Shown here: positions 1-64,000 of the stretch, in pieces
How positions within the stretch are numbered: the stretch's first letter is position 1
How the letters are laid out: each line of letters opens with the position of its first letter
NCBI GenBank assembly: GCA_046351555.1
Contig: JAXLYI010000006.1
Coordinates: 314,284-378,283, forward strand
DNA: 64,000 bases
Reading direction: 5' to 3'
Source: Polyangiales bacterium
GTDB taxonomy: Bacteria; Myxococcota_A; Polyangia; Polyangiales; Ga0077539
Program-made: the position numbers and the translations under genes
Notes under the pieces: model-generated
Database searches by the model: none
What the model was told of the DNA's origin: nothing
What the model saw: the letters and a program-made list of their open reading frames with translations, nothing else

Positions 1-168
1 ACGGGCTCCTTTGCTTTCGAAGAGCCCAACGGTTGCGCTGCGCCGGGGCTTGAGCGCCGCGGCCGGGCGCGGGACACCCGGCGCGGGCGTCGTTTCCCGT
101 TGCCATCGCCGACGGGCGTGACCCCGGCGCGCCCAACGCGCGATTGACACCCCGCGGCCCGTCGCGGT

Positions 169-1884
169 GTGATCGCCCTTCGACGCTGCATGATCTCCCG
201 CGCGCGCCCCGCCCATCGCCCATCGCCGCCGGCGCGCGCGGGGCTCCTCGCCGCCGCGCTCCTCGGGTGCGTCTCGCTCGAGCGCCCGCGCTCGCTCGAC
301 GACCCCGACGCCGCCGTCGCCGACCTGCCCGTGGGGATCGACGCGCCGGCGTTCGACCTGCCGCCCGGGCTCGACCTCCCGCTCCCGCCCGACCTCCCGC
401 TTGCGCCCGACCTCCCGCTTACGCCCGACCTCCCCGTTGCGCGCGACGTGCCCGACGCCGACGTCTTCGACGCCGACGTGCGCGACGCCCTCGACGTCAA
501 CGCGCTCGACTTGCCCGACGCCGACGTCGCCGCCGACGCCCTCGACGCGCGCGACGTCCCCGACGCCGCCGACGCCCTCGACGCCCCCATCGCGCGCGAC
601 GTCCTCGACGCCGGTGTGCGCGACGCCGACGTCACCGACGCGCGCGACGCAGCCGATGCCACGGACGCGGCCGACGCCGCCGACGCCGCCGACGCATCGG
701 ACGCGGCCGACGTCGCCGACGCATCGGACGCGGCCGACGTCCCCACCTGCGAGGCCGGCGCCACCCGTTGCGGCGCCGCATGCGTCGAGCTCAACACCGA
801 CCTCTCCAACTGCGGCGCGTGCGGGCGCACCTGCGGCAGCGCCAACGGCGTCCCGCGCTGCGTGTTCGGCTCGTGCCGCGTCTCGTGTCTCGCCGGCTTC
901 GGCAACTGCGACGGCGACTTCGCCAACGGCTGCGAGACGCGCACCGACGCCGACGACGCCAACTGCGGGAGCTGCGGCCGCACCTGCGCCGCGAGCCGCG
1001 TGTGCGCCGGCGGCGCGTGCGTCGCCCAGCGGAGCTGCACCTCCGCCGCCACGCCCGGCTGCGGCACCGTCTCGATGCCCTCCGCCACCGTCACCGTCGG
1101 CGCGACCCTCGACTGCGCAGCGTCGGCCGACACGGCCTGCGCGGTCGACGCGACCCCGCAGCTCACCGACCTGCGCGTGAGCGCCTTCCAGCTCGACGCC
1201 TACGAGGTCACGGTGGCGCGCTTCCGGCTCTTCTGGGCCGACCGCGCGCGCGACGGCGGCGCCTCGCTGCGCGCGTCGCCCGTGGCGTACCCGGGCGGCT
1301 CCACCGTCCCTTGGATCGGCGTCGGCCGCGAGCCCCCATCAGGCGGGACGTTCAACTGGACGTCGACGGCGGGCGCGCGCGAGGCGCACCCGATCAACGG
1401 CGTCGACTTCTGGACGGCGCTGGAGTTCTGCGTGTGGGACGGCGGGCGCCTGCCGACGGAGGTGGAGTGGGAGTACGCCGCGCGCGGCCGCCCGCCCGTC
1501 TCGCGGCTCTACCCGTGGGGCGACACCGCGCCGTCGACGATGGACTGCAGCGGCCCCACCCACTGGGCGCTGTGCCTCGGCGAAGACGGCGGCGTCACGC
1601 GCCAGGTGGGCCGCTTCCCCGTGACGGGCAACGGCTTCTTCGACCTCGGCGGCAACGTGCAGGAGTGGACCGCGGACGTCCGCAGCGCCGACCGCGCGGG
1701 CTGCTTCCGCCGCACGCTCGACCCGCTCTGCCAGGACGCGCCCACGCTCGCCGGCGAGCGCCTCGTCCGCGGCGGCTCGTACGCCACCACCGAGGAGACG
1801 GTGATGCGCTCCGCCTCGCGCGCGTCGCTCGCGGCCACCGCGCTCAACCCGCGCGCCGGCTTCCGCTGCGCCCGCGGACCGTAG
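169..1884 (+). CDS. Secreted lipoprotein. It has Asp/Ala-rich tandem repeats, then a Cys-rich myxobacterial metal-binding-like repeat (GFGNCDGDFANGCE), then a C-terminal FGE-sulfatase (SUMF1/formylglycine-generating-enzyme-like) domain.
   Basis: The N-terminus has a signal peptide and lipobox-like LLGC. Repeats of PDLPL and DAxDA follow, then CGACGRTCG/CGSCGRTC motifs. The C-terminal region (FQLDAYEVTVARF...DFWTALEFCVWDGGRLPTEVEWEYAARG...YPWGD...GNVQEWT...RGGSYAT) matches the FGE-sulfatase fold from family knowledge. GC3 is high in this frame. Confidence 0.75.
   Translation: MIALRRCMISRARPAHRPSPPARAGLLAAALLGCVSLERPRSLDDPDAAVADLPVGIDAPAFDLPPGLDLPLPPDLPLAPDLPLTPDLPVARDVPDADVFDADVRDALDVNALDLPDADVAADALDARDVPDAADALDAPIARDVLDAGVRDADVTDARDAADATDAADAADAADASDAADVADASDAADVPTCEAGATRCGAACVELNTDLSNCGACGRTCGSANGVPRCVFGSCRVSCLAGFGNCDGDFANGCETRTDADDANCGSCGRTCAASRVCAGGACVAQRSCTSAATPGCGTVSMPSATVTVGATLDCAASADTACAVDATPQLTDLRVSAFQLDAYEVTVARFRLFWADRARDGGASLRASPVAYPGGSTVPWIGVGREPPSGGTFNWTSTAGAREAHPINGVDFWTALEFCVWDGGRLPTEVEWEYAARGRPPVSRLYPWGDTAPSTMDCSGPTHWALCLGEDGGVTRQVGRFPVTGNGFFDLGGNVQEWTADVRSADRAGCFRRTLDPLCQDAPTLAGERLVRGGSYATTEETVMRSASRASLAATALNPRAGFRCARGP
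370..745 (+). repeat. Imperfect in-frame tandem repeats inside the CDS at 169..1884. They are 15-nt units encoding PDLPL and 6 to 30-nt gacgcc-based units encoding DAADA/DASDAADV.
   Basis: Direct reading: cccgacctcccgct occurs three times in 385..445, and gacgcatcggacgcggccgacgtc is duplicated near 690..745. Confidence 0.7.
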
Positions 1885-1888
1885 CGCG

Positions 1889-3256
1889 CTACGCCGCGAA
1901 CCACACCGTCACGCGCGCGCCGCCGCCGGGGAGGTTCTCCGCCTTCGCGCCGCCGCCGTGGGCCTTCGCGATGCGGGCCACCAGCGCGAGCCCCATCCCG
2001 ACGCCCCCGCGCTGCCGCGCCTCGCGCCCTTGATAGAACGGCTCGAACGCCCGCGCCTCGTCCCCCGCCGCGAAGCCCGCCCCGTCGTCCTCCACCGCGA
2101 ACCGAACCGCCCCCTCCGCGCGAGACACCCGCAGCGCCGTCGCGCGCCCGCCGTGCCGCGCCGCGTTACCGAGGAGGTTGCCGAGGGCGGCCTGCACCAG
2201 CGTCGCGTCGCCGCGGAAGCCCCCCGGCGCGCCCTCCACCGCGAGCAGCGACGCGTCGAGCCCGGCGCGCTCCAGCGCCCGAACTGCCACGTCCGACGCG
2301 TCGAGCGCCACCTCCTCGCGCGCGCCGAAATCCATCCGCGACGCCGCGAGCAGATCACCCACGAGCGCGTCGATCCCGCCCACCTCGCGGTCGACCTCGT
2401 CGAGCGCCCTCTCGCGCGCCGCGTCGCCGTCGCGCAGCGTCTCCAGCAGGAAGCGCAGGCGCGCCAGCGGCGAGCGGATCTCGTGCGACACCGCCGCGAG
2501 CAAATCGCGCTGCTCGTCGATCTGCCGCTCGATGCGGGCGGCCATCTCGTTGACGGCGTGGGCGATGGCGCCGAGCTCGCCCGCGTCGTGGCGCCCGAGC
2601 TGCATCCGGCTCTCGAGCTTGCCCTGGCCGATCGCCTCCACCACCCGGACGAGCTCCGTCAGCGGGCGCGTGAGGCGCCGCGCCACGAGCCCCGCCATCG
2701 TCCAGAGCACCGCCACCGCGACGCCGAGGCCGACCAGGGTGTTGCGCCCGCCGCGCGGGCTGCGGTGGCGCTCGGTGCAGACGCGGACGTCCCCGCGTAC
2801 GCCCGCTTCGAAGGTGAGCGCCGGGCGCAGACACGCGGGGGTGTTGCTGCGGCCCGCGGGCGAGAAGCTCGCGAGGTCGACGCCGCGCGCATCGGTGAGC
2901 GTGAGGTCGACGTCGAGGTCGCGCGCGAGGGCGAGGGAGAGCTCGTCGCGCCGCGGGGCGTCGTCCCACACCGCCGCGAAGCGCCCGCCCGCGAACGTCG
3001 CCAGGCGCACCTGCTCCTCGCGCCACGTCGGCGCGTCGCTCAGCGCGGTGAGGAGGCCCGTCACCACCAGGCCCGTCACCACGATGGCCCCGGCGAACGC
3101 GACGAAGAGCCGCCGGCGCATCGCCGCGCGGAGGTACCAGCCCAACACGCTCCCGCGCCGCGGCGGCGCGCAGTGCGGGCCGTGCCCGTGGAAGGGGTGG
3201 TCGTGCGGATGGAGCGGGTGCGGGCCGTGCGGGCCGCGCGGGCGCCACGGGGGCAT
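1889..3256 (-). CDS. Sensor histidine kinase with TM-periplasmic-TM, HAMP, HisKA and HATPase_c domains. The start overlaps the upstream regulator stop in a TGATG arrangement. If the ATG at 3254..3256 is used, it has a His-rich N-terminal cytoplasmic tail.
   Basis: The HisKA H-box SHEIRSPLARL is present, with N/G boxes GNLLGNAARHG, DDGAGF and GVGMGLALV. The HAMP-like segment is LTRPLTELVRVVEAIGQGKL. The N-terminus reads MPPWRPRGPHGPHPLHPHDHPFHGHGPH. The true start could instead be an internal Met about 45 codons downstream. Confidence 0.85.
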   Translation of the reverse strand: MPPWRPRGPHGPHPLHPHDHPFHGHGPHCAPPRRGSVLGWYLRAAMRRRLFVAFAGAIVVTGLVVTGLLTALSDAPTWREEQVRLATFAGGRFAAVWDDAPRRDELSLALARDLDVDLTLTDARGVDLASFSPAGRSNTPACLRPALTFEAGVRGDVRVCTERHRSPRGGRNTLVGLGVAVAVLWTMAGLVARRLTRPLTELVRVVEAIGQGKLESRMQLGRHDAGELGAIAHAVNEMAARIERQIDEQRDLLAAVSHEIRSPLARLRFLLETLRDGDAARERALDEVDREVGGIDALVGDLLAASRMDFGAREEVALDASDVAVRALERAGLDASLLAVEGAPGGFRGDATLVQAALGNLLGNAARHGGRATALRVSRAEGAVRFAVEDDGAGFAAGDEARAFEPFYQGREARQRGGVGMGLALVARIAKAHGGGAKAENLPGGGARVTVWFAA

Positions 3257-3960
3257 CAGCCCTCCTCCTCGCGGACGAGCACGTAGCCGACGCCGCGCAC
3301 GGTCTTGAGGAGGCGCGGCGCGCGCGGGTCGTCGCCGAGCTTCTGGCGCAGGTGGGAGATGTGCACGTCGACCGCGCGCTCGCCCACCATCGCGTCGCCG
3401 CGGCCGGTCTCGTCGAGCAGCGCCTCGCGCGACACCACGCGCCCCGCCCGCCGCGCCAGCGCCACCAACAGGTCGAACTCCACCCCCGTGAGCTCGACGC
3501 GCTGCCCGCCGACGCGCGCCTCGCGGCCGGCGAGGTCGATCGCCACCGGGCCCGCGCGCAGCTCGGTGGCCACCGCGCCGGGCTGCGCGCGCCGCAGCAC
3601 CGCGCGCAATCGGGCGAGGAGCTCGCGCGGGGAGACGGGCTTGGGGAGGTAGTCGTCGGCGCCGAGCTCGAGGCCCACCACCCGGTCGGTCTCGTCGCCG
3701 CGGGCGGTGAGCATGAGCACGGGGACGTTGCTGCGCGCGCGGATCCGGCGGCACACCTCGAGCCCGTCGAGGCCCGGCATCATCACGTCGAGGAGGACGG
3801 CGTCGTACCCGCCGCCCTCCAGCATCGCGAGGCCGCGGCCGCCGTCGGGGGCGTGCGCCGCCGTGACGTCGTGCTGCGCGAGGTAGGCGGCGACGAGCTC
3901 GGCGAAGCGGGCGTCGTCGTCGATGTGCAGCACCCGGACCGGCACGGCGGCGGGGAGCAT
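3257..3960 (-). CDS. OmpR-family response regulator (receiver domain plus winged-helix DNA-binding domain).
   Basis: The receiver reads VLHIDDDARFAELVAAYL...LLDVMMPGLDGLEVCRRIR...PVLMLTARGDETDRVVGLELGADDYLPKP. The winged-helix tail is VDVHISHLRQKL...LKTVRGVGYVL. The start is placed at Met-34 of the listed ORF (MLPAAVPVRVLHIDDD). Confidence 0.85.
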
Positions 3961-3968
3961 ACCAGAGG

Positions 3969-4139
3969 TCAGCGCGGGGGCTGGGCGTGTCGCGCGGCGT
4001 CGACGCAGACGCGGGCGACGTGCTGTTCGAATGCCTCCCGGCGGGCGTGGCGGTGGCACGACCAGGAGCAGAAGGCGCTCCCGTAGCCGGCGACGGTGCC
4101 GAGGGCGAGCAGGGCGATGGCGAAGCGGCGGCGGATCAT
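3969..4139 (-). CDS. Small (56 aa) signal-peptide/TM-like protein with a CxxxC-HxH...C motif. It is not in the ORF track because it is under 60 aa.
   Basis: Translated by hand as MIRRRFAIALLALGTVAGYGSAFCSWSCHRHARREAFEQHVARVCVDAARHAQPPR. GC3 is about 95% (52 of 55 codons end in G or C). It sits 9 nt upstream of the regulator start and 32 nt downstream of the CpxP-like gene, on the same strand. Confidence 0.45.
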   Translation of the reverse strand: MIRRRFAIALLALGTVAGYGSAFCSWSCHRHARREAFEQHVARVCVDAARHAQPPR

Positions 4140-4170
4140 GGCGTGGGGTCTCCTCGTGTGGTCGTTGCGT

Positions 4171-4746
4171 TCAGGCGCGGTAGGGCCCGGCGCCCCAGCG
4201 GCCCCAGGGGCCGACGCCGCGCTCCATCATGTCGGCGAGCTCGCGGCGCTGCCGCTCGTCGAGCGCCTCGTGCACCTTGGCCAGCGCCTCGAAGAGCGCC
4301 TTCTGCGCCGACTCGAGGGCGGCGTCCTGCTTCGCGAAGGCGTCGGCCATCGCCGCCTCGTCGAAGCGCTCGCCGCGGAAGGCCTTCGCCGCGTGCCCGC
4401 CGGTCGCGTGGACGGCCTCGCGCGCCGACCGCGCCTGCTCGCGCATCCCCTCCACCGCCTGGACGATCACCCGCTCCTGCCCGGGCGTGGTCTCGAGGCG
4501 CTCGAAGAGGCTGCGCAGCATCCAGCGCTGCACGTCGCCGCCGCCGCCCCAGCGCCCGCCCTGGCCCTCGTGGCCGCCGTGCCCGCCCCAGGGGCCCTGG
4601 TGGCCGCCCCAGCCGCGGCGCATGCCGCACCCGCCGCCGCACCCGCCGCCGTACCCGCCGCCGTACCCGTAGCCGTGGCAGCGGCCGCGGCGCAGCACCT
4701 TCACGAGTCCGATGAGGCAGGCGGTACCGATGAGAAATCCGATCAT
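4171..4746 (-). CDS. Periplasmic CpxP/Spy/ZraP-like protein with an N-terminal TM/signal anchor, a Gly/His/Cys-rich low-complexity segment, and a helical C-terminal region with LxxxQ-like motifs.
   Basis: MIGFLIGTACLIGLVKVL is followed by HGYGYGGGYGGGCGGGCGMRRGWGGHQGPWGGHGGHEGQGGRWGGGG. A helical region then carries LETTPGQ and LESAQ. The family assignment is tentative and made by resemblance only. Confidence 0.5.
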   Translation of the reverse strand: MIGFLIGTACLIGLVKVLRRGRCHGYGYGGGYGGGCGGGCGMRRGWGGHQGPWGGHGGHEGQGGRWGGGGDVQRWMLRSLFERLETTPGQERVIVQAVEGMREQARSAREAVHATGGHAAKAFRGERFDEAAMADAFAKQDAALESAQKALFEALAKVHEALDERQRRELADMMERGVGPWGRWGAGPYRA

Positions 4747-4912
4747 GGTGGCTTCTTCCGTTTCCGACGCCGCGCGGGGAGTGATGCCCGGCGGCCTCGT
4801 TGGGGAAGTTCGCGCCCGTCTGTGAAGGCCGTTCGGGGCGGCGCGTGAAGAAGTGTGAAGGCCCACGCGTCCGTGGCGCGCACGGCCCTCAAGGTCCCGG
4901 TGGGGGCGGTCG

Positions 4913-6787
4913 TTGGAGGGAGGCAGGAGCGATGGCCCATTGATCCCCCAAGAGGAAGAGACTCGCATCGGCGCGCTGATCTCCGGGAAGTACCGGCTGG
5001 AGCAGCGGCTCGGCGCGGGCGCCGTGGGCGAGGTGTTCCGCGCGCGCAACGTGCTGATCGGGCGCGACGTGGCGATCAAGTTCCTGCGCCGCGAGCACGT
5101 GAACAACGAGGAGCTGGTGGAGCGCTTCGTCCGCGAGGCGCAGGCCGTGAGCCGCGTGCGCCACCCGCACGTGGTCGACGTGATCGACGTCGGCGTCGAG
5201 GACGACGCGCCCTACATCGTGCAGGAGCTGCTGCTCGGCGAGGACCTCTGCGGCCACGTCAACCGCAAGGGCGGCCGCGTCCCCGCGCGCGCCGCGCTCG
5301 AGCTCCTCCTCCCGGCGATCGACGGCGTCGCCCACGCCCACGACCGCGGCGTCGTCCACCGCGACCTCAAGCCCGAGAACATCTTCCTCGCCCGCACCGA
5401 CGACGGCGTCGTGCCCAAGGTGCTCGACTTCGGCATCTCCAAGGTGAAGACGGGCAACCTCCGCACGACCGTCACCGGCTCGGTCTTCGGCACGCCAGGC
5501 TACATGCCGCCCGAGCAGGTGCGCTCCTTCGCCGACGCCGACGCGCGCGCCGACGTGTGGGCGCTCGGGGTGATCCTCTACGAGCTCGTCGCCGGCCGCA
5601 TCCCCTTCGACGCGCAGGAGCCCAACGCGCTGATGCTGGAGGTGTGCACGCGCACGCCGACGCCGCTCGCCGAGGCCGCGCCCGAAGCGCCCGCCGACTT
5701 CGCCGCCATCGTCGACCGCTGCCTCGCGAAGGACCCGGCCGACCGCTTCGCCGACGCCGGCGCGCTCGCCGACGCGCTGCGCAAGCTCGCCGACGCGCCC
5801 GAGCGCGTCACGCGGCTCCAGTTCGTGAAGGCCTCGCTCCCGCCGCCGGTGTTCTTCGTCGAGGACGACTCGCGCATCTCGCTCGACAACGAGCCCCTCG
5901 TGATGCTCCAGGCGCTCCCGACGCGCGCGAGCATCGTCCACCCCGCCCGGCAGAGCGTCGTCCACCCGCCGCGCGCGAGCATCGTCCAGCCAGCCCGCCC
6001 CTCCATCGTCGGCGAGCGCCCCTGGGCCCTCGACCTCCCAGCCGCCGCGCGCGGCCTCGACGCCGACAGCACCCTCGCGGGCGCCACGATCCTGTCGCGC
6101 CCGCCCGCGGCCATCGTCCCGCCCAACCGCCTCCCCGCGCTCACCGTCGGCCTCGCCCTCGTCGCCGTCGGCGCCGTCGCCTTCCTCGCCTCGCAGAACA
6201 ACGACGCGCGCGAGGCGCCCGTCACCGTCGTCGCCCCGCGCCCCGCCGCGCGCCCTCCCGCCCCTGCGCCGCAAGCCCCCGCGGCGCCCGAGCTCGCCGC
6301 GCCCGACGCGGCCTCCCCCGCCCCGGCGTCCGCCGCGCCCGACGCGATGGTGCGCCCCGCGGTGAGCGCCCCGGCCCCGCGCCGCCGCCCCGAGGCGAGC
6401 GCGTGGGAGCGCGCGATGGAGCCCGCCGCGCGCCCGCCGTCCCCCGCGCCGCCCGCGACGGTGCCGGAGGGGGCGCCCGCGCCGGCGCGCGTGTCGACCG
6501 CGGCGCTCGAGTCGGCGGTGCGGCGCACGTCGGCGATGAACATGGGCCAGGTCGCGTCGTGCATCGCCCGGGCGCGCGACGAAGACCCCGCGCTCGCGGG
6601 CCGCCTCTCGGTGCGCCTCACGCTCGCACCCGACGGCGCCGTCCGCGAGGCCACCCCCGTCGCGCCGCGCCCGATGCAGCCCTTCGCGCGCTGCCTCGCC
6701 CGCGCCATGAGCACCTGGAACGTCGGCCCCACCGGCGCCGCCTCGGACACCGTGCTCACCTGGCCCTACGAGCTCGCCGCCCGCTAG
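4913..6787 (+). CDS. Ser/Thr protein kinase (Hanks-type) with a Pro/Ala-rich linker, one TM segment, and a C-terminal extracytoplasmic domain.
   Basis: Kinase motifs are present: LGAGAVGEVFRA, VAIKFL, HRDLKPENIFL, DFGISK, GTPGYMPPEQ. A TM segment is LTVGLALVAVGAVAFLA. Confidence 0.85.
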   Translation: MEGGRSDGPLIPQEEETRIGALISGKYRLEQRLGAGAVGEVFRARNVLIGRDVAIKFLRREHVNNEELVERFVREAQAVSRVRHPHVVDVIDVGVEDDAPYIVQELLLGEDLCGHVNRKGGRVPARAALELLLPAIDGVAHAHDRGVVHRDLKPENIFLARTDDGVVPKVLDFGISKVKTGNLRTTVTGSVFGTPGYMPPEQVRSFADADARADVWALGVILYELVAGRIPFDAQEPNALMLEVCTRTPTPLAEAAPEAPADFAAIVDRCLAKDPADRFADAGALADALRKLADAPERVTRLQFVKASLPPPVFFVEDDSRISLDNEPLVMLQALPTRASIVHPARQSVVHPPRASIVQPARPSIVGERPWALDLPAAARGLDADSTLAGATILSRPPAAIVPPNRLPALTVGLALVAVGAVAFLASQNNDAREAPVTVVAPRPAARPPAPAPQAPAAPELAAPDAASPAPASAAPDAMVRPAVSAPAPRRRPEASAWERAMEPAARPPSPAPPATVPEGAPAPARVSTAALESAVRRTSAMNMGQVASCIARARDEDPALAGRLSVRLTLAPDGAVREATPVAPRPMQPFARCLARAMSTWNVGPTGAASDTVLTWPYELAAR

Positions 6788-7623
6788 AACACCCCGCCCA
6801 CCGTCGCCACCGCGCCGCCCGGCACCGGCGCCACCGCGAGGTCGACCCCGATCCCGCGCGCCCGGCGGTACACCTCCCAGCTCTGCTCCAGCGGGTCGGG
6901 CGCGAACAGGATGCCCGCCCCCGCCGCCGCGGAGAGCGCGCCGGTCACGATGGCCAGCGTCCCGCTCGCGTGCAGCGTCGTCGAGCTGCTGCTGCTCTCG
7001 CGCGTGAGCGCCAGCGCGACGCCGCCCCCCATCACCACCGCGCCGAGCCCGAGCACCACCGACCCGCCGATGCGGCGGAAGCGGCGGCTGCGCTCGGCCC
7101 GGCGCGCCCACTCGGCCTCCGCCGCCGCGACGCGCTGGGCGGGCGTGAAGCCCGCGCCCGCCGAGGCCTCCAGCGCGTCCCGGACGGGCTGGAGCGGGTC
7201 GTTGAGGAAGAACCCGATCGCCGACCCGAGGATCATCCCGAAGCCCCCGGCGCCGATCATCAGCCCGTAGATCTCGTCGTTGCGCCGGCCGCGGTCGATC
7301 AGGACCGCGCCGGTCACGATCGCCGCGGCGCCCGCCGCGATGCCGGTGATCCCGACGGCGAGCCGCATCGAGCGCTGGTTGCCCTCGAACCACGCGAGCG
7401 TCCCCTGGAGGCGCGCCAGGGCGGTCGAGCCGTCGCCCTCCGTGTCGATCGCAGAAACCGCCGGCGGCGCGCCCGGCGTGCGCAGCGCGGGCGCGGGGGC
7501 GGGCGCGGGCGCGGGGGCGGCCGTCTCCCAGGGGGGTGGCGGCGGGGCGCCGGCGGTCTGCGCGCGGGCGGCGGCGGGGAGGCTGAGGCACGCGAGGGCG
7601 AGGCAGAAACGGGCGGGTCGCAT
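6784..7623 (-). CDS. Hypothetical secreted/membrane protein with a signal peptide, a Pro-rich segment and several TM helices.
   Basis: It begins MRPARFCLALACLSLPAAARAQ. Hydrophobic stretches include AVGITGIAAGAAAIVTGAVLI and IGGSVVLGLGAVVMGGGVALAL. It overlaps the 3-prime end of the kinase gene by 4 nt in convergent orientation. Confidence 0.5.
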   Translation of the reverse strand: MRPARFCLALACLSLPAAARAQTAGAPPPPPWETAAPAPAPAPAPALRTPGAPPAVSAIDTEGDGSTALARLQGTLAWFEGNQRSMRLAVGITGIAAGAAAIVTGAVLIDRGRRNDEIYGLMIGAGGFGMILGSAIGFFLNDPLQPVRDALEASAGAGFTPAQRVAAAEAEWARRAERSRRFRRIGGSVVLGLGAVVMGGGVALALTRESSSSSTTLHASGTLAIVTGALSAAAGAGILFAPDPLEQSWEVYRRARGIGVDLAVAPVPGGAVATVGGVF

Positions 7624-7673
7624 CGCGATGACGCTACGACGACGGGCGCCGGGTGCGATAGCGTCGTGGGGCC

Positions 7674-9296
<1,623 letters not shown>

Positions 9297-9297
9297 C

Positions 9298-10230
9298 GTG
9301 CGTCTCCTCCCCTCCCTCCTCCTCACGCTCACGCTCTCGCTCGGCTGCGGCGGCGACCCGAACGCGCCCGCGATCCCGCCCGCCGACGACGCGGGCGCCA
9401 CCCCCGACGGCGACAAGACCCCGGCGCCCGACGCGCCCTCGCGCGACTGGGGCCCGCCCGTCGACCCCACCCTCTCGGTGCCCACCTTCGACGCCGCCAC
9501 CGTCGCCCGCGTCCGCGCCCTGCGCGCGATGGGGGCGACGCGCGGCATGCGGCCCGACGTGGTCGCCAAGATCGGCGACTCGATCACCGAGAGCGCGAGC
9601 TTCCTCTCCGACATCGGGCACGGCTGGCACGAGCTCGGCGCGCACGCGTACCTCCAGCCGACGGTGACGTACTTCAGCCGCACGCGCTTCGCCGACGGCA
9701 CCAACTCGCTCAACCGCGCGAGCTCCTGCGCGATGGGCGGCTGGGTGGCCGCCTACGCGCTCGCGATGGACCCGATGAGCGCCCTGCGCAACGAGATGGA
9801 CTACACCCGCCCCGCCTACGCGATCGTCATGTACGGCACCAACGACCTCGACCGCATCGCGCCCGAGGAGTTCACCCGCGACATGACCCGCATCCTCGAC
9901 ATCATCGAGTCGTACGGCAGCGTGCCCGTCATGAGCACCATCCCCGACCGCCTCGACCGCGCCGAGGCCGGGGCGCGCGTGCCCTCCTTCAACGAGGCCA
10001 TCCGCGCGATGGCCGCGTCGCGCCACCTCCCGCTGATGGAGTTCTGGCGCTCGCTGCAGGACCTTCCCCGCAAGGGGATCGACCCCGACGGCATCCACCC
10101 CTCGGCCTACGTCTCCAACGGCAACGTCGCGTGCGGCGTGCTCACGCCCGACGGGCTGCGCTTCGGCTACAACATGCGCAACCTCGTCGCGCTCTTCGCC
10201 CTCGACCGCCTGCGCAACCTCGCGCAGTAG
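9298..10230 (+). CDS. SGNH/GDSL-family hydrolase lipoprotein.
   Basis: The lipobox is LSLGCGG. Block I is KIGDSITES, block III is MYGTNDL, and block V is DGIHPS. Confidence 0.75.
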   Translation: MRLLPSLLLTLTLSLGCGGDPNAPAIPPADDAGATPDGDKTPAPDAPSRDWGPPVDPTLSVPTFDAATVARVRALRAMGATRGMRPDVVAKIGDSITESASFLSDIGHGWHELGAHAYLQPTVTYFSRTRFADGTNSLNRASSCAMGGWVAAYALAMDPMSALRNEMDYTRPAYAIVMYGTNDLDRIAPEEFTRDMTRILDIIESYGSVPVMSTIPDRLDRAEAGARVPSFNEAIRAMAASRHLPLMEFWRSLQDLPRKGIDPDGIHPSAYVSNGNVACGVLTPDGLRFGYNMRNLVALFALDRLRNLAQ

Positions 10231-10232
10231 GG

Positions 10233-11252
10233 TCAGTCGCGCGGGTCGTCGAGCCCGAGCGCGCGCTCGGCCAGGAGGCACGCACCGCCGAGCGCCGCCA
10301 GGCCCACCAGCAGCGCGAAGAACAGCAGCGACGTCGCCACCGCCGCGTCGGGCCGCACCCCCACCAGCCCGAACATGTACTGGAACACCAGCTCCCGCTG
10401 CCCCACGCCCCCCGGCGTGAGCGGCACGTACGTCGCCAGGATCACCGCCGGCACCACCCGCGCGCACACCAGGAACGACACCCCCGGCGCGAGCGGCCGC
10501 ACCAGCAGCGCCACCGACACCACGGCCATCCCCTGCGTCCCCACCGACTGGAGCACCGAGAGCGCGAGCCCCGCGTACGAGCGCGGCGAGGGCACGCCGA
10601 GCAGGAGCCCCCCGAGCACCGGCACCCGCCCCACCAGCGCGCGCAGGCCGTCGAAGCGCTTGAGCGCCCACGGCGCCGTGAGCACCGCCGCCGAGAGCCC
10701 GAGCGCGCCGAGCAGCCCCGCCTCGAGCAGCGTCGCCACCGCGTCGTCGCGCATCTCGTCGCCGAGCAGCATCGCCGTCGCCGCCACGATGCACAGCCCG
10801 AACAGCCCCGCCACGCGCTCGAGGAACGCCACCGTCAGCGACGACGCCATGTCGGGCATCGCCCGCGGCACCACGCGGTGCGCGCGCACCCCGTCGCCCG
10901 CCACGCCGCTTGGGAGCATGTTGAAATAGAGCCCCACCAGGTAGTGCCGCAGCAGCGTCGGGAGCGGCGGCGTCGCGGTCGCCCCGTACGCGCGCATCAT
11001 CGTGCGCCAGCGCGCCGAGGCGATGGCCGTCGACGCGAGCACCGCGCCGAAGGCGAGCGCGAGGTTGCCCGGGCCCACGTCGCGCGCCCGCGCCAGCACG
11101 TCGGCCCAGGCCACGCGCCGCGTGAGCCACGCGATGGGGAGCAGCGCGAAGAGCGCGCGCAGCGCGGTGCCGGCCGGGCCCTTCCACAGGGCGGCGAGGC
11201 GCGAGGGGGGCGCGGCGGCCTCGGGCGCCGGCGGCGGGTCGGGGGGGCTCAC
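10233..11252 (-). CDS. Integral membrane protein of the lysylphosphatidylglycerol-synthase TM-region / UPF0104 (flippase-like) family.
   Basis: It has about 8 predicted TM helices and the family-typical motif LRHYLVGLYFNMLPSGVAGDGVRA. It is directly downstream of the kinase gene at 11254..13548, on the same strand. Confidence 0.65.
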   Translation of the reverse strand: MSPPDPPPAPEAAAPPSRLAALWKGPAGTALRALFALLPIAWLTRRVAWADVLARARDVGPGNLALAFGAVLASTAIASARWRTMMRAYGATATPPLPTLLRHYLVGLYFNMLPSGVAGDGVRAHRVVPRAMPDMASSLTVAFLERVAGLFGLCIVAATAMLLGDEMRDDAVATLLEAGLLGALGLSAAVLTAPWALKRFDGLRALVGRVPVLGGLLLGVPSPRSYAGLALSVLQSVGTQGMAVVSVALLVRPLAPGVSFLVCARVVPAVILATYVPLTPGGVGQRELVFQYMFGLVGVRPDAAVATSLLFFALLVGLAALGGACLLAERALGLDDPRD

Positions 11253-11253
11253 G

Positions 11254-13548
11254 CTACGAAGAGAAATCCATGCGGACGGGCTGGCGCGAGCCCGGCGCGA
11301 CGGTGATCGTCTGCGTGCGGGTGCCGCGCTCGGGGTTGACGCAGCGGACGGTGTGGCGCCCCGGCGCGAGCGGGATGTCGCGCGTCGGCGTCTGCCCGTA
11401 CGAGCGGCCGTCGACGAAGGCCTCGCACCACGCGCCCGTCGCGCCCACGCGGATCGTGCCCGGCGTCGCGTCCTGCGGCGGTGGCGGGGGCGGAGGCGGA
11501 GGCGCGTGCGCCACGGCGTTGGCGGCGCGCGGCGCGAGGTGCATCGTGCGGACGGCCACCGTCTGCCCCGCGGCCGGGCGCAGGTAGCGGGTGACGCTCT
11601 CGTAACCGGGCGCGCTCGCGGTGACCACGAGGGGGCTCGGCCCGACCGTCACGCGCACGCGGTAGGGCCCGCCGCCGGTGAGGTCGCGCTCGCCGACGCG
11701 GAGCGACGCCGACGCGGGCTCGGTGGGCACGTTGATCCACGCCTCGTTGGGGCCGAGCGGGCGCTCGCGGAGCGCGAGGTCGCGGGCCTCGACGCGCCCG
11801 GGCGCCGCGGTGAAGGTGAAGGCCTCCTCGATGTGATCGGGGCTCCGCACCACGACCGTGTGCTCCACGCCGGGCCGCAGGTCGCGGACGGTGAGCGGCG
11901 TCACCCCGGGCGCCTCGCGGCCGTCGACGAACACCTGCGCCCCCGGCGGCGCCGTCCGCACCTCCAGCACCGCGACGGACGCGGCCGCCTCGCGCGCGAG
12001 CGTCGCGCTCACCTCGGCGCGTGTGCCGGGTGAGGGCAGCGCCACCTCGCGCTCGTCGGGCGCGTAGCCCTCCGCGGTGAGCCGGACCCGGTAGCGCGCG
12101 CGCGGGCCCGTGGCGAGGCCGGTGAGCTCGTGCGGCGTGCGGTGCGAGGTCGGCGCGCCGTCGAGCCAGACGTGCGCACCCGCGGGCTCCGAGCGAACCG
12201 CGATGACGCCGTCGTGCACCACCGCCGCGGCCGCGGGGGCCTGCGTGCGGCCGTAGACGTAGTAGCCGCCCGCGGCGAGCGCGGCGAAGGCGAGGAGGAC
12301 GCCGGCTGCCGCCCAGGGGGGCCGAGGCGAGGCGGCGCGCGGGGCGACGGAGACGGTGCCCGACACCTGACGCTCGTCGTCGTCCGCGGCGGGCGCGAGG
12401 CGGTCGGAGGCGGCCTTGGCCTCGGCGATGAGCCCGTCGTGCTCGGCGAGGCGCTCGGCGAAGAGCATGGTCATCCACTCGCCGAGGCCGACCTTCGAGA
12501 CGGGGATGTGGTCGGCGCGGGCGACGGACTCGAGGTCGGCTTGGAGCTCGCGCGCGCTCTGATAGCGGGCCGCGCGGTCGGGCGCGAGGGCCTTCACGAT
12601 CACCGCCTCGAGGGCCGGCGAGACGCGCGGGTTCACCTCCGAGGGCCGGGGGTAGTCGCCGTCGGTGATCAGCTTGATCGTGTCGGCGTCGGAGGGCGCG
12701 CGGAAGAGCCGGCGGCCGGTGCACAGCTCGAAGAGCATGATGCCGAGCGAGAAGATGTCGCTGCGGTGGTCGAGGTCGTCGCCGCGGGCCTGCTCGGGCG
12801 ACATGTACGGGATCTTCCCCTTCACCTTGCCGGGCCCGGTGCCCTCGTCGAGGGAGTTGAGGCTCACGTGCGTGTCGCGGCGCACCTCGCCCGAGGCGTG
12901 CTCGGAGCCGCGCGGGGGCGCCGTCCGCGTGGCCCCGCCCGCCACAGGCGACTCGGCCTTCACGAGCGACGCCTTGGCGATGCCGAAGTCGACCACCTTC
13001 ACGTCGCCGGTGAAGGTGACCACGACGTTCTGCGGGGAGACGTCGCGGTGGACGACGCGGAGGGGGTTGCCCTGCAGGTCCTTCTTGTCGTGCGCGTAGG
13101 CGAGGCCCGCGGCGACGCCGATCCCGACGGCGAGCGCGTGCTCGAGCGGGAACTCCGTCACCCCCTTGGGCTTCATCGCGCGGACCACGGCGCGGAGGTC
13201 CTCCCCGTGGATGTGCTCCATCGCGATGAAGAACTCGCCGTCCGCCTGCCCGACGTCGAACACCGTCACGATGTTCGCGTGGGCGAAGGTCATCGCGATG
13301 CGCGCCTCCTTGAGGAGCATCTCGACGTAGCCCTTGTCGCGGCCGTACTCGGGCAGGATGCGCTTGATCACCAGCAGCCGCTCGATGCCCGCGATCGACT
13401 TGTGGATCGCGAGGTAGAGCACCGCCATCCCGCCCGCCGCGAGCCGCCGCACCAGGGTGTACTTGCCGAAGCGACGCGGGAGCGCCTCCTCGGTGGGCGC
13501 CGGGGCGTCGGGGCTGTTCGGCGCGGGGCGCGCGGCGGCTTCGGGCAC
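11254..13548 (-). CDS. Ser/Thr protein kinase with a non-canonical catalytic loop (HRDVSPQN), an extended activation loop, one TM segment, and C-terminal PEGA domains.
   Basis: Motifs: VIKRIL (beta3 Lys), VVHRDVSPQNVVV, DFGIAKA followed by about 45 extra residues and then PYMSPEQ. PEGA-like repeats include VRSEPAGAHVWLDG...TPHEL and TAPPGAQVFVDGREAPGVTPLTV. Confidence 0.85.
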   Translation of the reverse strand: MPEAAARPAPNSPDAPAPTEEALPRRFGKYTLVRRLAAGGMAVLYLAIHKSIAGIERLLVIKRILPEYGRDKGYVEMLLKEARIAMTFAHANIVTVFDVGQADGEFFIAMEHIHGEDLRAVVRAMKPKGVTEFPLEHALAVGIGVAAGLAYAHDKKDLQGNPLRVVHRDVSPQNVVVTFTGDVKVVDFGIAKASLVKAESPVAGGATRTAPPRGSEHASGEVRRDTHVSLNSLDEGTGPGKVKGKIPYMSPEQARGDDLDHRSDIFSLGIMLFELCTGRRLFRAPSDADTIKLITDGDYPRPSEVNPRVSPALEAVIVKALAPDRAARYQSARELQADLESVARADHIPVSKVGLGEWMTMLFAERLAEHDGLIAEAKAASDRLAPAADDDERQVSGTVSVAPRAASPRPPWAAAGVLLAFAALAAGGYYVYGRTQAPAAAAVVHDGVIAVRSEPAGAHVWLDGAPTSHRTPHELTGLATGPRARYRVRLTAEGYAPDEREVALPSPGTRAEVSATLAREAAASVAVLEVRTAPPGAQVFVDGREAPGVTPLTVRDLRPGVEHTVVVRSPDHIEEAFTFTAAPGRVEARDLALRERPLGPNEAWINVPTEPASASLRVGERDLTGGGPYRVRVTVGPSPLVVTASAPGYESVTRYLRPAAGQTVAVRTMHLAPRAANAVAHAPPPPPPPPPQDATPGTIRVGATGAWCEAFVDGRSYGQTPTRDIPLAPGRHTVRCVNPERGTRTQTITVAPGSRQPVRMDFSS

Positions 13549-13645
13549 GGGCTTCTCTGCGCTTCAGCGCGGTGGGGCGGGCGTGGACGTCGGGCGAGGT
13601 GCGAGACCCCGCGCGGGCGCCATCCTACGGTTTGTCACCCCCCTG

Positions 13646-15808
<2,163 letters not shown>

Positions 15809-15924
15809 GGGTCCGTCACAAGAATCACACCCGTTCTCTGCCTTCGGGCGGCGGCCACGCTACCACCCCCGCGGACGCAGGGTCAAACGACGGATCACGC
15901 GGTTGTGATAGCGTCCCGCGCCCC

Positions 15925-17841
15925 ATGACGCGCATCGCCCTGCTGCCCCCCGACGTCGCCAACCAGATCGCCGCGGGCGAGGTGGTCGAGCGCCCCGCCT
16001 CGGTGGTGAAGGAGCTGGTGGAGAACGCCCTCGACGCCGGGGCGCAGTCGGTGACGGTCACCCTCGACGGCGGCGGCCTCGCGCGCATTTCGGTGACCGA
16101 CGACGGCTCGGGGATGGGCCCCGACGACCTGCGCCTCGCGGTGGTGCGCCACGCGACGAGCAAGATCCGCTCGGCCGACGACCTCGTGGGCGTGTCGACC
16201 TACGGCTTCCGCGGCGAGGCGCTCCCGTCGATCGCGTCGGTGTCGCGCTTCCGCGTGACGAGCCGCGCGCGCGGGAGCGACGAGGGGGCGGAGGTGGCGG
16301 TGGAGGGCGGCGCCGACGCGACACTGCGCCCCGCGGGCTGCCCGGTGGGGACGACGGTCTCCGTGGAAGACCTGTTCTTCAACACGCCGGCGCGGCGGAA
16401 GTTCATGCGGTCGCCGCAGACGGAGGGGGCGGCGTGCGTGGAGGCCGTCGTGCGAATGGCGATCCCGCGGCCGGACGTCCGCTTCGCCGTGCGGCGCGAC
16501 GGCCGCGTGGTGCGCGAGCTCCTGCGCCACCCCGACGTCGCCGCGCGGGTGCGCGAGGTGTGGCCCGACGAGAACCTCGCCGACCTCCGCGGGTCGCGCG
16601 GCCCGGTGAAGGTCACGGCCCTGCTCGGCCCCCCCGAGCGGGCCCGCGCCGGGGCCAACCACCTCGCGCTCTACGTCAACGGCCGCCACGTGCGCGACCG
16701 CGTCCTCCTGCGCGCGGTGGCGCAGGCGTACGGCTCGACCCTGGAGGGCGGGCGCTACCCGGTGGGGGCGTTGCTCCTGGAGGTGCCGCCCGAGGAGGTC
16801 GACGTCAACGTCCACCCGCAGAAGACGGAGGTGCGCTTCGCGTCGCAGGGCGCGGTGTTCGAAGCGGTCGCCGCGGTGCTGCGCGACGCCGCGGGCCCGG
16901 CCCCCTGGGCGCAGGCATCGCTGCGCCCGAGGGACTTCTGGGCCGAGCACCTCGCGACGGGCCCCGCCGTGGAGAACAAGGCCGCCGCCCTCATCGCCCG
17001 CGCCGAGGCCGAGGAGTCGGCGCCCCCCGCGCCTGCAACTTCACCCGCCCCCGCAGCAACCGAGCCCGCGTCCCCGAGCGCGCCGCCCGCAGTGACCCAC
17101 GCCTTCGTCGAGGCGCCCGCCGACCCGGCCGACCCGTGGGCCCGCATCCTCCAGGCGCCGTACCCGCCGAAGCCCTACGACCTCCCCGCGCGCGGCGCGC
17201 CGACGGCGGCGCCCGCTCCCCCCGCGCCCGCGCCGTCGTCCGCGTCCGAGCAGTTGCCGGGCGGCGGGGCCTTCGGCGCGCTCCGGTACGTCGGCCAGCT
17301 CCGGCGCATGTACCTGCTCTGCGAGAACGAGACCGGCGTGGTGATCCTCGACCAGCACGCGGCCGCCGAGCGGGTGACCTTCGAACGCCTCCGCAAGGCC
17401 TACGCCGCGCGCGCGGTGGCGATGCAGCCGATGCTCGTCCCCGAGCGCGTCGAGCTCCCGCCGGAGGACGTCGCCCTCGTCGAGGAGCGCGCCGACGACC
17501 TCGCCTCCGTGGGCATGGACCTCGCGCCGATCGGGCCCACCACGGTGGCCGTCCGCGCCGTGCCCGCGCTGCTCCTCCGGGCCGACCCGCGGCGCCTCGC
17601 GCGCGACCTCGTCAGCGAGCTCGCGCGCCAGGGCAACGACTTCTCCCGCGCCCGCGACCTCGTGCTCGCGACGATGGCCTGCCACGGCTCGGTGCGCGGC
17701 GGCGACGCGCTCGCCGACGACGAGGCGCGCGCGCTGCTGCTGGCGCTCGACGCGGTGGACTTCGGCGGCCACTGCCCGCACGGGCGGCCGGTGGTGTGGA
17801 CGGTGCGCTGGTCGGAGCTCGAGCGGAAGGTGGGGCGCTGA
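15925..17841 (+). CDS. mutL: DNA mismatch repair protein MutL.
   Basis: The N-terminal GHKL ATPase motifs are VVKELVENALDAG, DDGSGM and GFRGEALPSI. A C-terminal dimerisation region is present. It is 638 aa. Confidence 0.95.
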   Translation: MTRIALLPPDVANQIAAGEVVERPASVVKELVENALDAGAQSVTVTLDGGGLARISVTDDGSGMGPDDLRLAVVRHATSKIRSADDLVGVSTYGFRGEALPSIASVSRFRVTSRARGSDEGAEVAVEGGADATLRPAGCPVGTTVSVEDLFFNTPARRKFMRSPQTEGAACVEAVVRMAIPRPDVRFAVRRDGRVVRELLRHPDVAARVREVWPDENLADLRGSRGPVKVTALLGPPERARAGANHLALYVNGRHVRDRVLLRAVAQAYGSTLEGGRYPVGALLLEVPPEEVDVNVHPQKTEVRFASQGAVFEAVAAVLRDAAGPAPWAQASLRPRDFWAEHLATGPAVENKAAALIARAEAEESAPPAPATSPAPAATEPASPSAPPAVTHAFVEAPADPADPWARILQAPYPPKPYDLPARGAPTAAPAPPAPAPSSASEQLPGGGAFGALRYVGQLRRMYLLCENETGVVILDQHAAAERVTFERLRKAYAARAVAMQPMLVPERVELPPEDVALVEERADDLASVGMDLAPIGPTTVAVRAVPALLLRADPRRLARDLVSELARQGNDFSRARDLVLATMACHGSVRGGDALADDEARALLLALDAVDFGGHCPHGRPVVWTVRWSELERKVGR

Positions 17842-19176
<1,335 letters not shown>

Positions 19177-19306
19177 GGCGGTGTTCGCTCCCGGCGGGTC
19201 GGTCGTTGCTGCCCGGTTGATCGTCGGGAGGCGCGCCCGGCATGAGGCCCGGAGGGGGTCGACGGAATCGCTGCCAGGAAATGGACGGCGGTCGAGTGAA
19301 CGTTAT

Positions 19307-20227
19307 ATGTCCACGCCCGCCATGACCGTCCGCCCCCTGCCCGTCCTCTGCCTGGCCGCAGCGTCCGCCTTCCTGCCGCGCCTCTCCGGGGCGCAGGTAT
19401 CGACCGCGCCCGAGCTCCCGACCTCGACGCGGATGATGGCCCTCGGCGGCAACGCCCAGGCCCTCGCGCAGAGCACCTCCGGGGTCTTCTCCAACCCCGC
19501 GGCGATGAGCCTGGGGCGCACCTACCACGTCGACTCGCTCACCCTCTACGACCCCACCGTCGGGCGCTGGATGTTCGGCGGCGCGGTGGCCGACACCACC
19601 CGCATGGTGAGCGCGTCGTTCGCCTACAACTACTCGCTCATCGACGGCGCGACGGGGGTGCGCAACCACCACGACGTGCGCCTCGGGCTGAGCGTGCTGC
19701 TCACCGAAGGCATCGCGCTCGGGCTCACCGGCCGCTACATGAACCTCGGCGGCCCGCTCTCCTCGAACACGCGCCTCGGGACGGACTTCGCGGGGGTGAC
19801 CTTCGACGCCGGCGCGGTGGTGCGGCCGGTGAGCTTCCTCACCCTCGCGGTGACGGGCTACTCGCTCACCAACCCCGACACCGCGGCCTCGCCGCTCTCG
19901 ATCGGCGGCGGCATCGCGATCACCCCGGTCGAGGCGCTGAGCATCGTGGGCGACACCGTCTGGGACCTCCGCACCTACAGCGAGCCCCGGATGCGGCTGA
20001 GCGGGGGCGTGGAGTTCCTGCTCGACAAGGTGCCGCTGCGCGCGGGCTACCTCTTCGACGACACGCGCCTCGGGGGCCCGGTGCACACGGTAACCGCGGG
20101 CGTCGGGTACATCGACCGGCTCTTCGGGGCGGAGTTTTCGATGCGGCAGGACGTGGCGGGCGCGGCGCTGTCCCAGACCACCCTGATGCTCAACCTCCGG
20201 TACTTCTACAACCCGGGCTCCAGCTAG
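19307..20227 (+). CDS. Putative outer-membrane beta-barrel protein with a signal peptide.
   Basis: It begins MSTPAMTVRPLPVLCLAAASAFLPRLSGAQ, followed by alternating hydrophobic/polar beta-strand-like segments. It ends ...LNLRYFYNPGSS. It is divergent from the bEBP gene. No specific family was recognised. Confidence 0.5.
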   Translation: MSTPAMTVRPLPVLCLAAASAFLPRLSGAQVSTAPELPTSTRMMALGGNAQALAQSTSGVFSNPAAMSLGRTYHVDSLTLYDPTVGRWMFGGAVADTTRMVSASFAYNYSLIDGATGVRNHHDVRLGLSVLLTEGIALGLTGRYMNLGGPLSSNTRLGTDFAGVTFDAGAVVRPVSFLTLAVTGYSLTNPDTAASPLSIGGGIAITPVEALSIVGDTVWDLRTYSEPRMRLSGGVEFLLDKVPLRAGYLFDDTRLGGPVHTVTAGVGYIDRLFGAEFSMRQDVAGAALSQTTLMLNLRYFYNPGSS

Positions 20228-20253
20228 GAACCCCTCGACACGGGTCACTGTCT
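20227..20253 (+). promoter_or_regulatory. Candidate ECF-sigma-type promoter: GGAAC, then a 17 to 18-nt spacer, then GTCT, immediately upstream of the ECF sigma gene. The leader would be very short or absent.
   Basis: Read directly: aGGAACccctcgacacgggtcactGTCTc. The gene start (GTG/ATG) is at about 20260..20262, less than 10 nt downstream of the -10-like element. Confidence 0.3.
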
Positions 20254-20261
20254 CGGCGTAT

Positions 20262-20918
20262 GTGCCGAAGCGTGGTCCCTTCGCAGACACGGGCGGCGGC
20301 GAGGCGCTGTTCGCCGTGAGCCTCGACGCCGAGGCCGAGCGCCGGCTCGTCGAGCGGCTCAAGCGCCGCGACGAGGCCGCCTTCAACGTCTTCATGCGGA
20401 CCTACAAGGACAAGGTCTTCTCCCTCGTCCTGCGCATGCTCAACAACCGCGCCGAGGCGGAGGACCTCACCCAGGAGGTCTTCATCACCGTCTTCCGCTC
20501 GATCGACTCCTTCCGCGGCGACGCGCGGCTCAGCACCTGGCTCTACCGGGTCGCCGTCAACCACTGCAAAAACCGCGTAAAGTACCTCGACCGCCGCGGC
20601 CGGAAGAACTCCACGGAGATCGACGACGCGCCCGAGTCCGAGGTGTCCCGCGGCGGCCCCGTCACCGCCCGCGTCGACCGGCCCGACGAGGCCACCGAGG
20701 GCGTCGAGCTGCAGGACAAGATCCGCGCGGCCCTCGCCGCCATCGACGACGACCACCGCGAGCTCATCGTCCTGCGCGACCTCGAGGGCCTCGCCTACGA
20801 GGAGATCGTCCAGATCACCGGGCTCCCCGACGGCACCGTGAAGAGCCGGCTCCACCGGGCCCGCGCCGCCCTGCGCGACGCCCTCCAGCGAGGGGTAGGA
20901 TGGAAGCTCCCGCAATGA
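20262..20918 (+). CDS. ECF (group 4) RNA polymerase sigma-70 family factor.
   Basis: Region 2 reads FNVFMRTYKDKVFSLVLRMLNNRAEAEDLTQEVFITVF...STWLYRVAVNHC. Region 4 reads LIVLRDLEGLAYEEIVQITGLPDGTVKSRLHRAR. Confidence 0.9.
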   Translation: MPKRGPFADTGGGEALFAVSLDAEAERRLVERLKRRDEAAFNVFMRTYKDKVFSLVLRMLNNRAEAEDLTQEVFITVFRSIDSFRGDARLSTWLYRVAVNHCKNRVKYLDRRGRKNSTEIDDAPESEVSRGGPVTARVDRPDEATEGVELQDKIRAALAAIDDDHRELIVLRDLEGLAYEEIVQITGLPDGTVKSRLHRARAALRDALQRGVGWKLPQ

Positions 20919-21337
20919 CCGACGACGAGGCGCGCGACCTCTTCTCCGCCTACCACGACCGCGAGCTCCCGGCCGACCAGCACGAGCGCGTGCGCGCGGC
21001 CCTCGAGGCCTCGCCCGATCTGGCGAAGGAGTACGCGGCCTTCAGCGAGATGCTCGGGGCCCTCGCCAACGTCGGCGCCGAGGCCGCGCCGCCGGCCCTG
21101 GAGAAGCCCGAGGACAAGGCCCCCGACGCGATCATTGCCGGCGTCCAGCGGCGCCTCCACAAGCGCTCCGGCGGGAAGTACTACGCCGACCGCTGGTCCC
21201 GCACGGCGGGGCTCCTGCCGCTCGAGCTCATCGCCACGCTGCTGCTCGTCGGGCTGGTGGTGGCCTACGTCGCGATGACGATGGTGTCGGTGGAGTCCGC
21301 CGGTCAGGCGCCCACGCCCGCGGCGCCCGCACGGTAG
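20900..21337 (+). CDS. Anti-sigma factor (zf-HC2/RsrA-like N-terminus plus a single TM segment), overlapping the sigma gene by 19 nt.
   Basis: It begins MTDDEARDLFSAYHDRELPADQHERVRAALEASPDL. A C-terminal TM segment is LLPLELIATLLLVGLVVAYVAM. This is the typical sigma/anti-sigma arrangement. Confidence 0.7.
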   Translation: MEAPAMTDDEARDLFSAYHDRELPADQHERVRAALEASPDLAKEYAAFSEMLGALANVGAEAAPPALEKPEDKAPDAIIAGVQRRLHKRSGGKYYADRWSRTAGLLPLELIATLLLVGLVVAYVAMTMVSVESAGQAPTPAAPAR

Positions 21338-22563
21338 TCCGACACCGCGGCGAGCACCTCCTCGGTCGTGAGGACGCGGCTCTCGCCCTTGGCCCGCTTC
21401 AGGATCTCCTGCACGAGCGGGGCGTCGGGCTCGACCCGGTGCGCGCGCAGCCAGTGCTGCACGTTGCTCGCGCCGCTCATCGGGCCGATCTCGATCTCCT
21501 GCGCGCGACCGAACATCCCTGCCGGGACGCCCGAGTAGATCCGGTCGGCGAGCCAGGCGTCGCCCTTCGCCTGGGCCTTGATGATCGCCGCCGCGTGGAC
21601 GCCCGTCGACGTGCGGAAGGCGTCGGCGCCCACCACCGGGTAGTTCACCGGGATGGGCATCCCCGTGGCCTTGGAGGCGACCTCGCAGTAGCGGATGAGG
21701 GCGGTGAGGTCCTGGTGCTCGAGCGCGCCGGCGAGCTTGAGGTTGAGCAGGATGAGCTCCATCGCGGTGTTGCCCACGCGCTCGCCGATGCCGCCCGCCG
21801 TGCCGTGCACCCGGTCGACGCCCTCCTCCACCGCGATGAGCGCGTTGACGAGGCCGAGGCCGCGGTCGTTGTGGTTGTGGAAGTCGACCTTCACGTGGTG
21901 AGCGCCCATCCCCGCGAGGAGCGAGCGGGTGAAGCGGACGAGGTTGCGCACGCCGTCGGGCGTCGCGTGCCCCACCGTGTCGCAGAGGCAGAGCCGCGCG
22001 GCGCCGTGGTCGACGGCGTTCTTGAAGAGGGCCGAGAGGACCTCGGGGCGCGAGCGGATGGTGTCCTCGGTGACGTAGGCCACCGGGAGGCCGTGCTTCA
22101 CGCCGAAATCGATCGCCTCGGCGCTCGCCTTCAGGAGCCGGTCGACGTCCCAGCCCTCGGCGTAGAGCCGGATCGGCGAGCTGCCGATGAAGGTGTAGAC
22201 CTCCAGCGGGATGCCGACCTTCTGCGAGATGTCCGCCATCGGCGCGATGTCGGCCACCACCGTGCGCCCCGCCGCGGCCGGGCGGATCTTCAGCTTCGCC
22301 GAGACGATCTCCTGGCACATGCGCAGGACGTCGTCGTAGGCGCGCTTCGTCGAGCCCGGGAGCCCGATGTCGGCCGCGTGGATCCCGAGGCGGTCCATCA
22401 GGTGGATGAGCTCGAGCTTCTCCTCGATGGAGGGGTCGCGCACCGAGGGGTTCTGCAGGCCGTCGCGGAGGGTCTCGTCGAAGAACTCCACCGCGCCGAA
22501 GGGGGCGTGGCGGCGGCCCACCTCGTTCCAGTCGTAGATGAGGTCGTCGGAGGGGTGCTCCAT
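21304..22563 (-). CDS. HMGL-like 2-isopropylmalate synthase / homocitrate-citramalate synthase family protein (short LeuA form without the C-terminal regulatory domain).
   Basis: The pyruvate carboxyltransferase fold motifs are FDETLRDGLQ, CDTVGHATP and HNHNDRGLGLVNAL. It is 419 aa. Confidence 0.85.
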   Translation of the reverse strand: MEHPSDDLIYDWNEVGRRHAPFGAVEFFDETLRDGLQNPSVRDPSIEEKLELIHLMDRLGIHAADIGLPGSTKRAYDDVLRMCQEIVSAKLKIRPAAAGRTVVADIAPMADISQKVGIPLEVYTFIGSSPIRLYAEGWDVDRLLKASAEAIDFGVKHGLPVAYVTEDTIRSRPEVLSALFKNAVDHGAARLCLCDTVGHATPDGVRNLVRFTRSLLAGMGAHHVKVDFHNHNDRGLGLVNALIAVEEGVDRVHGTAGGIGERVGNTAMELILLNLKLAGALEHQDLTALIRYCEVASKATGMPIPVNYPVVGADAFRTSTGVHAAAIIKAQAKGDAWLADRIYSGVPAGMFGRAQEIEIGPMSGASNVQHWLRAHRVEPDAPLVQEILKRAKGESRVLTTEEVLAAVSDYRAGAAGVGA

Positions 22564-22640
22564 AGGGGGGCGGAGCGTAGAGGCTTCGGGGCGCGAGGGG
22601 AAGCACCCACGCCGGGCCGTGTGCTACCACCGCCCGCCGA

Positions 22641-22846
22641 TGACCCCCCGCGCCGCGCTCCTCGCCCTCGCGCTCGCCACCCTCGCCTGCGCGGGCGCCC
22701 GCCCTCGATCTGGCGCCGGGTCGATGCAGTGCGCCGACAACCAGACCGCGGTGTGCGTCACCGGGCGCGTCTGCGCGTGGGACGGCGCGCGGCAGTGCGA
22801 GCGCTGCCGCTGCGCCGACCCGTCGTACGTGCCCCTCGGGCGCTGA
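22641..22846 (+). CDS. Small Cys-rich secreted or lipoprotein, hypothetical, about 68 aa.
   Basis: It reads MTPRAALLALALATLACAG...CADNQTAVCVTGRVCAWDGARQCERCRCAD. The signal and lipobox are LATLAC. GC3 is high. No known family was recognised. Confidence 0.4.
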
Positions 22847-22850
22847 GCCT

Positions 22851-23969
22851 CTACGCCTCGGGGAGGCGCTGCTCGTAGCGGCGTCCGTCGATCTCGACGG
22901 AGAAGAACCGGTGCCCGGGCGGCAGGCGGAACTCGAGCACCGCGGGCAGGCGCCCCTCGTAGCGCCGCACCACCGCGCCCTGCGAGTCGTACACGGTGCC
23001 GCCGGTGGCGACGGACATGGTCTCGTCGACGAGGCCCGAGACGAGCTCGCTCATCCGGTGCATCTCCTCGGCGACGCGGTGGCACCACAGGTGCTCGGCG
23101 CCGGGGTGGTCGACGTGGGCGATCTCCTCCATCTGCTTCTCGCTCACCTGCTCGCCGACGCCGACCAGTACGAGGTGGACCTTCGGCAGCTCACCGCGCG
23201 AGACCTGCTCGGCGATCTTGCGCGAGAGGGTCTGGACGGCGCCCTGGTCCTGGATCTGCCCGTCGGTGACGAAGACCCCGCAGGCGCGCGCGCAGCCCTG
23301 CTGCTTGAGCGGGCGGACGTACGCGACGAAATCTTCGAGGGCGGGCGCGAGGCAGGTGCCGGTGCCGGGATCCTGGGGCCCCGGGAAGGTCTTCTTCGGG
23401 GCGTCGGCGGCGGAGAGCTCGCCGATCTGCTCGAGGTGCCTGCCGCCCTTGCCGCAGGCCCAGTACGCGACGCGGAGCTTGCCGTTGCGATCCTTCGTGG
23501 CGAGGTACTGGAGCATCTCGCGGACGGGCTGCTCGACCTCGTTGGTGCGCTCCATCGGGCCGCCGTGATGGTCGTCGTGGTCGCCGTCCTCGTCGTGGTC
23601 GTCGCCGTCCTCGTCGTGGTCGTCGCCGTCCCCGTCGTGGTCGTCCTTGCCACCGAACCAGCCGAACAGTCGCGCGAGCCAGCCCTTCTTCTCGCCGCCC
23701 TTGCCGTGGTCGTCGTCATCGTCGTCGTGGTCGTCAGCCGCGGCGACCGCGCCGGAGGACGCCGCAGGCGGGGCGTTGTGGTGCCCGCCGGCGGGCATCA
23801 TCTTGTACTCGTACTCCTCGCTCATGCTGGCGGAGCCGTCGATGTAGAGCGCCATCTCGACGCCCTCGATCACCGGGTCGTGCAGGAGGGTGACGCGGAC
23901 GGTGCCGCCCTCGACGTGGAGGTCGGCGAAGGGGTAGCTCAGGGAACCGTGGGTGTGCGCGTGGGCCAT
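22851..23969 (-). CDS. von Willebrand factor type A (vWA) domain protein with an Asp/His-rich low-complexity insertion.
   Basis: The MIDAS DxSxS motif is LYIDGSASMS. A later T motif (TGTCLAPAL) and VFVTDGQ are present. The insert is DDHDDDDDDHGKGGEKKGW...DDHDGDGDDHDEDGDDHDEDGDHDDHHGG. The start is placed at MAHAHTHGS (Met-62 of the listed ORF). Confidence 0.7.
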   Translation of the reverse strand: MAHAHTHGSLSYPFADLHVEGGTVRVTLLHDPVIEGVEMALYIDGSASMSEEYEYKMMPAGGHHNAPPAASSGAVAAADDHDDDDDDHGKGGEKKGWLARLFGWFGGKDDHDGDGDDHDEDGDDHDEDGDHDDHHGGPMERTNEVEQPVREMLQYLATKDRNGKLRVAYWACGKGGRHLEQIGELSAADAPKKTFPGPQDPGTGTCLAPALEDFVAYVRPLKQQGCARACGVFVTDGQIQDQGAVQTLSRKIAEQVSRGELPKVHLVLVGVGEQVSEKQMEEIAHVDHPGAEHLWCHRVAEEMHRMSELVSGLVDETMSVATGGTVYDSQGAVVRRYEGRLPAVLEFRLPPGHRFFSVEIDGRRYEQRLPEA

Positions 23970-24136
23970 GGCGCTGCATTGGTACCGCCGCGCGCGAGGC
24001 GATGTCGAGCGCCACGAAACGCCTTCCCTTTCCGCGCGGAAGCCCCTAGTTCTCCAATGCCTTGACCCCCCGCCGAGGGGGGTGTTAGAAGCCGCGCGCG
24101 TTCGACCCGGCCCTTCGCGCTGCACCCGCGAAAAGA

Positions 24137-24655
24137 ATGCCGGATCGACCACCCGCCCCCCGTCGGTTTCGCCGGAGCGCCCTGATGCCCCTGTCCCTCC
24201 TCCTCGTCGCCAACGAACGCCCGCTCATCAACATCGACGTCACGCTCTTCGTGAACCTCGGTGTGTGGGCGGTGCTCTTCTTCTTCCTCCGCGCGGTGCT
24301 GTGGAAGCCGATGCTCGACCTCATCGACGCGCGCGAAGCCGGCACCGAGGGCGCGCGCGCCCAAGCCGCCGCGCTGAGCGCCGAGGCCAAGGGGCTCGAG
24401 GCGAAGCTCACCGCGCAGCTCGCCGCCGCCCGCGCCGCCGCCGCCTCCGAGCGCGACGCGCTGCGGGCCGAGGGCGCGCGCCGCGACGCCGAGATCGGCG
24501 CGAAGGTGCGCGACGAGGTGCAGGCCGCCGTGGAGAAGCAGCGGGCCGCGCTCGCCGCGCAGCGCGCCGCCGTCCGCGCCGAGGTCGCCGGGGTGGTGCC
24601 CGCGCTCGCCGCGGAGATCGCGTCGAAGGTGCTCCGCCGGGAGGTCCGCTCGTGA
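24137..24655 (+). CDS. F0F1 ATP synthase subunit b-prime (first of two b-type subunits).
   Basis: It has an N-terminal TM helix LFVNLGVWAVLFFFL, followed by a long Ala/Arg/Glu-rich coiled coil typical of b subunits. The true start is possibly at MPLSLLL (about 24185). Confidence 0.7.
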   Translation: MPDRPPAPRRFRRSALMPLSLLLVANERPLINIDVTLFVNLGVWAVLFFFLRAVLWKPMLDLIDAREAGTEGARAQAAALSAEAKGLEAKLTAQLAAARAAAASERDALRAEGARRDAEIGAKVRDEVQAAVEKQRAALAAQRAAVRAEVAGVVPALAAEIASKVLRREVRS

Positions 24656-25365
24656 AGCGCTCGATCGTCGCCGCCAGCCTCGCCCTCGCCCTCGCCGCGC
24701 CCGCCGCGTGGGCCCAGGAGCACGGGGAGAACAACGGCCAGGAACAGGTCCAGGAGCACGGGGCGTCGCACGAGGGCTTCCACGCCCCGGCGGTGCCCTT
24801 CAACCTCGCCAACCCGTCGCCGCCGCCGGCGCAGGAGGGCGGGCGCGAGGTGAAGGCCCCGCCGCCCTTCCTCTTCGGGCCGGTGCTCAACTTCGCGGTG
24901 CTGGTGGTGCTCGGCTACATGGCCGTGCGCCGCGTGGTCAACCCGGGCCTCGCCGCCCGCCGCGCCGCGGTGGAGACGGAGATCGCCGAGGCGAAGCGCC
25001 TGCACGACGAGGCCGCGGCGATCCACAAGGAGTACACGACGCGGCTCGACGGGCTCGAGGGCGAGATCGCCGCGCTCAAGGCCGACCTCGTGAAGCAGGG
25101 CGAGGCCGAGCGCGACCGGATCGTCGCCGAGGCCCACGCCCGCGCCGAGCGGATGCGCGCCGAGGGGACGCAGGCGATCGAGCAGGAGATGCGCGCGCTG
25201 CGCGACGAGCTGCGCCGCGAGGCCGTCGTCGCCGCGGTGACCGCCGCCGAGGAGGCCGTCCGCAAGAACGTCACCGCCGCCGACCAGGTGCGCCTCGTCG
25301 ACGACTTCGTCGCGGCGATCGAGGCCGAGGCGAAGGCCCAGCCCGCGAAGGGGGCCCGCGCGTGA
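24652..25365 (+). CDS. atpF: F0F1 ATP synthase subunit b.
   Basis: The GTG start overlaps the previous stop in a GTGA arrangement. It has a signal/TM segment [21 protein letters not shown] and a coiled coil [19 protein letters not shown]... It lies inside the longer listed ORF 23953..25365, in the same frame. Confidence 0.75.
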
Positions 25366-25907
25366 GCAACCTCGTCGCCCGGCGCTACGCCCGCGCCCTC
25401 TACATGATCGGCGTCGAGGAGAACCGCCTCGACGCGCTCGCCCGCGAGGTGAAGTCCCTCGGCGACACCGTGCGCACGAGCGCCGAGCTCGCGTCGTTCC
25501 TGTCGAACCCGGTGGTGCCGCAGGCCGCGCGGCGCGCGGTGGTGACCGAGCTCCTCGGGCGCCTGACGCTCTCGCCCGTCGCGCGCAACTTCGCGCTGAT
25601 GCTCGCCGACCGCCGCCGCGGGCACCTCCTGCCCGACGTCGCCGACGCCCTCGCCGCCCTCAGCGACGAGCGCGCGGGCAAGGTGCAGGCGCAGGTGACC
25701 AGCGCGACCGCGCTCACCGACGCGCAGGTGCAGAAGGTCCGCGCCGCCCTCGAGCGGCTGACCGGCAAGGCCGTGAGCGTGTCGCACCGGGTCGACCCGT
25801 CGCTGATCGGCGGCATGGTGACCCGCATCGGCGACAAGGTGTACGACGGCAGCCTCCGCACGAGGCTCGACGAGATCCGCCAGGCCGCCGCCGGCGCGAG
25901 CAACTGA
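25362..25907 (+). CDS. atpH: F0F1 ATP synthase subunit delta (OSCP).
   Basis: It begins [31 protein letters not shown]...FLSNPVV and ends ...[26 protein letters not shown]. The GTG start overlaps the atpF stop. Confidence 0.85.
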
Positions 25908-25954
25908 CAGAGCTTCCCGAGAACCGCAGCACGAAAGACCGCCAGAGGCAGACG

Positions 25955-27625
<1,671 letters not shown>

Positions 27626-27645
27626 GCCAACCGGGAGCGCGCTGA

Positions 27646-28524
27646 ATGCCCTCGCTGAAGGTCATCCGCCGGCGCATCGCGTCGGTGAAGAACACCCAGA
27701 AGATCACCCGCGCCATGAAGATGGTCGCGGCGGCGCGGCTCCGTCGCGCCCAGCAGCGCATCACCGAGCTCCGGCCCTACGCGCTCAAGACCGTCGAGGT
27801 GCTCCGCTCGGTGGCGGGCGGGGCCGACGGCTCGGCGCACCCGCTGCTCGACGCGCGCCCGGTCAAGCGCGTGCTGCTCGTGGTGATGACGAGCGACCGC
27901 GGCCTCGCCGGCGCCTTCAACGCCGCCATGACCCGCGCGGCCATGGCGAAGCACAAGGAGCTGCAGGAGCAGGGGCACGAGGTGGCGCTCGCCGTCATCG
28001 GGCGCAAGGGCCGCGACTTCTTCAAGCGCCGCGGCTATGACGTGGCGATGGAGTACACCGGGCTCCCCGAGGGCGACACCGCCCGCTCCGACGAGGTGGC
28101 GCGCGCCCTCATGGACGCCTTCACCTCCGGCGACTACGACCAGGTGATCCTCGCGTTCAGCGAGTTCAAGAGCGCGATCAGCCAGAAGCCGGCCTTCCTG
28201 CAGGTGCTGCCGATCGACGCCGGGTCGACCGCCGCGGCCGACGACGCGGGGCCCCGCACGCTCGTCGACATGATCTACGAGCCCTCGCGCGACGCGCTGC
28301 TCGCCAGCCTGCTCCCGATGTACGTCAAGGTCTCGGTGTACCGCGCGCTGCTGGAGTCCAACGCCAGCGAGCACGGCGCCCGCATGACCGCGATGGACAA
28401 CGCGACCAACAACGCCAAGAAGATGATCGGCTCCCTCACGCTCCAGTACAACCGCGCCCGCCAGGCCGCGATCACCAAGGAGCTCATGGAGATCATCGGC
28501 GGCGCCGAGGCCATCAAGGATTGA
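27646..28524 (+). CDS. atpG: F0F1 ATP synthase subunit gamma.
   Basis: It begins MPSLKVIRRRIASVKNTQKITRAMKMVAAARLRRAQ and ends ...ITKELMEIIGGAEAI. Confidence 0.95.
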   Translation: MPSLKVIRRRIASVKNTQKITRAMKMVAAARLRRAQQRITELRPYALKTVEVLRSVAGGADGSAHPLLDARPVKRVLLVVMTSDRGLAGAFNAAMTRAAMAKHKELQEQGHEVALAVIGRKGRDFFKRRGYDVAMEYTGLPEGDTARSDEVARALMDAFTSGDYDQVILAFSEFKSAISQKPAFLQVLPIDAGSTAAADDAGPRTLVDMIYEPSRDALLASLLPMYVKVSVYRALLESNASEHGARMTAMDNATNNAKKMIGSLTLQYNRARQAAITKELMEIIGGAEAIKD

Positions 28525-28544
28525 CCCGCGCCGCCCCGCGCGGG
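28525..28544 (+). terminator. Candidate stem-loop (7-bp GC stem cccgcgc/gcgcggg with a 6-nt loop) just after the atpG stop. There is no U-tract.
   Basis: Read directly: tgaCCCGCGCcgccccGCGCGGGcg. GC-rich hairpins without T-runs are common terminator candidates in high-GC genomes, but this is unverified. Confidence 0.3.
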
Positions 28545-28618
28545 CGACGCCTTCCCTCCCCTCCCCTTGTCGCCGCGTCCCCCGTGCGGCGGGCGCCTCC
28601 AGAGCGTACGGTCCCATC

Positions 28619-29530
28619 ATGGTCCCCTTCCTTCCGCACCCCGGCGTGGTCGACGCGATCGTCGTCCGCGGCGCCGCCGCCCCCGCCCTCTCGACCCCCG
28701 ACCTGCTGATCGAAATCCCCCACGGCGCCACGCGCACGGCGGACTTCACCGCGCTCGAGGGGCAGCTCCGCTCGCCCCTGCCCGACGGGCTGGTCGACTT
28801 CTTCCACGTCAACACCGACGCGGGCGCGCCGGAGCTCGCCGAGGCCGTCGCCCGGCGCTTCGTCACCGCCGAGCCGCGCCGCACGGCCGCCATCCTGCGG
28901 TGCCGCATCCCGCGCACCTTCATCGACTGCAACCGCCGCATCGACGCCGACCCGTCGGACTTCCGCGCGGGCAAGGTCACCCCGGGGCTCATGCCCTGGG
29001 TCACCGCCCCCGAAGACCGCGCGCTCCTCCGCGGGCTCTACGACCTCTACGCCGCCTCGGTGCGTGCGGCCGCCGACGCGGTGATGTCGCGCGGCGGCGC
29101 GATGCTGATGCTCCACACCTACGCGCCCCGCTCCGTGGACGTCGAGGTCGACGCCGACATCGTCAAGAACCTCCGCCGCGCCTACGAGCCCGAGGTGTAC
29201 CCGACGTGGCCCGAGCGCCCCGCGCTCGACGTGATCGGCCGCGGCACCGACGGCGTGCCGTACGCCCCCGAGGCCGTGGTGGCCGCGCTCCAGGAGGGCC
29301 TCGCGCCGCTCGGGCTCGCCGCCGCGGACAGCGCGACGTACCCGATGCACCCGAGCACGATGGCGTGGCACTTCGCCCAGGCGTGGAAGGGCCGCACGCT
29401 CTGCCTGGAAGTGCGCCGCGACCTCGTCGCCGACCCCTTCGACCCCTTCGTCGAGATGTCCATCGGCGCCGACAAGGTGCGCTCGCTCGCGGCCCCCGTC
29501 GCCGAGGCGCTGCGCCGCTGGTGGCCGTAG
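28619..29530 (+). CDS. N-formylglutamate amidohydrolase (FGase) family protein.
   Basis: The family-typical region is LLIEIPHGATR..., and the protein is about 300 aa. This is a resemblance-based call. Confidence 0.65.
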   Translation: MVPFLPHPGVVDAIVVRGAAAPALSTPDLLIEIPHGATRTADFTALEGQLRSPLPDGLVDFFHVNTDAGAPELAEAVARRFVTAEPRRTAAILRCRIPRTFIDCNRRIDADPSDFRAGKVTPGLMPWVTAPEDRALLRGLYDLYAASVRAAADAVMSRGGAMLMLHTYAPRSVDVEVDADIVKNLRRAYEPEVYPTWPERPALDVIGRGTDGVPYAPEAVVAALQEGLAPLGLAAADSATYPMHPSTMAWHFAQAWKGRTLCLEVRRDLVADPFDPFVEMSIGADKVRSLAAPVAEALRRWWP

Positions 29531-29533
29531 GGA

Positions 29534-32170
29534 TTACTTCCCGCCCTCGACCATCCGCTTGAGCTGCGCCACGAGGTGGAGCGCGTCGAGCGGGGTCATG
29601 CGGTTGACGTCGGCCGCCGCGAGCGCGTCGAGCGCGGGGTGGGCGACGGGCGGCGGCGCGCTCGGGCGCTCTTCGAAGAGCCCCATCTGTCTGGGCGCGC
29701 GGCGGAAGGGCCCCTCGCCCCGCTCCATCTCCTTGAGCAGCGCGCGCGCCCGCGCCAGCACGGGCTCGGGCAGGCCCGCGAGCTTGGCCACCGCGACGCC
29801 GTAGCTCCGGCTCGCGCCGCCCTCCGAGAGCTTGTGCAGGAAGACGATGTCGTCGCCCGTCTCCCGCGCCGACACGTTGACGTTGACCACGTGCTTGCGC
29901 GACTCCGCCAGCGCGCAGAGCTCGTGGTAGTGCGTCGCGAACATCGCCCGCGCCCGCACCACGTCGTGCAGGTACTCCGCCACCGCCCACGCGATCGACA
30001 GCCCGTCGAAGGTGCTCGTCCCGCGCCCGATCTCGTCGAACACCACCAGCGAGCGCGACGTGGCCCCGCGCAGGATGCTCGCCGTCTCGCGCATCTCCAC
30101 CATGAAGGTGCTCTGGCCCCGCGCGAGGTCGTCGCTCGCCCCCACGCGCGTGAAGATCCGGTCGACGCGCCCCACCGTCGCCTTGCGCGCCGGCACGAAG
30201 CTCCCCGCCTGCGCCATCAGCGCGATGAGGGCCACCTGGCGCATCAGGGTGCTCTTGCCGGCCATGTTGGGCCCCGTCACCAGCATCAGCCGCGCGCCCT
30301 GCATGTCGAGCGTGACGTCGTTGGGCACGAAGGCGCCCGGCTCGAGCGCGGCCTCCACCACCGGGTGCCGCGAGTCCTCGAGCGCGATCACGGGGCCGTC
30401 GTCCACCGTCGGGCGCACGTAGTCGCGGCGGTGCGCGGTCTCGGCGAAGCTCGCGAGCGCGTCGAGGTCGGCGAGCGCCCCGGCGAGGCGCGACAGGCGC
30501 GGCGCGGCCTCGGCCACCTTCGCGCGGAGCTCTTCGAAGCGCGCCGACTCCAACTCCCGAACCTTCTCCTCGGCCTCCAGGATCTCGCGCTCCAGGGTGA
30601 TGAGCTCCTCGGTGACGAAGCGCTCGCCGGTGGAGACGGTCTGCTTGCGGAGGTAGTCCTTCGGGACGGCGTGGAGGTTGGCCTTGGTGACCTCGATGTA
30701 GTACCCGAACACCCCGTTGTACTTCACCTTGAGGGAGGCGATCTTGGTGCGGTTCTTCTCCCGCTCCTCCAGCGCGAGGATGGTCTCCTTGCCGTTGGCG
30801 CGCAGGGAGGTGAAGCGGTCGAGCTCGGGGTCGAAGCCCGCGCGGAAGACACCACCGTCGTCGAGCGCGCCCGGCGGCGCGTCGGCCAGCGAGCCCGCGA
30901 GGAGCTTGTAGAGGTCGGCGCACGTGTCGCTCACCCGCACGGGCTTGAGCGCGTCGGCGATGTCCTCCTGGCGGGCGAGCGCGTCCATGATGGCGGGGAC
31001 GCGCCCGAGGCCGTCGCGCAGGTGGCCGAGGTCGCGCGGCGAGGCGGCGCCCAGCGACGCGCGGATCGCGATGCGCTCGAGGTCGGGCACGTTGCCGAGC
31101 CACTCGCGGACGGCGGCGCGGAGCTCGGGGTAGGTGACGAGCGCGTCGACCGCGTCGTGACGTCGGCGGATGCGCGCGGGGCTCTGGAGGGGGAAGGCGA
31201 TCCAGGTGCGGAGGCGCCGCGCGCCCATCGGGGTGATGGTGGCGTCGAGGTGGGCGAGGAGCGTCCCCTTCTTCTCGCCGCGCATCGTGCGGAAGAGCTC
31301 GAGGTGGGCCTGCGTCGTCTCGTCGAGGTGGAGGTGGTCCTTCGGGTCGAGCCGCCCGACGCGCTGGACCGGGAGGCTGTGCCCGGGCTGCGAGGCGACC
31401 GCGTAGCGCAAAGCCACCGCGGCGGCGACGCGGGCCGCGGGCGAGAGCCCCTCGAGCGAGCCCCGCACTTCCCCCTCGGGCAGCGTCTTCGTCAGGAGCG
31501 CCACGGCCTCCGACGCCGTCATCGCCGGCGCGCCCCGGACGAACACGCGCGGCAGCACCTTCACGAGCCCGCGGACGAAGGGCTCGGCGTCGCCCGGGCA
31601 GAGGAGCTCGCGGACGTCGAGCCGGGCGAGCTCGCCGAGCAGGTTGAGCGCGTCGGGCACCTCGGCGCTGAAGAGCTCGCCGGTGGTGAGGTCGTAGGCG
31701 GCGATGGCCCACGCGCCCGGCATCTCCGCGCCCCCCTCGGGCGGCACCGCGGCCGCGAGAAACTGGTTGGCCCGCGCGTCGAGCGAGTCGCCGTCGAGCA
31801 CCAGGGCCGGGGTGAGAACCCGCACCACGCCGCGCCGGACGATCCCCTTGGCCTTCGAAGGGTCCTCGAGCTGCTCGCAGATCGCCACCTTGTGCCCGAG
31901 GTCGAGCAGCCGGGCGACGTAGGTCTGCGCCGCGTGGTAGGGCACGCCGCACATCGGGATCGAGTCGGGCTCGTTCTTGTTGCGCGAGGTGAGGGTGAGG
32001 TCGAGCGCCTTCGCCGCCGTGAGGGCGTCGTCGAAGAAGAGCTCGTAGAAGTCGCCCATCCGGAAGAAGAGGAGCGCGTCGGGGTGCGCGTCCTTCTCCC
32101 GCAGGTACTGCTGCATCGCCGGCGCCTGCGCGCCCTTCGAGGAGGCGCCCGTCATCGTCCCGTTGGCCAT
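29534..32170 (-). CDS. mutS: DNA mismatch repair protein MutS.
   Basis: The mismatch-binding domain is MQQYLREKDAHPDALLFFRMGDFYELFFDDA...MCGVPYH. The Walker A is TGPNMAGKSTLMRQ. TFMVEM and FATHYHEL are present. The start is placed at MANGTMTG, inside a longer stop-free ORF. Confidence 0.95.
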   Translation of the reverse strand: MANGTMTGASSKGAQAPAMQQYLREKDAHPDALLFFRMGDFYELFFDDALTAAKALDLTLTSRNKNEPDSIPMCGVPYHAAQTYVARLLDLGHKVAICEQLEDPSKAKGIVRRGVVRVLTPALVLDGDSLDARANQFLAAAVPPEGGAEMPGAWAIAAYDLTTGELFSAEVPDALNLLGELARLDVRELLCPGDAEPFVRGLVKVLPRVFVRGAPAMTASEAVALLTKTLPEGEVRGSLEGLSPAARVAAAVALRYAVASQPGHSLPVQRVGRLDPKDHLHLDETTQAHLELFRTMRGEKKGTLLAHLDATITPMGARRLRTWIAFPLQSPARIRRRHDAVDALVTYPELRAAVREWLGNVPDLERIAIRASLGAASPRDLGHLRDGLGRVPAIMDALARQEDIADALKPVRVSDTCADLYKLLAGSLADAPPGALDDGGVFRAGFDPELDRFTSLRANGKETILALEEREKNRTKIASLKVKYNGVFGYYIEVTKANLHAVPKDYLRKQTVSTGERFVTEELITLEREILEAEEKVRELESARFEELRAKVAEAAPRLSRLAGALADLDALASFAETAHRRDYVRPTVDDGPVIALEDSRHPVVEAALEPGAFVPNDVTLDMQGARLMLVTGPNMAGKSTLMRQVALIALMAQAGSFVPARKATVGRVDRIFTRVGASDDLARGQSTFMVEMRETASILRGATSRSLVVFDEIGRGTSTFDGLSIAWAVAEYLHDVVRARAMFATHYHELCALAESRKHVVNVNVSARETGDDIVFLHKLSEGGASRSYGVAVAKLAGLPEPVLARARALLKEMERGEGPFRRAPRQMGLFEERPSAPPPVAHPALDALAAADVNRMTPLDALHLVAQLKRMVEGGK

Positions 32171-32254
32171 TGAGGTTCGAGGCGTACGACGGACGGGCGC
32201 CCGGAGGGAAGGGGGTGGCGCGTACGGCCCACCACCCCTACGCCCCGTTGTGGT

Positions 32255-33502
32255 ATGAGCGCCGCGGACGCACCCCGTATGACCGCGACGAACGATCTCC
32301 TGGCCCTCGCCGACCGGCACCTCCTCAAGACGTACAAGCAGCCCCCGCTGGTCATCGACCGCGGGGAGGGCTGCCGCCTCTGGGACACCGAGGGCAGGCG
32401 CTACCTCGACCTCTACGCCGGCATCGCCGTGTGCGCCCTCGGCCACGCCCACCCCGCCCTCGTGCGCGCCGTCAGCGAGCAGGTGGCCCGCCTCGGGCAC
32501 ATCGCCAACTACTACTACAACGACAAGCAGATCGAGCTGGCCGCCGAGCTCTGCCGCCGGACCGGGATGGACCGGGTCTTCTTCGCCAACACCGGCACCG
32601 AGGCCAACGAGGGCGCGCTCAAGCTCGCCCGGCGCTACCACTGGACGCGCGACGACCGCGAGCGGACGGAGGTCGTGTCGACCTGGAGCTCGTTCCACGG
32701 CCGCACGATGGGCTCGGTCACGATGACCGGGCAGGCGAAGTACTGGGAGGGCTTCGGCGCGCCGCTCGCCGGCGTCTCCCACGTCGCGTACGGCGACCTG
32801 GAGGCGATGCGCCGGCGCGTGAGCGACCGCACCGCGGCCGTCATCGTCGAGCCCGTGCAGGGCGAAGGGGGCGTGCTCCCGGCGCCGCCGGGCTACCTCG
32901 CGGGCCTGCGCCGGCTCTGCGACGAGCGGGGCGCGCTGCTGCTGGTCGACGAGATCCAGACGGGCGTCGGGCGGACGGGGAAGTTCCTCGCGGTGCAGCA
33001 CGAGGGGGTGGTCCCCGACGTGGTGACGCTGGCGAAGGGGATGGCGGGCGGCGTGCCCATCGGCGCCTTCCTCGTGCGCGAGCACCTCGCGTCGGCGCTC
33101 GCCCCGGGCACCCACGGCACCACCTTCGGCGGCAACCCCCTGGCCTGCGCCGCGGCCCTCGCGGTGCTCCGCACGCTCGACGGCGACGACCTCCTCGGCC
33201 GCGCCACCCGCGTCGGCGCCCACCTCCTCGCCGGCCTCGAGGCCCTCGCGAAGAAGCACCCCCACGCGGCCACCGGCGCGCGCGGCCGCGGGCTCCTGGT
33301 CGGGCTCATCCTCGCCGACGGCGTCGACCCGCGCGGCGTGCTCAACGCCATGCGCGAGCGCGGTGTGCTCGTGAGCCAGGCGGGCGAGAGGGTGATCCGC
33401 TTCGCGCCGCCGCTCATCGTCACGGAGGCCGAGATCGACGAGGGCCTCGCCGCGCTCGACGCCGTGCTCGCCGACCCGCCCCGCACCGCCCCCGCGAAGT
33501 AG
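32255..33502 (+). CDS. argD: Acetylornithine aminotransferase (class III PLP aminotransferase).
   Basis: Motifs are YLDLYAGIAVCALGHAHP, FFANTGTEANEGALKLAR, LLVDEIQTGVGRTGK and the PLP Lys in TLAKGMAGG. Confidence 0.9.
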   Translation: MSAADAPRMTATNDLLALADRHLLKTYKQPPLVIDRGEGCRLWDTEGRRYLDLYAGIAVCALGHAHPALVRAVSEQVARLGHIANYYYNDKQIELAAELCRRTGMDRVFFANTGTEANEGALKLARRYHWTRDDRERTEVVSTWSSFHGRTMGSVTMTGQAKYWEGFGAPLAGVSHVAYGDLEAMRRRVSDRTAAVIVEPVQGEGGVLPAPPGYLAGLRRLCDERGALLLVDEIQTGVGRTGKFLAVQHEGVVPDVVTLAKGMAGGVPIGAFLVREHLASALAPGTHGTTFGGNPLACAAALAVLRTLDGDDLLGRATRVGAHLLAGLEALAKKHPHAATGARGRGLLVGLILADGVDPRGVLNAMRERGVLVSQAGERVIRFAPPLIVTEAEIDEGLAALDAVLADPPRTAPAK

Positions 33503-33514
33503 GCGAATCCCCCG

Positions 33515-34420
33515 ATGCGCATCTCCAAGACACCCAAGCGCGACTTCCTCACGGTGGCCGATCTGCACGCCGATGAACTGATCGCTGTGCTCGACCACGC
33601 GACGGCGATGAAGAACCAGCGGGCCACGGGCGGCAGGCGCAAATCCCTGGAGGGGCGCTCGGTGGCGCTCATCTTCGAGAAGGCCTCGACCCGCACGCGG
33701 CTGTCGTTCGAAGTCGGCGTCTTCGAACTCGGCGGGCACCCCCTGGTCATCTCTTCGAAGGACACGCAGATGGGCCGCGGCGAGCCCCTGGAGGACACCG
33801 CCCGCATCCTGTCGGGCTACGTCCACGGGATCGTCATCCGCACCTACGGGCACGACCGCGTCGCGACCCTCGCGAAGCACGCGGCGGTGCCCGTGATCAA
33901 CGCCCTCACCGACGACCACCACCCCTGCCAGATCCTCGCCGACCTGATGACCGTGCGCGAGCGCTTCGGGCGGCTCAAGGGCCTGCGCTACGCCTGGGTG
34001 GGCGACGGCAACAACGTCGCGCGGAGCTGGGCCGACGCCGCGGCGGTGCTCGGGCTCCAGCTCACCCTCGCCTCGCCCGAGGGCTTCGAGCTCCCGGCGT
34101 CGGAGCTCCGGGGCGACGTGCGCGCCGTGAGGAGCCCCGCCGAGGCCGCCCGCGGCGCCGACGTGGTGATCACCGACGTCTGGGCGAGCATGGGCCAGGA
34201 GGAGGAGACAGAACGGCGGCGGAAGGCCTTCGCGGGTTACCGAATCGACCGCGCGCTGATGGCCCACGCCAACTCCACCGCCATCGTGCTCCACTGCCTC
34301 CCGGCGCACCGCGGCGAGGAGATCGACGCGGAGTACCTCGACGGCCCGGGGGCGGTGGTGTGGCAGGAGGCTGAAAACCGACTGCACACGCAGAAGGCGC
34401 TCCTCGAACACCTCCTGTGA
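33515..34420 (+). CDS. argF: Ornithine carbamoyltransferase.
   Basis: Motifs are STRTRLSFE (carbamoyl-phosphate binding), HPCQILAD and HCLPAHRGEE. Confidence 0.92.
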   Translation: MRISKTPKRDFLTVADLHADELIAVLDHATAMKNQRATGGRRKSLEGRSVALIFEKASTRTRLSFEVGVFELGGHPLVISSKDTQMGRGEPLEDTARILSGYVHGIVIRTYGHDRVATLAKHAAVPVINALTDDHHPCQILADLMTVRERFGRLKGLRYAWVGDGNNVARSWADAAAVLGLQLTLASPEGFELPASELRGDVRAVRSPAEAARGADVVITDVWASMGQEEETERRRKAFAGYRIDRALMAHANSTAIVLHCLPAHRGEEIDAEYLDGPGAVVWQEAENRLHTQKALLEHLL

Positions 34421-34511
34421 GGATGGAAAGTTCCGGGTTGCGAAAAGCCCCGGAGTGCAAGACCGTAGAGGGCGGCAACGCCCTGTCAGGGACGAGAGCG
34501 GGACTTACCGG

Positions 34512-36344
<1,833 letters not shown>

Positions 36345-36346
36345 CG

Positions 36347-44359: not shown

Positions 44360-47300
44360 ATGCAGAAGTATGTTTTGATCGCCGCGGCGGCGATGCTCGT
44401 CGCGTGCAATGACGAGCGACCCACAGCCGGTGACGCGGCCGCCGACGCGGCTGCCGACGTGACCGTTGACGTGGCCGTTGACGCGGCCGCCGACGTCGCC
44501 GCTGACTCGCTGGCCTCCCCCGACGTCGCGGCGGACCAGCCCCCTCCGACGGACGCTGGCGACGCCTCGCCCGACGCGCCATCCGAAGACGTTCCCGTCC
44601 CACCCGACGCGGCGCCTGATGCGCCCGGAGACGTCGCGGCGCCCGATGCGCCCGGAGACGTCGCGGCGCCCGACGCTGCGTCGACGGACGGCATGACGGT
44701 CGACGCGGCGACGGACGCGCCCGACGACCTCGGCGCCCGCTGCACGCCCGGCACCTCCCGCCCGTGCTACGGCGGGGCCGCGGGGACGGCGGGCGTCGGG
44801 CGGTGCCGCGCGGGGACGCAGTACTGCAACGTGTCGGGCGGCTACGACGCCTGCCTCGGCGAGCAGCTCCCCGCGGCGGCGGAGACCTGCGGCGACATGG
44901 TCGACGACGACTGCAACGGCATGGCCGACGACGGCTGCGGCGAGTGCTCCCCCGGCGCCACGCGGAGCTGCTACGCCGGCCCCGCCGGCACCGCGGGGCG
45001 AGGCCGATGCCGCGCCGGGACGCAGACCTGCGGCGCCGACCGGCGCTGGGGCGCCTCCTGCGCGGGCGAGGTCGTCCCCGGCGCCGAGACCTGCAACAAC
45101 CAGGACGACGACTGCAACGGCACGGCCGACGACGGCGCCGCGACCGCCGGCTGCGCCCTCGCCAACGCCACCGCGACGTGCCGCGCGGGGGCCTGCGCCG
45201 TGGCCGCGTGCGCGACGGGCTTCGGCGACTGCGACGCGGCGGCGGCCAACGGCTGCGAGACGGCGCTCGCCACCGCGACCGATCACTGCGGCGCGTGCGG
45301 CAGCGCGTGCGCCGCGGGGCAGACCTGCGCGGCCGGGCGCTGCGCCGGCGGCTCGGCGGACGACCTCGCGGCGGGCGGGGCCAACGCCTGCGCGATCCTC
45401 CCGGGCGGGCGCGTGGCGTGCTGGGGCGCCGACCAGTACGGGCAGCTCGGCAACGGGGCCACCGGCCACCGCGCGGCGCCCGTGTTCGTCTCGGGCCTCA
45501 ACGACGCGACGGACGTCGAGGCCGGCGCCCGCGCGCAGCACGTCTGCGCCATCCGCGCGGGCGGCGCGGTGGTGTGCTGGGGCGAGAACGGCAACTACCA
45601 CCTCGGCGACGGCACCAACGTGAGGCGCCTGACGCCGGTCGCGGTCGCCGGGCTCACCGACGCCGTCCAGCTCGCGCTGGGGTCGCAGCACACCTGCGCG
45701 CTCCGTCGCACCGGCCGCGTCGTGTGCTGGGGCTACAACGCGACCGGCCAGCTCGGCGACGGCACCACCTCGACGCGGCCCGTGCCGAGCGAGGTGCCGG
45801 GCATCGCCGACGCGACCCAGGTGGTCGCGGGGGCCGACCACACGTGCGCGCTGCGGGCGACCGGCGCGGTGCTCTGCTGGGGCCTCAACGCCAACGGGCA
45901 GCTCGGCGACGGGAGCCTCACGACGCGGCTGCTCCCCGTGACGGCCGGCGTGACGGGCGCCACCGCGCTCGCGGCCGGCGGCGCCCACACCTGCGTGATC
46001 CGGGGCGGCGGGGTGGTCACCTGCTGGGGGGTCAACAGCTCCGGGCAGCTCGGCGACGGCCTGCGGGCGGCCGGCCGTGCGGCGGCGGCGGACGTCGTCG
46101 GGGTCACCGACGCGGCCGAGCTCGCGCTCGGCTTCACCCACTCCTGCGCGAGGCGGCGGGGCGGGGCGGTCTCCTGCTGGGGGTACAACGGGGCCGGCGC
46201 GCTCGGCGACGGGACCTCCACCGACCGCCTGACGCCGGTGCCGGTCGCGGGGCTCGCGGACGCCGCGCGGCTCGTCGCGGGCGGCGGCTTCACCTGCGCG
46301 CGGCGCACCTCCGGGGCGGTGGCGTGCTGGGGCGACAACACCGTCGGCCAGCTCGGCGACGGGCGGCTGAACAACCGCCCGCTCGCCAACCGGGACATCC
46401 AGGGCATCCCCGGCCCGCTCCCCTGCACGGGCGCCGGCTGCGCGCTCCCGATCTCCGCGGGCTCGGACGCCACCTGCGCGGTCCGGCCCGGCGGGGCCGT
46501 CTCCTGCTGGGGCGGCAACGGGGTGGGGCAGCTCGCCGAAGCCGACGCCGCGCCCCGCTCCGCGCCCTACCCGGTGACCCTCCCCGCGGCCGCGACCCAC
46601 GTCGCGCTCGGCGGGGGCCACGCCTGCGCGCGACTCGCGACGGGCGCGGTCGCCTGCTGGGGCGCCAACACCTCCGGCGAGCTCGGCGTGGCGTCGCCCG
46701 CGAGCAGCGCGACGGCGGTCGTCGTCGCCGGGCTCGCGGACGTCGTGGAGGTCGTGAGCGGCGCCTACCACACCTGCGCCCGTGTGACGGACGGGCGGGT
46801 GCTCTGCTGGGGCCAGAACTCCCTCAACCAGCTCGGCGAGGGGAGCACCGGCAACCGCTCCATTCCGGCGGCGGTCGGCGGCGGCGCCTCGCCCGTCGCC
46901 GATGCGTCCGCGGTCGCGGCGGGCAGCTATTCGACCTGCGCGATCCGCGCGGGCGGCGCGCTGTGGTGCTGGGGGTACAACCGCGACGGGCAGCTCGGCG
47001 ACGGCACCACGACGGCGCGGTCGCTGCCGGTGCAGGTGCGCGCGCCGGACGGGATGGTGGGCGCGTTCACCGGGGTCGAGCAGGTCGCCGTGGGCATCTC
47101 GTTCGCCTGCGCGCTGCGCGGCGGGGCGGTGTCGTGCTGGGGCGACAACTCCGCGGGCCAGCTCGGCGACGGGACCACCACGACGCGCGCCACCGCGGTC
47201 ACCGTGCCGGGCCTCCGCGACGCGGTGGAGATTCGCGCGGGGGCTGGCCACGTCTGCGCCCGCCGCGCGACCGGCGCCCTGGTCTGCTGGGGGCGCAACG

Positions 47301-47539
47301 ACCTCGGGCAGCTCGGCGCGGGCACGATGATCAACGCCCGCGCGCCGACCGCCGTCGTCGGCATCACCGACGCGGTCGGGCTCGCGCTCGGCGACCAGCA
47401 CACCTGCGCGCGGCTCGCGAGCGGGGCGGTGACGTGCTGGGGCTACCGCACGGGCGGCAGGATCGGCGACGGGCTGGTCGAGGACGGCATGACGGTGTCC
47501 GTCACGGCCCCGGCGGGCGCGATCTTCAGCCTGCCGTGA
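44360..47539 (+). CDS. Large lipoprotein with an Asp/Ala/Pro-rich region, then Cys-rich myxobacterial metal-binding-like repeats, then a multi-blade RCC1 (regulator of chromosome condensation) repeat beta-propeller.
   Basis: The lipobox is AAMLVACN. Cys-rich repeats include CYGGAAGTAGVGRCRAGTQYC and GFGDCDAAAANGCE. At least 12 RCC1-like blades follow (V.CWG.N..GQLGDG...R..P). Confidence 0.85.
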   Translation: MQKYVLIAAAAMLVACNDERPTAGDAAADAAADVTVDVAVDAAADVAADSLASPDVAADQPPPTDAGDASPDAPSEDVPVPPDAAPDAPGDVAAPDAPGDVAAPDAASTDGMTVDAATDAPDDLGARCTPGTSRPCYGGAAGTAGVGRCRAGTQYCNVSGGYDACLGEQLPAAAETCGDMVDDDCNGMADDGCGECSPGATRSCYAGPAGTAGRGRCRAGTQTCGADRRWGASCAGEVVPGAETCNNQDDDCNGTADDGAATAGCALANATATCRAGACAVAACATGFGDCDAAAANGCETALATATDHCGACGSACAAGQTCAAGRCAGGSADDLAAGGANACAILPGGRVACWGADQYGQLGNGATGHRAAPVFVSGLNDATDVEAGARAQHVCAIRAGGAVVCWGENGNYHLGDGTNVRRLTPVAVAGLTDAVQLALGSQHTCALRRTGRVVCWGYNATGQLGDGTTSTRPVPSEVPGIADATQVVAGADHTCALRATGAVLCWGLNANGQLGDGSLTTRLLPVTAGVTGATALAAGGAHTCVIRGGGVVTCWGVNSSGQLGDGLRAAGRAAAADVVGVTDAAELALGFTHSCARRRGGAVSCWGYNGAGALGDGTSTDRLTPVPVAGLADAARLVAGGGFTCARRTSGAVACWGDNTVGQLGDGRLNNRPLANRDIQGIPGPLPCTGAGCALPISAGSDATCAVRPGGAVSCWGGNGVGQLAEADAAPRSAPYPVTLPAAATHVALGGGHACARLATGAVACWGANTSGELGVASPASSATAVVVAGLADVVEVVSGAYHTCARVTDGRVLCWGQNSLNQLGEGSTGNRSIPAAVGGGASPVADASAVAAGSYSTCAIRAGGALWCWGYNRDGQLGDGTTTARSLPVQVRAPDGMVGAFTGVEQVAVGISFACALRGGAVSCWGDNSAGQLGDGTTTTRATAVTVPGLRDAVEIRAGAGHVCARRATGALVCWGRNDLGQLGAGTMINARAPTAVVGITDAVGLALGDQHTCARLASGAVTCWGYRTGGRIGDGLVEDGMTVSVTAPAGAIFSLP
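44618..44671 (+). repeat. Perfect 27-nt direct tandem duplication inside the RCC1 lipoprotein gene, encoding DAPGDVAAP twice.
   Basis: gatgcgcccggagacgtcgcggcgccc occurs twice in succession. Confidence 0.8.
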
Positions 47540-47816
47540 CCTCCGGCGGACGTCGCCGCGCAGGTGCTCGCCTCGCTCGACGCGCGCCCGCGCTGACGCC
47601 CGTCGCGCCACCCACCGCCGCCGCAACCCACCGTCGGCGCCTCCGCGCGGCATCCGCTGCCACCGCGAGGCCCCCTCCCAGCCTCCGCGCGGCATCTGTT
47701 GCCGCCCCGCCGCCCCTGCGCCCCCCGCTGCCCGCCATCTGCTCCCGCGTGCGGGCACCGGACGCGCCTCCGTCCGGCATCCGTTCGCGCGCCTCACACT
47801 CCGGCGCGCCCCGCCG

Positions 47817-48665
47817 TTGTTCGCGGTGATGCGTTCATCCTCTGCCAAGGCGAAGGCCGCCGCGCGCTTCGTCCTCCCGCCGCAGCTCCTCGGGGCCGCG
47901 GCGCTCGCTGCGTTCCGCGAGGAGGCCCAGAGCCTCGCGGACGATCAGGTCGTGGGGTTCAACGTCGACCCCGCGGTCATGATGGCCAACCTGCGCACCG
48001 GCGTCGCGTCGGTGCACCCGCGCCTCGGCGAGCTCGTCGAGGCGCGGCCCCGCACGAAGGTGCCGTGGATCCTCTCCATCGCCAACCTCGGCCACGCGAT
48101 CGAGTACGCGGTGGCCAACTGCAACACCGCCCCCGCGGTGTCGCGCGCCGAGCTCGACGCGAAGTACGCCGAGCTCCAGCGCTACCGGGAGCCCGCGCTC
48201 CACTTCGCCCGCGGCCTCGCGTCCGACCTCTTCGCGAAGCTCCCCGCGCAGGAGGTGAGCGCCATCGAGGCGGGCAAGGGGTACTACGACCACGGGCAGG
48301 ACGGCGTGTCGCTCGCGTCGCTCTTCCGCCGCCACGCGGACGAGATCGCGGGGATGCACCCGTTCACGCCCGCGCAGCTCTCCACCATGGAGCACCTCGG
48401 CGCCGAGGTGGCCGCGTCGGTCACGCCCGGCGGCGCGCGCCCGAAGGACCGCGTCGCCGTCGGCGTCTCGCCCGCGCTGCGCGACCGGCTCTGGACGCTG
48501 CTCCGCCAGCGCCACGCCGAGCTGCGCAAGTGCGGCGTCGAGCTCTTCGGCGAGGACGAGGTCGACGAGAAGGTGCCGCGCCTCAACCGCCGCGTGCAGG
48601 TCGTCAGCGCCCCGCAGAACGACAACGGCGGCGGCGAAGAGCCCGCGCCCGCCCCCGACGCCTGA
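47817..48665 (+). CDS. Hypothetical protein (282 aa, TTG start in the track), directly upstream of the STAND NTPase gene.
   Basis: GC3 is high and the protein is helical and non-repetitive. No family was recognised. Confidence 0.45.
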   Translation: MFAVMRSSSAKAKAAARFVLPPQLLGAAALAAFREEAQSLADDQVVGFNVDPAVMMANLRTGVASVHPRLGELVEARPRTKVPWILSIANLGHAIEYAVANCNTAPAVSRAELDAKYAELQRYREPALHFARGLASDLFAKLPAQEVSAIEAGKGYYDHGQDGVSLASLFRRHADEIAGMHPFTPAQLSTMEHLGAEVAASVTPGGARPKDRVAVGVSPALRDRLWTLLRQRHAELRKCGVELFGEDEVDEKVPRLNRRVQVVSAPQNDNGGGEEPAPAPDA

Positions 48666-48701
48666 GCGTCGCCCGCCCCTCTCTGCCGCATCGACGCCCG
48701 C

Positions 48702-51700
48702 GTGGAGACCGTTGCGCTCCGCGCGGGATTGCGTACCGTGCGGCCGATGGAGATCGGGTTCTCGACGCTCGACCGCCGCCGCCTCGAAGACCTGAAAGAT
48801 ACGGACTTCGAACGCTTCTGTGAGGAGCTCGTCCGCTTCGAGGCGCGCGAGCGCCACGTCGACGCGGCCGTCCGCGGGCCGCTGAGGTCCGGCGAGGTCG
48901 ACGGCGGCAAGGACCTCCTCCTCGTCGTTCAATCCCCGCCGCGCCGGAGTCGTGCTCAGTTTCCAGAGGCGCTGACCGAGGACGGATTGAGCGAGACCTT
49001 CTTCTCGTGCAAGGCCGGCGCGGACTGGCAGGCCGATGTGAAGGACGACGCCGCGCGCAAGGGCGGCATGGCCCGCGTGCTGGCGCGCGGGGGCCGCTTC
49101 ACCCTGCTCGTCAACCGGCCCGTGGACGTCGAGCGCCTCACGGAGAGCGCCCCGAAGGCGTCGAAGGCACGCGCGAGGAAGAGCTTCGTCCGGCAGGTCG
49201 CGGAGCTCGCTTCGAAGGCCATGGCGGGCGCGCGGAAGAAGCCGCCGAGCGTGGAGGAGATCGAGGCCCGGATCACGATCTACGACGCGAACGCGATCGT
49301 CGCCTTCCTGCGCGTCCACCGCCCGTCCCTCGGCGCGGAGTTCAAGCGCGCCCTCGGGATCGTCGAGCCACCCGGCGTCGTCTCCGTGGAGCGTTGGCGC
49401 CTGGAGCAGAAGCGCGGCCCGCGGAAGCTGCCGGACTTCGCGCGCGACGCGGCGCGCGAGCGGGCCATCGCGGAACTCCTGGCCATGTTCGAAGGTGGGG
49501 AGTCGCGCGCGGTGTGGATCGACGGCGCGCCGGGCATCGGCAAGACGCGGCTCGTCCTCGAGGCGCTCACGCGCGCCCGCGATCACCAGCCGCGCGTCTG
49601 CGTCGCGCCGCGCGAGCCCGTCGGCGCGGAGGCCCTCGAACGCTACGACCTCGTCGCGAAGATGCCCGAGGTGATCCTCGTCATCGACGAGTGCCCCGCG
49701 AGCCGGGTCCATCTTCTCTACAGCAAGTTCGCCGCCGCGGTGGACGACTGCGGCGAGGCCGCGCGGCGCGCGTGCCTGGTGCTCATCGGCCCGCCCGGCG
49801 AAGCCATCGCGCCCTTGGGCCTCCGCCGGATGCCGCTGGAGCCGCTCGGCGACGACGCACTCCGTCAGGTCATCGAACGGGAGTACCGCGGGGACGCCGC
49901 CCAGGTCGACGCCGTGCTCCGGCTCGCGGAAGGCTTCCCCTGGTACGCGGTGTTGTTGGCGAGGGAGTTCGGCCGCAGCAACGTCTCGCCGACGGACGGG
50001 GCCGACACGAGCTTCGCGGCGAAGGTCGCCATCGCCCCGCTGCCCACCACCGGCTCGGGGGACGACGAGTGGAGGCGGGAGGTGCTGGCAAGGGCGCGGG
50101 CCCTGCTCGCGGTCATCCTGCTGGAACGGCGGCCCTGGCCGTCTCGCGACGAAGCCGCACGGACCGCGCTCTTCCGCGCGGTCGGCCTCCCCTCCTGGGA
50201 AGACCTGAACGACCGGATCCGGGCCTGCGTCGAGCGCGGCTTGATCCGCCAGAGCGAGGACACGGAGTTCCGCTATGTGACGCCGGCGGTGCTGGCGCGC
50301 GAGGTGCTGATCCTCCTGCTCACGCCGCCCGGAGGTGGCGGCCCCAGCCTGTGCCGCCACGCGCCGGAGCTCGCGGACGGCCTCCACGAGCGCCTCTCGG
50401 AGTTCGGCGTCCCGGACGGCCTGCAGCGCGAGCTCGCGCGGGAGACGCTCGACGACTGGCGAAACGCGCGCACGCTCCCCGAGCTCGCCCGCCGCGCCAG
50501 CCGGCGGTCTCTCCTGTTCGTCGCGACGCGGTGCCCCCTGGAGGCCGCGACGTATCTGCGCGAGGTCACCGCACGTCCCTTCCCGCAGGAAGAAGCCCCC
50601 CGGGCCATCGCCGCCGTGGCGCCGGCCCTCGGCCACCTCCTCTCGCGGCGCGGGTGCTTCGCCGAAGCGGAGGGGGCTCTCTTCCCGCTCGTCGTCGCGG
50701 AGAGGGGAGAGTCGATGCGGCCCGCGACGGACGTCTGGGCGAGGTCCCTCATGCCGGCGTGGGGGGAGACCTACGCGACGCATCGAGAGCGTGCGGACAC
50801 GCTCGCCCGACGGGTGCGGTCGGCCGGGGGTGAAGACCGCCTCGCCGCGCTCGCGGCGCTCGACGCCGTCGCCTCGTCAAACTGGTGGACCGTTCGGACG
50901 CCCCTCGACGGCGAATGGCCGAGGCCCGATCCGACGGAGGTGGTGCGCGCGACCGCCTTCGCGTGGCACCTGCTGGCCGAGCGAACCGCCGACCCGGACC
51001 CCTCCGTCGCTCATCGGGCGCAGGCGATCGTCTGCCGTCACGTGCGCAACGCCGTTCGCGCCGGGGTGGCGCTCGACGCGGTGGGCGAGCTCTCTCGCCG
51101 CGCGAATGGGTGGCCCGACGCGAGTCGCTCCGATCTCCGCGCCGCGCTCGACTTGATCGACCGATACGATGGCGCCTTCGTGGCGTCCGCGCCGGGCCTC
51201 GCGGAGCGCCTCGCCGCGCTGCGGGCGGCCCTGGAGCCTCGCACCTGGCGGGACCGTCTCTTCGACCGCGTCGCCCACTGGCATCCCGGCGCTTCGAAGG
51301 CGAGCGACGAGCGAGACGCGGACCGCGCGCTGGCGCGTGAAGGGATCGCGAACGGCGACCTCGACCGATCACTCGACTGGCTCGACGGGCCCGACGCGCG
51401 CCGCGCGAACGTGTTCATGCGCGGCGCGGGGGAGGTCGACGAGGCGCGCGCTCTGCTCCCGCACCTGCTCCAGCGGGTCCGCTCGGGTGCTTCGAAGAAC
51501 CCCCTCCTCCTCCCCCACTACCTCGGGGGCATGGCGGACGGCGGCGCGGGCGATGAGGTGATCTCGCTCCTCCGGTCGTGGAGGGGCGAGCCGGCGCTCG
51601 CTCGCACGACCTTCATGACGACATGGCTGCTGGGCGCCTCCGAGGAGGGCGTGGCGTGGATCCTCGAAGACCTTCGCGCAGGCGACCTGTGGCCTTCCGA

Positions 51701-52520
51701 CCTGCACCTGCTCGAATCCGGCCCGTGGGACCGGGACGTGTCGTGGCGGGCCGTCGAACCCCTGGTGACCGAGCTGCTCGGCGCCGAGGCGGCGCACGCG
51801 ACGCAGCTCGCGGCCTCCCTGCTCAACCGCCGCCTGCGGCGCGACCCCGACCTCGCGGACGCGATCGCACCGCAGCTCGCGCGCGCGCTGGCTCGGCTGA
51901 TGGCGGGCGCGGCCTCCGGCGAAGCGCTCGCGGCGCACGAATGCGAGGTCGGGCTCGATCAACTCCTGGCGCTCGGACGGCGCGGCGAGGTGCTGGAGCT
52001 GGCGTCGGAAGCGCTCCGGCGAGGACCGGAGTCCGCGGGCTTCGAGCACGCCTGGAAGGCGCTTCTCCAGATCGCGCAAGACGACGCCGTCGCGGTCTGG
52101 CAGCGCGTCGCTCCCGTGCTCGACGGGCCTCGCTCGGATGAGCTCCGTTGGGACTGGCGCTGGCAGGCCCTCGGCAGGCTCCTGCCCGCCGACGAGGTCC
52201 TCTCGTGGATCGGGGATGACTTCTGGCGCGCCCGCGTCGCGGGGAGCTTCGCCGTCGTCACGGAGGCCCCCCTGCCTCACCTCACGCGCTCGCTGCTCAT
52301 CCGATTCGGGGCGCGCGGCGACGTGGCGTCGATCCTCTACACCCGCGTCCTGTCCGCGCCTCCCCAGGCGGAGAGCCATGCGTCCTTTCTCCGCGAGCAG
52401 GTGCAACGGGCGCACGCCTGGGCCGCGGACGAGGACCCCGAGGTGGCGACCTGGGCGCGCCGATGCGAAGCCGGCCTACGGGAGAGCGCGGAGCGGTCGC
52501 TGCGGGCGGACGTCGGCTGA
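48702..52520 (+). CDS. STAND-type P-loop NTPase (1272 aa). It has an N-terminal nuclease-like (Mrr/PD-(D/E)xK-like, tentative) module and C-terminal helical (HEAT/TPR-like) repeats, making it an Avs-like antiviral STAND candidate.
   Basis: The Walker A is VWIDGAPGIGKTRLVLEAL. The Walker B is EVILVIDECP, followed by an arm/helical region. The N-terminus reads DFERFCEELVRFEARERHVDAAVRGPLRSGEVDGGKDLLLVVQ. A long alpha-helical C-terminal half is rich in Leu, Ala and Arg. Confidence 0.7.
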   Translation: METVALRAGLRTVRPMEIGFSTLDRRRLEDLKDTDFERFCEELVRFEARERHVDAAVRGPLRSGEVDGGKDLLLVVQSPPRRSRAQFPEALTEDGLSETFFSCKAGADWQADVKDDAARKGGMARVLARGGRFTLLVNRPVDVERLTESAPKASKARARKSFVRQVAELASKAMAGARKKPPSVEEIEARITIYDANAIVAFLRVHRPSLGAEFKRALGIVEPPGVVSVERWRLEQKRGPRKLPDFARDAARERAIAELLAMFEGGESRAVWIDGAPGIGKTRLVLEALTRARDHQPRVCVAPREPVGAEALERYDLVAKMPEVILVIDECPASRVHLLYSKFAAAVDDCGEAARRACLVLIGPPGEAIAPLGLRRMPLEPLGDDALRQVIEREYRGDAAQVDAVLRLAEGFPWYAVLLAREFGRSNVSPTDGADTSFAAKVAIAPLPTTGSGDDEWRREVLARARALLAVILLERRPWPSRDEAARTALFRAVGLPSWEDLNDRIRACVERGLIRQSEDTEFRYVTPAVLAREVLILLLTPPGGGGPSLCRHAPELADGLHERLSEFGVPDGLQRELARETLDDWRNARTLPELARRASRRSLLFVATRCPLEAATYLREVTARPFPQEEAPRAIAAVAPALGHLLSRRGCFAEAEGALFPLVVAERGESMRPATDVWARSLMPAWGETYATHRERADTLARRVRSAGGEDRLAALAALDAVASSNWWTVRTPLDGEWPRPDPTEVVRATAFAWHLLAERTADPDPSVAHRAQAIVCRHVRNAVRAGVALDAVGELSRRANGWPDASRSDLRAALDLIDRYDGAFVASAPGLAERLAALRAALEPRTWRDRLFDRVAHWHPGASKASDERDADRALAREGIANGDLDRSLDWLDGPDARRANVFMRGAGEVDEARALLPHLLQRVRSGASKNPLLLPHYLGGMADGGAGDEVISLLRSWRGEPALARTTFMTTWLLGASEEGVAWILEDLRAGDLWPSDLHLLESGPWDRDVSWRAVEPLVTELLGAEAAHATQLAASLLNRRLRRDPDLADAIAPQLARALARLMAGAASGEALAAHECEVGLDQLLALGRRGEVLELASEALRRGPESAGFEHAWKALLQIAQDDAVAVWQRVAPVLDGPRSDELRWDWRWQALGRLLPADEVLSWIGDDFWRARVAGSFAVVTEAPLPHLTRSLLIRFGARGDVASILYTRVLSAPPQAESHASFLREQVQRAHAWAADEDPEVATWARRCEAGLRESAERSLRADVG

Positions 52521-52537
52521 CCCGCCGCCCCCCGCCC

Positions 52538-54085
52538 TCACCCCCGCCGCGCCGCGCACAGCAGCCCGCGCTGCGCGATCTGCCGCGCGGCCTCCTCACG
52601 CACGCCCCAGTGCCGCGCGGTGAGCGCGAGCCGCAGCATCACCGCCCCCGCCTCGTCGCCGAGCGCCCGCGCGAGGCCCGCCACCAGCGCCTCCGCGGTG
52701 TACCCCTCGCCGTCGGACGCCTCGATCGCCGCCGCCACCGCCGCGCGGTGCGCCCGCATCACCTCCGGCGCCCACGCGAGCCCCGCGAACGTCTCGCAGC
52801 GCGCGGCCCCGGTCGCCTCGCGCGCCGCCGCGACGAGCGCGTCGACCGTCGCCGCGTCCCGCCGATGCACGAGGCACCACCGCGCCGTAGCGCCCACCGC
52901 GCCGCCCGCGGCCGCGAACGCGCGCAGCGCCGCCACGTGGTGGTCGCCGCCGCGCAGCCGGTCGATCGCGCCGAGGACGTTGTTCCGCACGCCCTCGTCG
53001 CCGACGTCGAACGCGAAGTCGAGCGCCGGCAGGTCGGCCGCCGTCGCGCGCACCAGCAGGGCGCAGGTGAGCTGCACGCGCCGCGCCCGGTCGCCGAGGG
53101 AGGCGAGCCACGCGCGGGCCGACGCGCTGTAGTGCTCGTGCCAGCGCGCGAGGAGCGCTGCCTCGACCTCCAGCGCGAGCGTCGCGCCGCGGACCAGCGA
53201 GGCCGCGAGGGCGGGGCCGTACGCCCACTCACGCAGGTGCCTCAGCGCGCGGGAGTAGCGCGCCCAGAGCGCTGCGTCGCGGGCGAGGCCGGGCGTCCGC
53301 GCGTGCGCGCTCCACCGGAGGACGGCGTTGCGCAGGCGCCGCGCGAAGAGGCCCGGGCCGAGCGCGTCGGCCAGCGCGCCGGTGGGGCCGAGCAGCGCGG
53401 CCTGCGCGCGCTCCCGCACGCCGGGGAGCTCGCGGAGCAGCGGCCAGAGGTCGGGGACGTCGTCGATCGCCTCGACCACGCCGTCGCGGCCCGCGAGCAC
53501 CTCGGCCCGCCAGTGGCGCGCGAGGAGCGCGAGGGCGCGCTCGTCGCGGCCGGCGAGGCGACCGGCGAGCCAGACGTCGCGCTCCTCGGGGGGAACGGGG
53601 GCCTCCGCCGTCCAGCGCGCGATCAGGGCGTCGAGCAGCGGCGACGCGGGCTCGTCGTTGTTGAGGACGACGGTGTGGAGCAACTGGAAGGCGGCCCGGG
53701 GCGCGAGTCCCTCGACCCACGCGAGCGCCTGCTCGACGAGCGCGGGCGCGCGGGCCGCGCAGAGCACCGCGGAGGCGGAGACAGGCGTCGGCGCGTCGGG
53801 GGCGCGGCGGCAGTGGAGGGCGCCCGCGGCCTCGCCGAGCAGCGCGCGGTAGCGGGGGACGGGCACGTCGACGCCGACGCGGACGAGCGCGGCGAGCGCG
53901 GCGGAGCAGAGGCGCCCGTCGACGTCGTCGTCGTGCACAACGGCGAGGAGCTCGTCGGCGAGCGCGGGGATGACGGCGTGGCCGACGAGCCCGAGGGCGG
54001 CGAGGCGGGCGTGGAGTTCGCCCTCGCGGCAGCGGGCGCGGAGGGCGGCGAGGCAGTCGTCGAGGGTGTCGAGCGGTGGGTTCAT
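52538..54085 (-). CDS. HEAT/PBS-lyase-like repeat protein, hypothetical.
   Basis: It is a 515-aa protein of helical Ala/Leu-rich repeats (ALRAFAAAGGAVGATARWCLVHRRDAATVDALVAAA...). The coding-strand assignment rests on GC3 and repeat regularity and is moderately uncertain. Confidence 0.5.
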   Translation of the reverse strand: MNPPLDTLDDCLAALRARCREGELHARLAALGLVGHAVIPALADELLAVVHDDDVDGRLCSAALAALVRVGVDVPVPRYRALLGEAAGALHCRRAPDAPTPVSASAVLCAARAPALVEQALAWVEGLAPRAAFQLLHTVVLNNDEPASPLLDALIARWTAEAPVPPEERDVWLAGRLAGRDERALALLARHWRAEVLAGRDGVVEAIDDVPDLWPLLRELPGVRERAQAALLGPTGALADALGPGLFARRLRNAVLRWSAHARTPGLARDAALWARYSRALRHLREWAYGPALAASLVRGATLALEVEAALLARWHEHYSASARAWLASLGDRARRVQLTCALLVRATAADLPALDFAFDVGDEGVRNNVLGAIDRLRGGDHHVAALRAFAAAGGAVGATARWCLVHRRDAATVDALVAAAREATGAARCETFAGLAWAPEVMRAHRAAVAAAIEASDGEGYTAEALVAGLARALGDEAGAVMLRLALTARHWGVREEAARQIAQRGLLCAARRG

Positions 54086-54158
54086 CGGGGGGCGCGCGGA
54101 AAAGCGCCGTCACCCGGGAGCGCGACCACACCCACCGGCGCGGGTACACTCGCGGGCC

Positions 54159-54668
54159 GTGGGCCTCGCCATCGCCATCCTCGACGTCGACTACCGCGAC
54201 GACCACGCCTTCGCCGCGTGCGTGCTGGCCGACGCCTGGGACGCGCCGGCGCCGCGGCGCGAGCTCGCGGTGCGGGTCGACGGGGTGGCGCCCTACGAGC
54301 CCGGGTCGTTCTACAAGCGCGAGCTGCCGTGCCTGCTGGCGGTGCTGGCGGCGGCGGGTGAGCCTCTGGCGTGCGCGGTGGTCGACGGCTACGTGCGGCT
54401 CGACCGCGACGGGCGCCCGGGGCTCGGCGCGCGGCTCCATGAAGCCCTCGGCGGCGCGACGCCGGTGGTGGGCGTGGCGAAGAAGCGCTTCGGCGACGGC
54501 GCCTTCGCCGAGCGCGTGCTGCGCGGCGAGAGCGCGACGCCGCTGTGGGTCACGGCCGCGGGCATGGGCGACGCAGAGGCCGCCGCCCACGTCCGCGCGA
54601 TGCACGGGCGCTTCCGCGTCCCGACACTGCTGACGCGCGCCGACCGGCTCTGCCGCGACGCGCGGTGA
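54159..54668 (+). CDS. nfi: Endonuclease V (deoxyinosine 3-prime endonuclease), apparently N-terminally short. The start is uncertain.
   Basis: ILDVDY matches the catalytic-Asp region (GADVGF in E. coli). YEPGSFYKRELP corresponds to the FREYP motif region, and PVVGVAKKRF to IGVAKKRL. Only about 169 aa lie downstream of the first plausible GTG, against 223 aa in E. coli. Confidence 0.6.
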   Translation: MGLAIAILDVDYRDDHAFAACVLADAWDAPAPRRELAVRVDGVAPYEPGSFYKRELPCLLAVLAAAGEPLACAVVDGYVRLDRDGRPGLGARLHEALGGATPVVGVAKKRFGDGAFAERVLRGESATPLWVTAAGMGDAEAAAHVRAMHGRFRVPTLLTRADRLCRDAR

Positions 54669-54671
54669 GGC

Positions 54672-57593
54672 TCAGCCGTTGCGCGATTCGAAGCGCTGCG
54701 CGCCGTCGCCCTTCCACCACTCGACGTAGCGCTGGTGGGCGCGCTCGCGGTCGCGCTTCGGGAGGTTGAAGTAGTAGCCGAAGTACTGGCCCGTGAGCCG
54801 CTTGAGCTCCTCGCTGGCCTCGTGGCGGACGGCGGGCTCCGGGTGCAGGAGCGCGTCGATGAGCCACACCACCCGGTGCTGCTGCCCCGAGCGGCCCCAC
54901 CACGTCACCCAGGGCGCGGCCATCGCGCCGAAGTCCTGCCGGGTGATCACCGTGAGCGCGCGGTGCGCGGCCTCGACCACGCCCGCGTCCGCGTCGCCGA
55001 GCGCGGCCACCAGCGCGGGCACGGCCTCGGCGTCGCGCAGCTCGCTCAGCGCCGCGGCGGCCGCACGACGCGCGGCGGCCCGCGGGTCGGAGAGCGACGC
55101 CCGCACCGCCCGGCCCGCGCCCTCGAACTCCTCGAAGCGCTGGTGCGCCCGGAGCGCGTCGACCGCCGCCGCGCGCACGGCGTCGTCGTCGTCGAAGAGG
55201 CGCGCGACCAGCGGCGCGATCGCCGACGGGTGCGCGCACTCGCCCAGGCACGCGACCGCGCAGTAGCGGACGTCGGGGTCGACGTCGTCGAGCGCCTTCA
55301 CCAGCCGAGGCGCCGCGGCCTGGCGGAACGCCACCACCGCCCGCAGCAGCGGCGCCCCCTCGTCGAGCGCCGCGGCGCGCGCGCCCGGCTCTGCCCGCCG
55401 CGGCCGGTGCGGCCCCGGGAAGGCGCGGAGCAGCGCGTCGAGCCCCGCGTCGCCGTGCGCGAGCAGCGTGTCGAGCGCGCCGGGCACCGGGGAGCTCCCT
55501 TCGAGGAGTTCGCGCACGACGGAGGCGCACACGTCGCCGGGCGCGCGGACGGGCGTGGCCTTGAGCCCCGGCGGCGGCGCCTCGCGGCCCACCTCGGGCT
55601 CGACGGGCCGGTCGCTCCAGAGGGGCGGCGGCGCCGAGGTGGCGGGCGCGGGCGCGTCGGACGAGAGCGCGCCGCGCAGCGCGTGGAGCCGGGCCGAGCG
55701 GTCGGGCAGCGGCGCGCGCTCGACGGGGCGGGCGGAGGTGGCGAGGGTGATCTGCGGCTGGCTCGCGCGGTTGGGGCGCTTGCGGGCGGCGATGAGGCGC
55801 TCGAAGGCCGCGGCGCAGCGCTTGATGAAGGCGTCGAGTTCGCGCACGGCGAGGGCCGTCGGCGCGCGCCGCCCGTTGTCCGCCCAGAGGAGCAGCGCCA
55901 CCTTCGCGCCGATGCGCACGGGCGCGACCACCACCTCCTCGGCGACGGGGCGCTGGAGCCGGGCGCGCACCTCGGCGTCGAGCGTGTCGGGCTCGACGCG
56001 CGCCACCTCCACCGCGCCCGACTCGAACGCGAGCCGGAAGGTGGAGGGGCGCTCGAGTTCGAAGGACACGCCGCGCAGCGCCGCGCCGAGCGCGCCCTCG
56101 CCGAGCGCCGCGACGCCCGCGCCCTGGGCCCCCTGCACGACGAAGAGGGCCGCGTAGGCGAAGCGCTCGTGGACGTGCGCGAGCATCGCGTCGACGACGG
56201 CGTCGCGGTCGTGCGCGGCGTCGAGGCGGCGGAGGGCGTCGTCGAGGGAGATTCCTCGCGGCGGCGGCGGCAGCGACGACAGGCGGACGTCGTGGAGCAG
56301 TCCGTCGCCCCCCTCGAGCAGCACCTCGATCGCGGGCGGCGGCATCGAGGCGATCACCCCGCGCGGGAGCCGCGGCTCGCCGGGCAGGAGCGGCGTCGGC
56401 GGCAGCGACTCGGGCGCCGACGTGGGCGCGGCGGAAATCGCGGCGGGCACGGGCGCGCGCTCGGGGGCCTCGGGCGAGCGCTGCGAGGGGACGGCGCGCG
56501 CGGCCACCGAGGGGGCGGGCAGGATCGCGGGGCGCGTCGCGGGCGGCGGGTCGGTGGGGAAGCCCATCGGCGGCGGCGGCGACGCGGGCCGGGCGATCGC
56601 GGGCGCGGACGCGCGGGGCTCGACCGAGGCCGCGGAGATGCGCACCTCCACCGAGGGCGCGGTGGCGCGCGCTTCGACCACGGGCGCGGGCGTCTGCGCT
56701 TCGAGCGCGGGTGACGACGTGCGCGGTTCGATCGCGGGTGCGGACGTGCGCGCCTCCACCACGGGCTTCTCCGCGGGCCTCTCCGGGGGCGGGACGGAGG
56801 GCGTCCCGAAGGGCGGCGTGGTGGTGGGGAGGTTGAACGCCATCGGGTTGACGGCGGGCTCGACGCGCGCGGGCTCGACGCGCACGGGCTCGACGCGCGC
56901 GGGCTCGACGGAGGGGCGGACGATCTCCGGGGCCGAGCGGCGCAGGCCCGGCGGCGGCGCGGGCTCCGACGGCGGCGGCTGCGACGAGCTGCCGTCGTCG
57001 TCGTCGTCGTTGAGCATCGCGTCGAGGGCGGCGAAGGCGTCGAGGGCGGGCGTCGAGGTGCGCGCGCCGTTGCGCGGGCGGACGAGGGGGACGATCACCT
57101 CCGCGGGGATGGGGCCCGGCGGCACGGTGGAGAGGCGGCCGGCGAGGCGCTCGAAGCGCGGCGGGAGCGGGAGCTGGTAGTAGCGCCAGAGGGCCCACGC
57201 GAGGCGGACGGAGGTGACGCAGCGGGCCTCGAGCGGGAGCTTCACCGTGGCCTCGACCTCGGCGCGCGCGGCGGGCTCGACAGGCGCGGCGACGGCGACG
57301 ATGAGGCGCCCCGCGTCGATGAAGAGGGCCGCCATCCGGTGGCGCTCGGCGAGCGCGCGGGGGAGGCGCGCGATGGCCACGGGGTCGGCCTCGGCGACGT
57401 CCTCGCGGGTGGCGTGCGGGAGGCCGTGGACGGCGGCGCAGTAGCGGGCGAGCGTGTCCTCGCCGATGGCGCCGCCCTCGAGCAGGCTCGTCTCGAAGTC
57501 GCCGCCGTTGATCACCTGGCGCGAGATGGCCTCGTCGATCGCCTTCGGCGAGACGACCTGATCCTGCGTGAGGAGCGCCGAGAGGAGGGACAT
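54672..57593 (-). CDS. Large multidomain protein with an N-terminal T2SS-E N-terminal-like (GSPII_E_N) domain, a long Pro-rich linker containing EPARV tandem repeats, a central domain, and C-terminal HEAT repeats.
   Basis: It begins MSLLSALLTQDQVVSPKAIDEAISRQVINGGDFETSLLEGGAIGEDTLARYCAAVHGLP. C-terminal HEAT-like units include DPDVRYCAVACLGECAHPSAIAPLVARLFDDDDAVRAAAVDAL. The track ORF extends to 57644, and the first Met in it gives MTRSRPVG. Confidence 0.65.
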   Translation of the reverse strand: MSLLSALLTQDQVVSPKAIDEAISRQVINGGDFETSLLEGGAIGEDTLARYCAAVHGLPHATREDVAEADPVAIARLPRALAERHRMAALFIDAGRLIVAVAAPVEPAARAEVEATVKLPLEARCVTSVRLAWALWRYYQLPLPPRFERLAGRLSTVPPGPIPAEVIVPLVRPRNGARTSTPALDAFAALDAMLNDDDDDGSSSQPPPSEPAPPPGLRRSAPEIVRPSVEPARVEPVRVEPARVEPAVNPMAFNLPTTTPPFGTPSVPPPERPAEKPVVEARTSAPAIEPRTSSPALEAQTPAPVVEARATAPSVEVRISAASVEPRASAPAIARPASPPPPMGFPTDPPPATRPAILPAPSVAARAVPSQRSPEAPERAPVPAAISAAPTSAPESLPPTPLLPGEPRLPRGVIASMPPPAIEVLLEGGDGLLHDVRLSSLPPPPRGISLDDALRRLDAAHDRDAVVDAMLAHVHERFAYAALFVVQGAQGAGVAALGEGALGAALRGVSFELERPSTFRLAFESGAVEVARVEPDTLDAEVRARLQRPVAEEVVVAPVRIGAKVALLLWADNGRRAPTALAVRELDAFIKRCAAAFERLIAARKRPNRASQPQITLATSARPVERAPLPDRSARLHALRGALSSDAPAPATSAPPPLWSDRPVEPEVGREAPPPGLKATPVRAPGDVCASVVRELLEGSSPVPGALDTLLAHGDAGLDALLRAFPGPHRPRRAEPGARAAALDEGAPLLRAVVAFRQAAAPRLVKALDDVDPDVRYCAVACLGECAHPSAIAPLVARLFDDDDAVRAAAVDALRAHQRFEEFEGAGRAVRASLSDPRAAARRAAAAALSELRDAEAVPALVAALGDADAGVVEAAHRALTVITRQDFGAMAAPWVTWWGRSGQQHRVVWLIDALLHPEPAVRHEASEELKRLTGQYFGYYFNLPKRDRERAHQRYVEWWKGDGAQRFESRNG
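56857..56911 (-). repeat. 15-nt tandem repeat (gggctcgacgcgcgc, about 3.7 copies) encoding (R/P)VEPA repeats in the Pro-rich linker of the gene at 54672..57593.
   Basis: Read directly on the plus strand: gggctcgacgcgcgc gggctcgacgcgcac gggctcgacgcgcgc gggctcgacgg. Confidence 0.75.
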
Positions 57594-57656
57594 CGCGTGT
57601 TCAGGCCCGCGGGAACCATCGCCCACCGGGCGCGACCGTGTCAACGCGCGTGCATT

Positions 57657-58394
57657 TCAGCGCGGGCGGAGGTCGCCGCGGAGCACCGAGAGCGCGGCGA
57701 GCATCGCGGGCGCGACCGTCTCCGCGCGCAGGATGCGGGGCCCGAGGGAGACGGCGACGAAGCCCCGCGCGGCGCAGCGGTCGACCTCGGCGGCGTCGAG
57801 GCCCCCTTCGGGCCCGGCGACGACCGCGACGGGCCCGTCGCACCCCGGTTGCACCGCGCGCGCGAGGGAGCCCGACGCGGCCTCCCAGGCGACCAGCCGG
57901 ACGCCCCCCGCGGGCAGCGCGTCGAGGGCCTCGTCGAGCGGGCACGGGGCCCGGAGCGCGGGGACGTCGGCGCGGCCGGACTGACGCGCGGCCTCTTCGG
58001 CGATGCGGTTCCAGCGGTCGAGGCGGGCGGCGAGGCGGTCGCCGCGCTCCTGCGGGACGGAGCGGGCGGTGAAGACGGGCCAGATCGCCGCCACGCCGAG
58101 CTCGGTGGCCTGCCGCACGATGGTGTCGAGCTTGTCTCCCTTGGGGTAGCCCTGCACCCAGGTAACCTTCGCGCCGTCGGCCCCGACGCCCGCGCGGGGC
58201 GCGTCGAGCAGGGTGGCGGTGGCGCCGCCGGAGTCGAGCGTGGCGTCGCATTCGAAGCCTTCGCCGTCGAAGAGGACGAGGCGGGTGCCCCAAGGAACGC
58301 GGGCGACGCGGAGGTGGTGGGCGGCCTCGCGGGGCAGCGCGACGGCCCCCTCCGCGCGGACGAGGGCGGGGTCGACGCGGAGGCGCTCGGTCAC
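57657..58394 (-). CDS. rsmE: 16S rRNA (uracil1498-N3)-methyltransferase RsmE.
   Basis: The PUA-like N-terminus is HHLRVARV...RLVLFDG. The SPOUT C-terminus is VAGPEGGLDAAEV...GPRILRAETVA. Confidence 0.85.
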   Translation of the reverse strand: MTERLRVDPALVRAEGAVALPREAAHHLRVARVPWGTRLVLFDGEGFECDATLDSGGATATLLDAPRAGVGADGAKVTWVQGYPKGDKLDTIVRQATELGVAAIWPVFTARSVPQERGDRLAARLDRWNRIAEEAARQSGRADVPALRAPCPLDEALDALPAGGVRLVAWEAASGSLARAVQPGCDGPVAVVAGPEGGLDAAEVDRCAARGFVAVSLGPRILRAETVAPAMLAALSVLRGDLRPR

Positions 58395-59251
58395 GCGCGG
58401 CGGAGCTCCGGGGCGACCCAGGCACCTTCGACGTCGGCGCGGTCGAGGGTGAAGCCGAGGGGCGCGTAGGCGCGGACGACGTCGTCGCGCTGCTCGACGA
58501 GGATGCCCGACAAAATGAGCCGGCCGCCGGACGTCACGTGCGCGGCGACCTCGGCGGCGTGCGGGACGAGCACGGAGGCCTCGATGTTGGCGACGACGAA
58601 GGGGGAGGTCTCGGGGACGACGTCGAAGCCGCCGACGCGGAGGTCAACGCGGTCGGAGAGCCCGAGGTGCTCGGCGTTCTCGCGGGCGGCGACGATGGAC
58701 TCGTCGTCGATGTCGCAGGCGACCGCGCGCGGGAGCCCTTGCATCACCGCGATGAACGAGAGGATGCCCGAGCCGCAGCCGAGGTCGAGGAGCGTCGCGC
58801 GCTCGCCCGCTTCGATGGCGCGCTCGATGGCGCGGGCGGCGAGGGCGGTGGAGGGGTGCTGGCCGGTGCCGAAGGCGCGCCCCGGGTCGAGCGGGAGGAC
58901 GAGGTCGCCGGGCTGCGGGTCGTACGTCGTCCAGCTCGGCACGACGACCACGCGCGGGGTGATTCGCGTCGGGCGCCAGTGCTCCTTCCAGGCGTCGCGC
59001 CACGCGTCGCCGACGAGCTCCTCGCGGCGCACCGGGAACTCCCCGCGCAGCGCCTCGTACGCCTCCTCACGGGATGCCTCGTCGGGGAAGGACGCGATGA
59101 GCGTGGCGCCGAGCTCGCCGCCGCGGGCGAGGGTGGTCTGGTCGCGCTCCTCGATGCCTTCGGCGCCGAGGAGGGTGAGCCGGCCGACGAGCGCGTCGAC
59201 CTCTTCGACGGGGGCCTCGACGACGAGAAGCGGGTAGGCGGGGACCGTCAC
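58391..59251 (-). CDS. prmA: Ribosomal protein L11 methyltransferase PrmA. The GTG start is inside a longer track ORF, and the stop overlaps the rsmE start.
   Basis: It has WKEHWRPTRITPRVVVVPSW. The SAM motif is LDLGCGSGILS, followed by DIDDESIVAARENAE. Confidence 0.85.
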   Translation of the reverse strand: MTVPAYPLLVVEAPVEEVDALVGRLTLLGAEGIEERDQTTLARGGELGATLIASFPDEASREEAYEALRGEFPVRREELVGDAWRDAWKEHWRPTRITPRVVVVPSWTTYDPQPGDLVLPLDPGRAFGTGQHPSTALAARAIERAIEAGERATLLDLGCGSGILSFIAVMQGLPRAVACDIDDESIVAARENAEHLGLSDRVDLRVGGFDVVPETSPFVVANIEASVLVPHAAEVAAHVTSGGRLILSGILVEQRDDVVRAYAPLGFTLDRADVEGAWVAPELRRA

Positions 59252-60123
59252 ATGCCCTCCCCGAGGTTGATGGTGAGCCGCGCGGGCTCCTCGGTGGTGT
59301 CGCGGAAGATGAAGTACGAGCCGACCGCGACGCCGGCCACGAGCACCGCGGCGCCCGTCCAGAACCACCAGCGCGTGAGCACCGAGGGGCTCTCGTCGGC
59401 GGGGACCACCACGCGGAGCGGGGCGTAGGCGTCGCCGCGGGCCGCGACGGCGATGCCGTTCTCGTCGACGGCCTCGAGGTAGTACTCGACGACGGGGGGC
59501 CTCACCTCGGCGGCGGGGACGGTGGCGGCGAAGGTGCCGGCGCGGTTCTGCGCGGCGGCGCGGTGGAAGAGCCCGCGGCTGCCCGAGCGCCACGCGAGGA
59601 CGAGGCCCGCGCTGCGGCGGTCGGGGTCGGTGAGCGAGGCGGTGAGCTCGAGGTCGCTGTTGCGCGCGTGCTGCGGCGGCGACGTGTGCTGGATGGTCAC
59701 CGGCCGCGCGGCCCGCGGGGGCACGTCGGCCTGCGCCACGCCGGGCCTCCCCTCGGCCACCCAGCGGTCGCGCGCGCGGTTGAAGAACTCCACGATCCGC
59801 GGCGCCGTGCTCGCGTCGAGGCGCCGCTCCGGGTCGCGCGCGAGCATCAGCCGGAAGGCGCCTTCGGCCTCGTCGTCGCGCGAGAGGGCGAGGTACGAGA
59901 GACCGAGGTACTCGTAGATCTGCGCCTCCTGCGCGGGCGTGTTGCCGCGTCGGATGATCGCCGCCGACAGCGTCTGGACGGCCTCCTCGAACTGGAGGTT
60001 GTCGTACTGGGTGCGCCCGGTCTGCACGAGGCCGCCGTTGTCCTGCGCGAGCGCCGTGCCGGGCAGGAGGGCGGGCGTGAGGGCGAGCGCGAGCGCGAGC
60101 GCGACGCTGCGGGGGGATGGCAT
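59248..60123 (-). CDS. Hypothetical exported protein with a signal peptide, a TPR-like helical region, an Ig-like/beta middle, and a C-terminal TM anchor.
   Basis: It begins MPSPRSVALALALALTPALLPGTALA. A C-terminal TM segment is WWFWTGAAVLVAGVAVGSYFIF. The stop overlaps the prmA start in a GTGA arrangement. Confidence 0.55.
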   Translation of the reverse strand: MPSPRSVALALALALTPALLPGTALAQDNGGLVQTGRTQYDNLQFEEAVQTLSAAIIRRGNTPAQEAQIYEYLGLSYLALSRDDEAEGAFRLMLARDPERRLDASTAPRIVEFFNRARDRWVAEGRPGVAQADVPPRAARPVTIQHTSPPQHARNSDLELTASLTDPDRRSAGLVLAWRSGSRGLFHRAAAQNRAGTFAATVPAAEVRPPVVEYYLEAVDENGIAVAARGDAYAPLRVVVPADESPSVLTRWWFWTGAAVLVAGVAVGSYFIFRDTTEEPARLTINLGEGM

Positions 60124-60204
60124 CGCGGCGGATGCTACACCAGCGCCCACGGGGGGCTGTGAGAAACTATCGCCGGGCCGCCGGGCCGTGAGAGCATCCG
60201 CGCC

Positions 60205-60825
60205 ATGTCGATCGTCGTCGGCCCGCCCGGTGCGCTCGTCGCCATCGAGGGCATCGATGGCGCGGGCAAGACCACGCAGTCCCGCCGCCTCGCCGAGGCC
60301 CTCGCAGCCGACGGCTACGAGGTGGTGCGCACCCACGAGCCCACCGACGGCCCGTGGGGGCGGCGCATCCGCGCGTCGGGGGAGACGGGGCGCCTGTCGC
60401 CGCGCGAGGAGTTCGAAGCCTTCCTCGAAGACCGCCGCGAGCACGTGCGCGACCTCCTCGCACCGTCGCTCGAAGCGGGGCGCGTGGTGCTGGTCGACCG
60501 CTACTACTTCTCGTCGATGGCCTACCAGGGCGCGCGCGGGCTCGACCCCGCCGTCATCCGCGCGGAGAACGAGCGCGTCGCCCCGCGGCCCGACCTGCTG
60601 GTGATCCTCGAGATCGAGCCCGCCGCGGGCGTGGCGCGGGTCAACGCGCGCGGCAAGGGCAACCTCTTCGAACGCGAGGACGACCTCCGGCGCGCGGCCG
60701 CGATCTTCGACGCGATCACCGACCCGGCGCCGCTGCGCCTCGACGCGACGCGGCCCGAGGGGGAGCTCACCAAGGAGATCCTCGCGGCGCTGCGCGGGGT
60801 GCTCTCGCACAAGAAGCTCGGGTGA
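60205..60825 (+). CDS. tmk: Thymidylate kinase.
   Basis: The P-loop is IEGIDGAGKTTQ. The DRY-type motif is LVDRYYFSSMAYQGARG. The lid is ARGKGNLFERED. Confidence 0.9.
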   Translation: MSIVVGPPGALVAIEGIDGAGKTTQSRRLAEALAADGYEVVRTHEPTDGPWGRRIRASGETGRLSPREEFEAFLEDRREHVRDLLAPSLEAGRVVLVDRYYFSSMAYQGARGLDPAVIRAENERVAPRPDLLVILEIEPAAGVARVNARGKGNLFEREDDLRRAAAIFDAITDPAPLRLDATRPEGELTKEILAALRGVLSHKKLG

Positions 60826-60837
60826 GCGGTCACCCCG
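60822..60837 (+). terminator. Short GC hairpin (gggtga-gcgg-tcaccc) between the convergent tmk and Toprim-like genes. It is a candidate bidirectional terminator but very close to both stops.
   Basis: Read directly. It is a 6-bp stem with a 4-nt loop and no U-tract. Confidence 0.2.
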
Positions 60838-61426
60838 GGTCTGGCGCCGGCGGTTCGCGGAGCATCGCGACGACCTTGCCGACCAGGTAGCCGAGCGACG
60901 GGACCGCCGCCAGGAGACTGGCCCGTTGCTCCGCAGTCAGCCGCCTCGCGGCGAGCTTGAAGAGGATGTCACGGCTCGCCACGTCCTTGCGCTCGATGGC
61001 CAGCGCGAAGGCCTCCTCGCGCCCCTGGACGGCGCCGAGCGAACGGAGCCCGACGAGGACGCTCTCGGTGTTCTGCTCGATCAGCACCACGCGCAGGAGC
61101 GACGCGGGGTCGCACCCTCGCTTGATCGCCTCGGTCACCCTGACCTTGCACGCGTCGAGCGCGAGCTTCGCCATCGACCGCACCCGGTCGTTGTCGAACA
61201 CCGCGACCACGACGTGGCCCGTGCGCGTCAAGCGTGGAAGCTCCTGGCGGCACGCAGTCCAGACCTTGCTGTTGCCGTTCTTCGGGTACCCGCGGAGGCG
61301 GTCCTTCAGCGCCCAGGGTTCGCAGCCCAGCCGGTCGGCCACGCAGCAGACGACGAGGTCGTGAAGCCCGAACTCCGCCCGCTCCCCCGCGGAGTCTTCA
61401 TAGAGAAGCGTCACCCCCGGGAGCAC
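60830..61426 (-). CDS. Small Toprim-like (DUF4435/OLD-type) putative nuclease partner of the upstream ABC ATPase.
   Basis: The first motif, LLYEDSAGERAEFGLHDLVV, gives the conserved Glu in a VEG-like position. The second, HVVVAVFDNDRVRS, gives the DxD motif. Both are spaced as in Toprim domains. It is 198 aa and its start abuts the ATPase stop. Confidence 0.5.
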   Translation of the reverse strand: MLPGVTLLYEDSAGERAEFGLHDLVVCCVADRLGCEPWALKDRLRGYPKNGNSKVWTACRQELPRLTRTGHVVVAVFDNDRVRSMAKLALDACKVRVTEAIKRGCDPASLLRVVLIEQNTESVLVGLRSLGAVQGREEAFALAIERKDVASRDILFKLAARRLTAEQRASLLAAVPSLGYLVGKVVAMLREPPAPDPG

Positions 61427-63154
61427 CTACGCCTCCGTCCTCGTCATCACCTCGGCCTCGTAGCCTGCGTCGAGGATCCGGCCGAGCCCGTCATAGTCCT
61501 TCAACCAGTCGTCCAGCGCGGCCCGATCGGGGTAGCGCAAACGGGTGGCGCCGTCCTCGTCGAGCTCGCACAGCACGGCGGACGTGGCCGGGTCGCGGAG
61601 CTCGTCGAGCAGCCGTCGCGAGTGCGTCGCGAGGAGCACCGGGCTGCGCTCCGAGATCCGCTGGAAGAAGCCCACCACGCGCGCGAGCAGCCGAGGGTGG
61701 AGGTGCACCTCGGGCTCGTCGAACACCAGCAGCGAGCGCTTCGAGGGCAGCCGGAACATCGCCACGAACGCGAGGTACGCGAGCGTCCCCTCCGACAGCG
61801 CGGCCGCGGGGACCTGCTCGTCGCGGCCCCGGAGCTTCACCCACAGCGCGATCGAGCCGCCCGCCGGGTCGGCGCGGGTGTTGACGGACTCGACGCGGTC
61901 GCCGAGGCCGAGGCGCACGTAGTCCATGGTCTCGCGCCAGTGCTCCTCGCCCACGTCCGAGCGGAGCGCGTGCCAGGCGTTGGCGAGGTTGAGGCCGAGC
62001 CGCTCGACGCTCGAAGCCGACTGGATGAGCGACGACCCGCGCGGGATGGAGGGGCGGCCGTGCGCGCGGCTCACCCAGCCGGGCGTGACCTCGAAGGGGA
62101 CGTGGACCTCGATGTTCTTCAGCGCCGCCGCCATGCGAGAGATCGCGGGGTGCGGCGGGTTCAGGCCGAAGGAGGTGAGCGCGAGGGCGTCCTGGGGGAC
62201 GGTCTGCGATCGCCTGCGTTGTTCGAGCGCATGGGGCGCCCAGGCGCCGGTGGGGTCGCGCTCCAGGAGGACGGCCGAGAGGGGCGGGTCGTCGGGGTAG
62301 CCGAGGGTGAGCCGCTCGTACGAGACCACCGCGCCTCCGCCGGCGGGGGCGAGCCGGAGTTCGTAGTGAAGCGGCGGGCCTGCGCCGTGGACTTCGACGG
62401 CGAGCGCGAGCTCCCGGGCCCCGTGCCGAAGCAGCAGCCGGAGGCCGCCGTGGATGGCGTTGAGCTCGTCGACGAAGGCGGGCGAAGCGACGCGCCGGAG
62501 CAGCTCGCACGCCTCGACGATCGTGCTCTTCCCCACGCCGTTCTCACCGATGAGAACGATGAGCCCGTTCAGCGCCAGATGCGCCTGCGCCACCGTGCGG
62601 GCGCCCCGAACCGTCAGGGCGCGGATCACGTCGGGGCGCGCCGAGGTTTGCACGTCGACGGGCCACAGCGCGCCGTACGTTTCGCGCCACTGCGCGTGGG
62701 CTTCCGCGATCTCGCCGGCGCACTCGAGCCGGACGGCGTGCTCCGCCACCGCGGCGCGCGCGTGGAGCCAGAGGGCGGGGTGCTTCGCGGCGAGCAAGCG
62801 CAAGACGTCGCGCACCCGAGCGCTCGTGCGAGGCGCGCCGCCCAGACTCACAGACGCGGCCATCGCGCCGACCGACTCGACGGAATCCCCACCGGGCGCG
62901 GACGCGATCAAACACGCGACCAGCCGGGCCAGCGACGCCGCCGGCGCAGCAATCGCTCCCTCCTCCGGCGTCAGAGACTCCGCTCCCCCCGCGCCACCTT
63001 CCGCGTGCGCGGACGCCAACGTTCGACTCAACGCTTCGAACGCCTCTTCGATCGTCGGCAGCTCGTTGCGTGCGGTCGTCACGGGCCTCGTGCGGGTGTA
63101 TCGCGCACCGTCGGGCGTGGTCAACGCTCGCGTCTCGATGACCCCTACCGCCAC
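61427..63154 (-). CDS. ABC-type ATPase of the AAA_15/AAA_21 (OLD / AriA / GajA-like) class. The N-terminal extent is uncertain.
   Basis: The Walker A is LIVLIGENGVGKSTIVEA. The Q-loop/signature region is AALSEGTLAYLAFVAMF. The Walker B plus H-loop is LLVFDEPEVHLHP...LLATHS. The start was chosen at the in-frame GTG just downstream of the upstream lipoprotein gene, but the true start may be later (for example MAASVSL). Confidence 0.7.
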   Translation of the reverse strand: MAVGVIETRALTTPDGARYTRTRPVTTARNELPTIEEAFEALSRTLASAHAEGGAGGAESLTPEEGAIAAPAASLARLVACLIASAPGGDSVESVGAMAASVSLGGAPRTSARVRDVLRLLAAKHPALWLHARAAVAEHAVRLECAGEIAEAHAQWRETYGALWPVDVQTSARPDVIRALTVRGARTVAQAHLALNGLIVLIGENGVGKSTIVEACELLRRVASPAFVDELNAIHGGLRLLLRHGARELALAVEVHGAGPPLHYELRLAPAGGGAVVSYERLTLGYPDDPPLSAVLLERDPTGAWAPHALEQRRRSQTVPQDALALTSFGLNPPHPAISRMAAALKNIEVHVPFEVTPGWVSRAHGRPSIPRGSSLIQSASSVERLGLNLANAWHALRSDVGEEHWRETMDYVRLGLGDRVESVNTRADPAGGSIALWVKLRGRDEQVPAAALSEGTLAYLAFVAMFRLPSKRSLLVFDEPEVHLHPRLLARVVGFFQRISERSPVLLATHSRRLLDELRDPATSAVLCELDEDGATRLRYPDRAALDDWLKDYDGLGRILDAGYEAEVMTRTEA

Positions 63155-63975
63155 ACCGCCTGCATTGCGTTGACGTCGCTGCTGCACCCGGCGCGGCCGG
63201 CGCCGCCGCAGAAGGGGCGGTCGCCCCAGGCGCGCTCGCCCGGGTAGCCGAAGGGGCTCAGGTCGTCGACGAAGTCCGCCGCGCCGTGCGACGCGCGCTC
63301 GCCCACGTTGGCCCTCCCCCGCGGCAGCCCCTCGCGCTCGACCGCCGCCTCCACGCGCTCGCCGCGGCCGTCCATCGCCTCGGCGCAGCCCACCGAGGAG
63401 TACGGCGACCCGTGGCCGTCGACCCGCGTGTCGAAGTACGGGTGGTGCTTGCCCGCGCTCAGGAAGATCACCGGGTGGCGCCCGTCGGCGAAGCGGAGCG
63501 CGTGGGTCGGCCAGCCGAAGCCCCAGGCCCACAGGTGACGCAGCGACGCCGCGCCGTCGCGCAGGTCGATGGTGAGCCGGAGGTACTGGTTGTCGCCGGG
63601 GTGGGCGCTGCTGCACACGCCCGACTCGACGTAGCCGCCGTCGTCGGCGAAGAGGTAGGCGTAGCGGAGCTCGACGGAGGCCGCGCCGCACGCGCCGAGC
63701 GGCGTCACCTGGTAGGGCGTCGCGGGCTCGCTCGGACGGCGGGCGTTCTCGCGGCTGTCGAAGACGAAGAGGGGCGCGTACCAGCGGGCCAGGGCGTGCT
63801 CCACCTCGTCGTCGAGGCAGTCGCCATCGCGGTCGCGCGCGCGGTCGTCGGTGAAGGCCTCGCCCGCGAGCGGCATCGGGTCGGCGGCGCCGGGCATGCC
63901 CGCGGCGTCCCAGTCGTCGAAGTCGAGCCCGCACGCCGCCACGAGCGGGACGGAGGCCGCCAGCACCCATCGCAT
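63145..63975 (-). CDS. Hypothetical lipoprotein.
   Basis: The start is placed at MRWVLAASVPLVAACG (lipobox), with a globular Asp/Gly/Trp-containing body. The track ORF starts at 63999 and may extend upstream toward the window edge. Confidence 0.45.
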   Translation of the reverse strand: MRWVLAASVPLVAACGLDFDDWDAAGMPGAADPMPLAGEAFTDDRARDRDGDCLDDEVEHALARWYAPLFVFDSRENARRPSEPATPYQVTPLGACGAASVELRYAYLFADDGGYVESGVCSSAHPGDNQYLRLTIDLRDGAASLRHLWAWGFGWPTHALRFADGRHPVIFLSAGKHHPYFDTRVDGHGSPYSSVGCAEAMDGRGERVEAAVEREGLPRGRANVGERASHGAADFVDDLSPFGYPGERAWGDRPFCGGAGRAGCSSDVNAMQAVWR

Positions 63976-64000
63976 CGCGGCCCCGGACGTTACCCTCACC

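Follow-up and report, generated by a model that had tools for sequence, protein, structure and literature searches.

The antiviral system PD-lambda-4A corresponds to Avs8A, a protein that joins an Mrr nuclease, a STAND NTPase and a repeat sensor in one chain (10.1101/2025.07.02.662641), the reference being that of E. coli ECOR07 (WP_000963924.1; PADLOC model PDLC03991). In E. coli, Avs8A binds the HK97-fold major capsid protein and then degrades dsDNA, for which ATP and Mg2+ are needed, and defence is lost in mutants of the nuclease active site; binding was reported with a Kd of 127 nM for lambda gpE and of 14 nM for the major capsid protein of Bas21, and capsid proteins of less than 15% mutual identity are tolerated, that is, the fold is read and not the sequence (10.1101/2025.07.02.662641). 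The partner protein Avs8B is dispensable in E. coli (10.1101/2025.07.02.662641), and the sensing of the major capsid protein by Avs8 is also described by Lee et al. (10.64898/2026.01.04.697583). Other antiviral STAND receptors, Avs4 (EcAvs4, PDB 8DGF) and Avs3 (SeAvs3, PDB 8DGC), are larger (1540-2028 aa), and their sensors recognise the portal or the terminase.

In this work, we analysed a window of 64,000 nucleotides from a Polyangiales myxobacterium, and propose, with a probability of roughly 0.7, that the gene at 48747..52520 (forward strand) encodes a single-protein antiviral STAND receptor from a deeply divergent branch of Avs8 (PD-lambda-4A), its activity being assigned by homology. Like Avs8A, the protein has about 1260 aa, comprises an Mrr-like PD-(D/E)xK nuclease, a STAND NTPase and an alpha-repeat sensor in this order, carries the nuclease signature DGGxD...xK and a Walker A motif of the form GxGKTR, and would work as a single gene, as Avs8A does without its dispensable partner. 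Unlike Avs8A, it carries S-x-K where the Avs8-like relatives carry Q-x-K, is left unscored by the PADLOC model, lacks an Avs8B-like neighbour, and is found in a Polyangiales host of about 75% GC, whereas Avs8A is found in Gammaproteobacteria or on plasmids. From Avs4 and Avs3 the protein differs in size and probably in sensor target, with low TM-scores (0.15).

The open reading frame called mechanically extends from 48702 to 52520 on the forward strand, with a GTG start and 1272 aa, in agreement with the sequence-only reading of this DNA; the start is, however, likely to be ATG 48747 (M16, 'MEIGF') over GTG 48702, giving 1257 aa, since the NCBI annotation of an identical protein (P0001) and the closest homologues (P0002, P0003) begin there. 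Residue numbers are given here in the 1272-aa (GTG 48702) numbering. The protein matches NCBI MFO0603802.1, encoded in a Polyangiales metagenome-assembled genome, at 100% identity, and its gene is intact and collinear with homologues of 1189-1310 aa; the call thus draws on the reading frame, on collinearity with 22 homologues and on the hhalign comparison given below. Codon usage is typical of coding DNA, with a GC3 of 0.91, slightly under the 0.96-0.99 of the neighbouring genes. The motifs that had been quoted from the sequence, DGGKD, GAPGIGKT and VILVIDECP, are all present, at aa 67-71, 275-282 and 324-332.

Direct searches did not place the protein in any family. PADLOC, which had been suggested as a check, gave no direct match at E≤0.1, and the link requires profile methods: nothing was retrieved in PADLOC (v2), NCBIfam or PDB sequence searches, none of the Avs1-5 models in PADLOC matched, and profile searches against PDB returned generic AAA+ P-loops or nothing. 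A profile built from the clade to which the protein belongs (hereafter the window clade) retrieved a set of distant relatives (P0014 and P0027-P0035) with E values of 1e-25 to 1e-100, including P0034 at 1.8e-26. The PADLOC model PD-Lambda-4_A was matched by 9/9 distant relatives tested, seven of them among the profile matches and two being further representatives, with 94-1040 bits (for instance, 1040 bits over the full length for P0034, 275 bits for P0030 and 145 bits for P0014). When the window clade was aligned with the PD-Lambda-4_A group by hhalign, a probability of 100% and an E value of 5.2e-73 were obtained over 1184 columns at 17% identity, with positions 20-1277 set against 9-1257, i.e., across the whole protein. 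Since the homologues match PD-Lambda-4_A, the profile-profile link is established and PD-lambda-4A is Avs8A, the protein can be regarded as a probable divergent member of the Avs8 family. The tripartite layout of effector, STAND NTPase and helical sensor that had been proposed from the sequence is thus borne out by structure prediction with fold search, by the remote full-length homology to PD-Lambda-4_A and by the Avs8 literature. We infer defence function in the host, nuclease activity, oligomeric state and trigger from this homology to E. coli Avs8A.

The N-terminal domain (aa 16-215; 48747..49346, forward strand) adopts, according to structure prediction and fold search, the effector nuclease fold common to Avs4, Cap4, HamA and Can2, in keeping with the PD-(D/E)xK/Mrr-like effector that had been suspected. 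Its putative metal-binding aspartates, in D67-G-G-K-D71 (48900..48914, forward strand), were recognised by conservation and lie just before strand beta-2 in the structure model; further, S102-C-K104 (49005..49013, forward strand), the equivalent of the (D/E/Q)xK motif, lies where strand beta-3 ends. With E47, these residues would form a putative active site (E47, D67/D71, S102-x-K104). Residues D67, G68, D71 and K104 are invariant in 23/23 family sequences sharing 17-58% identity. The core fold is shared with nuclease domains of the Mrr, type IV and type ISP restriction enzymes (MspJI, AspBHI, LlaBIII, AF1548), as is the position of a D-G-G-x-D-like aspartate motif ahead of beta-2 and of an xK motif where beta-3 ends; unlike in these nucleases, the domain has a long beta-2 to beta-3 loop and is fused to a STAND switch, not to a DNA-recognition or helicase module. 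The likeness to Mrr held for the fold found by structure search but not for the Pfam model, as Mrr_cat (PF04471) was matched by 0/20 isolated N-terminal domains at E≤10; in the same Pfam scan, one of the 20 matched DUF4365 (E 0.005). Compared with the DGGxD...QxK signature of Avs8, the fold, the DGGxD and the lysine are present and Gln is replaced by Ser, which is invariant across the 13-member window clade, nine distant members having Q-[FVAIL]-K at this position (alignment A3). This exchange of Q-x-K for S-C-K, together with the absence of any Pfam nuclease match, could mean that the domain is catalytically dead and serves only for DNA binding or oligomerisation, which would make the gene product a regulator or scaffold, or the gene a defence gene in decay; we consider this unlikely.

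The STAND NTPase module (aa 250-527; 49449..50282, forward strand) combines a P-loop domain for nucleotide binding with a helical and a winged-helix domain. Its Walker A motif (G275-APGIGKT-282; 49524..49547, forward strand) and the residue following it supply G275, G278, G280, K281 and R283, all invariant in 23/23 sequences; in the Walker B motif (VILVID329-E-C-P, aa 324-332; 49671..49697, forward strand), D329 is invariant and C331 is conserved in at least 90%; and in the GxP motif of the helical domain (G411-F-P413; 49932..49940, forward strand), G411 is invariant in 23/23 and P413 within the window clade. The GxP motif is a known signature of STAND proteins, after Leipe, Koonin and Aravind (2004). 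The protein thus combines a Walker A of the form GxxxxGK[TS], a Walker B of the form hhhhD[DE], and a GxP helical domain followed by a winged helix (NBD-HD-WHD). The motifs that had been quoted from the sequence, DGGKD and the two Walker motifs, are not chance matches, their key residues (D67, G68, D71, the Walker A residues and D329) being invariant, as is K104, in 23 family members of 17-58% identity. Pfam yielded a single, sub-threshold match for the whole protein, to AAA_16 (26.1 bits against a cut-off of 32.6), and the NB-ARC and NACHT models gave none. Relative to the NB-ARC proteins of eukaryotic NLRs and apoptosomes (NRC2, ZAR1, CED-4, Apaf-1, NOD2), the effector and the sensor are unrelated and identity is 8-12%. 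In a profile search, the nearest proteins outside the family were adenylate-cyclase STANDs, matched in the P-loop region only (E 1e-7 to 1e-4).

The remaining C-terminal part (aa 528-1272, about 745 aa; 50283..52517, forward strand) is predicted to be all-helical and to form a continuous alpha-solenoid of the HEAT/ARM/TPR type, matching the long helical-repeat array that had been noticed, and would constitute the sensor. C-terminal of the NTPase, Pfam gave no match at all, not even to an HTH; this absence of a C-terminal family match and the grouping of the NTPase with Avs8 agree with the earlier view that the protein is not a MalT-type LuxR regulator. Two of seven clade members weakly match the sensor region of PD-Lambda-4_A (18-21 bits, E 1e-5 and 8e-5). 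Identity to a bona fide PD-Lambda-4_A protein (P0034) is just 14-22% in every region, with 15-17% in the sensor, so that the transfer of ligand specificity is weak. On this account, it is possible, if doubtful, that the same architecture and defence logic are retained while the divergent sensor reads a phage protein other than the capsid, or a cue that is not a protein; Lee et al. (10.64898/2026.01.04.697583) report 13 different phage proteins as targets of different Avs families whose TPR-like sensors resemble each other, but the sensor studied here is collinear with and homologous to that of the Avs8 group along its whole length, and Avs8A itself reads the capsid fold at less than 15% mutual identity of its ligands (10.1101/2025.07.02.662641). 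Somewhat more doubtful still is that the window clade forms a separate Avs lineage, with a sensor re-modelled for a different conserved phage protein and an S-x-K nuclease with a Cfr10I-like re-arranged active site; if true, both the Avs family and its trigger would be new, and the clade would open a way into the defence of myxobacteria against myxophages, which has barely been studied.

Under the Avs8 reading, and by homology to E. coli Avs8A, the protein would rest as an inactive monomer. Upon phage infection, the C-terminal alpha-solenoid would wrap a monomeric phage protein, most likely the HK97-fold major capsid protein, which may release the STAND NTPase (Walker A K281, Walker B D329) for ATP binding and oligomerisation, probably into a tetramer. 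Oligomerisation would gather the N-terminal Mrr-like PD-(D/E)xK domains, and the assembled nucleases could then cut dsDNA indiscriminately, aborting the infection. Conceptually, a divergent Avs8 gene would bring no new mechanism; it would extend the Avs8 (PD-lambda-4) receptor type past Gammaproteobacteria and plasmids into high-GC Polyangiales, in a form missed by PADLOC v2, and its S-x-K site and sensor of about 15-17% identity would offer a natural variant with which to probe the conservation of fold-level capsid recognition.

The 282-aa gene upstream (p282; 47817-48665, forward strand, TTG start), listed as unknown in the sequence-only reading, is a real open reading frame; its adjacency on the same strand stood and the 37-nt distance claimed for it did not, the gap being 36 nt to the GTG and 81 nt to ATG 48747. 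A shared strand, a gap of 36-81 nt and the absence of a predicted terminator between the two genes (a scan that is uninformative at 75% GC) would suit a two-gene system with p282 as regulator, antitoxin or co-sensor, analogous to Avs8B. This is improbable in the extreme, as a p282 homologue occurs in 0/5 loci of STAND homologues, no family member lies beside p282 in any of the p282 loci examined (L006-L010, L026-L028), p282 is syntenic instead with MshEN-HEAT, RsmE and PrmA genes, it has no PADLOC match (PD-Lambda-4_B included), and Avs8B is dispensable even in E. coli (10.1101/2025.07.02.662641). As a partner, p282 was rejected on synteny; it is not part of the STAND system and is functionally unconnected to it. 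In L006-L009, p282 directly adjoins the MshEN-HEAT gene; in L010, the next genes after p282 are homologues of p515 and p232, and the STAND gene is missing from the interval. The p515 and EndoV-like genes were likewise discarded as partners, as L010 has both of them but no STAND gene, and the homologue loci have neither. A tblastn match of the STAND protein in L010 (8104-8619, E 9e-8) was unconfirmed by the family HMM and was treated as a compositional artefact of high-GC DNA.

The STAND gene is missing from the related loci L006 and L010, and hence looks like a single-gene accessory element; its homologues occur in five different gene neighbourhoods. In the window, the STAND gene is flanked by housekeeping or conserved genes (RsmE, PrmA, DnaK and arg genes), its locus is not recognisable as a defence island, and no tRNA was found. 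Around the homologues, one locus has an adjacent PD-T4-6-like kinase and one a transposase, and most direct neighbours are without a PADLOC match. A housekeeping or signalling STAND that plays no part in immunity, such as a DNA-repair factor or a MalT-like regulator, might be read from the housekeeping surroundings, from the UDG or EndoV-like genes near three family loci, from the many signalling STANDs that myxobacteria encode and from the adenylate-cyclase STANDs being the nearest sequences outside the family. We regard it as very unlikely: the adenylate-cyclase matches cover just 2-5% of the query, neither a DNA-binding nor an output domain was detected at the C-terminus, the N-terminal fold is that of known effectors (Avs4, Cap4, HamA, Can2), homology to an experimentally validated defence protein is full-length, and the distribution is patchy, with the gene absent from related loci and its neighbourhoods non-conserved. 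Within the window, a HEC-01A-like ATPase gene and a PDC-M51B-like gene were observed 8-11 kb downstream of the STAND gene.

Word-indexed searches returned just 14 and then 29 homologues, giving the impression of a very rare family, which was corrected by exhaustive HMMER searches: about 2000 cluster representatives carry the N-terminal domain, the architecture of about 1250 aa recurring in most of the top 150. The window clade, missed by PADLOC, has at least 47 representatives when clustered at 50% identity; most of these come from uncultured bacteria and Polyangiales/Sorangium. A scan of genome contigs added at least one further member, in Sorangium cellulosum So ceGT47. The P0034 gene had no blastn match in E. 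coli genomes, and the STAND protein had no tblastn match in plasmids; proteins of the P0034 type are present on 44 plasmids.

The best-supported reading of the STAND gene is a single-protein Avs8-type receptor; its domain anatomy, its conserved residues, its homology and its behaviour as an accessory gene were all observed. Within the window, derived from a Polyangiales MAG and with a GC content of ~75%, the two ORFs of the sequence-only reading were recovered with identical boundaries, namely a 282-aa gene, p282 (47817-48665, + strand), and a 1272-aa STAND ORF (48702-52520, + strand), and the three motifs quoted in it were all located in the protein: DGGKD (aa 67-71), GAPGIGKT (aa 275-282) and VILVIDECP (aa 324-332). 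The protein has the same sequence as NCBI MFO0603802.1 (100% identity; locus tag U0324_11545), which begins at M16 ('MEIGF'), as do the two closest homologues; therefore, the ATG at 48747 (1257 aa) is the likely start, leaving a gap of 81 nt to p282 versus 36 nt from the start of the 1272-aa ORF, whose residue numbering we keep. GC3 is 0.91 in the STAND gene versus 0.96-0.99 in adjoining genes.

Scans with the window protein yielded one sub-threshold Pfam match, AAA_16 (26.1 bits versus a cut-off of 32.6), nothing meaningful in NCBIfam and no match in a PDB sequence search; the PADLOC scan, which had been proposed as a check, left the protein itself unmatched at E<=0.1. A word-indexed search retrieved 14 full-length homologues (1250-1310 aa), including Sorangium proteins, and a clade profile used in this way gave 22 family members, after which came adenylate-cyclase STANDs matching it around the P-loop only; that the window protein is itself a regulatory STAND is unlikely. 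These low counts are an artefact of the search index. Exhaustive HMMER with an N-terminal-domain profile returned 3057 cluster representatives at E<=1e-3 (2050 at E<=1e-10), and most of the best 150 have a length of 1180-1360 aa and the architecture of the window protein. Among 118 full-length representatives, 111 carry the DG[GASN]xD motif and 116 a Walker A, with 47 scoring higher against the window-clade HMM and 71 against that of the Avs8-like group.

The link to Avs8, formerly named PD-lambda-4, was provided by distant relatives. The PADLOC model PD-Lambda-4_A was matched by 9/9 proteins (seven distant members from the window-clade profile and two HMMER representatives), with 1040 bits over the full length for P0034, 275 for P0030, 145 for P0014 and 94-123 bits for the others. 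Further, in a profile-profile comparison the window clade (A1) aligned with the Avs8-like group (A5) across 1184 columns (20-1277 against 9-1257; probability 100%, E 5.2e-73, 17% identity). Two window-clade members, P0004 and P0012, matched the PD-Lambda-4_A sensor region directly (E 8e-5 and 1e-5, respectively), and five others tested gave no direct match to this region. Compared with P0034, a bona fide PD-Lambda-4_A protein, the nuclease domain of the window protein is 14% identical, its NTPase module 22% and the three thirds of its sensor 15-17%. Thus placed, the STAND gene is a highly divergent Avs8/PD-lambda-4A member missed by PADLOC v2.

Regarding the N-terminal domain, D67, G68, D71 and K104 are invariant among 23 members of 17-58% identity, at least 90% of which also have E47; the motif reads DGG[KR]D...S-C-K in the window clade and DGG[IV]D...[FW]Q[FVAIL]K in distant members. 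An AlphaFold2 model from a 20-sequence domain alignment (pLDDT 90.3, pTM 0.87) predicts a core ordered alpha-beta-beta-beta-alpha-alpha-beta, in which D71 directly precedes beta-2 and beta-3 ends with S102-x-K104. Fold comparison scored AspBHI at 7.4, MspJI and BspD6I at 7.3, Can2 and LlaBIII at 7.0, Hachiman HamA and AF1548 at 6.9, Avs4 at 6.6, Cap4 at 6.2, LmuA at 5.5, and Cfr10I, NgoMIV and Bse634I at about 5.0-5.5. Pfam Mrr_cat matched 0/20 N-terminal domains; therefore, fold, motif placement and Avs8A homology support the nuclease call in place of a curated HMM. Whether the S-x-K site is active is uncertain, but activity is favoured by how strictly it is conserved and by the example of Cfr10I-type enzymes, and a dead nuclease is unlikely. 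The model of aa 225-1272 (AlphaFold2; pLDDT 88.1, pTM 0.64) comprises a P-loop domain with five strands, a helical domain that carries the conserved GxP motif G411-F-P413, and a winged helix with a beta-hairpin, from which an alpha-solenoid runs unbroken to the C-terminal end. The proposed Avs-like STAND with a nuclease-like N-terminus is supported by fold, Avs8 homology and the literature on Avs8.

Avs8A is described as an Mrr nuclease joined to a P-loop STAND NTPase, with tandem repeats at the C-terminus. It confers full defence against phage lambda on its own, so that Avs8B is dispensable. Its ligands include lambda gpE (Kd 127 nM) and the major capsid protein of Bas21 (14 nM), and after binding it degrades dsDNA, requiring Mg2+ and ATP; it is not activated by assembled capsids, loses defence in nuclease active-site mutants, and is favoured as a tetramer by AlphaFold3 (10.1101/2025.07.02.662641). 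By analogy with this E. coli protein, from which we infer activity, trigger and stoichiometry, the sensor of the window protein would bind a monomeric phage protein, licensing ATP-dependent oligomerisation of the STAND module, which would bring the Mrr-like domains together as a working DNase that aborts infection. An HK97-fold capsid protein would be the most probable ligand, and specificity may differ from that of Avs8A at ~15-17% sensor identity. The mechanism itself is not new; the gene helps annotation and comparative work on Avs sensors.

A two-gene system formed by the STAND gene and p282 is unlikely considering their genomic distribution. The p282 gene, whose product is 278 aa long in the NCBI annotation and has 12 homologues and no match in Pfam, PADLOC or NCBIfam, is kept in related genomes (L006-L009), directly followed by a convergent MshEN-HEAT gene, then RsmE and PrmA. 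By tblastx, L006 9977-10768 aligns with window 47805-48596, and L006 from 10896 on with the window from 54670 on; thus, ~70 bp in L006 correspond to ~6 kb in the window. Locus L010 is ordered RpoB-like, RCC1, p282 homologue and then, without an intervening STAND gene, homologues of p515 and p232; a STAND fragment that tblastn gave in another part of this locus found no support from the family HMM. L026, with the closest p282 homologue (84% identity), and two other loci hold no adjoining family member within their short contigs. Conversely, five STAND-homologue loci represent five different neighbourhoods, all devoid of a p282 homologue. Therefore, the behaviour of the STAND gene is that of an accessory element consisting of one gene; p282 is a conserved unknown unrelated to it, not a partner.

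Downstream, p515 (515 aa, 52538-54085, - strand), also unmatched in the three databases, and p232 (232 aa, 53970-54668, + strand; weak EndoV-like match, 28.6 bits) overlap by 116 nt as called. L010 has homologues of both but no STAND gene, and L006 lacks the two; together, these ORFs form a second variable unit between p282 and the MshEN-HEAT gene.

Genes around the STAND locus include DnaK, argD, argF, RsmE and PrmA, and it is not an obvious defence island. Genes adjoining its homologues mostly lack a PADLOC match, except for a 327-aa Ser/Thr kinase directly downstream in Sorangium sp. So ce216 (L001, 14003-14986), which matches PD-T4-6 near full length (E 1e-71); this is weak evidence and may be coincidental, since myxobacteria are kinase-rich. 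The P0006 loci (L003 and L004) display a Transposase_31 gene upstream, an AAA-ATPase_like plus PDDEXK_9 protein downstream and a further 547-aa AAA_16/NPHP3_N STAND 2 kb away, hinting at a mobile or variable region. Full-length P0034 relatives (35-45% identity) were found on 44 plasmids or megaplasmids, from hosts including Rhizobium, Sinorhizobium, Burkholderia, Xanthomonas, Legionella, Bacillus and Enterobacter, and the window clade had no match among plasmids; among the 12 plasmid matches listed, all annotated ones are 'hypothetical protein'.

Located 8-11 kb downstream of the STAND gene are a 206-aa ORF (60205-60825, + strand) matching PDC-M51B (E 1.3e-14), an unmatched 198-aa ORF (60830-61426, - strand) and an adjoining 847-aa ORF (61427-63970, - strand; true start probably internal), whose C-terminal ~390 aa (448-837) constitute an AAA_21/AAA_15 ABC-type ATPase matching PADLOC HEC-01A (E 1.7e-33), AriA, AbiLi and Old. 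Since syntenic L006 carries different genes after PrmA, this region seems to be a second patch of accessory genes that are candidates for defence. Upstream of p282, a 1160-aa divergent RNA polymerase beta subunit paralogue (40799-44281, - strand; Rpb2_6 E 6e-37, other RpoB domains faint) adjoins a 1059-aa RCC1-repeat (RLD beta-propeller) protein gene (44360-47539, + strand), a pair kept in L010; the RCC1 protein has an Ala/Asp/Pro-rich N-terminal region as well as MopE-like motifs rich in Cys, and it is probably lipid-anchored or secreted.

Follow-up and report, generated by a model that had tools for sequence, protein, structure and literature searches.

On the minus strand of the window (the whole stretch of DNA that was analysed, 64,000 nucleotides from a myxobacterial genome of the Polyangiales), two abutting genes encode an ABC ATPase and a small Toprim-like protein, which, judged by their sequences and structure models, form a split OLD-like module that is analogous to PARIS and HEC-01 and a member of neither. 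The combination of an ABC ATPase with a Toprim domain is a recurrent defence architecture, found in OLD, Gabija, PARIS, AbiL, MADS3-4 and HEC-01, and few designs in bacterial immunity have been as successful. Analogy with these systems suggests that the pair probably has a nuclease-based defence role. Here, we have worked out by computation how the two genes are built, which domains they encode, which catalytic residues are conserved and how closely the genes are linked and co-vary, and we describe a domain at the N-terminus of the ATPase that is predicted to be the relic of a CBASS-type cyclase.

Gene structure of the locus

As the preliminary description had placed it, the pair lies between tmk and a lipoprotein gene. 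The ATPase gene comes first and is followed by the small gene:

61427..63082, minus strand: ATPase gene, 551 aa, stop codon TAG at 61427-61429; predicted CD-NTase-relic domain fused to an AAA_15/AAA_21 ABC ATPase
60830..61426, minus strand: small gene, 198 aa, standalone Toprim-like putative nuclease; GTG start directly past the TAG of the ATPase gene
61432..61436, minus strand: GGAGG ribosome-binding site of the small gene, within the 3' end of the ATPase gene and 5 nt ahead of the GTG (read from the sequence)
60205-60825, plus strand: tmk (Thymidylate_kin 1.9e-42 in Pfam), convergent with the pair
63145-63972, minus strand: lipoprotein-like ORF with the lipobox LVAAC

Both open reading frames of the pair are real genes, with a third-codon-position GC of 0.77-1.0 in the called frames, and homologues are numerous for both proteins. 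The ATPase had previously been extended to position 63154, but its start is better placed at the GTG at 63082, since this codon is preceded by a GAGG ribosome-binding site, gives the gene-caller product P0015 (551 aa), coincides with the starts of the homologues and leaves no overlap upstream, whereas the alternative GTG at 63154 runs into the upstream gene. That the two frames are separate, abutting genes that belong together is borne out by the junction, where TAG is directly followed by GTG, and by conserved adjacency: the ATPase gene is directly followed on its strand by the small gene in each of 13 distinct loci, with a spacing of -4 to +2 nt wherever genes were called. The pair is predicted to be a two-gene operon whose second gene is translationally coupled to the first. 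Neither promoter matches nor convincing terminator matches were found at the locus. Other housekeeping neighbours in the window are prmA and rsmE.

The ATPase and its small partner

The ATPase module follows the N-terminal domain and carries these features, all on the minus strand:

61430..62632, minus strand: ABC ATPase module, approximately residues 151-551, without coiled-coil insertion (Pfam, PADLOC, structure model)
62522..62548, minus strand: Walker A GENGVGKST (K185), read from the sequence; K185 and S186 invariant in 53 homologues
61784..61798, minus strand: ABC signature-like LSEGT, read from the sequence; G432 invariant and S430 at least 90% conserved in 53 homologues
61694..61732, minus strand: Walker B and D-loop region LLVFDEPEVHLHP (D455, E456), read from the sequence; E456 invariant in 53 homologues
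61619..61630, minus strand: H-loop (switch histidine) ATHS (H487), read from the sequence; T486, H487 and S488 invariant in 53 homologues

All ABC catalytic motifs are intact, and the first gene is predicted to encode an OLD-like ABC ATPase (AAA_15/AAA_21) that has kept its catalytic capacity. The earlier assignment to the OLD/AriA/GajA class is upheld by matches to AAA_21 (9e-26) and AAA_15 (6.5e-12) in Pfam and by a PDB sequence match to TsOLD (6p74, 5.7e-6). The motif on which that assignment had leaned, DEPEVHLHP, has to be read differently. It had been described as Walker B plus H-loop; it does contain Walker B, together with the D-loop, but the H-loop is the ATHS located about 25 residues further on. 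The pattern DEP[ED]xHLHP is common in AAA_21-type ATPases of many phyla among the matches listed in a genome scan with the ATPase alignment.

Among defence families, the top match of the ATPase is the PADLOC HEC-01A model PDLC04177 (5.7e-34), which is covered near full length (residues 191-562 of a 575-aa query against positions 21-384 of 393 in the model), and seven more HEC-01A models match below 1e-12. Matches to the PADLOC models of AriA, PDC-M07A, AbiLi, mad3 (7e-16), Old and NsnB are weaker. In NCBIfam the top match is MADS3 (NF047739), at 68.3 bits against a cut-off of 420. The preliminary description had also allowed for a housekeeping ABC protein of the RecF/SbcC type with long coiled coils. 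In the structure model the head is instead compact, its inserts are rich in beta structure and a long coiled coil is absent; the NCBIfam recF model reaches 24.7 bits where its cut-off is 172, and SMC_N and RecF/RecN match at the Walker A region only.

The partner protein is less readily placed. No model of Pfam, PADLOC, NCBIfam or PHROGs matches the 198-aa protein, DUF4435, AriB and DUF4276 (Pfam/PADLOC) and OLD-like_TOPRIM (PF20469) included. Its 76 relatives gave scattered noise only when scanned with Pfam and PADLOC: DUF4435 and AriB found no match, OLD-like_TOPRIM was absent among the matches listed, and a profile search of the family against PDB sequences returned nothing meaningful. The preliminary description had named an absence of Toprim and DUF4435 homology as evidence against its reading of this frame; by sequence models that absence is what we find, and structure alone rescues the Toprim call. 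The model of the small protein (pLDDT 88.4) has the Toprim strand order and the Toprim fold, i.e. a four-stranded parallel sheet with flanking helices in which Glu, Gly and DxD follow beta1, beta2 and beta3. The conserved residues of the 76-member family fall at these positions (G51, past beta2, is 88% conserved) and continue beyond them:

61394..61399, minus strand: E10-D11 at the end of strand beta1 (model strand 5-10), Toprim glutamate position; E10 in 76/76, D11 in 73/76
61187..61195, minus strand: D78-N-D80, the DxD motif that closes strand beta3 (model strand 72-78); both Asp in 76/76
61064..61072, minus strand: N119-T-E121, past strand beta4, proposed counterpart of the metal B ligands T506-x-E508 of BpOLD; N119 in 74/76, E121 in 73/76
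60968..60973, minus strand: R152-D153 in the helical region at the C-terminus; R152-D153 and K147 together are a candidate match for the catalytic lysine of OLD; R152 and D153 in 76/76, K147 in 61/76

The two-metal Toprim site of BpOLD consists of E400, D455xD457, T506xE508 and K562 (PMC6755086), and its proposed counterparts among the conserved residues of the small protein come in the same order: E, DxD, NxE and, in the helical lid, a basic residue. Conserved cysteines had also been considered as a zinc site, a candidate that was dropped as many relatives have Leu, Val or Ala in place of C28, C59, C93 and C105. We conclude that the second gene encodes a predicted Toprim nuclease that stands alone and belongs to an unannotated family, for the most part myxobacterial, which comprises 611 clusters at 50% identity and whose named members are all 'hypothetical'.

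The pair shares with OLD of class 1 (P2 Old, TsOLD) and class 2 (GajA of Gabija, BpOLD) the ATPase class and the predicted fold of the partner, whose putative catalytic residues come in a matching order (E, DxD, (T or N)xE and basic residue), and in the model the small protein is nearer to the Toprim-plus-helical regions of these two classes than to AriB. It differs from them in that the two halves are separate polypeptides, a split that is kept in 13/13 related loci, and in that the partner has no match to the Pfam OLD-like_TOPRIM model. In addition, Gabija has a UvrD-like GajB partner, which is not found in the window.

HEC-01, the 'Hma-embedded candidate 01' of PADLOC and the named candidate nearest to the pair, consists of the ABC ATPase HEC-01A and the TOPRIM protein HEC-01B, and did not confer protection in E. 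coli (Payne et al., bioRxiv 10.1101/2024.01.29.577857). Like HEC-01, the window pair is a cassette of two genes in which a standalone Toprim of about 200 aa follows the ATPase; its ATPase matches the HEC-01A models near full length, and the putative metal-binding site of its Toprim protein resembles the one in BpOLD. Similarly, it resembles Mad3-Mad4 of MADS (an AAA ATPase and a DUF4276 protein) in that an ATPase of the same broad family is followed by a small Toprim-type protein. One could therefore take the pair as a very divergent member of HEC-01 or of MADS Mad3-Mad4, with the small protein as a fast-evolving DUF4276 Toprim. In Saccharimonadales, a relative of the ATPase with 27% identity does have a DUF4276 protein of 203 aa (HEC-01B 1.1e-17) next to it, encoded downstream with an overlap of 4 nt, and the two types of partner agree in size (about 200 aa) and in gene order. 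Both the small-protein family and DUF4276 open with a strand followed by E and have an xTE motif past a late strand, and one of the 76 family members matches an HEC-01B model, at an E-value of 0.013. On the other hand, none of the 76 matches DUF4276 in Pfam at E<=1, while this Saccharimonadales partner (locus L011), our positive control, matches DUF4276 at 1.5e-28 and HEC-01B at 1.1e-17. When the 76-sequence family profile was compared with a 39-sequence DUF4276 profile in hhalign, the probability was 0.55% and only 23 C-terminal columns were aligned; a comparison of the family with a single DUF4276 protein found no similarity. Where the family has DxD, DUF4276 has the single conserved D73. 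The window partner thus lacks an HEC-01B or DUF4276 match both by HMM and by profile-profile comparison, and the window ATPase bears an extra N-terminal domain that sets it apart from HEC-01. As for MADS, the Mad3 equivalog cut-off is missed by far, the partner is not DUF4276 and no other MADS genes are adjacent. We regard membership in HEC-01 or MADS as unlikely.

PARIS consists of the ABC ATPase AriA and AriB, a Toprim protein with a DUF4435 domain (PF14491), and has been proposed as class 4 OLD. The preliminary description had compared the pair to PARIS, in which anti-restriction proteins are sensed and a tRNA-cleaving Toprim nuclease is released. The likeness is in the layout: an ATPase of the AAA_15/21 class and a Toprim nuclease are encoded by separate, adjacent and co-evolving genes in the identical order, and the PADLOC AriA model PDLC02980 matches the window ATPase at 3.1e-25. 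This match is confined to the generic AAA_21 C-terminal segment, however, and HEC-01A scores higher over the full length. The partner has 198 aa and no DUF4435 or AriB match, against a reported 35 kDa for AriB, and the pair is absent from the phage and satellite collections searched. That the pair is PARIS proper is extremely unlikely; as a mechanistic template, in which an ATPase scaffold keeps the nuclease until a trigger arrives, PARIS is nevertheless the best available.

The N-terminal domain of the ATPase

The domain that precedes the ATPase module, which the preliminary description had not remarked on, is represented by a single feature:

62633..63082, minus strand: N-terminal domain of about 150 aa with six helices (residues 11-139), predicted relic of a CdnD-like CBASS CD-NTase, without the nucleotidyltransferase beta-sheet core

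Pfam gives SMODS as its sole match, at an E-value of about 0.2. The link to CD-NTases was established by the PADLOC Cyclase models and by a profile search of the PDB, and both the CD-NTase fold and sequence homology were found for the domain. The cyclase models match the terminal helices only. Its closest known counterparts are CdnD-like CBASS CD-NTases (PDB 6p82, 6p8u), and the window ATPase is missing about 104 aa that hold the NTase beta-sheet core. A pol-beta-like core with the G[S/G]...[D/E]x[D/E] signature is absent in the window protein and degenerate in its longer relatives, where the acidic dyad of GS...DxD is not conserved and 'PRPLFAFVL' stands in its place. These comparisons identify the first ~150 residues of the ATPase as a predicted helical relic of a CdnD-like CBASS-type CD-NTase that has lost its catalytic core.

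The domain also differs from CBASS CD-NTases in that it is fused to an ABC ATPase and is not accompanied by CBASS effector or Cap genes. By Pfam, none were found around the related loci L001, L003, L085 and L088 or in the window, which stops 0.9 kb upstream of the ATPase. Homology to CBASS cyclases would be in line with CBASS-like signalling, in which the N-terminal domain would synthesise a nucleotide as second messenger and so switch on the Toprim nuclease. The missing core, the loss of the acidic dyad in the long relatives, the restriction of the cyclase matches to the terminal helices and the lack of nearby Cap or effector genes by Pfam all speak against it, and because of the core deletion this reading is essentially excluded for the window protein. 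The ATPase would show a CBASS cyclase scaffold that was captured and then hollowed out. In the literature, we found no paper on an ABC ATPase joined to a CBASS cyclase scaffold.

Distribution and proposed function

The two genes diverge together. From one relative to the next, the identities of ATPase and partner to the window proteins fall in step (71/67, 62/60, 51/37 and 40/33%), while the flanks of the pair are unrelated between genera. The family is patchy and rare, with 14 close homologues in 5.8 billion proteins; the genome scan with the ATPase alignment added at least six new true relatives and one DUF4276-type comparator among the matches listed, most of which were generic AAA_21 ATPases; a seventh match was to a locus already in the set. 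No empty site lacking the pair, which would bear out the insertion proposed in the preliminary description, was found: exact-protein look-ups of tmk and P0001 gave nothing, and the relatives that a metagenome scan with tmk yielded reach 64% identity at most over part of the protein, or 58% over its full length, and share no neighbours.

This distribution bears on whether the pair is instead a housekeeping ATPase and nuclease for genome maintenance (repair, recombination or the cell cycle), comparable to Rad50-Mre11, SbcCD, RecF or archaeal Cran1. Housekeeping neighbours are frequent (tmk, prmA and rsmE here; mostly housekeeping genes, e.g. trpA/trpB, and not clear defence islands in the relatives), the pair is vertically conserved and syntenic in two Sorangium strains, and it is absent from the plasmids and phages searched, with no match to the small protein in the plasmid, phage and IMG/VR collections. 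Cran1 is a precedent, an archaeal OLD-family ATPase for which a cell-cycle role, not one in defence, has been reported. Several observations point the other way: the ATPase has no coiled-coil insertion and falls far short of the recF cut-off, its sequence affinity is to defence ATPase families, the context differs in every genus, close relatives with 67-71% identity are not beside tmk, and the family is patchy. Moreover, the partner gene has decayed in Polyangium aurulentum, which suggests that the partner is dispensable. We consider a housekeeping function improbable, while giving it some weight.

The pair could also be a toxin-antitoxin-like or selfish addiction module, in which a Toprim toxin is neutralised by the ATPase and there is no dedicated anti-phage role. 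The Pfam label of AAA_21 is 'putative AbiEii toxin, Type IV TA system', the pair is tightly packed as a cassette with translational coupling, and XisH/XisI and PIN/MazE genes lie near some relatives. Mobile-element hallmarks were not found at the locus (no tRNA, integrase or att-like repeats, and flanking repeats not beyond chance), nor was the pair found on plasmids. Such a module is very unlikely in our estimate, and we would like to point out that addiction and abortive-infection defence are not mutually exclusive.

On balance, we favour a split OLD-like module with the layout of PARIS and HEC-01, one that would act, through its nuclease, in anti-phage or abortive-infection defence. Against this reading stand the failure of HEC-01 to protect E. 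coli and the points listed above for a housekeeping role, namely the neighbours, the synteny in Sorangium, the absence from the mobile-element collections searched and the precedent of Cran1. The physical interaction of the two proteins, the sequestration and release of the nuclease, the defence role and the substrate are proposed here by analogy with those systems. An oligomer of the ATPase would bind the nuclease and hold it inactive. The ATPase would sense an infection cue, for which the degenerate CD-NTase domain may add a sensing or assembly surface, and ATP binding or hydrolysis would then release or activate the Toprim nuclease, which would cut nucleic acid (DNA or tRNA).

A bolder proposal, which we hold to be distinctly unlikely, is that the dead CD-NTase domain is a functional decoy or sensor. 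By mimicking a CBASS cyclase, it would let phage factors directed at CD-NTases, by binding or by attack, or ligands normally sensed by CD-NTases, trip the ATPase and unleash the Toprim nuclease. The pair would then back up CBASS as a 'guard' layer assembled from pieces of two immune systems that are unrelated, and the small Toprim family would be an unrecognised effector class found largely in Myxococcota.

For the favoured defence module, K185 and E456 of the ATPase and E10, D78, D80, N119, E121 and R152 of the putative nuclease are concrete residues for mutagenesis. Since the family of the Toprim partner is recognised by no current model library, tools of the PADLOC type would register an orphan ATPase only. 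If the relic domain is not a sensor or decoy, the locus would be a routine member of a crowded class; if it proves to be one, the pair would illustrate how a component of one immune system is put to new use in a second.

Layout of the gene pair

The window has a G+C content of ~75%, and the closest database protein (P0001, 99% identity) comes from a Polyangiales MAG. The genes at its right end are as follows.

63145-63972, minus strand: lipoprotein-like ORF with the lipobox LVAAC
61427-63082, minus strand: ATPase gene, a long ORF of 551 aa, start GTG at 63082, stop TAG at 61427-61429
60830-61426, minus strand: small gene of 198 aa, start GTG directly after the ATPase TAG
60205-60825, plus strand: tmk (Thymidylate_kin, 1.9e-42)

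The best start of the ATPase is the GTG at 63082, which has GAGG upstream, yields the same 551-aa product as the gene-caller product of the identical protein P0015, and coincides with the start of the homologues P0016 and P0017. It is preferred to the GTG at 63154 chosen in the preliminary description, which would overlap the upstream gene. In the ATPase frame, GC3 shifts at ~63160, and the pattern upstream is that of the lipoprotein gene's frame. GC3 is 0.77-0.83 over the first ~450 nt of the ATPase gene, the region of the CD-NTase (CBASS cyclase) relic, 0.87-1.0 beyond it in the ATPase core, and 0.87-0.97 in the small gene. G+C is slightly down, at 0.70-0.71, over 60750-61750 (the small gene plus the adjoining 3' part of the ATPase gene), compared with 0.73-0.82 across the remaining profiled region.

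The two ORFs are separate and abutting, as had been described, with no gap between the ATPase TAG and the small gene's GTG. This junction, together with GGAGG 5 nt upstream of the GTG, indicates that the two genes are translationally coupled. The small gene and tmk are convergent with 4 nt between their stop codons (60823-60832), and no terminator-like structure lies between them at these positions, so that transcripts from each side would run into the other gene. Farther away, upstream of rsmE- and prmA-like genes, a 990-aa ORF (54672-57644, minus strand) contains a long stretch rich in proline and alanine, in which VEPxRVEP and SAPAxEPR-like units recur.

The ATPase and its N-terminal extension

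The ATPase matches AAA_21 (9e-26) and AAA_15 (6.5e-12) in Pfam, its top PADLOC matches are HEC-01A models (5.7e-34) that cover nearly the entire ATPase module, and its top PDB sequence match is Thermus OLD, all of which agrees with the OLD/AriA/GajA class originally proposed. Weaker PADLOC matches are AriA (3.1e-25, a generic AAA_21 segment), PDC-M07A, AbiLi, mad3, Old and NsnB; the top NCBIfam match, MADS3, scores 68 bits against a cut-off of 420. A RecF-like housekeeping protein is not what we found, since NCBIfam recF scores 24.7 against a cut-off of 172 and the Pfam models SMC_N, RecF and ABC_tran touch the ATPase at the Walker A region only. One PADLOC model with the label HEC-01B, PDLC04144, hits the ATPase (61427-63154, minus strand, 1.8e-12) and not a Toprim protein, showing that this label spans heterogeneous models.

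Its motifs mark the protein as an ABC ATPase that is intact and belongs to the defence-associated AAA_15/21 class. It has a Walker A (GENGVGKST), a signature-like motif (LSEGT), a Walker B/D-loop (LLVFDEPEVHLHP) and an H-loop (ATHS). As the key residues of all four are invariant in 53 homologues, the ATPase is probably active. DEPEVHLHP, previously read as Walker B plus H-loop, is the Walker B with the HLHP typical of AAA_21; the switch histidine is in ATHS.

An N-terminal extension is present in the ATPases of the window and of ten relatives (551-648 aa) and missing from the Sorangium-type proteins of ~400 aa; residues 11-139 are modelled as six confident helices. When a profile of ten such domains was compared with all PDB sequences, the top three matches were CdnD-type nucleotidyltransferase chains (E 0.01-0.039), colinear at both extremes (profile 1-33 with CdnD 1-33, and 202-232 with 269-299 of 300). 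The PADLOC CBASS 'Cyclase' model PDLC00809 matched 10/10 domains (best 6.9e-6) and PDLC00823 matched 9/10. The window's own copy is weak alone against the cyclase models (0.012 and 0.054), while the values are 1.1e-4 for a relative 70% identical to it and 7.7e-6 for a long form. These profile matches identify the extension as a derivative of a CBASS cyclase.

Some 104 residues that are kept in the 635-648-aa forms, and that coincide with the expected nucleotidyltransferase beta-sheet core, are missing from the window's protein and from the two relatives nearest to it. In the long forms, the expected GS...DxD segment reads G/D/R-G...PRPLFAFVL, without the conserved acidic pair, and the matches to cyclase models are confined to the terminal helices. 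Taken together, these features make the domain a degenerate and almost certainly non-catalytic CD-NTase scaffold. Signalling by an active cyclase, in spite of the model matches, has next to no credibility, as the ~104-residue deletion excludes it in the window's protein. Pfam shows no Cap or effector genes around L001, L003, L085, L088 or the pair in the window, which extends 0.9 kb upstream of the ATPase, and no paper that brings CD-NTase, ABC ATPase and TOPRIM together turned up in a full-text literature search.

The Toprim-like partner

The 198-aa protein had zero matches among the Pfam, PADLOC, NCBIfam and PHROGs models, and only 14 close homologues in 5.8 billion proteins. A profile search retrieved 611 cluster representatives, nearly all of 180-215 aa; the few named members are 'hypothetical protein' of Polyangiales or Deltaproteobacteria. 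Conservation was scored over 76 diverse members:

E10, D78, D80, R152 and D153: 76/76
H22 and N119: 74/76
D11, E121 and R168: 73/76
G51: 67/76

The AlphaFold model (pLDDT 88.4) has the strand succession of a Toprim domain (5-10, 44-49, 72-78 and 111-116, with helices between) and a helical C-terminal half. E10 is at the end of beta1, G51 after beta2, DxD at the end of beta3 and NxE after beta4. A Foldseek search of the PDB with this model was uninformative. The active site of BpOLD consists of E400, (E404), D455, D457, T506, E508 and K562 (PMC6755086), and the conserved order E10, (D11), D78, D80, N119, E121 and K147/R152 parallels it, from which we infer residue-by-residue counterparts. The model thus predicts an OLD-like Toprim fold with a conserved metal-site signature; the Toprim-like E...DxD call was right on fold and motif geometry, on which it rests, the Toprim, DUF4435 and DUF4276 sequence models giving it no support. 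C28, C59, C93 and C105 (60830-61426, minus strand) do not vary among the 15 closest relatives and are only 51-75% conserved family-wide. Since Leu, Val or Ala often replaces them, they probably serve in core packing and not as a universal metal site.

Neither the window protein nor any of the 76 family members matched DUF4276 or DUF4435 (0/76), OLD-like_TOPRIM gave no match to the window protein and is absent among the matches listed for the 76, and one member (1/76) matched an HEC-01B model at E 0.013. Such libraries do detect DUF4276 where it is present: at L011, a Saccharimonadales MAG locus, the gene of a distant relative of the ATPase (27% identity) overlaps by 4 nt with the gene downstream, whose 203-aa product matches DUF4276 (1.5e-28) and HEC-01B (1.1e-17), so that these two models correspond. 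In hhalign, the 76-sequence family profile and a DUF4276 alignment that we built from 39 sequences gave a probability of 0.55%. The partner is therefore, at the resolution of sequence methods, a distinct Toprim family. A very deep kinship to DUF4276 is possible; a hidden DUF4276/HEC-01 identity, which would change the label and leave the mechanism as it is, seems rather unlikely.

By analogy with PARIS, HEC-01 and Mad3-Mad4, the locus would work like a split OLD system. The fused polypeptide of OLD is absent here, and although the ATPase passes the HEC-01A model, the partner has no DUF4276, which defines HEC-01 and Mad3-Mad4, and no DUF4435, which defines PARIS. Of the split OLD/PARIS-like pair in the preliminary description, the split OLD-like part holds and the PARIS partner does not. 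PARIS proper is extremely improbable given the missing DUF4435 and the generic AriA match.

Linkage, mobility and proposed role

In every locus with a family member, the small gene comes next after a homologous ATPase gene and in its orientation, with a junction spacing of -4 to +2 nt where genes are called. Long, fused ATPases are found in the window (L089), L085, L088, L001 and L003, and short ones (~400-450 aa) in Sorangium (L004/L008 and L005), Nannocystaceae (L006), L007, Myxococcaceae (L010), Pyxidicoccus (L171, L172) and Polyangium (L170). Identities to the window fall together for ATPase and partner (71/67, 62/60, 51/37 and 40/33%). The two genes are thus obligately linked, coupled and co-varying. 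At L170 (9236-9550, Polyangium aurulentum CP079217.1), the ATPase is followed by a decayed partner gene, called at 104 aa; only profile positions 3-71 and 174-189 are left and the DxD and NxE region is gone, which suggests that the nuclease is dispensable in some lineages.

The flanks vary from genus to genus. The window's own genome is the only one in which the lipoprotein gene and tmk adjoin the pair, and even the 67-71%-identical pairs adjoin other genes (Lactamase_B, unknowns). No tRNA, att-like repeat or terminator was found at the window locus, no copy of the small protein in plasmid, phage and IMG/VR collections, and no orthologous empty site by exact look-ups or via metagenomic tmk relatives, whose identity does not exceed 64% over a partial match or 58% over the full length and which share no synteny. 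The pair behaves as a unit relocating between lineages, and it may have been inserted at this site, as the preliminary description has it. That it is an addiction module we consider very unlikely.

Certain neighbourhoods resemble regions of conflict or defence. Around the long-form pair at L001 (3958-11615), possibly a small island of defence or conflict genes, there are XisH/XisI genes, a PDDEXK_2 protein and another ATPase, of the AAA_21-DUF3696 type, next to which lies a 214-aa protein with no annotation. In Sorangium, synteny (~90% nucleotide identity) between So ce1128 (L008, ~8830-14150) and So ce513 (L005, 8833-8861) takes in the pair and the flank upstream of it. Immediately downstream of the pair, So ce1128 has an inserted gene of 5.3 kb (1728 aa, with PNP_UDP_1, NA-iREase3, pentapeptide and WD40 domains) that So ce513 lacks, and the site has the look of a variable hotspot. 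At L171 (10023-11936, Pyxidicoccus xibeiensis), an SF1 helicase (AAA_11/AAA_12, SMUBP-2-like) directly downstream on the same strand recalls GajA-GajB of Gabija, which may be coincidental. Further neighbourhoods are plain housekeeping. A genome-maintenance role of the pair is conceivable and, in our view, not likely.

We lean towards the pair being a defence module, by analogy with PARIS, OLD and Gabija, while HEC-01 was negative for defence in E. coli. By the same analogy, an ATPase oligomer would bind and restrain the nuclease and sense an infection-associated cue, and its ATP cycle would release or activate the nuclease, which could then cleave DNA or tRNA; the relic domain may supply an extra sensing or assembly surface. 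What is new is a putative Toprim partner family without any model, so far seen in Myxococcota, and, in one subclade, the fusion of a CD-NTase relic to the ATPase.
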